From: Candidatus Bathyarchaeota archaeon
Lineage (GTDB): Archaea > Thermoproteota > Bathyarchaeia > TCS64
DNA length: 50,242 nucleotides
Direction: 5' to 3'
Assembly: GCA_043826455.1 (NCBI GenBank)
Contig: JBDRQD010000028.1
Span: forward strand, 1 to 50,242
The notes below the pieces were generated by a model that saw nothing but the letters and a program-made list of their open reading frames with translations, had not been told where the DNA came from and ran no database searches. Below are positions 1 through 50,242 of this stretch, piece after piece. The translations under genes were made by a program, and so were the position numbers. Each line of letters begins with the position of its first letter. Within the stretch, counting starts at the first letter, position 1.

Positions 1-71
1 AGAAATATTTTTTATCTCTCATTATGTAAAATGCAAAATATTTTTAATTTATTAACATTTATTCCTTTATC

Positions 72-1112
72 ATGATAAAAGAAAGTGGCGAAGTTTATCT
101 TTTATTTCCAGATGGAGATTTTCTTTTAACATACGTAAACAGTAGCAGCAGTTATCCTCATTATCTTGATCTTATGCCTGATTGGATTTTTTGGATAGCA
201 GCATTCAAGTGTAAAAAATGTAACTCAACAAGTCTTTATTCAGGAGAAGCGGAGGCTTTTGATTCACAGGAAAGGCAAATGGGAAATGAGACATTTTATG
301 GATCAACAGAATATTTTAATTGTCCCAACTGTAATGAAGAAGTATCTATTACAACTACATTTACTTATTATGCTTTTGCATGGATAACAGAAGTTGAAAG
401 TAGAGAAGTAGAACTCGTTGATATATATAACTTATCTACGTATTTAGAAGAATGGTGTAAAAATAAAATTGAATTAAAAAATAAAGAAACTCAACTTGTG
501 TGGGATTCTGAATTAATAGGTAAACTTAGAAATTCTTTAGATAAAAGACATGGATTTTTAATTATTGTAGAAGGTGATGATGATTTAGAAGTAATTCGTC
601 AATTTTTTATAAATGGAGGTATTGATATGAATAGAATATCGATTGTCAAATATGGTAAAGGGGGATGTGAAGAAGCAATAAAATTTTTAAAACCTTTTAA
701 GAGTAGAATTCTTAAAGAGGTACCTCATTTATTGATACTGGATTCTGATAACAAAAAAGAAGAATATGAAAAAAAATTAAAATCAGAGGGTTTTCAAAAA
801 GAAGAATATTATATCTTAGATCAAAAAGAAATTGAATCATATTTAATTGATATAAAAGCCATATCAACTATCCTTAGTGTACCTGAAAAGATTATCTCAC
901 GAGATTTAAAAATTAAAAAAACAATGGGGAAAGAAGAACTAGATTATATTTTTGAAAAACATTATGGAACTAAACCCAATTCACAAACAAAAGGTTTAAT
1001 AGCAAAAAATATGGATGTGCCAGTTGAATTTGTCAATATTATAGAAATTATATTTAACTCATTGGAACAATATAGATATTTAATAGAGGGTGAAGAAAAT
1101 TACGAAAGATAA
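72..1112 (+). CDS. Zinc-ribbon + OLD/DUF4435-like TOPRIM domain protein (possible defence nuclease)
   Basis: CxxC...CxxC (CKKC, CPNC) in N-half; TOPRIM motifs IIVEGDDD, ILDSD, EIESYL in C-half; no ATPase motif; very AT-rich. Confidence 0.65.
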   Translation: MIKESGEVYLLFPDGDFLLTYVNSSSSYPHYLDLMPDWIFWIAAFKCKKCNSTSLYSGEAEAFDSQERQMGNETFYGSTEYFNCPNCNEEVSITTTFTYYAFAWITEVESREVELVDIYNLSTYLEEWCKNKIELKNKETQLVWDSELIGKLRNSLDKRHGFLIIVEGDDDLEVIRQFFINGGIDMNRISIVKYGKGGCEEAIKFLKPFKSRILKEVPHLLILDSDNKKEEYEKKLKSEGFQKEEYYILDQKEIESYLIDIKAISTILSVPEKIISRDLKIKKTMGKEELDYIFEKHYGTKPNSQTKGLIAKNMDVPVEFVNIIEIIFNSLEQYRYLIEGEENYER

Positions 1113-1208
1113 GAGTTAATAAAATAGTATATTTAAGTGATAACCATTGTTAGAAGGCAAGAGAGAGCGTTCGCTTGGTAAATTTACTTTGAAAATATAT
1201 TCGTTAAA

Positions 1209-1652
1209 TTACTTCTTATGTACACGTTTTGAAATTTTAATCCAACGGTCTGAATACTGAATTTCTTCTAGCAAGTTTCTATCAAATTCAGACAACTCAT
1301 TTTCTTTGAATATTTTATTTAGTTCTTTTTGATAGTTAATTACTTCGATAAATTTTGAATCCTTATCAATTTTGATCTCAATTGGCTCACCACTATGAAC
1401 ATAAATAATTATTTTCCTATCGCTGTCTCTTATTGATAATATTTGGATAAATAATCCTAAAATTGTAGCAACTGCAGCTCCACTTGTTAACACTGTAACT
1501 AAATCAAAAGCAGCTCCACTTGCTTTTCTACTATCAAGCGTATATACATCTCCATTAATAATAGAAGAAATGTCTTGAGCTATCTCATACATTTCTGATA
1601 AAGAAGCATCGGCAATTACCATTTTTAAAAGAAGGGGATACATTTCTATCAC
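1209..1652 (-). CDS. Hypothetical membrane-associated protein, EACC1-like
   Basis: 147-aa ORF; hydrophobic segment GAAFDLVTVLTSGAAVATILGLF followed by a beta-hairpin-like KIIIYVHSGEPIEIKI, resembling effector-associated constant component 1. Confidence 0.4.
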   Translation of the reverse strand: MIEMYPLLLKMVIADASLSEMYEIAQDISSIINGDVYTLDSRKASGAAFDLVTVLTSGAAVATILGLFIQILSIRDSDRKIIIYVHSGEPIEIKIDKDSKFIEVINYQKELNKIFKENELSEFDRNLLEEIQYSDRWIKISKRVHKK

Positions 1653-1679
1653 ATAGAAAATTAACTCGCTTCTTATTCA

Positions 1680-1740
1680 TTTTTATTCACGCATGCTTTT
1701 TTACTAGTAAATCGGTGCTCGAGTCCCTCCTCCCGCGCAC
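1680..1740 (+). mobile_element. att-like site 1: element end plus degenerate tRNA(Leu-like) 3' fragment
   Basis: CTTTTTTACTAGTAAATCGGTG (1696-1717) identical to 7377-7398; followed by CTCGAGT-CCCTC-CTCCCGC = T-loop, 3' T-stem, 3' acceptor strand; sits at a sharp AT-to-GC shift. Confidence 0.7.
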
Positions 1741-1917
1741 GCGGCCAGGGCACAGAGAAATATTTCACATTTTTTGGGGGTTGTTTGCTGTAGCATTAGC
1801 AATACAAGGATCAGCGCCCGCTGGACTTTTAGGATCCTTTTTCTGGGGTTTACCGTCCCACTTTTTATTAGATTATATGCTTTAGATGTGCACGCGCAAC
1901 GGGTGTGTACATAAGTA

Positions 1918-1925
1918 TTTTTATA
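1918..1925 (+). promoter_or_regulatory. TATA box candidate for the UvrA-like gene
   Basis: TTTTTATA about 40 bp upstream of ATG 1967. Confidence 0.4.
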
Positions 1926-1966
1926 GACTTGAGTGCACCTCAAAGACTCATTCTGAGGCATGTTGG

Positions 1967-4213
1967 ATGGACTCAGTTGAGGTAATAGGCGCCAGGGAGC
2001 ACAACCTACAGAACATCTCAATCAGTATACCAAAGAAGAAACTCGTAGTATTCACAGGAGTATCTGGTTCTGGTAAGAGCAGCCTCGTCTTCGACACCGT
2101 CTACCAGGAAGCTCAGCGCCAGCTCATAGAGACTTTCAGCACCTTCGCTCGCCGGAGGCTCCCAAAGATAAACAGACCTGACGTCGATGAGCTCAGAAAC
2201 ATCTCTACAACTATTACCATAGACCAGAGAAAGCTCGGCTCCACGCCTCGCTCCACTGTCGGCACAGTGACGGAGGTCTACACTTACCTTCGCCTACTCT
2301 ACAGCCGCCTCGGCGAGCCCACAACAAACGACAGCCGTCTTTTTGGCTTCAACAATCCCTACGGCATGTGCCCTGAATGTAAGGGGCTTGGAAACGAACT
2401 CGTGTTCGATGTGGACGCCCTAATCGACTGGGATAAATCAATAAACGAGGGAGGGATAAGGCACCGACACTTCCAGCCAGGGATGGCCAGCTACCGCGTC
2501 ATCGTTGCCAGCAACTACTTCGACCTAGACAAGAAGCTCCGCGACTACACTAGAGAGGAGCTCCACAGGCTCCTATACACCAAGAAGAGCCTCGTAGAGA
2601 AGCCTATGCCAGGGCAGGTCTACAGGGTCTGGTACGAAGGAGTCGTCGAGACCCTGCAACGCCGCACCATGGGGAGAGACGGCGAAGAGGGCGACACCCT
2701 AGCATCCCACGGGATGCAGTTCTACAAGAGTCAACCCTGTAAGGCTTGTAATGGGAGCCGTCTAAACGAGTTTGCACGAAGTGTGAGGCTTCATGGGAGA
2801 ACATTACCGGAGCTGGTAGAGATGGAGCTTAACGTTCTTCTTGCCTGGTTGAGGGAGATAAAAGGTCCCGTCGCGGACCCCATAGTCGGTAGGATTCGCC
2901 CCATACTGCAGAACCTCGTCGACATTGGCGTCGGCTACTTAAACCTTAACAGAGGAACGGGGACTCTGAGCGGTGGAGAGAGCCAGAGGGTCAAGATGGC
3001 AAGCCAACTCGGCTGTGACCTCGTCGACCTCATCTACATCTTCGACGAGCCGACAGTGGGTCTCCACCAGAAAGATATAGGGAAGCTAATTGACATGCTT
3101 CAGCGCCTCAAGGATAAGGGGAATAGTCTCCTCGTCGTAGAACATGACCCGCAGGTCATGAAGGCATCCGACTGGATCATAGATATGGGACCCGGAGCAG
3201 GTGAAGCCGGCGGGGGCATCGTTTTCATGGGTACATATCCTGAGCTTATTGAATCAGGTTCCATCACAGGGATAATGTTGAGACGCGGTACATCATATAG
3301 GGCTGAGAGAAGGAAGCCCCTGGGCTGGCTGACTATTAATGACGCCCGAGAACACAACCTTAAAGGGATAAATGTGAAAATACCCACAGGAGTTTTCTGC
3401 TGTATTACTGGGGTCGCTGGCTCGGGTAAGAGCACCCTGATCCTAGACGTCTTCGCGAAGACTCACCAGGAAGCTATAGTGATAGACCAGTCAGCTGTCG
3501 GGCGAAGCACTAGGAGCAACCCCGCCACATACACGAAGGTATTCGACCTTATAAGAAAGGAGTTCGCCAAAGCGACTGGCAGAGATGCATCTCTTTTTAG
3601 CTTTAACGGCGCTGGAGCATGCCCTAAATGTAAGGGGAGCGGGCGACTCCATATCGAGATGTTCTTCCTTGAGGACGTCACCATGGTCTGCGACGAGTGT
3701 GAGGGTAGAAGATATAGACCTGAGGTCCTCAGCCTCCTCTATAGGGGTAAAAACATTGCAGACATCCTAGACTTGACAGCGAAGGAGGCGGCGGGATTCT
3801 TTGATAACAGGGAGATCAAACACCGCTTAGAAGTACTCGATGAGGTCGGACTTGGATACCTCAGGCTCGGGCAGGAAGTATCCAGCCTGAGTGGAGGGGA
3901 AGCGCAGCGACTTAAACTAGCACGCGAACTTCACAAGCGAGGCAACATCTACATCTTGGACGAGCCGACAACAGGCCTCCACATGGCGGACATAGAGAAG
4001 CTGCTAAACGTCGTCAACCGACTAGTCAACGCGGGGAACACTATGATTGTGATCGAACACAACCTTGACGTGATAAGGAACGCTGATTGGGTGATAGACA
4101 TGGGACCCAAGGGGGGCTCAAAGGGAGGCGAAATTATCGCCGAGGGTACGCCAGAGGAGTTGACGCATACAGCGAGAAGCTATACAGGGAGGTACCTCAG
4201 TAGTGTGCTTTAA
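1967..4213 (+). CDS. uvrA: UvrA-family ABC ATPase, short class II (UvrA2/DrrC-like)
   Basis: GAREHNL start, two Walker A motifs (GVSGSGKSS, GVAGSGKST), LSGGE signatures, Zn fingers; 748 aa from ATG 1967, shorter than canonical UvrA; no uvrB/C nearby. Confidence 0.85.
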   Translation: MDSVEVIGAREHNLQNISISIPKKKLVVFTGVSGSGKSSLVFDTVYQEAQRQLIETFSTFARRRLPKINRPDVDELRNISTTITIDQRKLGSTPRSTVGTVTEVYTYLRLLYSRLGEPTTNDSRLFGFNNPYGMCPECKGLGNELVFDVDALIDWDKSINEGGIRHRHFQPGMASYRVIVASNYFDLDKKLRDYTREELHRLLYTKKSLVEKPMPGQVYRVWYEGVVETLQRRTMGRDGEEGDTLASHGMQFYKSQPCKACNGSRLNEFARSVRLHGRTLPELVEMELNVLLAWLREIKGPVADPIVGRIRPILQNLVDIGVGYLNLNRGTGTLSGGESQRVKMASQLGCDLVDLIYIFDEPTVGLHQKDIGKLIDMLQRLKDKGNSLLVVEHDPQVMKASDWIIDMGPGAGEAGGGIVFMGTYPELIESGSITGIMLRRGTSYRAERRKPLGWLTINDAREHNLKGINVKIPTGVFCCITGVAGSGKSTLILDVFAKTHQEAIVIDQSAVGRSTRSNPATYTKVFDLIRKEFAKATGRDASLFSFNGAGACPKCKGSGRLHIEMFFLEDVTMVCDECEGRRYRPEVLSLLYRGKNIADILDLTAKEAAGFFDNREIKHRLEVLDEVGLGYLRLGQEVSSLSGGEAQRLKLARELHKRGNIYILDEPTTGLHMADIEKLLNVVNRLVNAGNTMIVIEHNLDVIRNADWVIDMGPKGGSKGGEIIAEGTPEELTHTARSYTGRYLSSVL

Positions 4214-4338
4214 GTCCCGTTATATCAACGCGCGCGTACAACCACTTTCAAAACGATCTAAAATAAGTCCCGTAAAAGGTAAAATATGCCACCTTAAATA
4301 TGTGTAACCTTCTCTCCCCACTCCTATACTAGCACCAT

Positions 4339-4369
4339 AATCGATGATTTTATCATCACTTCACCCTAA
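4339..4369 (+). repeat. Cassette-boundary repeat copy 1
   Basis: AATCGATGATTTTATCATCACTTCACCCTAA; contains dyad GATGAT-TTT-ATCATC. Confidence 0.85.
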
Positions 4370-4388
4370 GTGTATTTAGTGGTGTTAC

Positions 4389-5246
4389 TTGAAATTAGGA
4401 GTTCATGGAGTAACATTGAGTCTACCTTTCGGTAAAGGGTCCACTCCTGAGATAGTCGCTGAGATTGTTCTCAAATCAGGAATCAGATGCCTCACAATAC
4501 CCATAAAGTCACCAACATGGAAAATAGACCCAGAGACTACCACAGGCTACGAAATCACCAAAATAAAAAAAGCTGTACCTAAGAGCCTAGAAATAACCGG
4601 GATAGGATACTGCTGGCCAAACGAATACAATATGATAACGGCCTCACCAACTGAGTGGAATAGAAACCTCAACTACGCAAACAAACTACGGGAAATAGCA
4701 TCAGAGTTCGATGCTCAACACATTGTGATAGGTGCGCCTGGTAGAAGCGTTCCAGCTGGGGTTCCTTATTATGATGGGGTAAAGAGGCTGGTAAAGTTCT
4801 GGAAAGAGGCGTGTGCCATGCCTGAGGGTGAGGATGTGATGTTCTGTATTGAGCACTCGAATGTCGCTAGAGCTAATGTTGGGAACGCAACCAAGTCGTT
4901 AATTGATCTAGTGGATGCGGTTGATTCACCTTCATTCAGGATGATTGCGCAGATAGGGGATATGGCGGTTAATGATCTTGATGTCGTGGATGCTATTAGG
5001 GATGCGGGTGATAGGATTAAGCAGGTTCATATTGCTGATGTTTCTGCTTTGAATCCTCTAGATGAGGGTTGGTCTTCTTTATTGTTGCCTGGTAGAGGTG
5101 TTTTAGGGCTTGTTGAGATATTTGGGGCTCTCAAGGACGTTGGCTATGATGGGGAAATATGTGTTGAGGCATTACTTGGAGATGACCCCTTATCAGCATT
5201 AACAGATTATAGAAAAAACGTACAAAAACTATGGAAAAAAGCATAG
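4389..5246 (+). CDS. Sugar-phosphate isomerase/epimerase family TIM-barrel protein
   Basis: FCIEH, QVHIAD, LLPGRG, GYDGEICVE motifs; TTG start. Confidence 0.8.
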   Translation: MKLGVHGVTLSLPFGKGSTPEIVAEIVLKSGIRCLTIPIKSPTWKIDPETTTGYEITKIKKAVPKSLEITGIGYCWPNEYNMITASPTEWNRNLNYANKLREIASEFDAQHIVIGAPGRSVPAGVPYYDGVKRLVKFWKEACAMPEGEDVMFCIEHSNVARANVGNATKSLIDLVDAVDSPSFRMIAQIGDMAVNDLDVVDAIRDAGDRIKQVHIADVSALNPLDEGWSSLLLPGRGVLGLVEIFGALKDVGYDGEICVEALLGDDPLSALTDYRKNVQKLWKKA

Positions 5247-5252
5247 CAACCC

Positions 5253-5276
5253 AATCGATGATTTTATCCTCACTTC
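5253..5276 (+). repeat. Cassette-boundary repeat copy 2
   Basis: AATCGATGATTTTATCCTCACTTC, starts 7 nt after the stop of 4389-5246, between convergent genes. Confidence 0.85.
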
Positions 5277-5294
5277 TGTGTGAGCTGGGGTGCC

Positions 5295-5519
5295 TTATTT
5301 TGGGTTACATTCACGGCAAGGTTGCCAATACTCAGTGTTCTTGTGTTCTGACTGAAAAAACTCATAGGCGCTCTGGAAGGACTCATATTTGAACCAGCCG
5401 CCACTTCTTTTCATCTGGTTAATTCCTTTCTCTTCGCTTTCTACTGGTTTACAGAATCGACAAGAATCATGATGAAGTTTCCAGGCGCCATTTGTCTTAT
5501 CAACGTTTAACCAGAACAC
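5295..5519 (-). CDS. Small Cys/His-rich putative metal-binding protein
   Basis: 74 aa, HHDSCRFC...WQPCREC; own TATA-like TTTTAAGTA on minus strand at 5541-5549. Confidence 0.7.
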   Translation of the reverse strand: MFWLNVDKTNGAWKLHHDSCRFCKPVESEEKGINQMKRSGGWFKYESFQSAYEFFQSEHKNTEYWQPCRECNPK

Positions 5520-5592
5520 GGTATTGACATGGATTTTATCTACTTAAAACATCGTAAAAACACGTTATTACCAATCAGAGCCAGCAACCAAG

Positions 5593-5623
5593 TATCAAAC
5601 ATTTTATCCTCACTTCACCCTAA
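5593..5623 (+). repeat. Cassette-boundary repeat copy 3
   Basis: TATCAAACATTTTATCCTCACTTCACCCTAA; right 23 bp match copy 1 with one mismatch. Confidence 0.8.
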
Positions 5624-5631
5624 TTCTACCC

Positions 5632-6159
5632 ATGATTGAGCTATCAACAATACGAGATATTGTAGCCATCTTCGGAGTAATCGCTGGTTTCAGCTACTAT
5701 GTAATGACAGTCAGAGCTAACCAACGAAACACACGAATCACTCTGACAAACAGTATCATGCAGACAATGCTGAGCGAGGAAGCCCAGAGACGCTGGATAG
5801 AACTTATGAACATGGAGTGGAGTGACTACGATGACTTCGAGAGGAAGTATGGGTCAGATGTCAACCCAGAGAACTACGCTAAGCGTGCAACTGTTTGGAA
5901 CAGCTATAACATGCTGGGGAACCTCCTGATGAAGAATATTGCTGATGCTGAGACTTTCTATAGCGCTGGCGGTACCTGGGCGATATTTATTTGGGAGAAG
6001 TTTAAAACCGTTTTAATGGAGCATAGAAGTCGGTATGGATCGGCTGACACGTATAAGGGGTTAGAGTATCTGGCTACGGAGATGTTTATGATAAGAAAAC
6101 AGCGCGATCCTTCTTATCAGATTCCCAAAACATTCACAAAGTACATTACAGAAAAGTAG
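5632..6159 (+). CDS. DUF4760-like single-TM protein, paralogue 1
   Basis: N-terminal TM helix ending YY; MEWSDYDDFERKYGSDVNPENYA motif shared with next ORF. Confidence 0.6.
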   Translation: MIELSTIRDIVAIFGVIAGFSYYVMTVRANQRNTRITLTNSIMQTMLSEEAQRRWIELMNMEWSDYDDFERKYGSDVNPENYAKRATVWNSYNMLGNLLMKNIADAETFYSAGGTWAIFIWEKFKTVLMEHRSRYGSADTYKGLEYLATEMFMIRKQRDPSYQIPKTFTKYITEK

Positions 6160-6162
6160 ACT

Positions 6163-6193
6163 CCTCGATAACATTATCTTCTCTTTTTGGTAA
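6163..6193 (+). repeat. Cassette-boundary repeat copy 4 (degenerate)
   Basis: CCTCGATAACATTATCTTCTCTTTTTGGTAA; starts 4 nt after the stop of 5632-6159; aligns gaplessly to TCGATGATTTTATCCTCACTT. Confidence 0.5.
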
Positions 6194-6213
6194 TCCTTAA
6201 TCAGTGATTGTTG

Positions 6214-6789
6214 ATGGTTGAGTTAGCTACTCTTCAGGCGGCGAGCTACATCATGGGCAGCCTCGGCGTCTTCGTGGCTGCAGTCTACTACATTCTGAAC
6301 ATACAGAACAATAAGAAGAACCAAGAAATGCAATTGGAAACCAGGCAGTTTCAATTATTAATGCAGATGTCCGAGGTACCAAATTCTTACGAGGGAAATT
6401 TACAATGGACAGAATTTTTAAACATGGAATGGAGCGACTATGATGACTTCGAGAAGAAATATGGATCAGACAACAACCCAGAAAACTATGCATTAAGAAC
6501 CACCATGCTTGGCTGGTTTAACAAAATGGGGCTTCTAATCAAATACGAGAAGATAGACCCTGAACTTGTCTACGACTTTAATGGGCCAATGGCTATCTGG
6601 GCTTGGAACAAGTTTAAGGACATTACCTTAAAGCAGCGTGAACTATATAATCCAACAAGCCAATTGTCGTTTGAGTATTTATTTAATGAGATGAAGCGAA
6701 TACACGAAAACAGAGGATACTCCGCAGAATCCTCTATGACCCCACTAAAATATACTCCTGAGTTAAGGGAAAGAGCAATATCATCATAA
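6214..6789 (+). CDS. DUF4760-like single-TM protein, paralogue 2
   Basis: N-terminal TM helix ending YY; MEWSDYDDFEKKYGSDNNPENYA; ATG 6214 preferred over TTG 6208. Confidence 0.6.
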   Translation: MVELATLQAASYIMGSLGVFVAAVYYILNIQNNKKNQEMQLETRQFQLLMQMSEVPNSYEGNLQWTEFLNMEWSDYDDFEKKYGSDNNPENYALRTTMLGWFNKMGLLIKYEKIDPELVYDFNGPMAIWAWNKFKDITLKQRELYNPTSQLSFEYLFNEMKRIHENRGYSAESSMTPLKYTPELRERAISS

Positions 6790-6892
6790 TTCACTTGGTC
6801 GCTCCATTTTTCAATGTAATAAATTTCCTCTTTTTTACATTGGTGTATTAGGGAACTCATCGCCCTCATTTAAGGCTCACATCTGACTGTCT

Positions 6893-6923
6893 AATCGATG
6901 ATTTTATCATCACTTCACCATAA
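6893..6923 (+). repeat. Cassette-boundary repeat copy 5
   Basis: AATCGATGATTTTATCATCACTTCACCATAA, 30/31 identical to copy 1. Confidence 0.85.
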
Positions 6924-6953
6924 TACTAAATATTTCATCGCTAAATTAGATGT

Positions 6954-7349
6954 ATGTTCAAGGAAATAGAGCACGTTGAAATAATAACCCCTAACCTAGA
7001 AGAGTCAATAAAATTCTACACCGAAATTATTGGGTTTAAAATAATAAATAGGAAAAAAATAGGTACACATGGGATTTCTGAGTTAGCTCATCTTTCTCTT
7101 AATGAGAGCAGGTTAGAGTTAATTGAAATGAGAGAAGCTGCTCCTGTTTTGGAGCATCCTCATATTGGTTATAGGATGATGGCTCTAATTGTAGATGATA
7201 TGGATGATGCGATAAAACTTCTCAAGGCTAATAATGTGAAGATTACGAGGGAGCCTAGAAGTATGAATGAGTCTGATCGTGGAGGTTTTAGAGGAGAGTT
7301 CCAGGATAATAATGGAGTTACCATAGAAATCAGACAACTAGCAAAATAG
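6954..7349 (+). CDS. VOC/glyoxalase family protein
   Basis: IEHVEI...SIKFYTEIIGF, LELIE, FQDNNGVTIEI. Confidence 0.85.
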   Translation: MFKEIEHVEIITPNLEESIKFYTEIIGFKIINRKKIGTHGISELAHLSLNESRLELIEMREAAPVLEHPHIGYRMMALIVDDMDDAIKLLKANNVKITREPRSMNESDRGGFRGEFQDNNGVTIEIRQLAK

Positions 7350-7352
7350 CCC

Positions 7353-7420
7353 ATCCAATAATTTTATCCACAATTCCTTTTTTACTAGTAAATCGGTGTT
7401 CGATCCCCACCCCCCGCACC
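7353..7420 (+). mobile_element. Degenerate boundary repeat copy 6 fused to att-like site 2 with tRNA-Leu-like 3' fragment
   Basis: ATCCAATAATTTTATCCACAATTC, then CTTTTTTACTAGTAAATCGGTG, then TTCGATC-CCCAC-CCCCCGC-A-CC (T-loop, T-stem, acceptor strand, discriminator); GC content rises to the right. Confidence 0.75.
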
Positions 7421-7467
7421 TACGCCGGACTCTGCTATTTGCGTTTTAGGAGTATGTGTACGCAGCC

Positions 7468-8337
7468 TTATTCTGGTCTCTTGATTTTCTGTTCGGCTAT
7501 ATCATGTGCTGTTATACTTGGATGATGGTATCTTCCATTCTGCTCGGTGTACGACTTCAGGTACCACCTGGATTTTATCTGGATGGACTGCTCCGGACAG
7601 TAGTTGAAGCACGCGAAGCAGCCGTAGCACGCCGCCTCTTTAAGCCAAACCGGTTTTCCGTCAACCAACTCTATTTTCCGGGCTAGGCAAATCGTTTCGC
7701 ATAACCTGCAGCCGTTGCACTTGGAGTCCGCGTAGAAGTCGAAATTGCTTTCAGCGAGCTTGCCGATGGGGAGTAGAACCGGGATGAGAAGGTTGATGAT
7801 GGGTAGAAAGGGCACCATGAAGGAGGGTGGAGGGGCCACGCTGCTCAGGTCTTCTTCCCGGTGAGTCTCCCTGTCCATGATTATTCTTTGAATGGAGTCA
7901 AGTCGTCTCTGAGCCTCAGACTCCAAAGACGCTATCTTCTCGGGGGTTATCTGCGCCTCGGGGTCTTTGAGGATCGCCGCGCTGCCGCTGGGCATGGTGA
8001 TGACGAAAAAAGAGTCGAGCCTTCTGCCCCGCTTACCCAACACCTTGTCTATCTCACCGAAGGCTCGGCACTCTGTGCCTCCCCTCGTCGCCACAGCGAA
8101 AATGTACTTGGCTGAACCCAAGTCGAGTCTCTTTATGAACTTTTCAAAGATTTTTGGGGCCATGGAGGCGTACTGCGGAAACACGAAGCCCACGGCCTCC
8201 GCGCTGGCCTTAACGGATTCCACGTCTAACAGGCTCACTATCGGCGTGAGCCTCGTCCCCGGTATACGCTTCTGAAGCTCCCTCGCTACGTGAAGCGAGT
8301 TTCCGGTCCCTGAGAAATAGTATATTTCTGTGCTCAT
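7468..8337 (-). CDS. EFR1-family ferredoxin (flavodoxin-like + 2x[4Fe-4S])
   Basis: YYFSGTGNS N-terminus; CNGCRLCETIC and CYGCFACFNYCP. Confidence 0.9.
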   Translation of the reverse strand: MSTEIYYFSGTGNSLHVARELQKRIPGTRLTPIVSLLDVESVKASAEAVGFVFPQYASMAPKIFEKFIKRLDLGSAKYIFAVATRGGTECRAFGEIDKVLGKRGRRLDSFFVITMPSGSAAILKDPEAQITPEKIASLESEAQRRLDSIQRIIMDRETHREEDLSSVAPPPSFMVPFLPIINLLIPVLLPIGKLAESNFDFYADSKCNGCRLCETICLARKIELVDGKPVWLKEAACYGCFACFNYCPEQSIQIKSRWYLKSYTEQNGRYHHPSITAHDIAEQKIKRPE

Positions 8338-8535
8338 GGAGGCATCATTAATTCATCGACTTCTACGATAAGAATTACTAGCACAATTAGATATCAGGTT
8401 GGCACTCATGTTCACGAGGATCAAAGTTATTTGAAAGGAGATTATCGGGAGGTACATCCATCGAGGTTTCAGCGTCCCCCCATTTAGGGTGCAATTGACG
8501 AAGAGGCGTTGCCTTAACAGAAAAGCGGATAAGGG

Positions 8536-9561
8536 GTGAACCGGATGGTGAATGGGTTTCAGGTGAGCTTAACGAGGCACGAGTTCAACCGGCGGCTGCT
8601 GGAAAGCAGGCTGATGCTGCCGCCCCTGGCGGGGTACACGGACCACCCGTACCGCTGCATACTGGCCGGCTTCCACCCGCCCTTCATCTGCACGGAGATG
8701 GTCAGCCCCCACGGCATAATACACAGAAACCCAAAGGTCATGCGGAGCCTTGAACTCATCGAGGGGCCGCATCTGAGCGGCGTCCAGCTGGTGGGCGACG
8801 ACCCCCAGGCCATGGCCGAGGCGACGCGCATCGTCGAGTCCATCGGCTACGACTACGTTGACATCAACATGGGGTGCACCGTGGCTGCGGTCACTCGCAG
8901 CGGCGCGGGCGTCTCCCTCATGAGGTCCCAGGAGAAGGCGATCGGGGTCGCCAGGGCCGTCGCTGATGCCGTGAGTATTTCTGTGACGTGCAAGATGCGT
9001 CTCGGGGCGTCCAGCGGGAACATGAACGCGGTCCAGCTGTCCATGGGGCTGGCGGATGCGGGCGTCTCAGCAATAACAATTCACGGGAGGAGTGGCGACA
9101 AGAAGTTCGGTCTGCCGGTGGACTACGACGGGATAAGGGCGGTGGTGGAGGCCGTTGATGTCCCCGTCGTGGCTAACGGCGGCATATTCACGGGGAGGGA
9201 CGCGCTGGTGATGGCGGAGCGGACGGGGGCTACGGCGGTGATGCCGGGCCGCGGCCTCATCGGAAACCCCTGGCTGGTGACGGAGATACGGTCAGCGTTC
9301 ACCGGTGAGGCATACGCCCCGCCGTCGCTGGAGGAGCGAAAGGAGGTGTGCCTCAGGCACCTGCGCACGCTGTGCGGCTTCTACGGGGAGCAGAAGGGCG
9401 TAATAGCCATGAGGCGGGTGCTCCACGAGTACTTCTCCGGGTGCCACCGCCTTTATGCGCTGAAGCATGAGATGCTAAGAGTCACCTCCTATAACGATGT
9501 CCAGGCTCTACTGGATCGGGTTCATGAAGATGGGCCTTACATGTTCTTCAGCGAGACGTGA
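8536..9561 (+). CDS. dus: tRNA-dihydrouridine synthase (DusB-like)
   Basis: LPPLAGYTD, TEMV, DINMGC, IHGR, VVANGGI, GRGLIGNPW; exact start uncertain. Confidence 0.9.
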   Translation: MNRMVNGFQVSLTRHEFNRRLLESRLMLPPLAGYTDHPYRCILAGFHPPFICTEMVSPHGIIHRNPKVMRSLELIEGPHLSGVQLVGDDPQAMAEATRIVESIGYDYVDINMGCTVAAVTRSGAGVSLMRSQEKAIGVARAVADAVSISVTCKMRLGASSGNMNAVQLSMGLADAGVSAITIHGRSGDKKFGLPVDYDGIRAVVEAVDVPVVANGGIFTGRDALVMAERTGATAVMPGRGLIGNPWLVTEIRSAFTGEAYAPPSLEERKEVCLRHLRTLCGFYGEQKGVIAMRRVLHEYFSGCHRLYALKHEMLRVTSYNDVQALLDRVHEDGPYMFFSET

Positions 9562-9646
9562 TAGATTGGTGTAAGATGGGGCTCGTAGCCTCTCGAACAG
9601 GCGAGCCTAGATAACCCATATATTTTCACGGTAAGCCGGTAGAACC

Positions 9647-10144
9647 ATGCCCGGCATCCATATGAGGAGGAAGGACAAGGAGGTCACAGACCCCTCCGAG
9701 CTCGTCAAGCCCCTTAAGGAGGCGGCCTATATCACGCTGGCGCTGTGCAAGGACAACGTCCCTTACATCTCGACCCTGAGCCACGGCTACGACGAGGCCA
9801 ACAACTGCATCTACTTCCACTGCGCCAACGAGGGAAAGAAGGTGGACATCCTCCGGGCCAACCCCGTCATCTGGGGGCAGGCGCTAATCGACGGCGGTTA
9901 CCAGCAGGGTAGCTGCGACCACCTGTACCACACCGCCCAGTTCAGGGGCGTGGTCAGCTTCGTCGAGGGCTTCGAGGAGAAGAGGCGTGCGCTGGAGATC
10001 ATGGTGAAGCAGCTCGACGACAACCCCGAGGACATTATAGAGAGACAGGTAAAGCCGGGCAGCGTCTCGAAGGTGCTTGTAGGCCGAATCGACATCGTCG
10101 AGATGACCGGGAAAAAGGCGGACAAGGTCATCATATCGCTATAA
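9647..10144 (+). CDS. Pyridoxamine 5'-phosphate oxidase-like (NimA-type) FMN-binding protein
   Basis: MRRKDKE, PY...YFHCANEGKK, MTGK. Confidence 0.85.
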   Translation: MPGIHMRRKDKEVTDPSELVKPLKEAAYITLALCKDNVPYISTLSHGYDEANNCIYFHCANEGKKVDILRANPVIWGQALIDGGYQQGSCDHLYHTAQFRGVVSFVEGFEEKRRALEIMVKQLDDNPEDIIERQVKPGSVSKVLVGRIDIVEMTGKKADKVIISL

Positions 10145-10169
10145 GCGACGCAATGTATCCGAGGGATAA

Positions 10170-11408
10170 CTAGGCTTCAGGGATCGCCGCAACGATCTTC
10201 TGGATGAGGGTCTTCATGAAGAGGGCTCGGTCCTCGCCTGCCCCGTTCTCGTTTCCCTGCCGGACCACCACAAGGTCCAGGCTTGGAACAACATAGCTGT
10301 GGTTCACGTTGTGGCCCCGCGACATGAACGTGTCCCCTGGCACATTCTCCCAATCATCGGCGACCCAGAAAGTGAAACCATAGTTCATGGACTCCCCGTT
10401 AGCCTGCACGTGCCGGGTGGTCGCCCGCCTCATCCACTCCTCGGCTACCAGCTGCCGGCCACCCCACCGCCCCCTCCTCAGCCAAAGGTACCCCAGCCTG
10501 GCGAAGTCCCGAGCCGTGCAACGGAAGGTGCTGCCCACCACCGAGTTGTACCCGTATGGGCTGTGACTCCTGTCGGCGCCGTAGGCGTTGCACCCCGTGC
10601 TGCCGCCTCTCCCCCACCCCGGCTCACCGGAGTAGTTCAGCTCCCTCTCATCCGCGTAGGGCATCTCCCTGTACTGGTTGTCCCGGACCCCGACGGGCAT
10701 CCCGATGGGACCGAGTACCCGGTCGTAGACGTAGGGGCCCAACTCCTCCCCTGACAGGTTCCTCATGGCTAGGGCCATCATCTCCAGCCCAAAGTTGCTG
10801 TAGTTGAACCCATGCCCCGGCTCGAACAGCAGGGTGTGCTGCGCGGGGACCCCGTCGAATCCCCACCAGCCGAAGCAGTACTCGTACATCTGGTAGGCGC
10901 CCGAGTAGCCTGGGCTGTGGCGGCGGGTACTCGGGGCCAGCCAGGGCTCACGGGTCTCATGGCCCGAGGTCATGGAGAGAACGTGCCTGACCTTGACCCT
11001 GGTCTTACTCTCGTCCGTGAGGGGCTGATCCCATATCTGGGGAATGAGGGAGTCCTCGCGGCAGGTCCCCAACAATAGAGTGTCTAGGTTAACCCTGTCA
11101 CCGTATTCCTCAAGAAAGACCCCCGCCGCTGTGCCGAACACGGATTTAGTGGACGACTTCATGTCGTTACATGTGTACGGAGTCCACGGCTGTGGTCCAC
11201 CTTCTGTCCCCGTCACGTAGCTCTCACCGACGATGTACCCATTGTAGACGATGACGAGGGCGCCTCCACGGGTTCTGCTGAAAACAGCGTTATCATGGTA
11301 GTTTATGGCGTCATGTAGCCTGCCTGAGTCTACTCCTAGAGTATGCGGGTCTTTAACGCGCCAGCCTCCGTCCTGTTCGGGTGGGGGAAAATATTCTTCA
11401 TCAGCCAA
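10170..11408 (-). CDS. Serine hydrolase, beta-lactamase class C-like family
   Basis: SxxK (SSTK), LSMTSG, FNYSN, ARDFARLGYLWL, LDLVVVR; start set to TTG 11408 because the longer ORF overlaps the nitroreductase. Confidence 0.85.
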   Translation of the reverse strand: MADEEYFPPPEQDGGWRVKDPHTLGVDSGRLHDAINYHDNAVFSRTRGGALVIVYNGYIVGESYVTGTEGGPQPWTPYTCNDMKSSTKSVFGTAAGVFLEEYGDRVNLDTLLLGTCREDSLIPQIWDQPLTDESKTRVKVRHVLSMTSGHETREPWLAPSTRRHSPGYSGAYQMYEYCFGWWGFDGVPAQHTLLFEPGHGFNYSNFGLEMMALAMRNLSGEELGPYVYDRVLGPIGMPVGVRDNQYREMPYADERELNYSGEPGWGRGGSTGCNAYGADRSHSPYGYNSVVGSTFRCTARDFARLGYLWLRRGRWGGRQLVAEEWMRRATTRHVQANGESMNYGFTFWVADDWENVPGDTFMSRGHNVNHSYVVPSLDLVVVRQGNENGAGEDRALFMKTLIQKIVAAIPEA

Positions 11409-11539
11409 GGTCCTGCACCTGTTATCTGAAGCCTTATGGATTTTAAAGGTGTGCGCGGGCGCTATGATTTGAAATGTGTGTAGAAAAGTGTCGGATGCGT
11501 CTCCGCTGGGCTGGTGGTTGGATTTGAAGAGGGTGTGCG

Positions 11540-12049
11540 TTACCACTTCTCCTCGTGAACCCGGTCCTGCCTGTACCTGTTTGCAGGCGGCTTCTCCTCG
11601 TCTGGGACTCCTATCGCTACGACGCAGAGGGGGTGCACCTGCTTGGGCAGCCCCAGCATTTCGCGGACCTTCCACACCACGTCGTCGTTGGGGTATAGCC
11701 CGCACCAGGTCGCACCGTAGCCCAGCGCGTGGACGGCCAGCAGCAGGTTCTCCGTGGCTGCAGAACAGTCCTGGACCCAGAACCCGGGGCACGTCTGAAG
11801 CTCGGGGTCCGCGCAGACCACCACAGCCACGGACGCCTTCTCAAGCATCCTAGTGTAGGGCTGAGCCTCCATGATCCTCTTGAAGGTCTCCCTGCTCCTC
11901 ACCACCACGTAGTGCCAGGGCTGCTGGTTGCATGCTGAGGGCGCCGCCATGGCGGCCTCAAGGAACCGGTTCACGTCCTCGTCTGGGACCGTCTCACCGG
12001 TGAACTTGCGTATGCTTCTCCTGCCAAGAATTGCTTTCATCGCGTCCAA
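11540..12049 (-). CDS. Nitroreductase family protein
   Basis: RRSIRKF, APSACNQQPW, QDCSAATENLLLA. Confidence 0.92.
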   Translation of the reverse strand: MDAMKAILGRRSIRKFTGETVPDEDVNRFLEAAMAAPSACNQQPWHYVVVRSRETFKRIMEAQPYTRMLEKASVAVVVCADPELQTCPGFWVQDCSAATENLLLAVHALGYGATWCGLYPNDDVVWKVREMLGLPKQVHPLCVVAIGVPDEEKPPANRYRQDRVHEEKW

Positions 12050-12125
12050 GGTAATCGGAGATGATGGAGCATGGGCTTATTAAAACCCGGGGGTCGCAGA
12101 CATTGAATCGAGATAATTATCGGCT

Positions 12126-13031
12126 CTAGATTAACAGCTGCAGCGCCACCAGGACAGCGATCAGCCCACCTAGGAGCATCGCCGCCCTTTTATTCGCTTT
12201 AACCGCTTCCTCACCCTTCTTCGCGTCCACCAGTTTCATGATGTACACCGACGTTGCCAGGTTGAACAGGAAGATGATGTACACAGTGAGCATCATCCTG
12301 TCAGCCAGGGTCAGGTACCCCGTGGGCGGCAACGCGTTCAGCAGGCTGATGTGGAAGGCCGAGGCAGCCATGAGGGTCGACACGGCGAGGCCGATCCTCT
12401 GGCCAAAGTTCTGGGGGGCTATGAAGAAGGTGAGCAGGGAAATGACTGTGATGACTGTTATGGGTAGCACGTTCTTCACCAGAGACGACAGCATGGGCCG
12501 ACCCACACGGAGGCTGAACACCAGGTTGCTGAAGCTGTTGCCGCTGAACCTGTGAACGCGGACGCTGGTCTCGTAGTCCAGGAGGTCCCAGCCCACGACG
12601 TTCACCCCCTCATCTACGCTGGAGTCGGCGTCAGCGACGTACACCAGAGCCGAGCTGTTAAGGTTCTTGTGCTCCATGGACACCACCAGGTCGTGGCTCT
12701 CGAAGGGGTACCTGCTGAAGTCGAAGGTCTTAACGAAGTCGCCCTTAACCCTGTACTGGAGGAAACCCTCCTCCTCAGTCACGTAGACTATGTCCTTGGA
12801 CGGTGCACCGTTGAGGAACTCAAAGTCCTGGACCTGCTTCAGGGTGAGCTCCCCAGGGGTCCAGCTGAACCAGAGGTAAAAATCCAGGCGGTACGTACTC
12901 GAAGCAAGGTCCACCTTCTCCACGTTCAGGAGGCGGACGCCCCCCAAGACTTCCGCAGGCGCAGCCCGCGCCACGGATGGCGTCGATGATATGATGGCTG
13001 CGATGAGCAGCATGGCAATGAATGATTTCAC
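12126..13031 (-). CDS. Pentameric ligand-gated ion channel (GLIC/ELIC-like, Pro-loop) homologue
   Basis: Signal peptide; VDLASSTYRLDFYLWFSW, DFSRYPFESHDL (YPF loop), four TM helices with LPPTGYLTLAD M2-M3 loop; start GTG 13031 inferred. Confidence 0.8.
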   Translation of the reverse strand: MKSFIAMLLIAAIISSTPSVARAAPAEVLGGVRLLNVEKVDLASSTYRLDFYLWFSWTPGELTLKQVQDFEFLNGAPSKDIVYVTEEEGFLQYRVKGDFVKTFDFSRYPFESHDLVVSMEHKNLNSSALVYVADADSSVDEGVNVVGWDLLDYETSVRVHRFSGNSFSNLVFSLRVGRPMLSSLVKNVLPITVITVISLLTFFIAPQNFGQRIGLAVSTLMAASAFHISLLNALPPTGYLTLADRMMLTVYIIFLFNLATSVYIMKLVDAKKGEEAVKANKRAAMLLGGLIAVLVALQLLI

Positions 13032-13153
13032 GGCGAGCCCACCTGAGCCTACTGCCAAACGATTACAAGACACAGTGTCTAGGATAACCCTGTGTTTGAA
13101 AAGGTTTCGCGGACGCATCTGTTGGGTGTTCAATGTGCAGTGAGAAGCCCACG

Positions 13154-13999
13154 TCACTTTTCCAGGTGGACCTCCATCACAATGAAGTCCGAGGCACCGA
13201 CGCTGAAACCATAACCTGTCAGCGCCTCATGCACGTCCTTAGCTGAGGGCGGGTACTGGATGTTAAGCCGCCTCGCCCCCCGCTTCAGACATGTACTCAT
13301 GGCAAAGTCCAGGCAGGAGCGAAGGTCGCCGTCAAGAACGCCTATGTGGAGGGCGTCCTCAGGCATGAACCGGGCGCCCACGGTGACCACGTTGCAGGTG
13401 TCAGGGTCCGCGTACACCATGCCGCTCTCGGCCAGGTACCTGCAGAGAGCCGGGGTGAACCTGTAGAAGGTGCGGTTCATCACCAGGAATCCCGCCCACT
13501 TGTCCTTCAGGGGCATCAGCAGCTCGGTGGCCTCCTCTGGGTCGGCCACTTGTCTGAACTTCGCTACCTTCGTGGAGGTGCCCTTATTGCACTGCATCCT
13601 GGCCTCCTTGTAGGTCCCAGCAACCCTGAGTCCGAACCTCTCAGCCAGCCCCTTGCTCACCACGTTGCCGGTACCCGTGTACATGCGCAGGGTGGCCACG
13701 CTCTGGCTATGCGCCAGCTCGAACCAACGCTCGTAGAGGCGCTTGCCCACACCCAAGCCCTGCCTCTCAGGTATCACCCGGAGGGTCTCCAGCCACGCCG
13801 AGCCGTCGGGGAGAACCGTGTACTTGCCGCAGCCCACTATCTCTCCGTCCAGCTCGGCCACGCTCCAGTCGCCGGTCTCGTCGCCCAGGAACATGTCCCA
13901 GACGTGGGGCACGTAGCTGAGGTTGGGGGTGGACTTGGACTCCACCCAGATCACCTTGTCCCGGTCCCCGGGCCTCGCCTTCCGCAACTTGATCTCCAT
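13154..13999 (-). CDS. GNAT family acetyltransferase
   Basis: LRKARPGD, WLETLRVIPERQGLGVG; ATG 13999. Confidence 0.85.
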   Translation of the reverse strand: MEIKLRKARPGDRDKVIWVESKSTPNLSYVPHVWDMFLGDETGDWSVAELDGEIVGCGKYTVLPDGSAWLETLRVIPERQGLGVGKRLYERWFELAHSQSVATLRMYTGTGNVVSKGLAERFGLRVAGTYKEARMQCNKGTSTKVAKFRQVADPEEATELLMPLKDKWAGFLVMNRTFYRFTPALCRYLAESGMVYADPDTCNVVTVGARFMPEDALHIGVLDGDLRSCLDFAMSTCLKRGARRLNIQYPPSAKDVHEALTGYGFSVGASDFIVMEVHLEK

Positions 14000-14217
14000 G
14001 CTTGAACGACCTACGCTGACTTCTCCCCAGACGCTCTCCCAGTTATTTACTTTTTCCAATGCTGCGGCCATCAACGAGGCAGGCATCAGACCCACTAGCA
14101 ATGCCCAGAGCTAGGCGCCGACTTTTAGCCGATGATGGGTTATCATGCTGGTCTATGCGCAGGCATGAAGAGACCTTCAATCCTCTTTTAAGTCTCAAGC
14201 CTCATCTCAGATTCAAG

Positions 14218-15384
14218 ATGTGTAAGGCAAGTAAGACCGTGTTAGCGGCTCTCCTGATACTCTTTACGTTAGTTCCTCACGCCTCGGCCACCGAGTCACC
14301 TTCACCCCGTCACGGGGCCAGAATGATCTACGACCCAGTGAACCAGAGAGTACTGCTCTTCGGCGGAGCCAAGTACGAGAACAGGTACACCTTCTACAGC
14401 GACATGTGGGCCTTCGACACCGCCTCGGAGAAATGGACCAGAGCAGAGGCACCCGCCGGTCCAGAGGGCAGGTTCAACCACAACATGGTGTACGACCCGG
14501 ACAGGCACCAGATCATCCTCTTCGGCGGCTTCAGCGGCAGCGACAGAATCGGTGACACATGGATCTACAGCGTGGCTGAGAACACTTGGACCCGGATCAA
14601 CGTTAGCCCCTCGCCACCGCCCAGGAGCGACGCCGGTTTCGTCTACGACGAGGCCCACGGCGTCGCCATCCTCTTCTCAGGCTACGGCCTCAACGACTTC
14701 CACCACGACGACACATGGGTCTTCGACCCCGACGCCGGAGTCTGGACCCAGATGAGCCCACCGACAAGTCCCCCCACCATGTATGGCTGCATGATGGTCT
14801 ACGACAGGGCCAACCAGGCTTCGCTCCTCCACGGAGGCCACTGGGTGTCCAACACCCAGAGCAGCGTCCACGGTTACATAAGCAGCGTATGGACCTACAG
14901 CCTCGACCAGGACACTTGGACCGAGATACAGACGGCCTCCAAGCCGTCGGGCCGGTACTGGCACATGATGGCCTACGACACGAGCCGCGGAGAGTCCCTC
15001 ATATACGGGGGCTCCGCCGGCGGCGGCGACCCGAAGAGCGACGCCTGGACCTACGACTATGCCGGGAACACGTGGACCCAGGTGACCCAAGATGGGGGCC
15101 CCGGCCCAAGAGAGAACACATGGATCGCCTACAATGAAGCCAACAACGCCTACGTCCTCTTCGGTGGCCTCGGCCCCGGCAGCCAAGCATTGGCCCTCAA
15201 GGGGGACACCTGGATATTGCGGCTGGAGGGTGACCAAGGTAGCTGGGCTCTTGTGGGGGCGGAGCCGGCCGAGGAGCCGGCCACGGAGCCGCCCCCGGAG
15301 GGCATCCCAAGTTATCCGTTGACGGCGATGACAGTATCCCTGGCGCTGGCTGCGTGGGCCCTGAGAAGGAGAGCCGATAAATAA
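14218..15384 (+). CDS. Secreted Kelch-repeat beta-propeller with C-terminal sorting/anchor signal
   Basis: Six repeats of P.R...M.YD...LFGG...D.W; signal peptide; Pro/Glu linker, GIPSYP + TM + RRR. Confidence 0.88.
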   Translation: MCKASKTVLAALLILFTLVPHASATESPSPRHGARMIYDPVNQRVLLFGGAKYENRYTFYSDMWAFDTASEKWTRAEAPAGPEGRFNHNMVYDPDRHQIILFGGFSGSDRIGDTWIYSVAENTWTRINVSPSPPPRSDAGFVYDEAHGVAILFSGYGLNDFHHDDTWVFDPDAGVWTQMSPPTSPPTMYGCMMVYDRANQASLLHGGHWVSNTQSSVHGYISSVWTYSLDQDTWTEIQTASKPSGRYWHMMAYDTSRGESLIYGGSAGGGDPKSDAWTYDYAGNTWTQVTQDGGPGPRENTWIAYNEANNAYVLFGGLGPGSQALALKGDTWILRLEGDQGSWALVGAEPAEEPATEPPPEGIPSYPLTAMTVSLALAAWALRRRADK

Positions 15385-15406
15385 ACGGCCGACCCAACAA
15401 TACGGG

Positions 15407-16177
15407 ATGGCCTCCACCTTCAACGACTCAGCCGAGCTCTACGACGCGGTGCGGCCAGGCTACCCCCAGGAGCTATTCGATGACGTTGAGCTGTTGACTG
15501 GCTTGAGGGTGGGCTCCAGGGTTCTGGAGGTCGGCTGCGGCACAGGCCAGGCCACCGTGTGCTTCGCTGAGAGAGGCTACAGGGTGGTCTGCGTCGACCC
15601 CGGCGGAGCCTTAGTGGGGGTGGCGAGGCGGAAGCTGGCGGGGAACCCCGTGGAGTTCGTTGCATCCCGGTTCGAGGACTGGCCTCTGACCGGCCAGTTC
15701 GATGTGGTGGCATCGGGGACCGCCTGGCACTGGGTAGACCCCGCCGTCGGTTACCTTAAGGCGGCAGCGGCTCTCAAGGACGACGGCTTCATCGCCCTCT
15801 TCTGGAACCTTCACCCCACCCCCTACACCGGTTTCTTCGAGGCAGTACAGAGAGTCTACGGCTCAGTAGTCCCAGAGTGGGATGACCCCCAGGACAGGCC
15901 CTCCACGGAGCAAAGAATTGAAGGGATAAACGCCGAGATCGAGGCATCAGGGCAGTTCGCTAAGCCAGTCGTCAAGCAGTACACCTGGTCGAGGGCCTAC
16001 AGTAAGGAGGACTACCTGAGGCTCCTGGACACCTACTCGGACCACCGGTCGCTGCCCGGTACCACAAAGGAGCGCCTGTACAGTGGAGTAGGCCACCTCA
16101 TTGAGGAAGAGTACGGTGGCAGGGTGGAGAGACCTTACCTGACGGCCCTCTTCGTCGCCCGGAAGGCCCCTAGATAG
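15407..16177 (+). CDS. Class I SAM-dependent methyltransferase
   Basis: YDAVRPGYP, VLEVGCGTGQAT, AWHW. Confidence 0.9.
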   Translation: MASTFNDSAELYDAVRPGYPQELFDDVELLTGLRVGSRVLEVGCGTGQATVCFAERGYRVVCVDPGGALVGVARRKLAGNPVEFVASRFEDWPLTGQFDVVASGTAWHWVDPAVGYLKAAAALKDDGFIALFWNLHPTPYTGFFEAVQRVYGSVVPEWDDPQDRPSTEQRIEGINAEIEASGQFAKPVVKQYTWSRAYSKEDYLRLLDTYSDHRSLPGTTKERLYSGVGHLIEEEYGGRVERPYLTALFVARKAPR

Positions 16178-17372
16178 CCCCCTTCTCCCTTAGGCTCTTG
16201 ATCTCGTCTTCGCTGTAGCCAGCCAACTCCCGTAGAACCTCCTCTGTGTGCTGGCCTAGGGTGGGCGGCGCGTCCCCCATGACGCAGGGGGTGCCGCTCA
16301 TCTTGAGGACGGGCCCCACCTGCTTCACCTTGCCAGCCGTGGGGTGGTCCACCTCCTTCACCATGCCCCGCTCCAGCACCTGGGGGTCTCTGAAGAGTTC
16401 GTCCAACAGGTAAACGGGTGCGCAGGGAAATCCCACCTCCTTCAGGGCCTCCAGCCACTCATCCCTTGGCTTCTTCATGAACTCGGCCTCCAGCAACGGT
16501 ATGAGAACGTCCCTGTTGGAGACCCGGAGCTCGTTGGATGTGAACCTAGGGTCGGTTTTTATGGCCAGGCCCATGGCGTCGCACATCATCTCCCAGAGTC
16601 TGTCGTTGCCGCAGGCCACCAGGATGTGCTTGCCGTCTCCAGACTCGAAGCCCTGGTAGGGCACTATGCTGGGGTGGGCCGAGCCCATCCTCGGCGGGTT
16701 CGCGCCCGTGGCGAAGTAGTTGCCGGAGGCGTAGGTCATCCAGCTCACGGAGCCGTCCAGCATGGACACGTCTATGTATTGGCCTTCGCCGGTTGCGTCC
16801 CGGGCCCGCAGAGCCGCCAGGATACCTATGACTCCGTACATACCCGCACCGATGTCGGTGACCGCCATCCCAACCCGTACAGGTGGCCTGCCCGGCTCGC
16901 CCGTGAGCCCCATGAGGCCACCCATGCCCTGGACTATTAGGTCGTATCCGGGCCACTGGTTGTAGGGCCCCGTCTGACCGAAGCTGCTGATGCTGCAGTA
17001 TATGATCCTGGGATTCACCTTCTTGACAGCATCATAGTCGATGCCCAGACGCTGGGTCACTCCCGGCCTATAGTTCTCCAGGAACACGTCGCACCCTGCA
17101 GCCAGCCTGAGAAGGGTCTCCCGGGCCGCGTCCTCCTTCAGGTTCAGTGTGACGCTCTTCTTACCCCTGTTCACGGACATGAAGTAGCTGCTCTCACCCC
17201 CGATGTAGGGGGGGAAGGCCCTGGTGTCGTCCCCAGACCCTGGAATCTCGACCTTGATGATCTCGGCGCCCAGGTCCGAGAGGGTCATGCTGCAGAAGGG
17301 GCCGGCCAGAACCCTGCTCAGGTCCAGGACCCTTACGCCTTTCAGGGGCGGGTCGCCCGCGTTGAGCTTCAT
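16170..17372 (-). CDS. Family III CoA-transferase (CaiB/BaiF)
   Basis: PLKGVRVLDLSRVLAGP, NRGKKS, ENYRPG, PTLGQHT. Confidence 0.95.
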   Translation of the reverse strand: MKLNAGDPPLKGVRVLDLSRVLAGPFCSMTLSDLGAEIIKVEIPGSGDDTRAFPPYIGGESSYFMSVNRGKKSVTLNLKEDAARETLLRLAAGCDVFLENYRPGVTQRLGIDYDAVKKVNPRIIYCSISSFGQTGPYNQWPGYDLIVQGMGGLMGLTGEPGRPPVRVGMAVTDIGAGMYGVIGILAALRARDATGEGQYIDVSMLDGSVSWMTYASGNYFATGANPPRMGSAHPSIVPYQGFESGDGKHILVACGNDRLWEMMCDAMGLAIKTDPRFTSNELRVSNRDVLIPLLEAEFMKKPRDEWLEALKEVGFPCAPVYLLDELFRDPQVLERGMVKEVDHPTAGKVKQVGPVLKMSGTPCVMGDAPPTLGQHTEEVLRELAGYSEDEIKSLREKGAI

Positions 17373-17474
17373 GGATTAGTATCATCCGCGACGGTAACAT
17401 TAGTTTTGTCTTCGCGCGGCCTAGTCTCTATCTTTAAATGTGAGCCGCCTTTGATATGCGGCGAGGCGAGGCGG

Positions 17475-18656
17475 TTGAAGGAGAACATCAAAGAGTACTA
17501 CCTCATGATCTTCAGCGGCACCCTCACCATGCTGGCCGGTGGCTTCGTCTGGCCCATATTCGCCCCCTACGTGAGGGCCGAGTTCACCGCCCCCATCCAG
17601 CTCGTTGGCCTGGCCGTCTCAGGGTACTTCCTCCTCAGGATGTTCAGCGAGTTCCCCATCGGCGTCCTAAGCGACAGGGTGGGCCCCAAGGTCCCCCTGG
17701 TGGCTGGCCGCCTCTTCGCCCTGGTGGGCTCCTTCATATGCTACCAGACGGGCAACATATGGGCCCTCATCTTCGCCAGGGTCCTATGGGGTGTGGGGGA
17801 CGCCAGCTTCTTCTGCATAGGGATGAGCTACGTGAGCCGCCTCTTCACCAGCGAGAGGAGGGGCAGGGCCCTCGGCTTTTTCCAAGCAGTGGAGCTGCTG
17901 GGCAGCCTCCTGGGCCAGACCACGGGGGGCTTCGTGGCGGCCAACTACGGGCCCCGGATGAACTTCCTGGTGTGCACCGGGCTCAGCCTCGTCACGCTGG
18001 CGGCGGTGATGGTCATCAGGGGGTCTCAGGCCGCAGCCGCGTCTGGCCCCAAGCCGGGGCTAGTGCCCACCAGGGCTGTGCTCATCCAGGTCCTCAACAA
18101 GACGGTGGTGGTGGCCTGCTTCATCAACCTGGGCTGCATGATCATCAACAACGGGCTCCTGGGGACGGTGCTACCCCTATACGCCACGGAGGAGCTCATG
18201 ATCCCCATTGCCAGCTACGCCCTCCTGGTCTCCTCCAGCACCGTGGGCAGCGTGGCGGGCAACCTCATGGGCGGCTTCCTGTCCGACAAGGTGGGGCGGC
18301 GGAGGATGCTGGCCGTGGGCCTGATAATAGGGGCCTTCGCCGTGTTCGGGCTGAGCCTGTTCACCTCTTTCATCCCGCTGATGGCTGTTATGTTTCTCAA
18401 AGGCATCTTCTGGGGCATAGTGTACAGCGTCATACCTGCCTTCATCGCCGACGCGGTACCCGACCAGCTGCGGGGCACAGGCATAGGCACCTACCGCACC
18501 TTCATGGACATGGGGGGTCTAGTGGGGCCCATAATCATGAGCAACCTGGTGGACACCCTGGGCTACCCCCAGGGATACATGTACAGCTTCTACTTCAGCA
18601 CAGCCATATGCCTTGGCTGCCTCGCCCTCTTAGCGGCACTTAGGGACCGCAGGTAG
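17475..18656 (+). CDS. MFS transporter
   Basis: About 12 TM helices; GVLSDRVG and GFLSDKVGRR motif A; TTG 17475 inferred. Confidence 0.9.
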   Translation: MKENIKEYYLMIFSGTLTMLAGGFVWPIFAPYVRAEFTAPIQLVGLAVSGYFLLRMFSEFPIGVLSDRVGPKVPLVAGRLFALVGSFICYQTGNIWALIFARVLWGVGDASFFCIGMSYVSRLFTSERRGRALGFFQAVELLGSLLGQTTGGFVAANYGPRMNFLVCTGLSLVTLAAVMVIRGSQAAAASGPKPGLVPTRAVLIQVLNKTVVVACFINLGCMIINNGLLGTVLPLYATEELMIPIASYALLVSSSTVGSVAGNLMGGFLSDKVGRRRMLAVGLIIGAFAVFGLSLFTSFIPLMAVMFLKGIFWGIVYSVIPAFIADAVPDQLRGTGIGTYRTFMDMGGLVGPIIMSNLVDTLGYPQGYMYSFYFSTAICLGCLALLAALRDRR

Positions 18657-18668
18657 CCCCTTCATACC

Positions 18669-18675
18669 TTTATAT
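18669..18675 (+). promoter_or_regulatory. TATA box of sor (near-leaderless spacing)
   Basis: TTTATAT ending 24 bp upstream of ATG 18699. Confidence 0.55.
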
Positions 18676-18698
18676 GACCCGGTTCCCTAGCAAAATAC

Positions 18699-19097
18699 AT
18701 GTCTGAAAGTATCGGCAAGAAGCTCCAGACAGCCGACTGGAAGAGCGAGAAGCATGTACCAGTTATCGAGTGCCCAGACAGGGTGAAGGCCGGTGAGTGG
18801 GCGAAGGTCACGGTCACCGTGGGCAAGGACATCCCCCACCCCAACACCACGGAGCACCACATCCGGTGGATAAGGGTCTACTATGTGCCCGACGGGGAAA
18901 AGTTCGCAGTCGACCTGGGCAACTTCGAGTTCGACGCCCACGGGGAGAGCGTCAAGGGGGCCAACCAGGGCCCGGCCTACACTCACAGCGCGGCCACCTT
19001 CTACTTCAAGACGGCCGCCAAGGGCACCCTGCACGCAGTCAGCTACTGTAACATCCACGGCCTCTGGGAGTCCACAAAGAAGATCGAGCTCGTCTAA
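18699..19097 (+). CDS. sor: Superoxide reductase (neelaredoxin / class II SOR)
   Basis: EKHVP, HPNTTEHHIRWI, YCNIHGLW iron ligands. Confidence 0.95.
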   Translation: MSESIGKKLQTADWKSEKHVPVIECPDRVKAGEWAKVTVTVGKDIPHPNTTEHHIRWIRVYYVPDGEKFAVDLGNFEFDAHGESVKGANQGPAYTHSAATFYFKTAAKGTLHAVSYCNIHGLWESTKKIELV

Positions 19098-19295
19098 ACC
19101 CAACAATTTTTTTACTGGAAAAATTAGGGCCTGCGCCGTAGCATAACTGCAAAGGTTGCTTACGAAAAGAGAAGCACGAGTCCACTAACAGATGAAAGCA
19201 GCAATAATTTTTCCGTTTTTCATGATTATGTGAGCAAGTGACTGCCTCAGCCGGTAACAGTCGGATATTATCCGCTTCCCGGCTTGTAGGCTGCG

Positions 19296-20015
19296 TTAGG
19301 TATCGGTTTCTCGAGGGAGTATCCTGTTCAGGAAACCGCCCCTCTTTTGCTGCTGCCTCTGATGGGCTGTTGTTGCCTTGGTAATGGCCTCTGACATTCT
19401 TCTGAGCTCCTCGGTGTCCACGTCCAGTTTGAGCAACTTGTTGAGTGCCTGGATGGCGTTCACTGCCCCCTGGTAGTCGATGTTACTGATTATGCGGGTG
19501 GGTATGAAGATGGTCGTCCACTCGACGCCCTCTTTCATGGCCTCATCCAGTAAGGAGGCGTTGACCCCTGATATGGCTCCATCAGCAATAGGCTGGATAC
19601 CGTAGCCTTGAAGATTCTTATCCCCTGTGGTGAAACCGAAGACTCCTTGCTGCGCGAAGGGAAAGCTCTCGAATGCTACTATCTCCTTCAAGCCCTTTTT
19701 CTTGAGCCAAATCATGAGCTCCTGGCCTATAGTCCAGGCGGGCTCGGCTGAGAACATGGAGTCGGTTACCAGGAACATGTAATCATCTGAGGAATCGGTA
19801 TAGATGCGGAAGCTGTGACAGGGCTTCCCCTCCACGAGGAGCATCAGAGCAGGCATCATGTTACCGTGGATGTGCCCCACCTGTTTGAAGCCCTTAACTC
19901 TTGCTGCGTGCATCAGAGCAGTGTTACCGATGAAGCCGGGTCCTGCGAAGCCTGTTATGACTGTACGCTTCTTTACAGGTACATCTTCGAGTTCAACTAT
20001 TTCTATGCTTGACAT
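19296..20015 (-). CDS. PAC2-family proteasome assembly chaperone-like protein
   Basis: VITGFAGPGFIG, GAISGVNASLL, LKLDVDTEEL. Confidence 0.8.
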   Translation of the reverse strand: MSSIEIVELEDVPVKKRTVITGFAGPGFIGNTALMHAARVKGFKQVGHIHGNMMPALMLLVEGKPCHSFRIYTDSSDDYMFLVTDSMFSAEPAWTIGQELMIWLKKKGLKEIVAFESFPFAQQGVFGFTTGDKNLQGYGIQPIADGAISGVNASLLDEAMKEGVEWTTIFIPTRIISNIDYQGAVNAIQALNKLLKLDVDTEELRRMSEAITKATTAHQRQQQKRGGFLNRILPRETDT

Positions 20016-20208
20016 CGTGTCTGCCTACTATAGAATTAGGTGATGATAATTATAACACGTGTGGACCCACATGCGCGCTCAGAGTAGCGAGAAAAGGGTA
20101 GAGACCCCATGAAATCATTGTATAGTAAAGGGTGCACGCTTGTTCCAGATCGTTTCTGATCTACCCTAATATGTCGCCGATACATGGGTAGAGAAAAGAG
20201 GAATAAAA

Positions 20209-20499
20209 ATGAGCAAGAATATAATCCAACGTGTGGGCGTCGACGCAGCCATGTTCATCACCATGCTCGTCTCACTAGTGAGCGGCGTCTTACTCTGGCT
20301 GTTCATACCTAGTGGAAGGTGGAGCGGGAACACGGTATTCCTTGGCATAGAGAAGCATCTGTGGACCGACATCCACATCTACCTTAGCCTCATATTCTGC
20401 GGCGTCCTCCTGCTGCACCTGGCCCTGAACCTGAAGCTCTTCAGCAGCATGGTCAGATGCATAGTCAACAGGAGCCAGAAGGCACCAGAACCGTCTTAA
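20209..20499 (+). CDS. DUF4405-like small membrane protein
   Basis: SGVLLW...WTDIH...LLHLALN two-helix His pattern. Confidence 0.75.
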   Translation: MSKNIIQRVGVDAAMFITMLVSLVSGVLLWLFIPSGRWSGNTVFLGIEKHLWTDIHIYLSLIFCGVLLLHLALNLKLFSSMVRCIVNRSQKAPEPS

Positions 20500-20549
20500 A
20501 CCATCAGCCAACCTATTCCAGCATGTTCAGTAAACCCACTAGAGAGCCT

Positions 20550-21323
20550 ATGAAGAGCCTCACCCGCCTTGATGGAAAGACGGCGGTCATCACAGGTTCA
20601 GCCAGTGGCATCGGGGCAGCCATGGCGTACCGTTTCGCTGAGGCCGGCGCGGACCTGGTTCTCGTAGACCTGAACCTGGCGGGCCTCGAGGCTGTCAAAT
20701 CCGAGGTGGGCGGTTTCGGCGTAGATATCAGCCTCTACCAGGTAGACCTGGCAGACAAGGCCCAGATCGATGGGCTCTGGGCTGAGCTTGGCGACACAGG
20801 CGTGTTAGTGAACAACGCGGGGATATACCCCATGAGGGACTTCTTGGAGCTAGACCCAAGCCTCCTGAGCAAGGTCATGGACGTGAACCTCAACCAGGCC
20901 CTGTGGATGAGCCAGCACTTCATACGCCGCAACATGGGCCGCGGCGGCGTCATAGTCAACGTGTCCTCCATCGAAGCTATCATGCCCTTCAAGGATGGCA
21001 TGACCCACTACGCGGTCTCCAAGTCCGGTGTCATCGCCCTCACCAGGGGCCTGGCCAGGGACTACGGCAAGCACGGGTTCAGGGTCAACGCCATCATACC
21101 CGGAGGAATAGTGACCCCTGGCACCATCAGCGTGGCCAAGGAGCTGACCAAGCTGAAGCTGGGCCTCATCAAGGACGGCTTGGACTTCAAGGCCAGGCTG
21201 CCCATGGGCCGGGCCGGCGCCCCGGATGAGGTGGCCAGGGTGGCCCTGGTGCTGGCCTCAGAGGCGTCCAGCTACGTCACCGGGGCCCTCATCCCCGTGG
21301 ACGGGGGCTTTCTATCAAGCTAG
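20550..21323 (+). CDS. Short-chain dehydrogenase/reductase
   Basis: TGSASGIG, NNAG, YAVSK, VDGG; ATG 20550. Confidence 0.93.
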   Translation: MKSLTRLDGKTAVITGSASGIGAAMAYRFAEAGADLVLVDLNLAGLEAVKSEVGGFGVDISLYQVDLADKAQIDGLWAELGDTGVLVNNAGIYPMRDFLELDPSLLSKVMDVNLNQALWMSQHFIRRNMGRGGVIVNVSSIEAIMPFKDGMTHYAVSKSGVIALTRGLARDYGKHGFRVNAIIPGGIVTPGTISVAKELTKLKLGLIKDGLDFKARLPMGRAGAPDEVARVALVLASEASSYVTGALIPVDGGFLSS

Positions 21324-22192
21324 AATAGACGGATAAAGCCGGTGTCACCCGGAGACGGTTCCCCGTCCAGAGGCATCCTGAGGTACGCTGCCCTCCTGTT
21401 TCCGTAGTTGGGCAGCTTGCACGAGAAAATGGTCAGCGTCCTGCCGACCCACGAAAAGCCTTCGCAGCTCTGATGGGACCTCACCAAGGTGGAGACCTCC
21501 AGGGCGCCAAGCGCCCTTTCCGCCAAGTCTGGGCCAAAGAGACGGCCAACGCCCCTCGGACTCGGATAAACACCGTCCTCCTCAACGGGGTCGTTCCACA
21601 GTATCTGAACTAGAATATCCTTGGCCGGGTGCTCCATGTGGGCGTAGGCTAGGTCACTCAGCTCGGGCTCCTCCGTGGGGACCCCTCCGTGGAGGAACAG
21701 CGTCTTTCCCGGGACGACTGCAGCGGTGTAGAGCTCGTCGCACAGAGCCCTGAAGTCCCAATAGATGTCCCTGCCTTCAGAGCCGTACGCCGCCAACAGC
21801 ACCATGGGGAAGTCGTGGGGGTGGAAAGGCACGTTCTTAGGCCCCTCATGGTTGCCTCTGAGGAGGATGACACGTCCCGGGTAGCTCCCCAGAAGCCTGA
21901 GGAGCCTGTGGAGAACCTGCGTCTGCTTGGGCCCCCTGTCAATATAGTCGCCCAGGCATAGGAGGTATAGGTCCTCTCCCTCCATGAGCCTATCCTCGAA
22001 TCTCGTCTCCCCCAGGATGTGCTCCAGCGACTCCAGGTCCCCGTGGATGTCACCCACCACGATGACCTCACCGCTCGTAGGCAGGGTCACCAGCTTACCC
22101 CTAATGTTGAGCCTGGGCGGCTGCTGGTATCTGATGGCTTTAATGGCTGAGGCCATGGCGTCACGGAGCTCGTATGCGTCTGGGGCTGACAT
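21320..22192 (-). CDS. PPP-family Ser/Thr protein phosphatase
   Basis: GDIHG, GDYIDRG, LRGNHE, HGG, LWNDP, RSHQ, TIFS. Confidence 0.9.
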   Translation of the reverse strand: MSAPDAYELRDAMASAIKAIRYQQPPRLNIRGKLVTLPTSGEVIVVGDIHGDLESLEHILGETRFEDRLMEGEDLYLLCLGDYIDRGPKQTQVLHRLLRLLGSYPGRVILLRGNHEGPKNVPFHPHDFPMVLLAAYGSEGRDIYWDFRALCDELYTAAVVPGKTLFLHGGVPTEEPELSDLAYAHMEHPAKDILVQILWNDPVEEDGVYPSPRGVGRLFGPDLAERALGALEVSTLVRSHQSCEGFSWVGRTLTIFSCKLPNYGNRRAAYLRMPLDGEPSPGDTGFIRLF

Positions 22193-22231
22193 GAATAGAA
22201 TATGGGTTATGTTCAAGAAAGGGTTAACGGG

Positions 22232-23695
22232 TTAAGCCCGGTGCTTATCCACGTACTCCTCCACGTCCCGCAGCAGCTCACCGCAGTCGAAGAGAGCCCC
22301 ACCCTTGACAGTCCACTTGACGCCGCCGCCGTGGCTCATGGTGACGCCGTCCTCGGCGTACCTGTCCACACCGGTCCCGTACATCACCTTAAAGTTGTCC
22401 AACGGGTTACCGTCAACTATGCACAGGTCCGCGGGGGCGCCCCTCCGTACGCCCAGGGCCCGCTCCTCGTCCCCGAGGGCCGCGTGGGCGTTTGTGGTGG
22501 CTATCTTGACCACATCTATCGGGTGGATGCCCGCCTCCTGGAGCAGCTCCAGCTCCCGGATGAGGGCGAACCCATATATCTGGTAGATGAAGGCCGTGTC
22601 GCTGCCCGCCGTCAAGGTGCCGCCGTTCTCGAAGAAGTAGCGGACGTACTTCATCCATATCTGGTACTTCTCCTTCCACGCGATCTCGTCGCTGGTCTTC
22701 CAGTCGAAGAAGTGGGTGGCGTGGCTGCCCGGGCTGGGGCTGAACGCCTTCCATAGGTGGCTGACCGTGTACCTGCTGTGCCATGGCATGTTCTTAGCCC
22801 TCTCATAGTCTCTGTGGGCCTCGTAGACCACCATGGTGGGGTCCCAGACTGTGCCGTTCATTATCAAGGTGTCCAGGACCTGGGTCACCTCCTCCTCGTA
22901 CATGTCGGCCTCGTGCCAGATGAGCCCGTCGTACCTGAACCTGTCCACCTCGTCACTGTAGTTGTAGTCGGGGGGGAAGTCCTGGGTGCCCGGCAGGGCG
23001 GCCTGGGGTATCCCGTAGGTGTGCTCGATGGTCACCATGTCGTCCCCCGCCATGGACACGTCCAAGGCGTTGAGCTCACTGTTCTGAGCAATGTGGATGG
23101 CTATCCCCGCGGGGAGACCAGCCTCGCGGACCTCCTCCGCCATGGCCTCAACAATCTCGGCCGTCACATGAGGCCTGGGAATGATCTTCACGCCGTCCAC
23201 TCCCATGTTCTTCAATCTGTGAACAGCCTCCCGGGCCTCCTCAGGCGAGTGGACCTCAGCAGGCCAGCTCCCCAGAACCTTCAGATGGGGGGCCGTGATC
23301 CTGTTCTCCTCGCTAAGCCTCCGGTGCTCCAGAAGTTTCTCATCGGTGCCGAACCCGCAGGTGCGCACAGTGGTGACCCCGTGGGCCAGGCACAGGTTGT
23401 AGGCGTACCATGCCCCCTCGGGGCCGCACTTCTCGTCGTCGATGTTGATGTGCACGTGCATGTCCACTAGGCCGGGCAGCACGTACATGCCTCCGGCGTC
23501 TATGACGTGGTCACCCTCAGGCCGCTTGGGCTTGTACCTATTGAGGCTTATAGCGTCCACGTTGACGATCTCAGCGATCCGCCCGCCCTCCACCAGGATG
23601 TCCACGGGGCCGAAGGGCGACGTCCCCCTGCCGTTCACCAGCATGGCGTCCCTGATGACGAGGCGCCCATACACCTTACCTCCTGAACCAGACAT
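22232..23695 (-). CDS. Amidohydrolase family protein
   Basis: LPGLVDMHVH, GVTTVR, AGSD, ADLCIVDGNP. Confidence 0.9.
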   Translation of the reverse strand: MSGSGGKVYGRLVIRDAMLVNGRGTSPFGPVDILVEGGRIAEIVNVDAISLNRYKPKRPEGDHVIDAGGMYVLPGLVDMHVHINIDDEKCGPEGAWYAYNLCLAHGVTTVRTCGFGTDEKLLEHRRLSEENRITAPHLKVLGSWPAEVHSPEEAREAVHRLKNMGVDGVKIIPRPHVTAEIVEAMAEEVREAGLPAGIAIHIAQNSELNALDVSMAGDDMVTIEHTYGIPQAALPGTQDFPPDYNYSDEVDRFRYDGLIWHEADMYEEEVTQVLDTLIMNGTVWDPTMVVYEAHRDYERAKNMPWHSRYTVSHLWKAFSPSPGSHATHFFDWKTSDEIAWKEKYQIWMKYVRYFFENGGTLTAGSDTAFIYQIYGFALIRELELLQEAGIHPIDVVKIATTNAHAALGDEERALGVRRGAPADLCIVDGNPLDNFKVMYGTGVDRYAEDGVTMSHGGGVKWTVKGGALFDCGELLRDVEEYVDKHRA

Positions 23696-23791
23696 GAGTC
23701 ATGGTTGGCTCAAGAAGCTAAAACGTTTCCCACACCATAATAATAGATACTGTTATCTAACACTTTCATTTATTCGTGATTGGGGGTTCAC

Positions 23792-24934
23792 ATGCAGCTG
23801 GAGGCATTCAAGGTGTCCCAGAGAGGGGGCCTTGAGGGCGTGGAGATATATGTGGCTGTCTTTAGGGCCATCGACCTCATTGAGAGGTCCGCCATCGACA
23901 GGTGGACCGTGAAGAACCCGGGGGGCTACCAGAGGGCCCCCTCGGAGCGCCGCCTGTCCTTCACCCGGGGCTCACTTGTCCGGTACCTGGTCAAGGAGCT
24001 GGGCTGCTTTCCCACGTCGGTGCTGGTGAACATAAGGGGCGACGTAGAGTTCCAGATGGTCTCCGACTCGGGGTGGCTCAGCTACGGGACATTGGACACA
24101 GGGGACAACAGGCTCTGGGTCATAGACGGCCAGCACCGGTTGGAGGCCCTGAAGAGGGCCATCGAGCGCAACCGGGACTTCGAGGACTACCCCGTCATAG
24201 CCAGCGTCCTCAGGTTACCGGACAGGTTCGACGAGATGATGCTCTTCTACATAGTGAACAGGCGGCAGAGGAACGTACCCACAGACCTGGTGTACAGGCA
24301 TCTGCAGCGGATGCTTTGGCAGAGGGGCGCTCAGTGGCTGGAGGAGCTGGAGGGGGCTCGGGGCGTCAGGATAGGTTTCGCCACAGAGGTGGTGGACATC
24401 CTCCAGGCAGAGCCCTCCAGCCCCTGGCATGGCAGAATCCAGATAGTGGGGGAGCCCAGCCGTGAAGAGTACATCATCGGCGACAGCCTCCTCATAAAGA
24501 CCATAGCCGACGTCCTCAGGGAGAAGGTGTTCGACGGCGTCAGCGCCCGAGATTTCTCGGAGATCATCATCAACTACTGGAACGCCGTCTACCAGCTGTA
24601 CCCGGAGTGCTTCACTGTCCCCGGAGACTATACACTTCTTGGCACTCCGGGTGTCCCCGTGATGCACATGCTATTCACCGTGGTCCACTCCAGGTGCCTC
24701 ATGAGGAAGGACGTCTCAGAGGATGCCATGGAGAGGGAGCTGGAGAAGCTGATGGCGGAGACCCCGGGCCACAGCAACCCCGACTTCAGGAAGCCTATGG
24801 ATGCAGAGTTCTGGTCAAAGATGCACGGGCCCCTCATAGCCATGTCCAGGAGCGGCGAGAACGTGAAGCGCCTCTACTTTGACCTTCTGGAGAAGATGCG
24901 GCTAGCCGAGGAGGCTACGCAGCCTCGATCCTGA
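23792..24934 (+). CDS. DGQHR-domain (DndB/ParB-like fold) protein
   Basis: GYQR, FPTSVLVN, VIDGQHR, FYIVN motifs. Confidence 0.88.
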   Translation: MQLEAFKVSQRGGLEGVEIYVAVFRAIDLIERSAIDRWTVKNPGGYQRAPSERRLSFTRGSLVRYLVKELGCFPTSVLVNIRGDVEFQMVSDSGWLSYGTLDTGDNRLWVIDGQHRLEALKRAIERNRDFEDYPVIASVLRLPDRFDEMMLFYIVNRRQRNVPTDLVYRHLQRMLWQRGAQWLEELEGARGVRIGFATEVVDILQAEPSSPWHGRIQIVGEPSREEYIIGDSLLIKTIADVLREKVFDGVSARDFSEIIINYWNAVYQLYPECFTVPGDYTLLGTPGVPVMHMLFTVVHSRCLMRKDVSEDAMERELEKLMAETPGHSNPDFRKPMDAEFWSKMHGPLIAMSRSGENVKRLYFDLLEKMRLAEEATQPRS

Positions 24935-25289
24935 TCCTGTCGCCGCCCCTGACCTTCTTGAACACCCTGGGGTCGGAGTCCACTCTCCCGAAGACGTTCA
25001 CAGGGCTAGCGGGCCTTATCTCGTCTCCTCTGCTGGCCGGTGTCCTGCCGAAGAATATGCAGAAGGCGCCTCCGGGGGGCCAGTAGCCCAGGTCCCCCAT
25101 CTCCACAACCTCCTTGGGGTTCTCGGGGTCGGCGTCCACGGGTATCGTGAAGTATATCTCGTCGCCCCACGTGTTGGCCCGGGCCTCCAAGGGTAGGGCT
25201 TCCATGATGGACTTCGCGGTGGCCGGGCTACCACCTGTGATGACCGCCTCCACGGGGCCGGTGGCATCTGTGACTATCCTGATCCTCAT
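24915..25289 (-). CDS. Cyclophilin-like fold protein (DUF369/TM1367-like)
   Basis: NTWGDEIYF, GDLGYWPPGGAFCIFFGRTP, PASPVNVFG. Confidence 0.88.
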   Translation of the reverse strand: MRIRIVTDATGPVEAVITGGSPATAKSIMEALPLEARANTWGDEIYFTIPVDADPENPKEVVEMGDLGYWPPGGAFCIFFGRTPASRGDEIRPASPVNVFGRVDSDPRVFKKVRGGDRIRIEAA

Positions 25290-25498
25290 AGTACTCGCAT
25301 CTTTTTTGGACGCGACACTTAAGGAATTTACGTCTCCTATCTGGATGCGAAGACCTTTCGCGTCTTGGGTTTTATGATCAGGCGACCGAGTTCCGTGTTA
25401 TGCTATCTCCAACTAGTCCCTCAACTCTTACTCAACAGAAGCTTCTTCATATGCACAAGTTTTTACCATAGATTGTGTTAATGACGTAGATCAACATC

Positions 25499-28294
25499 AT
25501 GAGTAAGGCCGCCCAAGCACTAAGAGTCCTGCTGCTCCTCCTACTAATCGCCTCGGTCTCCAAAACCGTCACAGGGGCCTCAGCACTCAGCGGCGTGGTG
25601 CTGGACCATAATGGGTATCCCGTGCCCGAAGCTAGGGTCAGAGTGTACTTCAACAGCAGGGAGGTGGCGTCAACAATTACGGGCGTAGACGGCTTCTTCG
25701 CCCTGAGCCCCCCGGGGGAGACCGTGGAGCTAATGGTTGTGGGCGACTTCGTTGACACCGAGGGTATGGACTTCATCCCCTACAGCGCCGAGGTCACGTC
25801 GTCAGCCGACGTTGTGGTCCGGCTTCAGCCCGCCTCAGTGGTGTCCCTCGTCGGCAGCATCCAGTTCGTGGACACGGAGAACCTGGCCCTCCAGCTTGTA
25901 GTCAACGTCGTGGACGAGAATAACGAGACCCTGAGCCCCTCAGGTGTACCCCTGGAGTTCGGCAGGACCTCCGGCAGTGTCATGACCCGGCTCCAGCTGC
26001 CGTTAGGTCAAATTATCGTCCCTGCCGAGACGGCGGTGAGGCTCAAGGTGGACTCCACTTTCCTGCTGGGGACAGATGTCACCCCGCGGGGGTTCACCGC
26101 CGAGCTCGCTCGCACGGCGCCCCAGGGAGGTGTTGTGGCCCTTGATGTTAGACGGTACAGCCTCCTCCTGAACCAGAGGATCACGGAGGAGTCCCAGATC
26201 GCCCTATCCGATGCACTGGAGGAGATGACGAAGTACGGCTTCTACATCACCAGACAGGAGGCGGCTTACGTGTCTGGCTCCAAGCTCCTGGAGGAATCCC
26301 TGAGACTCTACAAGGAGAGCTCCTACCCTGACAGCTTCGACGCGATGAAGAGGAGCTTCCTCGCCTTCACCCACTCCACCGAGGAACTGACATCCATGTT
26401 CAAGGACGCCCGGCTCTCCGTGTACCTTCTCATCGGCTTCCTTGCCCTAGCGTCCATGACCGGTGGCTTCCTGCTGGCCGATGACAGGCTCAGGCAGCTG
26501 AGCGCTGACGCCGCGATATACGTCGTGACTTTGCTGGTCCTCTACTTCACCTACCCGGGCAGTAAAATCATCAGCTTAGAGTACTACGTGGGCGCCGCCG
26601 TCGCCTCCTTCGCGGGGTTCCTTGTGCTGGGGTACGTCACCCCTAGAGTGCTCAGCGTGGGCTCTGTGGACGGCAGAGTTCACACCCGTAACCTCCTCAT
26701 ACCCATCTTCAACATAGCCAAGAGAAGCCTCAGGAGGCGCAGAGTACGATTCATTCTCACCCTCACATCTATCACCCTGCTCGTCATGAGCTTCGTGACC
26801 CTCACCAGCTTCTCCGAGGGCTACGGGCTCATCGAGACCAGAAGCCTGGCGGGGGGACCGTGGACAGGAGTCTTCATACGGGACGGCTCGTGGGCTGAGG
26901 CGGAGCCCACCTTCATCCTACTATCAGCCACTGAGACAGCGTGGCTCACAGACCTCCCAACTGTCCAGGGCCTGTCAGTGAAGGCCGAGAGCCTCCCCCA
27001 GCAGAGGCCCTTCCTGCGGCTGATGGGGACACCCATCGCCGGCGTAATAGGCGCAGGCTCCTCAGAGGACAACACGGTGGCCATCAGGTCGGCGCTGCTT
27101 CAGGGGCGTCTCCCTGACAGCGGTGGTGTCTTAATAAGCAGCTCTTTGGCTGAGAGGCTAGGTGTCGATCTCGGCGACGTCGTCGAGGTGGGCTTCATAG
27201 ACCTGGAGATCCAGGGCACCTTCAGGGACGAGTCCCTGGCAGTCATGAGGGACCTCGACGGCACACCCTACCTGCCCAACAGGTGGGTGAATACCAATCC
27301 GGAGGGGGAGACCCCCGTATGGGTGCTAGAGCCCTGCGAGCCCCAAGAGACCATTATTTTGGCGCCGGAGACCGCTGTGAGGCTCCCCATGGTGGGGGTG
27401 CAGAGAGTCGCCCTTGAGCTGAGCCTAGGCGCGGACCCGGACGCCCTGGCTGAGAGGCTGGCCCTAGAGAGAGGATACACGTCCTACTCCTCCACCCTCT
27501 CCTCCTACGCCGTGTACAGGCTGGGTAACTTCTTTGAAGGTAGAGGTCTCACCCTGGCCATCCCGTGGGGCATAGTGGTGCTGAACGTGGTAGTAACCAT
27601 GCTTAACGCCCTCTATGAGAGGCGCAAGGAGATTGAGATACTGTCCTCGGTGGGCCTGAACCCGGCTCAGGTCTCAGCCATCTTCGTAGCCGAGGCCTCC
27701 ATCACGGGCTTCATGGCGGGGGGCCTAGGCTACCTCATGGGGCTGAGCCTCTACAAGGGAATGGCCGCCCTCAACATCGGTCTTCAGGTCCACCAGAAGG
27801 TCTCAGCTGTGTGGAGCATGGCCAGCATCGGGCTGGCCATATCCGCGGTCCTCACGGGGGCCTTCGCGGCCCTCAGGAGCTCGGTGGTAATCACGCCCAG
27901 CCTCATGCGGAGGTGGCGCATCGACAGAACAAAGGGGGGTTTCCAGGACCCCTGGACCGTCGCCATACCCTTGAAGCTACAGCCCGAGGAGGTGAAGCCC
28001 TACATGGACTACATGTATGAGAAACTGGGGAGGCTTCAGAGTCACCCCACCCAGATAACCTCCTCCATTAAGAGGTTCGAGGACGGCGACGTAAAGAAGA
28101 TCACCTTCATCTACAAGTCGGTCCAGGCCACCACCGGCAACTTCTACACCGTCAACGAGCTGGTGGTCGCTCCTCATCCGAACGGGGAGTACGGCGCCGA
28201 GCTCAAGAGCCTGGGGAACCACGACTGGGTCCACGTGGCAGGCACTCTCATAAGGCGCCTCACCATGGATTTCAGCACCGATAAATTGAGCTAG
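25499..28294 (+). CDS. Large FtsX/MacB-like ABC permease with N-terminal carboxypeptidase-regulatory-like domain
   Basis: GVVLDHNGYPVPEARV; IAKRSLRRRRVRFILT; LYERRKEIEILSSVGL...IFVAE FtsX motif. Confidence 0.85.
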   Translation: MSKAAQALRVLLLLLLIASVSKTVTGASALSGVVLDHNGYPVPEARVRVYFNSREVASTITGVDGFFALSPPGETVELMVVGDFVDTEGMDFIPYSAEVTSSADVVVRLQPASVVSLVGSIQFVDTENLALQLVVNVVDENNETLSPSGVPLEFGRTSGSVMTRLQLPLGQIIVPAETAVRLKVDSTFLLGTDVTPRGFTAELARTAPQGGVVALDVRRYSLLLNQRITEESQIALSDALEEMTKYGFYITRQEAAYVSGSKLLEESLRLYKESSYPDSFDAMKRSFLAFTHSTEELTSMFKDARLSVYLLIGFLALASMTGGFLLADDRLRQLSADAAIYVVTLLVLYFTYPGSKIISLEYYVGAAVASFAGFLVLGYVTPRVLSVGSVDGRVHTRNLLIPIFNIAKRSLRRRRVRFILTLTSITLLVMSFVTLTSFSEGYGLIETRSLAGGPWTGVFIRDGSWAEAEPTFILLSATETAWLTDLPTVQGLSVKAESLPQQRPFLRLMGTPIAGVIGAGSSEDNTVAIRSALLQGRLPDSGGVLISSSLAERLGVDLGDVVEVGFIDLEIQGTFRDESLAVMRDLDGTPYLPNRWVNTNPEGETPVWVLEPCEPQETIILAPETAVRLPMVGVQRVALELSLGADPDALAERLALERGYTSYSSTLSSYAVYRLGNFFEGRGLTLAIPWGIVVLNVVVTMLNALYERRKEIEILSSVGLNPAQVSAIFVAEASITGFMAGGLGYLMGLSLYKGMAALNIGLQVHQKVSAVWSMASIGLAISAVLTGAFAALRSSVVITPSLMRRWRIDRTKGGFQDPWTVAIPLKLQPEEVKPYMDYMYEKLGRLQSHPTQITSSIKRFEDGDVKKITFIYKSVQATTGNFYTVNELVVAPHPNGEYGAELKSLGNHDWVHVAGTLIRRLTMDFSTDKLS

Positions 28295-28983
28295 CCTCTC
28301 TCGATCCTCTCTACCTGGCCGTCCCTCATCCACACGATCCTGTCGCTGGCTTTGATCATCTTCAGGTCGTGGGTGGCAGCCACCAAGGTGAGGCCCCTGG
28401 TCTTGTTGAGGCCGTGAAGCAGGTCGATTATCTCCATACCCGTATTCAGGTCCAGGTTCCCCGTGGGCTCGTCCGCCAGAATTATGGCGGGGTCGTTGGC
28501 CAGGGCACGGGCGATGGCAACCCGCTGCTGCTGGCCCGCGGAAAGCTCAGTGGGGCGGTGATGGATCCTGGTCCTCAGGCCCACTGATTCCAGCAGGTAC
28601 TCAGCCTTCTTGAGGCCCTCATCCCTGGCTACCCCTGCGAACACTGTGGGCAGGGCCACGTTCTCCAGGGCCGTGAGCACCTGTATGAGGTTGAAGCTCT
28701 GGAAGATGTACCCTATCTTCCTGCACCTGAGCCAGGCGAGTTCATAGGCGTCCAGCTGCGAGATGTCCACCCCGTCAATGAAGACGCTTCCCCTGCTTGG
28801 CTTGTCCAGGCCCCCGATGAGGTTGAATAGGGTGGTCTTGCCGCTGCCGCTGGGCCCCACGATGCTCACGTACTCGCCTCGCTTGATCTCCAGGTCCACA
28901 CCATCCAGGGCCTTTACCTCGTCTCCACCCATGGTGTAGTGTCTGTGAAGTTCCTTCAACTCGATGACGTTGTCATAGCTCAT
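28291..28983 (-). CDS. ABC transporter ATP-binding protein (LolD/MacB-like)
   Basis: [28 protein letters not shown]. Confidence 0.95.
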
Positions 28984-29581
28984 ATCTTAAAGCCTCCACC
29001 GGCCTCAGCTTAGAGGCCCTCCAGGCCGGGTACATTGTGGCCACCATGCTGAGGGTCAGCGCCAGCAGCACTGAGCCCCCGAACAGGGTCAGCATCCTAG
29101 TTGCCGGCACCTTGAACACTATGTCGAAGCCTGTGCTGAACCCTGTGGTCATCACGGCCGCCAGCATCCCAAGCGTGAAGCCCAGTAGGCCGCCGGCCAG
29201 GCCCTGGAAGCCGCTCTCCACAAGGAACAACATTATTATGTGCCTGTCCAGTGCCCCTAAGCACTTCATGGTGCCTATCTCCTTGTACCGCTCGTAGACG
29301 GCTATGAGCATGGCGTTGGTGATGCCCACTACGCTAACCACCAGGGCCACCCCCACCAACCAGTACTGATAGGACTCCACGCTCAGCTGGGCTCCCCCCA
29401 CCCCCTCGTAGGTGCCGTAGAAGGTGTCGGAGAGCACCAGGGTGGCGTAAAAGCTGAGGCCCAAAGCAATGGACGCCACGTTTATGGCGGCCCTGCCCCA
29501 CCGTCGTTTGATGTGGTCGTAGCTGAGCCTGGCCGCGTCCCCCAGGCTGAAGTGGACCTGCCCGATGCTTTCCCTGGTCAT
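28973..29581 (-). CDS. Small FtsX-like ABC permease
   Basis: [43 protein letters not shown]. Confidence 0.9.
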   Translation of the reverse strand: MTRESIGQVHFSLGDAARLSYDHIKRRWGRAAINVASIALGLSFYATLVLSDTFYGTYEGVGGAQLSVESYQYWLVGVALVVSVVGITNAMLIAVYERYKEIGTMKCLGALDRHIIMLFLVESGFQGLAGGLLGFTLGMLAAVMTTGFSTGFDIVFKVPATRMLTLFGGSVLLALTLSMVATMYPAWRASKLRPVEALRYEL

Positions 29582-29624
29582 GGCTTCTTCTATACGGAGA
29601 GGCTGTATTCAGATAAAAACTGTT

Positions 29625-29801
29625 TTAATTGAGGTGCTCCTCGTCCCACTCCGCCTCATCCAGGGGCTCGTCCTCCCAGCCTACGCAATCGTAGCAGAGC
29701 TTGGCTTTGACGTCGCCACACTCGTCGCAGAACTTGGCCTCGCACTCGACGCAGCTGTGGACCTCGGCCACATCCATTCCACAAATCTCGCAGACTGGCA
29801 T
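29625..29801 (-). CDS. 58-aa four-CxxC zinc-finger microprotein with acidic tail (not in ORF track)
   Basis: Translated by hand: MPVCEICGMDVAEVHSCVECEAKFCDECGDVKAKLCYDCVGWEDEPLDEAEWDEEHLN; TTTATAAA at 29834-29841 upstream. Confidence 0.85.
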   Translation of the reverse strand: MPVCEICGMDVAEVHSCVECEAKFCDECGDVKAKLCYDCVGWEDEPLDEAEWDEEHLN

Positions 29802-29858
29802 CTTAGACCTGTATCACGGGGGACAACATGGGGTTTATAAACATATTGAGGTGGACGG

Positions 29859-31742
29859 CTAGGAGGGCAGATCAGCTGCAGCGAAGCCAAGGCCCAGCTT
29901 CATCAGGGTTTCGGGGGTGGGCCAGCCCGTCGCCTGGTCCCAGCCTCTCTCAGCGTAGTACTCGTCCAGCATGAGATCGACGTCCACCACGGTTCCGCTG
30001 CTAGCTCCTTCGACTAGGGGCGTCTCCTTGAACCTTCTGGGTAGGTCGTCGTCCCTCCTGGTTACTCCCTCCCTGACGCCGAACATCCTCTCAAGGTTAA
30101 TGATTCTGGCGCCGGCGTCTCTCACCTCCTCCGGGCTGAGCCGCAGGCCTGTGGTTACCTCCATGGCCTCGGCCGCTCTGTCGAAGGGGAGGAGCATCAT
30201 GTTCTGCATTATGTTCTTGCAGGGTTCTAGAGCGTCTATGACGGCGCACCAGTCCTCGAAGTAGGTTATGAGTTTCCCCTTCCCCCTGTCCGCCTTCCTC
30301 ATGGTGGCCTCGGGGACGCCGAACATGCGCTGCCCTAGTTGGGGGTCATCGCTCAGCTCAATGAAGGGTTCGCTTCTCAGGTGGTCTCCGCCCCGGGTGG
30401 CCACCATGTAGCCGAGGCCGAAGCCCTTTAGGCCCCTGGGGTCAGCCATTATGAGGTCCAGGCCTTTCACCTGGGCGGCGCGGTCCAGTCCTCTGCCCAG
30501 CTTCCTGGCGGCCTCGGCTGACCCGTCAGCCAGCACGTCGCCGAAGCCCTCTCTGCGGGCGATGAGCTGTATCAGCTTCAGGGTGGCCTCCCCGTTGCCC
30601 CAGGTTAGCTCCAGGCCTCCCGTATCCTCCTGTGTCAGCTCCCCTGCCTCGTACATCTCCATGGCCCACCCTATGCACCCGGCTGTGGTGAGGATGTCCA
30701 GTCCCAGCCTGTTACACAGATCGTTGGCCTTGAGGGCCAGCTCCAGGTCCCGGTTGCCTATGCGGCTGGTGAAGCTACCCAGGGCCTCGTACTCGGGGCC
30801 CTCCCCGTGGAGGCCCTTGTGGGGGCCGGCCCTGACTGTGTAGACGCGGCTGCATGGTATGGTGCAGGCGAAGCAGCCTCGGGTCTTGACGTTGTACTCC
30901 CGAGCCAGCCTCTCGCCGCTCACCTCATCGGCGTGCTCGTAGACGCCACTTGTGTAGTTCCTGGTGGGTAGGAAGCCGGCCTTGTTGGCCATGGTGAGTA
31001 TCCTTGTGGTGCCCATGAGGCGCCTCCCGAAGTACTGCTCGTGGCTCCTGATCTCTTTCTCCAGCTGGAGGACCAGGTCCCTGAAGGCCTCCGGCTCGGC
31101 CACCTCCACTGCCCCGGTGCCCCTGACGGCGATGGCCTTGACGTTCTTGGAGGCCATGACCGTGCCCATGCCGGTTCTGGAGGCGGCCCTCACCTGGTTG
31201 GCGAAGAGGCCCCCATACTTGACTCCCTTCACGGCGGCTGGGCCACATATCACGGTTTGGGTCCACTGATCATTCAGGGCGCGTTTGATGTGGGTGTCGG
31301 CCTCGAAGATCGTGGCCCACTTTATTTCCTCGGCGTCTTTTAGCTCCACCTCGTCGTCTCTGACGCTGACGTAGACGAGCCTGCTGCACGCGCCCTCCAG
31401 GATAATCTGGTCAAAGCCCGCGAACTTCATCTCAGGGGCGAAGTGGCCGCCAGCGTTGGTGTCCCCCAGGATGCCCGTCTGGGGGCTCCTGGCCGAGACA
31501 TTGAACCTGCTGGCCGTGGGGAACATGGTGCCCACCAGAGGCCCCGTGGCGAACATGAGCTTGTTACTTGGGCCGAGGGGGTCTGCCCCTGCTCTCACCT
31601 CCTCGTAGATGCGTCTGATGTTGAGGCCCCTTCCACCCAGGTATCCTCGAGCTTCCCTGATACTGAGGTGATCAACCCGGTAATCCTCATCGCTCAGATT
31701 GATCCTCAGTACCTTGCCGGCGTAGCCGTACAGCTTACTCAT
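29859..31742 (-). CDS. aor: Aldehyde:ferredoxin oxidoreductase family (tungstopterin)
   Basis: GYAGKVLRINLS, SPQTG, RTGMGTVMASKN, CFACTIPC, GPEYE, RGGDH, YYAERGWD. Confidence 0.93.
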   Translation of the reverse strand: MSKLYGYAGKVLRINLSDEDYRVDHLSIREARGYLGGRGLNIRRIYEEVRAGADPLGPSNKLMFATGPLVGTMFPTASRFNVSARSPQTGILGDTNAGGHFAPEMKFAGFDQIILEGACSRLVYVSVRDDEVELKDAEEIKWATIFEADTHIKRALNDQWTQTVICGPAAVKGVKYGGLFANQVRAASRTGMGTVMASKNVKAIAVRGTGAVEVAEPEAFRDLVLQLEKEIRSHEQYFGRRLMGTTRILTMANKAGFLPTRNYTSGVYEHADEVSGERLAREYNVKTRGCFACTIPCSRVYTVRAGPHKGLHGEGPEYEALGSFTSRIGNRDLELALKANDLCNRLGLDILTTAGCIGWAMEMYEAGELTQEDTGGLELTWGNGEATLKLIQLIARREGFGDVLADGSAEAARKLGRGLDRAAQVKGLDLIMADPRGLKGFGLGYMVATRGGDHLRSEPFIELSDDPQLGQRMFGVPEATMRKADRGKGKLITYFEDWCAVIDALEPCKNIMQNMMLLPFDRAAEAMEVTTGLRLSPEEVRDAGARIINLERMFGVREGVTRRDDDLPRRFKETPLVEGASSGTVVDVDLMLDEYYAERGWDQATGWPTPETLMKLGLGFAAADLPS

Positions 31743-32199
31743 GGAAGCTCCACGCCTCCTTCATCCGTCTGAAAGCTTCCTCCGGGGTCTCCGTGAACTC
31801 GGGGGCCTCGATGTGTTCCAGCGCCGCCGTGGGGCACCTCTCCACGCACTGGGGCCGCCCTTCACACATGTTGCATATCAGCGGCCTGCCCTCATGCATC
31901 TTGACGGCGCCATACCTGCATGTCTGAACGCATAGGCCACACCCCGTGCATAACTGCCAGTCAGCCACCACCACCCCATCTGCCTCTCTGCTGAGGGCCG
32001 CCGTGGGGCATGACTCCATCGGCGGGCAGTCGCTGCACTGGCGGCACATCACCGGGTAGTCCAGGCCGTTCAGGTCGTCCCGGTGGACGGTGACCCTGGC
32101 GAGGCTTGGGCTGAACCTGCCCGAGTGCTGGAAGCTGCACACCATCTCGCACTGGCGGCAGCCGGCGCACTCCTCGGCTCGCACAACTATGCGCTTCAA
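31735..32199 (-). CDS. 4Fe-4S dicluster (HybA/DmsB-like) partner of AOR
   Basis: Four Cys clusters; overlaps AOR start. Confidence 0.9.
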   Translation of the reverse strand: MKRIVVRAEECAGCRQCEMVCSFQHSGRFSPSLARVTVHRDDLNGLDYPVMCRQCSDCPPMESCPTAALSREADGVVVADWQLCTGCGLCVQTCRYGAVKMHEGRPLICNMCEGRPQCVERCPTAALEHIEAPEFTETPEEAFRRMKEAWSFHE

Positions 32200-32273
32200 A
32201 CCGTTTCACGCGGATAAGGGATACAGTGAATAAAAGACTAGCTAACCTTGTCTGCGTCGAGCCGGTCCAAGCC

Positions 32274-33221
32274 TCACACTATTTTCCTGAGGATGTCCTC
32301 GCTGAGGTTGCCCCCGCTGACCACGACGCCGACCTTCTTGCCCTTGAATAGCCCCGGCTTAGCCATTATCGCGGCGGGGCCCACGGCTGCTGCCCCCTCC
32401 ACAAGCATGTGGTGGCTGTGAAGCATGAATCCTATGGCGTCCAGGATGGCGTCCTCCTCCAGTATGATCCAACTGTCTATCAGGTCCCTGCATATCTCGT
32501 ATGTGACGCTGCCCTCCTCCAAGCCCCCATGGAGGCCCTCAGCGTAGCTGTCCATCAGCGGCACATCGTGGATGTGTCCCTTCCTGATGCACTCGTACAT
32601 TACGGGACTGGCCACGGATTGTACCCCTATCACCGTCGCGTCTGTGGCCTGCTTGAAGACTGACACCACGCCGGAAGCTAAGCCGCCGCCCCCAACCGGC
32701 ACCAGGATCACGTCTAGGTCCGGCTGGTCCTCCACCATCTCCAGGGCCACGGTGGCCTGGCCCTTGATGAGGTCCAGGTCGTTGTAGGGGGAGACGAAGG
32801 TGAGGCCCTCATCCCGCTCCAGTCTCCGGGCCAGGCGCTCAGAGTCCATGTACTCGCGGCCCTCCACAATGAGGTTGACACCGTAACCCCTGATGGCGTC
32901 TATCTTCACCTTGGGGGTGAGCTCCGGGACCACCACGGTGGCCTCCACACCCAGCTCCCTGGCCGCGTAGGCAACGCCCTGGGCGTGGTTGCCCGACGAC
33001 GATGTGACTACGCCCCTCCTCCTCTCCTCCTCGCTCAGGGACAGCAGCTTGTTGGTGGCTCCTCTGATCTTGAAGCTGCCCGTCACCTGGTAGTTCTCCA
33101 GCTTGAGCCACACTTCTCCTCCGCATAGTTTGCTGAAGGGCCTGGATAGCTCCATGGGGGTGCGGCGGGCCCAGACCTGGACGCGTTTGCGTGCCGAGTA
33201 GACGTCCTTGAGGCTGATCAT
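32274..33221 (-). CDS. Threonine/serine dehydratase (PLP, no regulatory domain)
   Basis: LKLENYQVTGSFKIRGA, SSGNHAQG, VPVGGGGL, SGGN. Confidence 0.92.
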   Translation of the reverse strand: MISLKDVYSARKRVQVWARRTPMELSRPFSKLCGGEVWLKLENYQVTGSFKIRGATNKLLSLSEEERRRGVVTSSSGNHAQGVAYAARELGVEATVVVPELTPKVKIDAIRGYGVNLIVEGREYMDSERLARRLERDEGLTFVSPYNDLDLIKGQATVALEMVEDQPDLDVILVPVGGGGLASGVVSVFKQATDATVIGVQSVASPVMYECIRKGHIHDVPLMDSYAEGLHGGLEEGSVTYEICRDLIDSWIILEEDAILDAIGFMLHSHHMLVEGAAAVGPAAIMAKPGLFKGKKVGVVVSGGNLSEDILRKIV

Positions 33222-33278
33222 CCCGTAATACTGTGGGGCTTGTATATATGACCGTTAACCCGTGCGCCGCCCACGGTG

Positions 33279-34088
33279 TCAGACAGTCCTGGGGTAGGAG
33301 CCCAGGTGTTTCACGTTGCTGGTTTGCTCTCCCAGCTTCTCTACTACGCGTCTTACGGCAGGTTCCTTGATGTGTTTCTCCAGGTCAACGAAGTATACAT
33401 ACTTCCAGGGCTCACCCAACAAGGGCCTAGAATCGATCCTGAGAAGGTTGACGCCCGTCACAGCTAACGCGTTCAAGGCTCCGACCAGTGCACCATTCCG
33501 GTCCAGGGTGAAAGCCAAGCTCGTCTTGTCTCTCCCCGTGGGGCCGGCCTCGCCTGTCCCGATGGCAAGGAAGCGCGTGTAGTTCTCGCTGTGAGTCTCC
33601 ACGCCCTCCGCCAGCACCTCCATGCCGTAGACCTCAGCAGCCCGCCTGCTGGCCACGGCTGCGGCGTCCATCATGCCTCTCTCCTTGACGAGCTTGACGC
33701 TGCCCGCCGTGTCGTACTCGCCTACAGTCTCGTACCCGTGCCTCTCCAGGAATACCCTGCTCTGGCCGAGGGCCTGCGGATGACTGTACACCCTCTTGAC
33801 ATCCTCCAGCTTCACCCCCGGGTTAGATATCAGACAGTGCCGTACCCTGAGCACTGTCTCATCCAGAACCTTCAAGGGTCTCTCATAAAGGAGGTCCAAG
33901 GTCCTAACTACTGTTCCCTCTATGCTGTTCTCCACCGGGATGAGGCCCAGGTCAGCCTCCCCCGCCTCAACCGCGTCGAAGACGTCATACAGATATGGGC
34001 GGGGGAGAGGCTCAGCCCTGTCACCCCAGTGACTGACGATGGCCTCCTCACTGTAGGCGCCCTTCTCTCCCTGGAACGCCACCCTCAT
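33279..34088 (-). CDS. pheA: Prephenate dehydratase
   Basis: AFQGEKGAYSE, PVENSIEG, SHPQALGQ, NYTRF, ACT domain. Confidence 0.95.
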   Translation of the reverse strand: MRVAFQGEKGAYSEEAIVSHWGDRAEPLPRPYLYDVFDAVEAGEADLGLIPVENSIEGTVVRTLDLLYERPLKVLDETVLRVRHCLISNPGVKLEDVKRVYSHPQALGQSRVFLERHGYETVGEYDTAGSVKLVKERGMMDAAAVASRRAAEVYGMEVLAEGVETHSENYTRFLAIGTGEAGPTGRDKTSLAFTLDRNGALVGALNALAVTGVNLLRIDSRPLLGEPWKYVYFVDLEKHIKEPAVRRVVEKLGEQTSNVKHLGSYPRTV

Positions 34089-34360
34089 GGCGCTTCCTCC
34101 GCAGCCACGCATAGCTCGATGATCTCTCTGAACACGCGTCGGATCGCCTCTGGCTCAAGCCCACGGGCCTCCGCCAGCCTCGCTACTTGGTCCAGTACAA
34201 CGGTCTCCCGGGCTGGGTCCCTCACCGGCTTTCCGTGCTTCCTCTTCGCGTAGCCTATCTGTAGGGCGACGTTGACTCTCTCGAGTATCCTGTCCAGTAT
34301 CTCCTGATTGAGCCTGTTTATCTCGGCCCTTAGGGGCCTGATCTTCTCCTCGTAGCTCAC
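34085..34360 (-). CDS. aroQ: Chorismate mutase, AroQ type
   Basis: LRAEINRLN...ER...IGYAK...PVRDPARE; GTG start overlapping aroC stop. Confidence 0.9.
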   Translation of the reverse strand: MSYEEKIRPLRAEINRLNQEILDRILERVNVALQIGYAKRKHGKPVRDPARETVVLDQVARLAEARGLEPEAIRRVFREIIELCVAAEEAP

Positions 34361-35457
34361 GGCACTTCCTCCAAAACCTGCCCAATGCACCCGCACCTTA
34401 GGGCGTGGTCCAGCAGAACCATGGCCACGACGCTCTCCACCACCGGGACCGCCCTGGGTACTATGCAGGGGTCGTGTCGGCCTGTCACCTCTATGGTGGT
34501 CTCCTCATTGGTGGTCAGGTTCACGGTGCGCTGGGGCCTGGGTATGCTGGGTGTGGGCTTGAATGTGACGAGGCAAGTGATGGGCATGCCGTTGCTGATT
34601 CCTCCGTGGATTCCCCCAGAGTTGTTGGTCGTCGTCCGCACCCACCCATCCTCGATGACGTACTGGTCGTTGCTCTCAGAGCCCTTCATGGATGCGTGGC
34701 CAACGCCTGCCCCGAACTCCACGGCCTTCACGGCGGGGACGCTGAACAGGGCCTTGGACAGGTCGCCCTCCAGGGTGTCGAAGACAGGCTGCCCCAAGCC
34801 TGGCGGTACGTTGAGAGCCATGCACGCGACCTTACCGCCCAGGCTGTCTCCCGCCTTTCTCGCCTCCTCTATCGCAGCCATCATCACGTCTGCGGAGGCC
34901 TGGTGGGGGCACCTCATAGGGTTAGCCTCCCCCTGGTCTCTTATCTCCTGCGAAGTAGGCTCAGGGGCCACGACTTCCCCGATCTGCATGGTGTAGCCGA
35001 GCACTTCAACGCCTAGCCCGGCCAGCACCTGTTTGGCGAGGGCGCCGGCCATCACCAATCCGGCGGTGTTCCTGCCTGAGAACCTTCCACCGCCCCTGTA
35101 GTCCTGGTGGCCGCCATACCTGACCGACACCGTGTAGTCGGCGTGGCCCGGTCTGGGCGTGTCTCTGATCCGGTCATAAGGTGAATGGTCTGCGTCGCGG
35201 TTCCAGACGATCATGAATATGGGGGCCCCGGTCGTGACCCCTTTGAACACGCCGGACAGCACCTCGGCTCTGTCTCGCTCGCTCCTTGACGTGGAGACGC
35301 TGCTCTGCCCGGGCCTCCTCCGATCCATCTCTCTCTGGATGGCTTCTAGGCTGATCCTGTGGCCCGCGGGGCATCCGTCCACCACCACCCCCACGCAGGC
35401 TCCGTGGCTCTCCCCGAAGCTCGTCACCTTGTACGTTGTTCCAAGCGTGTTACTCAT
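34357..35457 (-). CDS. aroC: Chorismate synthase
   Basis: FGESHG, RRRPG, PRPGHAD, GGISNG, GRHDPC. Confidence 0.97.
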   Translation of the reverse strand: MSNTLGTTYKVTSFGESHGACVGVVVDGCPAGHRISLEAIQREMDRRRPGQSSVSTSRSERDRAEVLSGVFKGVTTGAPIFMIVWNRDADHSPYDRIRDTPRPGHADYTVSVRYGGHQDYRGGGRFSGRNTAGLVMAGALAKQVLAGLGVEVLGYTMQIGEVVAPEPTSQEIRDQGEANPMRCPHQASADVMMAAIEEARKAGDSLGGKVACMALNVPPGLGQPVFDTLEGDLSKALFSVPAVKAVEFGAGVGHASMKGSESNDQYVIEDGWVRTTTNNSGGIHGGISNGMPITCLVTFKPTPSIPRPQRTVNLTTNEETTIEVTGRHDPCIVPRAVPVVESVVAMVLLDHALRCGCIGQVLEEVP

Positions 35458-36725
35458 CTCGCGATCCTCCTGATATCTGCTCCAAGCAGCTTCATGTGTT
35501 CCCAGAAATCTGGGTAGGACTTCGATACGCACTCCGCGTCCTTTATAGTCGTGGGCCCCTCGGCTGCCAGCGCCGCCGCTGCCAGACTCATGGCTACCCT
35601 GTGGTCCCCCTGGGGGTCCACGTGGGCGCCTCTGAGCTGCGAGCCACGTATCATCACGGTGTCACCTTGCTCGGTGAAGTCGGCGCCCATGGCCCTGAGC
35701 CCCATCCTCATGGATTTAACCCGGTCGGACTCCTTCAACCTCAGCCTGCTGAGGCCTCTCAGGGTGCTGGTGCCTTCGGCCTGTGTGCATAGCGTTGACA
35801 CTATGGGAAAGAGGTCTGGGCAGTCTGACAGATCACGCTCTATCGCTTTCAGATGGCTCCTCCGTGTTTTGATTGAGGGGCCCTGGACCTGCACATCCGC
35901 GCCCAGGTCCTCCAGCACGTTGATGATCTCGGTGTCGGCCTGGCTGCTGGCCGGGTTCAGGTTATTGACCCCGGCTTCACCCCCGAGGGCCCCCATGGCC
36001 AGCGGGTAGGCGGCTGAGGACCAGTCGCCCTCCACCGTCACCGTCGCCGCCTTGTAGGGTGCGTTGGGGGCTGTCAGGGTCCGCATGTCCCCTGAGACCG
36101 TGGCCTCCACTCCGTATTGTTTCATAGCGTCCACGGTCATGGAGACGTATGGCTTGGACTCCAAGGAGGTGGTCACATGGATCGTCAGAGGCGTCTCCGC
36201 GAGGGGGGCCACCAGCAGCAGGGCTGAAACGAACTGGGAGCTGACATCGCCTCGGATCTCCGTCACCCTCCCTCTCAGCTCTCCTTGCCCGTGTACCGTC
36301 ACAGGCGGCAATCCACCGTTGCTTTCGCACTCTACCCCAAGCTGCCTTAACGCTGAGAGGAGGGGCTCCACGGGTCTCCGGCTTAGGGATGCACCCCCGG
36401 TCAGCGTGACATCCCCCTCCAATAGGGCGCTCACCGCCGTGAGCAGCCTCATGGTGGTCCCAGACTCGCAGCAGTGGACTGGGCCTCTGGGGGCCTCCAA
36501 CTCTCCGCCTCTGATGACCCATGTGGAGCCCAGCTTCCTGTGGGTGGCGCCCAGCTGCTCCAGTGCCTTCAGGGTGGCCAGGGTGTCGTCTGATGCTAAT
36601 GGGCGCCTTATAGTGCTCTCTCCGTCGGCTAGGGCGGCCAGTGTGAGGGCGCGGTGAGTGGCGCTCTTGGAGGAGGGGGCCGTTACCTCGCCGCGGATAC
36701 TGGAACTGGACACCTGGATCTTCAC
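35454..36725 (-). CDS. aroA: EPSP synthase
   Basis: PSSKS, ESGTTMR, SSQFVS, EGDWSSA, KESDR, DHRVAM. Confidence 0.97.
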   Translation of the reverse strand: MKIQVSSSSIRGEVTAPSSKSATHRALTLAALADGESTIRRPLASDDTLATLKALEQLGATHRKLGSTWVIRGGELEAPRGPVHCCESGTTMRLLTAVSALLEGDVTLTGGASLSRRPVEPLLSALRQLGVECESNGGLPPVTVHGQGELRGRVTEIRGDVSSQFVSALLLVAPLAETPLTIHVTTSLESKPYVSMTVDAMKQYGVEATVSGDMRTLTAPNAPYKAATVTVEGDWSSAAYPLAMGALGGEAGVNNLNPASSQADTEIINVLEDLGADVQVQGPSIKTRRSHLKAIERDLSDCPDLFPIVSTLCTQAEGTSTLRGLSRLRLKESDRVKSMRMGLRAMGADFTEQGDTVMIRGSQLRGAHVDPQGDHRVAMSLAAAALAAEGPTTIKDAECVSKSYPDFWEHMKLLGADIRRIAR

Positions 36726-37231
36726 GCCTCAGCCCCCAGCAGCTGTATAACTCTGTCAGCCACCTCTTTCAGCGTCAAGCCGGATGTGTCGACGATGGCA
36801 TCTGCAGCCTTCAGGTAATGCGGCATCCTCTCCTCCAGGCGCACGGTTACCGCTTTCTCTATGTCCCCCACGTTCAGCAGGGGCCTTGAGCCGTCGCCCT
36901 TGACCCTGCTCAGGATCTCATCCACGCTTGCGGTGAGCAGGACGAGTCTGGAAGTACTGCGGATGGCGTCCACGTTTCCCTGGTCCAGGACGGCACCACC
37001 CCCACACGCGATAACTGTCTTCTCCGAGGCCGAGGCTTCTGCCACTACCCTCTTCTCTAAGGCTCTGAAAACCGTCTCCCCCTCTGAGGCGAATATCTCC
37101 GCTATCTCCAGACCCATCCGCCTCACGATCTCCTCGTCCGTGTCCACGAACCTGTACCCGAGCTTATCCGCCAGTATCCTGCCCACGGTGGATTTACCCG
37201 CGGCCATGAACCCTATGAGGGCAACGTTCAT
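36722..37231 (-). CDS. aroK: Shikimate kinase, bacterial NMP-kinase type
   Basis: LIGFMAAGKST, DTD, GETVFR, CGGG, RPLL. Confidence 0.93.
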   Translation of the reverse strand: MNVALIGFMAAGKSTVGRILADKLGYRFVDTDEEIVRRMGLEIAEIFASEGETVFRALEKRVVAEASASEKTVIACGGGAVLDQGNVDAIRSTSRLVLLTASVDEILSRVKGDGSRPLLNVGDIEKAVTVRLEERMPHYLKAADAIVDTSGLTLKEVADRVIQLLGAEA

Positions 37232-38067
37232 CTCTGTACCTCCAGGCGGGCCACTGCTTCTCTGATCATGAGGTCTGTGGGCGGCTCCAGTCCCGTCCAA
37301 AGTTTGAACGCCTCGGCCCCCTGGTATACCAGCATCTTCAACCCACTCAGGGTCTTTGAGCCCACGCGTTCAGCCTCCTTGAGCAGCCTCGTCTCGACCG
37401 GGTTGTAGACCAAGTCGTACACTAGGAGGTCTCTGTGTAGGAGCTCCATGGGGACTGGTGTCTGGTCGGTGTGCGGGCTCATCCCCAGGGGCGTAGTGTT
37501 CACCAGGATGTCCGCTGAGCCGAGGTGATCCCCCAGTTCACCCAACGATCCGTGTCTCATAGATGCGTTGGAGTTTTCCTTGAATAGGTCTACTAGGGCC
37601 TTCGCTTTCTCGGGGTCCCTGTTGAGAACGGTGATGCTTTGCACTTTCTGCCTCAAGCCATAGACTAGCGCTCTGGCTGCGCCGCCTGCACCCAGGATGA
37701 CCACTCCTGCATCTTTTAGGTTACCATACTCCTCTTCTAGTGCCTTAAAGCCGCCAAGGTAGTCGGTATTATAGCCTTTGAGCACTCCTTCATCGTTCAG
37801 GATTGTGTTCACTGCGCCGATGGCTCCAGCTGCATCCTCGACCTCGTCGAGGTGCCTCATGACTTCTACTTTGTAGGGGATGGTGACGTTGCAGCCTCTG
37901 ACGCGTCTATGCTTCATGGTGCCGCCCATGAATGCGGCCAGCTCGCCCGGCTCAACGGAGGCGAGCCTGTACTCGTAGTCCAGGCTCAGGGCCTTGAAGC
38001 AGGCGTTGTGTATCACAGGGCTCACTGAGTGCTCGACCGGGTAGCCCACTAGGTAGCAGAGCCTCAC
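37228..38067 (-). CDS. aroE: Shikimate dehydrogenase
   Basis: HSVSP, NVTIPYK, GAVNT, NTD, GAGGAA, DLVYNP. Confidence 0.96.
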   Translation of the reverse strand: MRLCYLVGYPVEHSVSPVIHNACFKALSLDYEYRLASVEPGELAAFMGGTMKHRRVRGCNVTIPYKVEVMRHLDEVEDAAGAIGAVNTILNDEGVLKGYNTDYLGGFKALEEEYGNLKDAGVVILGAGGAARALVYGLRQKVQSITVLNRDPEKAKALVDLFKENSNASMRHGSLGELGDHLGSADILVNTTPLGMSPHTDQTPVPMELLHRDLLVYDLVYNPVETRLLKEAERVGSKTLSGLKMLVYQGAEAFKLWTGLEPPTDLMIREAVARLEVQR

Positions 38068-38738
38068 GTCTCTACCCCCATGGCCCTGTAGAGGCAAAGC
38101 ATCTCACCGAGGGTCAGCTGGCCCGAGGCAGTCTCCTCTCCAGACTCCGACGAGGCGTAGGTGAAGGCTCCGCCCACCAGGGGCGACATGACCCTGGACA
38201 GGGTTCCGTGGGCCCCCATCCCGAAGCTCACGTTGCCCGGGTGGCGGCTCAGGTACTCCAGGTAGAACAGGTTGTCCCGGGGGTCCTCAGCGGTGCCCAC
38301 GAGCTTAACTATGTCTGCGCCTGCTTTCTTTGCATCAGCGTGTTTAGTGGCCAGTTCATCGGTGCGTGGGGTCCGAGTGTGGTCGTGACTGGAGACGATG
38401 CTCGTGGAGCCGGCGTCCCTTATCCTCTGCAGCGCCTTGCCTAGTAAGCCGGACGATAGCTCCACGTCTCCGTACTCGAAACCCGCCTCACACGCCTCAG
38501 CGACCAGCCTGACCCGGCCCACCTCGTCCTCGACTGCGTAGCCGCCCTCGCTTCTACACCTGTTCGTGGCGATGAGGGGCGTCGAAGTCTGGTCCCTCAC
38601 AGCCTCAGGGGGGATCGCCTCCTTCCTATAGTCGAACCTGATCTCGATGAGGTCCGGTGAGCCGGCCCTCTTCATGGCTCTCAGGGTCTGGTTGAGGGTG
38701 TACGCGGGTATTGCCACGCATAACTTTGGCTTCATCAT
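38064..38738 (-). CDS. aroD: Type I 3-dehydroquinate dehydratase
   Basis: IEIRFD, TNR...EGG, SSHD, ADIVK, MG...SR, GQL. Confidence 0.9.
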   Translation of the reverse strand: MMKPKLCVAIPAYTLNQTLRAMKRAGSPDLIEIRFDYRKEAIPPEAVRDQTSTPLIATNRCRSEGGYAVEDEVGRVRLVAEACEAGFEYGDVELSSGLLGKALQRIRDAGSTSIVSSHDHTRTPRTDELATKHADAKKAGADIVKLVGTAEDPRDNLFYLEYLSRHPGNVSFGMGAHGTLSRVMSPLVGGAFTYASSESGEETASGQLTLGEMLCLYRAMGVET

Positions 38739-39823
38739 GCTTTCAGCGTCTCCCTGATGAGTTCCTCCTCGACTGCTGCGTGCACCGGCTCCTTGCCGAT
38801 TCCTGTGGGCAGAACGAACATGATGTCGTCCCCGGTGGCCTTCTTGTCCCTCCTCATCAACGTGATGAGCTCGTCTCCGGGCAGCTCAGGTATCTCAGTG
38901 GGCAGCCCGAGCCGTGTGAGGGCACGTCTGAGTCTGGCCTCGTCTTTCCTCGTCATGGTGTTTTTCTCCGCTGATAATCTGGACACGTATATCATGCCGA
39001 TGGAGACGGCCTCGCCGTGCCTTACTTGGGGCCTCATGAGCCGCTCCACGGCGTGCCCCATGGTGTGACCCAGGTTGAGGGCGGCCCTGACCCCTTTATC
39101 GTCTCTCTCATCCTTCTCCACGTAGCCGGCTTTGATGGAGGCGGACACCTTGATGACGTGGGTTAAAGCTTCCAGGTCCCGTCCTAGCAGCCTCTCAGTG
39201 TTATCCTCTACATACTTGAACAGCCCCGGGTCCCTTATCACGCCGTACTTGACCACCTCGGCGAGCCCCGACCTGATCTCTCTCACGGGTAAAGTCTCTA
39301 GGAGTGTCGGGTCGACGACCACGGCGCTGGGCTGGTGGAAGCTGCCTACAAGGTTCTTGCCCCGTGGATGGTTCACAGCTGTCTTACCTCCTATGCTGCT
39401 GTCCACCATGCCCAGCAGCGTCGTCGGGGCTTGGATCAGGCGCACGCCCCGAAGGTATATGGAGGCTGCGAACCCGGCCAGGTCGCCCACGGCTCCGCCG
39501 CCGAGTGCCACTACCACTCCGCTTCTTTTCAGGCCGTATTCGATGAGACCTCCGATTACCGTCTCAGCCGTGGTCCAGGTCTTGGCCTCCTCTCCGTCGG
39601 GGACGATGAGTTTTACCGGCGACAGCCCCTTCAAGCCCACCGTTACGGCCTCTGAGTGAAGCTCATCTATTGTGGGTGAAGTGACTAACACGCACCCAGA
39701 CACATCGGGGATGAGCTCCGCTATGATCTCGCCTATGTGCCTGGACAGTCCCCTGCCCACTAGTATAGGGTAGCCTCTCTCACCCAGCTCAACGTGAGCG
39801 GCCACCCTGGCCGCGGAGTTCAT
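38735..39823 (-). CDS. aroB: 3-dehydroquinate synthase (bacterial-type AroB)
   Basis: [42 protein letters not shown]. Confidence 0.96.
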
Positions 39824-40659
39824 CGGAGGCTCTTCCCGACGGCTCCGGCCACTGGCTCCAGCTCCACCATGAGCTGCTTGAACTCTCCTGGTGTGAGGCT
39901 CTGGCCTCCGTCGCTGAGGGCCTTCTCGGGGTGGGGGTGCACCTCGATCATGAGGCCGTCGCTGCCGGCGGCCACCCCCGCCTTGGCCATGGGGGACACC
40001 AGGGACCTGATGCCGGTGCCGTGGCTGGGGTCGATTATCACGGGTAGCGGGCTCACCTGGTGGATTACGGGCACGGCCGCCACGTCCAGGGTGTTCCTGG
40101 TGATGACGTCGAAGCCCCTGACGCCTCTCTCGCACAGGATGACGTCGGGGTTTCCTTCGCAAAGGATGTACTCGGCGCAGCAGAGCCACTCTGCTATGGT
40201 GGATGACATGCCCCGTTTGAGGAGAACTGGTTTGCTGGCTCTGCCCACCTTCTTGAGCAGGGGGTAGTTCTGCATGTTACGGGACCCCACCTGTAGGACG
40301 TCGGCGTAGCTCTCCACCAGCTCTACGTCCTCTGGGGCCATCACCTCTGTAACCACGGGCAGTTTGGTCTCGTCCCTGGCCTCCGCCAGTATCTTTAGGC
40401 CCTCCTCGCCCAGCCCCTGGAAACTGTAGGGCAGGGTTCTGGGCTTGTAGGCGCCGCCTCGCAGCATGTGGGCGCCGGCCCTCTTCACGGCGTCGGCGGC
40501 CTCCATGAGCTGCTCTCTGCTTTCCACGCTGCAGGGCCCGGCCATAACTATGACCTGGCCGCCGCCGAGCTTGATGTCTCCGACTCTCACGGTGAGCCTG
40601 TGCTCTCTGTGCTGCTTCACCGCAAGCTTGATCATCTCGGTTACTTTCAGCTCGCCCAT
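39820..40659 (-). CDS. aroF: DAHP synthase, type I-beta, catalytic barrel only
   Basis: [39 protein letters not shown]. Confidence 0.95.
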
Positions 40660-40957
40660 GTCTCAGCATACCCCCCTGAGCGGCGGCCTTGTTCGCATGG
40701 GCCTACACTCCTTGGCTGATCCGTTACAGCTCACCGGGTTTGCATGGGCGAGGGCACGGGTTTTAGAAACTTTTTGAAGAACTGTGTCTAAGTCTTCGGG
40801 CTGGTATGGGTTAAGATGAATTGGCGCATTTATTACACCACCAAATACACTCCTTTGCACTCGCGTCACATAATATAAGAGTTCTGGACAAGTGGAATCA
40901 TCCTAGCCAAGTCGGGCTAGGAAAACTTTTCCGGTGTGGCCGTGAACAATCGAGGTA

Positions 40958-41902
40958 GTGAACCTTGTGAAGCACATAATCCTTGACACGGACCCCGGCG
41001 TAGACGACGCCCTGGCATTCATGTTAGCCCTCGGCAGCCCTGAGCTGGAGGTGGAGGCCGTCACCACTGTGGCGGGCAACGTCAGCCACGAGAAGGTGCA
41101 CAGGAACGCCATGCAGCTGCTGGAGTTCCTAGGAAGGACGGATATACCTGTGTGCGGGGGCGCCGGGAAGCCCATGCTGAGGGAGATGAGGCACGCCGAG
41201 GAGTTCCACGGAAGGTCAGGGTTGGGTGACGCCGTCCTGCCTGAGCCCAAGATGAGGTCCGACACTAGGAACGCGGTCCAGGTGATCCACCAGAAAGCGG
41301 ACGAGCTAGGACGGGACCTGACGCTGGTGGCCATCGGGCCCCTAACCAATATAGCGGCGGCTATACTCTCCGACCCGACCCTGCCCAGGACTGTAGGCGG
41401 CCTCGTCATCATGGGGGGCGCCTTCAACCTCACCCCCTATGGGCTGGGTAACGCTAACGCCGTGGCCGAGTTCAACATATGGCACGACCCAGAGGCAGCC
41501 AGAATAGTGTTCAACAGCGGGATGCCGCTTGTCTGTGCCGGCCTGGATACCACAACCCACCCCGACTACAGGATGAGTGTATCCATGTTTGAGGCGATAA
41601 AGGCTAAGAAATCCGAGAGGTCGAGGCTCATAGCGGACCTTTGCGGCGGCCTGGTGAAGAGGTTCAATGGGTTCAGCCTCCACGACCCCATGGCTTTGGC
41701 ATACGTTGTGGACCCCACCATCTTCAGGACCGAGAAGTACAGGGTGGACGTGGAGACCGAGGGGGAGCTCACAAGGGGCATGACGGTTGTGGACCGCAGG
41801 CGCTACCACAGGGCCCAGGAGGAGGCCAACGCCGAGGTCATGGTGGAGGTGGACGCTGAACGGTTCCACGGGCTCATAATGGGGAGGGTGGCTGAGGGCT
41901 AG
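40958..41902 (+). CDS. Inosine-uridine-preferring nucleoside hydrolase
   Basis: DTDPGVDD, HGRSGLG, GPLTN, AEFNIWHDPEAA, LHDP. Confidence 0.95.
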   Translation: MNLVKHIILDTDPGVDDALAFMLALGSPELEVEAVTTVAGNVSHEKVHRNAMQLLEFLGRTDIPVCGGAGKPMLREMRHAEEFHGRSGLGDAVLPEPKMRSDTRNAVQVIHQKADELGRDLTLVAIGPLTNIAAAILSDPTLPRTVGGLVIMGGAFNLTPYGLGNANAVAEFNIWHDPEAARIVFNSGMPLVCAGLDTTTHPDYRMSVSMFEAIKAKKSERSRLIADLCGGLVKRFNGFSLHDPMALAYVVDPTIFRTEKYRVDVETEGELTRGMTVVDRRRYHRAQEEANAEVMVEVDAERFHGLIMGRVAEG

Positions 41903-42855
41903 TGGTGGATCTCATCTGCTGCGGGGCCATCAACTGGGACATCAACCTGTTCATGGAGAGGTTGCCCAGGACCGGAGAGGAGGTGCCCGTCACGGAGATC
42001 CAGCGGGTCTCGGGGGGCACGGCTGCCAACGTCTCGGTGGCCGCGGCCCGCATCCTGGGGCCCGGCAGGGTGACCTTCATTGGGGCCCTGGGAGTGGACG
42101 ACGTCGCCGAGCAGCAGATCAGGATACTGGGCGAGGAGGGCGTGGTCCACAGTGGCGTCGTTAAGGTGAGGGGTGAGGAGTCCGGTCAGGCCTACATCAG
42201 CATAGGGGCGGACGGCTCCAACGAGATACACACCTATTTCGGAGCCAACCTCAAGTTAACCGGTGGCCACATGCGCGACCCTGAGAGGCTGAGCCTCGTG
42301 AAGCAGTCAAAGGTGTGCGTGATCATGGATCCGCCCATAGAGGCGGCAGAGGCGCTGGCAGCCCTTTGCAGGAGTCAAGGAGTCACGGTCATGTGGGACC
42401 CGGGGGTATATGCGGAGAAGGGCCTGGATGCGCTGCTGCCTACCCTGAGGAACACGGACTACTTCATATTGAATCACCTGGAGTACGAGAACCTTCTGGG
42501 CACCAGCGAACCCAAGACGGTTATGAAGACGCTCCACAGTCATGTCAGGGGGATAAAGGCCATCATCAAGCATGGGGTGAGGGGCTCGACACTGTGCCTG
42601 GACCCGTCAGGGGCAACCATAGCCATGGACGCGGTGCCCCTGGACCGCCTGGGGTTGAGGGTGGTGAACACGGTGGGGTGCGGGGACGCCTTCATAGGGG
42701 GCTTCGCCTCGGCCAAGGTGGAGGGCCTGGGGGACATGGAGGCCCTTAGGCTGGCCAGCGCCGCGGGCAGCTTCAAGGCCACCAGGAAGGAGACCCGGGG
42801 CGGGCCGACCAAGCAGGAGTTGCTGAAGCTCCTGGAGCGCTGGAAAGCGCTGTAA
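41902..42855 (+). CDS. PfkB-family carbohydrate kinase (ribokinase-like)
   Basis: GGTAANV, NTVGCGDAF; coupled to the nucleoside hydrolase. Confidence 0.9.
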   Translation: MVDLICCGAINWDINLFMERLPRTGEEVPVTEIQRVSGGTAANVSVAAARILGPGRVTFIGALGVDDVAEQQIRILGEEGVVHSGVVKVRGEESGQAYISIGADGSNEIHTYFGANLKLTGGHMRDPERLSLVKQSKVCVIMDPPIEAAEALAALCRSQGVTVMWDPGVYAEKGLDALLPTLRNTDYFILNHLEYENLLGTSEPKTVMKTLHSHVRGIKAIIKHGVRGSTLCLDPSGATIAMDAVPLDRLGLRVVNTVGCGDAFIGGFASAKVEGLGDMEALRLASAAGSFKATRKETRGGPTKQELLKLLERWKAL

Positions 42856-42907
42856 TTCCTGAAGCACCACCATAGCCTTTGAACGATTTTAGAGGCATAG
42901 GAGTCAC

Positions 42908-44050
42908 TTAAGCTAGGTAGGGGGCCGTGACCACCGCCATGGACAGGGCCAGGGTGCCTGCGATCACAGCCATCATGGCGGCGAAGGCGAAGGGCTTCCA
43001 GCCGACGCCGGCTATGTCCCTGAACTGGACCTTGGAGCCTACGCCGGCGAAGGATATAGCAAGTAGGAAGGGTATTAGCGAGGACTTGAGGGCCGTCTTG
43101 GCCAGGTCCCAGCCTATGCCGAGGAAGGTGAATGATGAGGTGTCCAGAGCCGCGCACAGCAGTGAATTCACTAGGAAGACGACGGCGAACCGGGGGACAG
43201 TGACCTTAGCCTTCGCGCCGCCGTTGCCGCCCTCAACACGGCTCAGGTAGAAGGTGGAGGCCAGCACCACCGGCGCTATCATGAATATCCTAATGGACTT
43301 GATTATCAGCGCTGGCTGCATGCAGCTTGCGTCTAAGGCTAAGGCGGCCGCTATGACCTGCGCCGATTCGTGGACTCCTGAGCCCACCCACACGGCGTAG
43401 ACGGTGGGGCTGCCCAGGAGCCACTGGTTCACCACCGTGCTACTGAACAGGTAGGGGTACAGAAACATACTGATCAAGCCGAAGAGGGTTATCCCGCTGA
43501 GGGCTACACCTATCTCCTCCTCCTTGGCGTTTATAGCTGGGGCCGTGGCGGCGATGGCCGAGGCTCCACATATGGATGTGCCGACGCCTATGAGTATGGC
43601 TAGGCGGCTGCTGAGGCCCAGTCTTCGACCCAGCAGTATGCTGGCTGTGTAGCTGAATACTATGATCACCAGGGCGTTCACCACGCCCAGGCCTACCTCG
43701 AGCCACACGGAGGCGCTGGTGACCAGGCCCAGCACGGCTATGGTGAACTTCAAAAGCTGTGAGGACGCGTACCTTAGCCCGGGGCCCAGCCTCTCAGGGA
43801 TCTGGGTGGTGTTTGATATCACGATGCCTATGATGAAGCTCCACATGAGGGTGCTCACGGGCTTATAGGCTGTCCACACCAGGAAGCTGATGAAGGCTAT
43901 GACCATGGCGAATACGAGGCCCGGGACGTTCTCTGCGAAATCCTCTAGCCTGCTCCTCAAATCATGCTGCTCCTCGATGCACCTTGGACCCCTCTCCTGC
44001 AATATAGTGTTTTCCTCTTCTCGGAGAACACCTGTTTTATCCTGTGCCAC
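42908..44050 (-). CDS. YeiH/UPF0324 putative sulfate exporter family membrane protein
   Basis: LIGVGTSICGASAIAATAP, VHESAQV; true start may lie further downstream. Confidence 0.88.
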   Translation of the reverse strand: MAQDKTGVLREEENTILQERGPRCIEEQHDLRSRLEDFAENVPGLVFAMVIAFISFLVWTAYKPVSTLMWSFIIGIVISNTTQIPERLGPGLRYASSQLLKFTIAVLGLVTSASVWLEVGLGVVNALVIIVFSYTASILLGRRLGLSSRLAILIGVGTSICGASAIAATAPAINAKEEEIGVALSGITLFGLISMFLYPYLFSSTVVNQWLLGSPTVYAVWVGSGVHESAQVIAAALALDASCMQPALIIKSIRIFMIAPVVLASTFYLSRVEGGNGGAKAKVTVPRFAVVFLVNSLLCAALDTSSFTFLGIGWDLAKTALKSSLIPFLLAISFAGVGSKVQFRDIAGVGWKPFAFAAMMAVIAGTLALSMAVVTAPYLA

Positions 44051-44090
44051 ATGTGCCGTTGATCAAAGTTATAAAACACCGTCACCGTGT

Positions 44091-44438
44091 ATGGCTGTCA
44101 TGAAGGCGTACGATTACAGTGAGGTAGAGAACCAGGACGTCCCCGAGCCCGCGAAGGGCGTCAGGATCAGGTGGCTCATCAACGAGAAGAATGGTGCACC
44201 TAACTTCGCCATGAGACGGTTCGAGGTGGAGCCAGGCGGCTATACGCCCTACCATACCCACGACTGGGAACATGAGGTTTACGTGCTGGAGGGTGAGGGA
44301 GTGGCGGTGGACTCGGAGGGCGAATCAAGGCTGGGGCCTGGCAGCGTGGTGCTGGTGGAGCCGGGTGAGGAGCACAACTTTAGGAACACGGGTCAGGTGA
44401 AGCTCGTTTTCCTGTGTATGATCCCTCTTCAGAAGTAG
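44091..44438 (+). CDS. Cupin-domain protein
   Basis: APNFAMRRF, HTHDWEHEVYVLEG, EEHNFRN. Confidence 0.92.
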   Translation: MAVMKAYDYSEVENQDVPEPAKGVRIRWLINEKNGAPNFAMRRFEVEPGGYTPYHTHDWEHEVYVLEGEGVAVDSEGESRLGPGSVVLVEPGEEHNFRNTGQVKLVFLCMIPLQK

Positions 44439-44666
44439 GCTGTTTTCACCCTTTTTGCCCGGTTTTACCTTAAATATTCCATTGATTTTCGTAAATCGAC
44501 CGGTAATCCATATTCCTTTTTACTATTACTACCAGAAAACCATGAAGAGGAACATGATTACCGGATACTCACCTAGAACCACGGCCCATGTTTGTAGTGG
44601 TGCTTTACACACTCTAGGTTATAGGGGATGTCCGGGCAACCTTTGTCTAAGAAAGGGGTCTGTAGT

Positions 44667-44984
44667 TTGAAGAACCGGCGATCTAAGCTCGAGATTTACC
44701 TAGACGTGCTTAAGGTGATCAAGGAGGGCACACAGAAGCCCACACGCATTATGTACGGTGCGAACCTGTCGTGGAAGCTCCTTCAAGGAATATTGTCGTC
44801 CATGGTGGTCCAGGACCTCATATTGGAGGTCGACGCATCAGATTCAAAGGATAAGCGCACCAACAAGTACTACGAGATCACGACTAAGGGTGACAGCGTG
44901 ATCAGGTACTTTGACCGCGCCAAGGGTCTCATCGAGGTCGATGAACCAGATTTTAACCCCCTCCAGATCGCCCGGGGTAGGTAA
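44667..44984 (+). CDS. Archaeal winged-helix transcriptional regulator (HTH_45-like)
   Basis: RRSKLEIYLDVL, KPTRIMYGANLSW, YEITTKG; TTG 44667 or ATG 44628. Confidence 0.85.
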   Translation: MKNRRSKLEIYLDVLKVIKEGTQKPTRIMYGANLSWKLLQGILSSMVVQDLILEVDASDSKDKRTNKYYEITTKGDSVIRYFDRAKGLIEVDEPDFNPLQIARGR

Positions 44985-45029
44985 GCCCCGATAAACCCCA
45001 TTTATTTTAAATATACCTCCTAGCGGGCG

Positions 45030-45554
45030 CTAGGCTTTCAGGGGGTTGCCGTACCGGTCCAGGTGGAAGAGTTCCTCGAGGTTCTTGCGGCCTCTGGGCT
45101 CGGGGGTCTGGTCGGGTACTCCTATGGGCAGGAGGTTGATGACGGTCATCTCCTTTGGCACATTGAGGAGCTCCTTGACCTGGTCCTCGTTGAAGGCGCC
45201 TATCCAGCAGGTGCCGTAGCCTAGTTCCCAGGCCGCCAGGACCATGTGCTCTACGGCTGTCATGACGTCCCGTTCGGCCCAACGCTCGTAGACCTCGGGG
45301 CTCTTCTTGTCCATGGCTAGGGCGGCTACTATGACGCCTGCGTCGCTGATCCATGTCTGGTTACGGGCTATGGTGCCGAGCTTTTTCTTGGTGTCGGGGT
45401 CCTGTACCAGGATGAATCTCCAGGGCTGTTTGTTGCCTGCGGAGGGTGCGAGCTGGGCGGCTGTCATGATCTGTTTGAGGTGGTCCTCTGGGATGGGCTG
45501 GGGCTTGTACTTGCGTACGCTTTTACGTGTCTTGATGGCTTCGAATACGTTCAT
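45030..45554 (-). CDS. Nitroreductase family protein
   Basis: RKSVRKY, APSAGNKQPWRF, LGYGTCWIGAF. Confidence 0.92.
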   Translation of the reverse strand: MNVFEAIKTRKSVRKYKPQPIPEDHLKQIMTAAQLAPSAGNKQPWRFILVQDPDTKKKLGTIARNQTWISDAGVIVAALAMDKKSPEVYERWAERDVMTAVEHMVLAAWELGYGTCWIGAFNEDQVKELLNVPKEMTVINLLPIGVPDQTPEPRGRKNLEELFHLDRYGNPLKA

Positions 45555-45632
45555 GCGGGTACTTGCGGAACCACTGGATTTAACCGAATCGCATACTTAG
45601 CTCGTTTTATGGTTGATTTCTCTGTCATAAAA

Positions 45633-45761
45633 TGATACCCCCCTACCTTTTTTCACATCAATTTATCTGGGGCGTTCAGGGCTCTCGTCGGTGTGCGGGT
45701 GATCCCGAATAATAGAAAAATTCTCCATTAGGTGATACCCCCCCTACCTTTTTTACACATC
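45633..45761. repeat. Direct repeat TGATAC(6-7)TACCTTTTTT(A)CACATC, two copies 100 bp apart
   Basis: 45633-45659 and 45733-45761, in a ~515-bp divergent intergenic region. Confidence 0.85.
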
Positions 45762-46071
45762 GGCCATCCGCTGCGCCGTGTTTCTGTGTGGAATGGACGG
45801 CGTTTTTGCATAGAATGGGATCGGTAAGGCGTGTTTCCTGACCTCCTTTTGGCCTGGGGCGTCCGTTTCCGGTTTATCTTGTTCTACCCCCTCCCCCCTC
45901 TCGGGGGCTCCTGCGCTGGTGCGGGGGGGTGTGTCGTTTTGAGCTTGGTGGTTTATCCCGTGCCAGTCGGGATAAGGTGGAAAAAATTTTCCATCTTTTA
46001 TTTCGTGGTTCTTGTGCATACATGGGATAAGATATAATTTATTCTGGGACGTCATTGTATTCAGATTCGTT

Positions 46072-47562
46072 ATGCGTATAGCGGTTGCATGTTTCAGTCA
46101 CGAGACCCTGACCTTCTGCCCGGAGCTTAGCACTCTGGAGGCGTGGGAGGCCGGGGGCATCAGGTACGGGCCGGAGGCCCTGGACACGGAGGGTGAGGGG
46201 CAGGGCTATATCACAGGGATGAAGGAGGCGGCCCAGGAGCACGAGGACGTGGAGCTGGTGGGTGTTCTGCGGACGGGGTGGCCTAAGCTGACGGGGTACG
46301 GGAGCTGGATCACCACGGAGGCCTTCGATGTGATTACGGGGCGGATCGTTTGCAGGCTTGAGGAGCAGGTGTCTAAGGGCCTGGATGGGGTGCTGCTGGC
46401 GTTGCATGGGGCTATGGCGGTGACTAATGTGCCGAGGCCTGAGGCGGAGATCGTGCGGCGGGTGAGGAAGGTGGTGGGCGACGTGCCTATCATGGTGACC
46501 TTTGATCTGCATGCGAACGAGGACGTGGAGATGGCTAACGCGGCTGATGGGGTGTTCATATTGAAGACGTATCCGCATCTGGACGACCACCAGATTGGGT
46601 TGACGGCGGGCAGGTGCATCATCGAGACGATCCGGGGCTGCTTTAAGCCGGTGATGGCTTTCAGGAAGCCCAAGATTGTGTGCGCCAGCGTCTTCCAGGC
46701 GTCAGAGTTCCACCCCATGAAGAGGGTGTATGACAGGTGCCGGGAGTGGGAGAGTAAGGGGGTTTACTGTGCGTCTGTTGCGCCCGGGTTCGCTTACGCG
46801 GATGTGCCGGATGTGGGGGCCAGCGTCTTCGTGGTGACGGATGGGGATCATGGGCTGGCGGAGGAGGCGGCGCAGGACTTGCATGATCTCATGTGGGGTC
46901 TCCGGGGTGATCTGACCCGGGAGCTGCCTGGTGCGAGGGACGGGGTGGCTCAGGTTATGAGGCTGGTGGGGGACGGCATCAAGCCTGTTGTGATTGCTTA
47001 CCATGATGACCGGCTGGGGGACGGGACTCATGTGCTGCGGGAGTTACTGGATCAGGGGGCGGTTAACTGGTGTAGCACGGGGGTGGCGGACCCTCGGGTG
47101 CTAGGGGTGCTGAAGGAGCGGCACAAGGTGGGGGATAGGGTGACTGTGAGGATCGGTGGGTGGCTGGACCCGGTGAGCGGTGAGCCGGTGGAGGTGACGG
47201 GTGTGGTGGAGTATCTGGGTGGTGCTGAGTGGGTGGAGACTGGGCCTATGGGGCGTGGGGCTCATGAGCGGGTGGAGTTGGTGGCGTCGCTGGACTTGGG
47301 TTTGAACCGGCATGTGGTGATCACGGAGAGGTTGAGTGCGCCTATGAGTGCGGACCCGTTGAAGGCGCTGGGGCTGGATGTGGATGGCTTCGATATTGTG
47401 GAGATTAAGAGTAGGGTTCATCATAAGGCTTGGTGGGATACGTGGAGTGCCCGGGATTTTCCGGTTGATCCTCCTGGGTTGGGGCCTGCGAATCTGGGGA
47501 TATTAGAGTATAGGAACATGCCTTGGGATATTTATCCTGTTGGGGGTAAGTATCGGGGCTAG
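46072..47562 (+). CDS. M81 family metallopeptidase (MlrC-like)
   Basis: SHET, LLALHGAM, FDLHAN, KTYPHLD, GFAYAD, IKSRVH. Confidence 0.9.
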   Translation: MRIAVACFSHETLTFCPELSTLEAWEAGGIRYGPEALDTEGEGQGYITGMKEAAQEHEDVELVGVLRTGWPKLTGYGSWITTEAFDVITGRIVCRLEEQVSKGLDGVLLALHGAMAVTNVPRPEAEIVRRVRKVVGDVPIMVTFDLHANEDVEMANAADGVFILKTYPHLDDHQIGLTAGRCIIETIRGCFKPVMAFRKPKIVCASVFQASEFHPMKRVYDRCREWESKGVYCASVAPGFAYADVPDVGASVFVVTDGDHGLAEEAAQDLHDLMWGLRGDLTRELPGARDGVAQVMRLVGDGIKPVVIAYHDDRLGDGTHVLRELLDQGAVNWCSTGVADPRVLGVLKERHKVGDRVTVRIGGWLDPVSGEPVEVTGVVEYLGGAEWVETGPMGRGAHERVELVASLDLGLNRHVVITERLSAPMSADPLKALGLDVDGFDIVEIKSRVHHKAWWDTWSARDFPVDPPGLGPANLGILEYRNMPWDIYPVGGKYRG

Positions 47563-47758
47563 CGTCTCTGTGTGTGTGCGTGGGGGGGGAGGGGGGGGGG
47601 TTCCATCACCGCCACCGCGGTTCCCGGTTTGCTGGTTTGTTTTTTGTTTTGGGGGTTTTTCCGGGGTTCTTTGGCGGTGGTGGTGGTTGGCGGTGTCCGT
47701 CGTTGGGTGGCTTTTTGGTTGGGTGGGGGAGGGGTTTTTTGGGTTGGTTTGGCTGGTT
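47563..47758. repeat. G/T-rich low-complexity convergent intergenic tract with inverted repeat
   Basis: G8 and G10 runs at 47582-47600; CCATCACCGCCA (47603-47614) pairs with TGGCGGTGGTGG (47672-47683). Confidence 0.7.
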
Positions 47759-48883
47759 TTAGTTTATTATCTGGAGTTCCTCTATTGGTCTGATCTCTGA
47801 GACGTTTCTGGGGCCGTGGGTGGTTATTTTGATGCTGTCCTCGGTGTGGATGCGTGTGCCTGCTGTGGCTATGCTGGGTTCGACTTGGATGAACATGCCG
47901 GGCTGTATGACCCAGTCTTGGTGGCTGGGGCCTAGGAATGGGGGCTCGTGGCAGCCTATGCCTATGGCGTGGCCTATGAAGGGGCGGGTGTAGGGGTGGC
48001 CGTGTTGCTGGTAGAATTGTTTGACTGTTTGGTGGACTTGGGCTACTGTTGTTCCTGGTTGGAGGGCTTGCTCTGTGGCGCGTTGGGCGGCTACTGTGAA
48101 GTCGTAGGCTTCTTGTTGTGTTTTGGTTGGTTTGGTTACTGCTGCTGTGCGGCTTATGTCGCTGAGGTAGCCTTGGAATAGGCAGCCGTAGTCTACGTGG
48201 ATGAGGTCGCCTGGTTTGAGGCGGTATGGGCCTGGGATGTGGTGGGTTTCGTGGATGTTGGGGCCTGCGCCCATGGTCATGAAGGCGACGGTGTCTGCGC
48301 CGTATTCCAGGGTTAGGGTGATCATGTCTCGGGCGATCTTTTTCTCGGTGTCGCCTGGGCGGGCCATCTCGAAGGCGGCGGTGATGGCCTTGGCTGTGGC
48401 GAGGTTGATTTTACTCAGATGCTTTAGTTCGTCGGGGCTCTTTATTGAGCGTAGCTTGTCGAGGATGGGCTGCGAGTCGGTGAAGGTGGCGTCGGGTAGC
48501 TTGCTTCGTAGGTGGTCTAGGAGGGCTCCGGGGATGTCGTGGGTCTCCACGGCTATGCGTGCCTTGGCGTGGCCTTGTTCTTTGAGGGTTGATGCTAGCT
48601 GTTCTATGGGTTTGTGGGGTTCCCATTCTCCGCCTTGGTAGGTGCGGAGGTCTTTGATCCATGTGGTCTGCTGGGCTGTGACGTGTTCGTTGGGGTGGAC
48701 TAGGAGGGTGGGTTCTTGGTTTTGGGGGATTATGGTGGCTGCTAGGCGTTTGAGCATGGTGATGGTGATGATGTCGCTGTGGCTGGTGTAGTAGACGTTG
48801 TCGTGGCTCGTAGCCACCAGCACGTCGATGTTGTGCCAGTCCATGAGTTCTTTAGTTTTCTTAAAACTGAAACCAGTTTTCAT
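47759..48883 (-). CDS. Xaa-Pro peptidase (M24) family protein
   Basis: LRSIKS, DYG...YLSDISRT, GHAIGIGCHEPP, EP, HTED. Confidence 0.92.
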   Translation of the reverse strand: MKTGFSFKKTKELMDWHNIDVLVATSHDNVYYTSHSDIITITMLKRLAATIIPQNQEPTLLVHPNEHVTAQQTTWIKDLRTYQGGEWEPHKPIEQLASTLKEQGHAKARIAVETHDIPGALLDHLRSKLPDATFTDSQPILDKLRSIKSPDELKHLSKINLATAKAITAAFEMARPGDTEKKIARDMITLTLEYGADTVAFMTMGAGPNIHETHHIPGPYRLKPGDLIHVDYGCLFQGYLSDISRTAAVTKPTKTQQEAYDFTVAAQRATEQALQPGTTVAQVHQTVKQFYQQHGHPYTRPFIGHAIGIGCHEPPFLGPSHQDWVIQPGMFIQVEPSIATAGTRIHTEDSIKITTHGPRNVSEIRPIEELQIIN

Positions 48884-49045
48884 GGAGAAAAGATGACCTT
48901 TTAAGTATTCATGGTTTGCTAGTTAGCGCTCTGTATGGAATTATATGACATAAAATTCATGTGAAATTGATGGTACGGAAAAACCTAAACTCCCAAACAA
49001 CTTCATTAATTTTTACGAATAAAATTTACGTCCATGTGAAATAAT

Positions 49046-49795
49046 CTAACTATTTAGATATAGTGCATTTATTCTTTTACTTATTGGTGGATGGCTGAAG
49101 CTTGGATCATCTAATTTACTTAATGATAACATCTTATTGAATGCCGACACTATTACGTCTATGCCTACTATTTTCTTAGTTATTAGATCAGCTTCTTTTT
49201 CAAATCTCCATCTAATAGGTATTAACATAACTAAAGACATACAGACAGCAGTTATGCCTCGCATTAATTCAGGAAGCGTTAGGTAACATACAGTTCCAAA
49301 AACATAAGGTATACAGAGTATTAATTGTAGTTTTATCAGATGCCGTCTTTTTATGTGGCCTAACTCATGTACTAATATTCCTAATTGTTCTTCTTTGTCT
49401 AAAACTTCCATTAATGGATAACCTATAATAATGGAATTACCTATAGTATAAGCGTTAAAAAGGTCGTTTCTTATTCCAAACTTTATTTTCTTATAATTCA
49501 ATCCTAACTGATTACATGCTTTTTTAACTTCAATAGGCATAGGCATCCATACTGTCTTTTTGTGGTATACATAATGTTTCCAGATGTTTTTTATTATATC
49601 AGGTGCTGTGTAAGCAGTAGTTACTCCGACTAAGATTGAAAAACTAAAAACCCCGGCAAATAGAAGTATATAATTTTTAAAATTCATGCCTAGTGAGGTC
49701 AAAGTAGAGCTTGCGCATATGGCTACTAGTAGGTATAGATTTTCATTGAACGTAGTTTTTATTGACTGATATAAAGAAGGGTTCATTTTACTCAT
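49046..49795 (-). CDS. M48 (HtpX-like) membrane zinc metalloprotease
   Basis: NAY, HELGH, EKEAD, SHPPISKRI; TM helices; AT-rich. Confidence 0.88.
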   Translation of the reverse strand: MSKMNPSLYQSIKTTFNENLYLLVAICASSTLTSLGMNFKNYILLFAGVFSFSILVGVTTAYTAPDIIKNIWKHYVYHKKTVWMPMPIEVKKACNQLGLNYKKIKFGIRNDLFNAYTIGNSIIIGYPLMEVLDKEEQLGILVHELGHIKRRHLIKLQLILCIPYVFGTVCYLTLPELMRGITAVCMSLVMLIPIRWRFEKEADLITKKIVGIDVIVSAFNKMLSLSKLDDPSFSHPPISKRINALYLNS

Positions 49796-49997
49796 CAGCT
49801 TCTATCTCCTTTTCGATTTTATTTTGAAGTTTTTTAATCGAATCTAGCGCCTCGTTAACTTCATCTGAGAAGTTCCAGCCTTTTTGAATCATATAATCTA
49901 TTAATTCACTACGGTTTTTGCCCAATGCCTTGGAGGTTTCCTCTAACTTTGTAATCGATTCTTCAGAGAGGGCTATACTTACTACCTTTTTTGGCAA
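49788..49997 (-). CDS. Ribbon-helix-helix (CopG-like) regulator
   Basis: KVVSIAL beta strand, helix, GKNRSELI; overlaps the M48 start by 8 bp. Confidence 0.8.
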   Translation of the reverse strand: MPKKVVSIALSEESITKLEETSKALGKNRSELIDYMIQKGWNFSDEVNEALDSIKKLQNKIEKEIEADE

Positions 49998-50108
49998 TTT
50001 CTTGATATATTATTATGATTCATAACTTAATAAGGTTTTCCCCTTAAAAATGATGTATAAATTTAATATTATATGTGTATGACTGCCTTTTTTCGAGCGG
50101 AGTAGAGG

Positions 50109-50242
50109 TTATCTATTAGTATTCCTGCCAGTGAACCCTGCTTTAGTAATTATTAAATAAAGATCGTCTGAATTTAATAAAGCCTCAATTATTTCTTTAA
50201 ACATATATGCATATGGGTTATTTGTCTTCTCTTGAATCATTA
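50109..50242 (-). CDS. Possible 3' end of a gene entering from beyond the window
   Basis: Open frame ...MIQEKTNNPYAYMFKEIIEALLNSDDLYLIITKAGFTGRNTNR* runs to the window edge. Confidence 0.3.
   Translation of the reverse strand, partial: MIQEKTNNPYAYMFKEIIEALLNSDDLYLIITKAGFTGRNTNR

What the first reader, a model, noticed from the sequence alone, without database searches (positions are those of the whole stretch)
4339..7376. Integron-like array of single-gene cassettes separated by a non-attC direct repeat
Seen: six same-orientation copies of AATCGATGATTTTATCMTCACTTCACCMTAA (4339, 5253, 5593, 6163 degenerate, 6893, 7353 degenerate) with exactly one ORF between each pair (epimerase, Cys/His protein, two DUF4760-like, VOC). 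Three copies start 4-7 nt after the preceding stop codon. Copy 2 lies between convergent genes and copy 6 has no same-strand gene after it, so the repeat cannot be only a promoter or operator. The core has a dyad (GATGAT-TTT-ATCATC; GATAA-CA-TTATC in copy 4). Established: integron attC sites are long hairpins with RYYYAAC...GTTRRRY ends, absent here; pdif modules are a precedent for short recombinase sites flanking single genes. Inference: this is a site-specific gene-capture/shuffling array with its own site type and a recombinase encoded outside the window. The TTTTATC in the site, 31-53 bp before four start codons, may also act as a TATA box.
Basis: partly seen in the sequence, partly recalled or inferred. 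Interest (0 to 1): 0.88.

Follow-up and report, generated by a model that had tools for sequence, protein, structure and literature searches.

The report
Shared promoter bounding swappable archaeal genes
A short, promoter-like DNA repeat separates single accessory genes in one family of sediment archaea, and the same genes turn up elsewhere with different neighbours joined exactly at this repeat, so it behaves like an integron-style gene-swapping handle although no dedicated swapping enzyme was found.

Summary
The six copies are real (copy 4 degenerate) and belong to a ~24-31 bp family nearly confined to one Bathyarchaeia family (36 of 59 genomes; 3 of 191 others). Neighbouring copies are co-oriented (280 vs 17) and mostly enclose one gene, sense or antisense. 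Shuffling is well supported by comparison: the window's epimerase and Cys/His genes recur elsewhere bounded site-to-site with other neighbours, and 0 of 34 homologous site flanks kept both neighbours (control 28 of 75). The site is also an archaeal BRE-TATA promoter by spacing: start codons fall at +40/41 without a ribosome-binding site or at +48-56 with one, never earlier. It has no hairpin, no conserved dyad and no attC or dif features. No linked IntI, XerA, serine recombinase or reverse transcriptase was found, and no circles were seen (contigs only). Best reading: a shared promoter that doubles as a short-homology exchange handle in tRNA-anchored islands, like the PeSL cassettes of T4-type phages; a dedicated recombinase remains possible (~0.25). 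This scan noted similar Bathyarchaeia elements before on other DNA; my searches found none in print.

The parts
1700..1736 (+). 12-bp palindrome plus tRNA-Leu-like 3' fragment; att-like remnant at the left of the island segment
   Evidence: repeat D10; 18/18 to the tRNA-like copy beside an integrase on C67
1886..4213 (+). UvrA-like ABC ATPase gene, context upstream of the array (true start probably 1967)
4339..4369 (+). site copy 1 (BRE-like 5-10, TATA-like 11-18, conserved CCTCACTTC-type tail, TAA at 29-31)
   Evidence: 36.8 bits
4389..5246 (+). sugar-phosphate isomerase/epimerase-like unit; homolog L307 aligns 4338-5276, site to site, with other neighbours
5253..5278 (+). site copy 2
   Evidence: 34.8 bits
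5295..5519 (-). 74-aa Cys/His protein, antisense unit; site-flanked twice in G016 in other contexts; more distant homologs have no sites
5593..5623 (+). site copy 3; ATG at +40 with no SD (leaderless class)
   Evidence: 30.3 bits
5632..6159 (+). DUF4760 gene 1 (long N-terminal helix, all-helical model)
6163..6193 (+). site copy 4, degenerate; ATG at +52 with GTGA
   Evidence: 8.6 bits
6214..6789 (+). DUF4760 gene 2
6893..6923 (+). site copy 5
   Evidence: 36.8 bits
6954..7349 (+). VOC/glyoxalase-family gene
7353..7378 (+). site copy 6, terminal, no sense gene behind it
   Evidence: 25.7 bits
7381..7420 (+). 12-bp palindrome (7381-7392) plus 23 bp identical to the 3' end of tRNA-Leu(CAG) (7398-7420); att-like right edge of the island
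7468..8337 (-). flavodoxin/4Fe-4S gene, conserved flank; G008 has no site beside it, G013 has a different two-site unit in the opposite orientation

Best explanation
The repeat is a family-specific archaeal core promoter (BRE + TATA + -10 element, start near position +40) with an extra conserved 9-bp tail, and it doubles as a common recombination handle. Crossovers inside the shared 22-31 bp between directly repeated copies delete, insert or duplicate the DNA between them, so one-gene units move between arrays and genomes. A sense gene always lands behind a working promoter; an antisense gene brings its own and is merely bounded. Arrays build up in low-GC islands at tRNA 3' ends. The catalyst is most likely the host's short-homology recombination, perhaps helped by island integrases, not a dedicated cassette integrase. 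Shown: repeat, co-orientation, changed neighbours, breakpoints inside the site. Inferred: promoter activity (from spacing only), circular intermediates, the enzyme.
For: Promoter: of 456 sites, 153 have an ATG-led ORF starting at +27..90; none at +27-39, 23 at +40/41 (0 with SD-like), 81 at +48-56 (68 with SD-like). This puts BRE, TATA and TRA near -33, -26 and -11, as in PMC5316973 (passages); TTTTATC/CTTATC also occur before tRNAs of this genome; a TATA-keeping variant (TTTT for TTAT) precedes DUF4760 genes in G195. Shuffling: 0 of 34 site pairs alike on one flank are alike on both, against 28 of 75 for ordinary gene starts; 26 of 27 one-sided in the window-type set, the 27th a self-overlap. 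Pairs at 95-98% switch from alike to unrelated inside positions ~4-27. Window units; a contig from another study matches 5277-5616, exactly one repeat period, with 8 differences and unlike ends. Homology-driven: crossovers are not at one point (about -1, 21-27 and +93); a shared 1-kb unit is internally mosaic; each genome has its own dominant variant; no dyad, no hairpin (mean z -0.1); no recombinase among 115 flanked families or recurring among 1218 nearby proteins. Islands: 7 of 19 clusters lie within 7 kb downstream of a tRNA (8.2% of the genome), all 7 co-oriented.
Against: Positions 16-24 are far more conserved than in ordinary promoters of this genome, and sites before antisense genes score as high as those before sense genes (27.6 vs 28.4 bits, p=0.28; all were chosen by score), which could mean a protein binds them. 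22-31 bp is short for classical homologous recombination; efficient microhomology use in TACK archaea rests on a title in a reference list (paper not held) and on recall. In the sister genus the whole site tends to travel with the upstream gene (left arm 10.3/11 vs 7.1 background), a bias that plain homology does not predict. Some junctions persist: a contig spans 6042-6225 across copy 4 at 86% and L378 aligns 6153-6310. 303 of 456 sites have no ATG-led ORF at +27..90 (TTG/GTG starts and contig ends were not counted). No circle and no transcript start were observed.
Confidence: 0.55

Rival explanations
1. A dedicated site-specific system: an enzyme acting in trans (a tRNA-island tyrosine integrase, type IB topoisomerase, or an unknown protein) recognises the asymmetric site and cuts at or just right of its tail (positions ~21-27), excising and inserting circles that carry one site, as integrons do. 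The promoter is a built-in second function.
For: Strict direct orientation (280 vs 17); conservation beyond promoter needs, also before antisense genes; upstream genes keep their whole site in 9 close pairs; several non-paralog breakpoints cluster at 21-27; stops crowd the site (36 of 150 at +9); sites abut att-like tRNA remnants and some arrays start beside a tRNA-linked integrase; TopoIB present in 5 of 5 genomes tested and positions 20-23 (A-C/G-T/A-T) fit a eukaryotic Top1 cut consensus (recalled, no call).
Against: No inverted arms around any spacer. Tyrosine recombinases are diverse and patchy: 52 of 71 family genomes have one, and site-bearing G228, G216 and G195 gave none (incomplete genomes). 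None of 9 tested reaches the IntI or XerA cut-off. No resolvase or RT in G000. Crossovers also occur outside the core. TopoIB was not checked in site-free families, so its presence does not discriminate.
Confidence: 0.25
2. Only a promoter or regulon motif that spread with the DUF4760 gene family. Foreign genes entered by illegitimate events inside decaying DUF4760 units, and homology seems to end at the site simply because intergenic DNA diverges there.
For: 103 of 270 site-flanked ORFs are DUF4760; leader and first codons of DUF4760 often persist before antisense genes; one duplicated unit ends 15 bp short of the site; 37 of 75 control gene starts are also alike downstream only.
Against: 18 upstream-only pairs at sites against 2 of 75 in the control; unrelated genes recur site-to-site with new neighbours at 77-98% identity; 167 flanked ORFs in 126 other families; 0 of 14 distant Cys/His homologs have sites while the 76% ones do.
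Confidence: 0.14
3. The repeats are target-site duplications made by a Cas1-like or transposase-like insertion into a preferred site.
For: Direct repeats of 24-26 bp around inserted DNA near tRNAs resemble casposon behaviour (recalled).
Against: Duplication predicts that both flanks share the site variant; instead upstream-linked pairs share it (10.3/11) and downstream-linked pairs hardly more than chance (8.1 vs 7.1; right arm 6.4 vs 7.5). Copies 2 and 3 around the Cys/His gene differ at 4 of 24 positions. Cas1 itself was not searched.
Confidence: 0.03

Closest known systems
PeSL (promoter-early stem-loop) regulatory cassettes of T4-type phages RB49/phi1 (PMC2839356; abstract, section 13 and passages read; lead taken from earlier scan notes)
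   Same: Repeated promoter-bearing intergenic elements in variable regions; single accessory genes gained and lost by crossovers inside the element; no dedicated recombinase identified.
   Different: Here an archaeal chromosome, a BRE-TATA promoter, ~24-31 bp, no stem-loop terminator, many antisense units, tRNA-island location; circles were shown for PeSLs but not here.
Integron cassette arrays and CALINs, including archaeal integrons (PMC9668308; passages read)
   Same: Tandem one-gene units between co-oriented repeats, stops touching the site, genome-specific site variants, similar cargo (GNAT, SnoaL, nitroreductase, DinB, hydrolases).
   Different: No attC fold or RYYYAAC/GTTRRRY ends, no IntI, and every unit boundary is itself a promoter rather than relying on one Pc.
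pdif/dif modules of Acinetobacter (PMC13141974; passages read)
   Same: Short sites bounding small accessory modules that are shuffled.
   Different: pdif sites are two Xer arms around a 6-bp spacer and flank each module in inverse orientation; these are direct repeats with no such arms, and no XerA was identified.
Low-specificity archaeal integrases such as IntpTN3 and modular exchange among tandem integrated elements (PMC8371274; passages read)
   Same: tRNA-island integrases could supply homology-type exchange in trans.
   Different: The review cites identical segments of 104 bp as the short end; most repeats here share only 22-31 bp, and no such activity was tested.

Membership tests
Integron / CALIN | attC single-strand hairpin | tested here: not met
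   80 sites, both strands, mean MFE -3.4/-4.1 kcal/mol, mean z -0.13/-0.15; no Rfam match in 1-9000; IntegronFinder itself not available
Integron / CALIN | RYYYAAC ... GTTRRRY core sites | tested here: not met
   none in the six intergenic spacers
Integron / CALIN | IntI integrase in the genome | tested here: inconclusive
   6 PF00589 matches in G000; 2 of the 6 and 7 from relatives scanned, best 75 bits against a TIGR02249 cut-off of 265; 4 weaker G000 hits not scanned; genome is in 81 contigs
Integron / CALIN | tandem one-gene units between co-oriented sites, order varying between genomes | tested here: met
pdif / Xer dif modules | two Xer-binding arms around a 6-bp spacer | tested here: not met
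   logo of 215 sites has ATAA and TTAT only 2 bp apart and no matching arms
pdif / Xer dif modules | modules flanked by inversely oriented sites | tested here: not met
   280 direct vs 17 inverse neighbours
pdif / Xer dif modules | host Xer recombinase | tested here: inconclusive
   best NF040815 score 169 against cut-off 220 among 9 proteins; one weak dif-like candidate in G000
PeSL-type regulatory cassette | element contains a consensus promoter ahead of the gene | tested here: met
   by spacing only; activity not measured
PeSL-type regulatory cassette | stem-loop terminator inside the element | tested here: not met
PeSL-type regulatory cassette | gene gain/loss with crossover inside the element | tested here: met
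PeSL-type regulatory cassette | mini-circles carrying one element | tested here: inconclusive
   no site-to-site back-joint in contigs of 4 runs; 0 of 122 loci with terminal repeats; contigs drop rare forms
Casposon / CRISPR-type integration | both flanking repeats copied from one target | tested here: not met
   asymmetric inheritance of site variants

The most novel reading that the evidence does not exclude
An integron-equivalent of independent origin: a dedicated enzyme, possibly a tRNA-island integrase acting in trans or the archaeal type IB topoisomerase, recombines a non-palindromic, unfolded site that is at the same time a core promoter, so that every captured gene is cut in just behind a TATA box and switched on. 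It would have built arrays of up to about a hundred units, dominated by a hypervariable membrane-protein family.
Probability: 0.25. Interest if true: 0.88.

Novelty: new variant of a known kind. Interest (0 to 1): 0.62.

Why it matters
It points to an integron-like way of collecting and reshuffling accessory genes in an abundant group of sediment archaea, without integron parts. Integron finders would miss it. If host recombination does the work, a 25-bp promoter is enough to act as a universal plug for gene exchange, extending the phage PeSL idea to cellular chromosomes. If an enzyme does it, there is a new recombination chemistry and a possible tool. The site also gives a simple marker for finding accessory genes, and it explains the expansion of DUF4760 (102 candidates in G234).

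Tried and rejected
attC-like pairing between the site and the downstream SD/start: no fold signal. A seventh copy at 1672, suggested by repeat D10: rejected, -16.4 bits. Sigma-70 and terminator scans: at chance level. Viral collection: 0 hits for one pattern, 2 hits inside one coding gene of a cyanophage-like contig for another, taken as chance; the DUF4760 alignment could not be used for a locus search. DUF4760 as the enzyme: confident all-helical model (pLDDT 92.5), no Foldseek match at E<=0.001, best VIA Z 7.6 at rmsd 6.3, uninformative for a helical protein; no PADLOC match for the 7 unit proteins scanned; the Atlas returned only DUF4760 clusters. RNA-copy model starting at the transcript start: homology begins before +40 and no RT was found. 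IS110 is present in G000 but its ends were not analysed. No RNA holder listed. Non-Bathyarchaeia-labelled loci L048 and L055 were not taken as transfer evidence (L055 has N runs and phage-like genes). Literature searches without a matching report: 0 papers; 1 unrelated; listings only. Supplements were not consulted; the data tables of PMC9668308 could list these genomes.
Full report
1. Observation. The six copies, their orientation and the one-ORF intervals are as described. The 15-nt core occurs 4 times against 0.00 expected. Copy 4 is weak (8.6 bits) but aligns in register with a strong site on C75. The array is 41% GC against 59% for the rest of the contig. Copy 6 is followed by a 12-bp palindrome and 23 bp identical to the 3' end of tRNA-Leu(CAG); a similar remnant lies at 1700-1736, and the same palindrome flanks a tRNA-like copy beside a tyrosine integrase on C67. 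I read these as att remnants of tRNA-targeting islands (inference).

2. A family, not a local repeat. A matrix from the six copies found 43 sites above 17 bits in the genome, against 0, 0 and 1 for column-shuffled matrices; the refined matrix gives 33 sites in 19 clusters. Seven clusters lie within 7 kb downstream of a tRNA (8.2% of the genome; binomial p=5e-4), all seven co-oriented with it. An exact 18-nt pattern is found in 36 of 59 genomes of the family and in 3 of 191 others of the class, once each; G234 has 93 matches. Of 43 GTDB loci, 40 carry Bathyarchaeia titles, which is my basis for the taxon. Each genome has its own dominant variant.

3. Array anatomy. Among neighbouring sites within 3 kb, 280 are co-oriented and 17 are not; of the 280, 133 enclose one sense ORF, 45 one antisense ORF, 31 none and 71 two or more. 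These loci were fetched because they hold sites, so they are not a random sample. Of 270 ORFs flanked on both sides, 103 are DUF4760 and the rest fall into 126 families. A Pfam scan of 115 of these 126 families (11 left out as short or G000-only) gave GNATs, SnoaL, nitroreductases, DinB, OsmC, hydrolases, transporters, a few resistance-enzyme-like folds and many unknowns, and no recombinase or transposase.

4. The site is a promoter by spacing. Of 456 sites, 153 have an ATG-led ORF of 90 codons or more starting at +27..90: none at +27-39, 23 at +40/41 with no SD-like motif, 81 at +48-56 of which 68 have one. With +40 as start, positions 5-10, 11-18 and 29-31 fall where BRE, TATA and the -10 element lie in Thermococcus (PMC5316973, passages). 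tRNA promoters of this genome use TTTTATC and CTTATC among their TATA variants. Ordinary promoters, aligned the same way (181 of 1882 genes), show nothing like the CCTCACTTC tail. No RNA holder was listed, so activity is inferred.

5. The units move. Cys/His gene: flanked by sites twice in G016, with different neighbours each time and different from the window; 0 of 14 more distant homologs (35-58%) have a site within 300 bp. Epimerase: L307 aligns to 4338-5276 at 73%, from site to site, with other genes outside. In a run of another study a 443-nt contig matches 5277-5616 with 8 differences, one full repeat period, and is unlike the window for 80 nt before and 23 nt after; other contigs start matching at 4347, 5254 and 5601 (I could not see their unlike letters). 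Across 483 sites, 34 pairs are at least 80% alike on one flank: 18 upstream only, 15 downstream only, 1 intermediate, 0 both; for 3469 control gene starts 28 of 75 pairs are alike on both (Fisher p=7e-6, overstated because pairs are not independent, and identical 60-nt contexts were merged beforehand). With 126 metagenome loci added and the sister-genus loci left out, 26 of 27 pairs are one-sided and the last is a self-overlap (partly the same pairs). A 1-kb luciferase-like unit is shared site to site by L300 and L318 with different neighbours on both sides. At the conserved gene right of the array, G008 has no site and G013 a different two-site unit facing the other way. Against: one contig spans copy 4 with both neighbours (6042-6225, 86%), L378 aligns across it, and a 98% duplicated unit in G050 ends 15 bp short of a site in one copy and 268 bp short in the other.

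6. Where the crossover falls. In window-type pairs at 95-98% the switch lies inside the site: upstream-linked pairs diverge at 22-27, downstream-linked pairs agree from 4-27. In the mixed set dominated by the sister genus, 9 upstream-linked pairs share the left arm (10.3/11; background 7.1) and right arm (8.1/9; 7.5), 11 downstream-linked pairs do not (8.1 and 6.4). This argues against target duplication and hints at a right-edge bias, but among DUF4760 paralogs crossovers also lie at about -1 and +93, and the L300/L318 unit is internally mosaic, which shows ordinary homologous exchange at work.

7. The enzyme. G000 has 6 tyrosine recombinase matches, IS110 pieces, no resolvase and no RT. In the family 52 of 71 genomes have a tyrosine recombinase, of mixed kinds; site-bearing G195, G216 and G228 gave none (incomplete or of unverified closure). 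Some arrays begin beside a tRNA-linked integrase (G050 C34, G234 C40 and C44), but among 1218 proteins near sites no recombinase family recurs beyond 3 members. None of 9 tested reaches IntI or XerA cut-offs. TopoIB is in 5 of 5 genomes tested; its link to positions 20-23 rests on a recalled consensus. DUF4760 is all-helical with no informative fold match and occurs at 1-3 copies in other families, where 0 of the 9 genes I inspected (8 of the 9 regions fetched from other families held one) had the site upstream.

8. Reading. Most likely (0.55) a shared promoter that serves as a short-homology handle; a dedicated enzyme (0.25), a passive promoter family (0.14) and target duplication (0.03) are the rivals. 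Short-homology recombination in TACK archaea is supported here only by a title seen in a reference list and by recall; integrase-driven homology-type exchange is described in PMC8371274 (passages).

9. Comparison and novelty. It works like PeSL cassettes (PMC2839356) and looks like a CALIN (PMC9668308), but fails defining tests of both: no stem-loop, no attC, no inverse Xer sites (PMC13141974). Searches for a printed description found none (open-access library only). The scan's own notes hold similar Bathyarchaeia findings on other genomes; the PeSL lead came from them, and my promoter and breakpoint tests were run before I saw them. Verdict: real, a new variant of promoter-mediated modular shuffling in archaeal chromosomes, enzyme open. 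Interest 0.62.

Noticed in passing
window 1-1680: Very low GC (27.6%) stretch; the 346-aa protein at 72-1112 has an OLD-like TOPRIM part and a PADLOC AriAB hit (E 1.7e-8), a possible defence gene.
   Followed up: partly
window 1700-1736 and 7381-7420; also C25, C30, C31, C67, C69, C80: A 12-bp palindrome next to tRNA-Leu 3' fragments recurs about nine times in the genome and beside an RHH-like gene plus integrase on C67 and in G234 C40; probably the att signature of one integrase family.
   Followed up: partly
window 6646-7411: In the probable source run this piece has depth 5.2 against 10.8 and 14.1 on either side: a weak hint that the VOC unit is missing in part of the population.
   Followed up: no
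G234 (L175-L217): 93 exact sites and 102 DUF4760 candidates, in arrays of ten or more units: a massive expansion of a hypervariable membrane-anchored family of unknown function.
   Followed up: partly
L092:10025-10790, L095:13322-13354, L176:3819-3915: A second recurring element in the sister genus with two inverted CTTATCC-like boxes, often between two sites and ahead of antisense genes; may be a two-way promoter.
   Followed up: no
L255:14386-17293 (G195): A diverged variant of the site (TTTT in place of TTAT) lies before and after DUF4760 genes.
   Followed up: partly
L040:5737-6102 (G020): The flavodoxin/4Fe-4S gene is cut after about 41 codons and an integrase-like ORF (by eye) adjoins it.
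   Followed up: no
L025 and L028: A two-gene unit that looks like a toxin-antitoxin pair (name recalled, not scanned) sits between sites in G010 and G016 at 88% identity.
   Followed up: no
L048, L055: Sites on records labelled Clostridia and Thermoplasmata; L055 has N runs and phage-like genes, so misbinning is likely.
   Followed up: partly
window 14514-15183: Repeats with 153-156 and 330 bp spacing, probably a beta-propeller-type repeat protein (D2 and D8).
   Followed up: no
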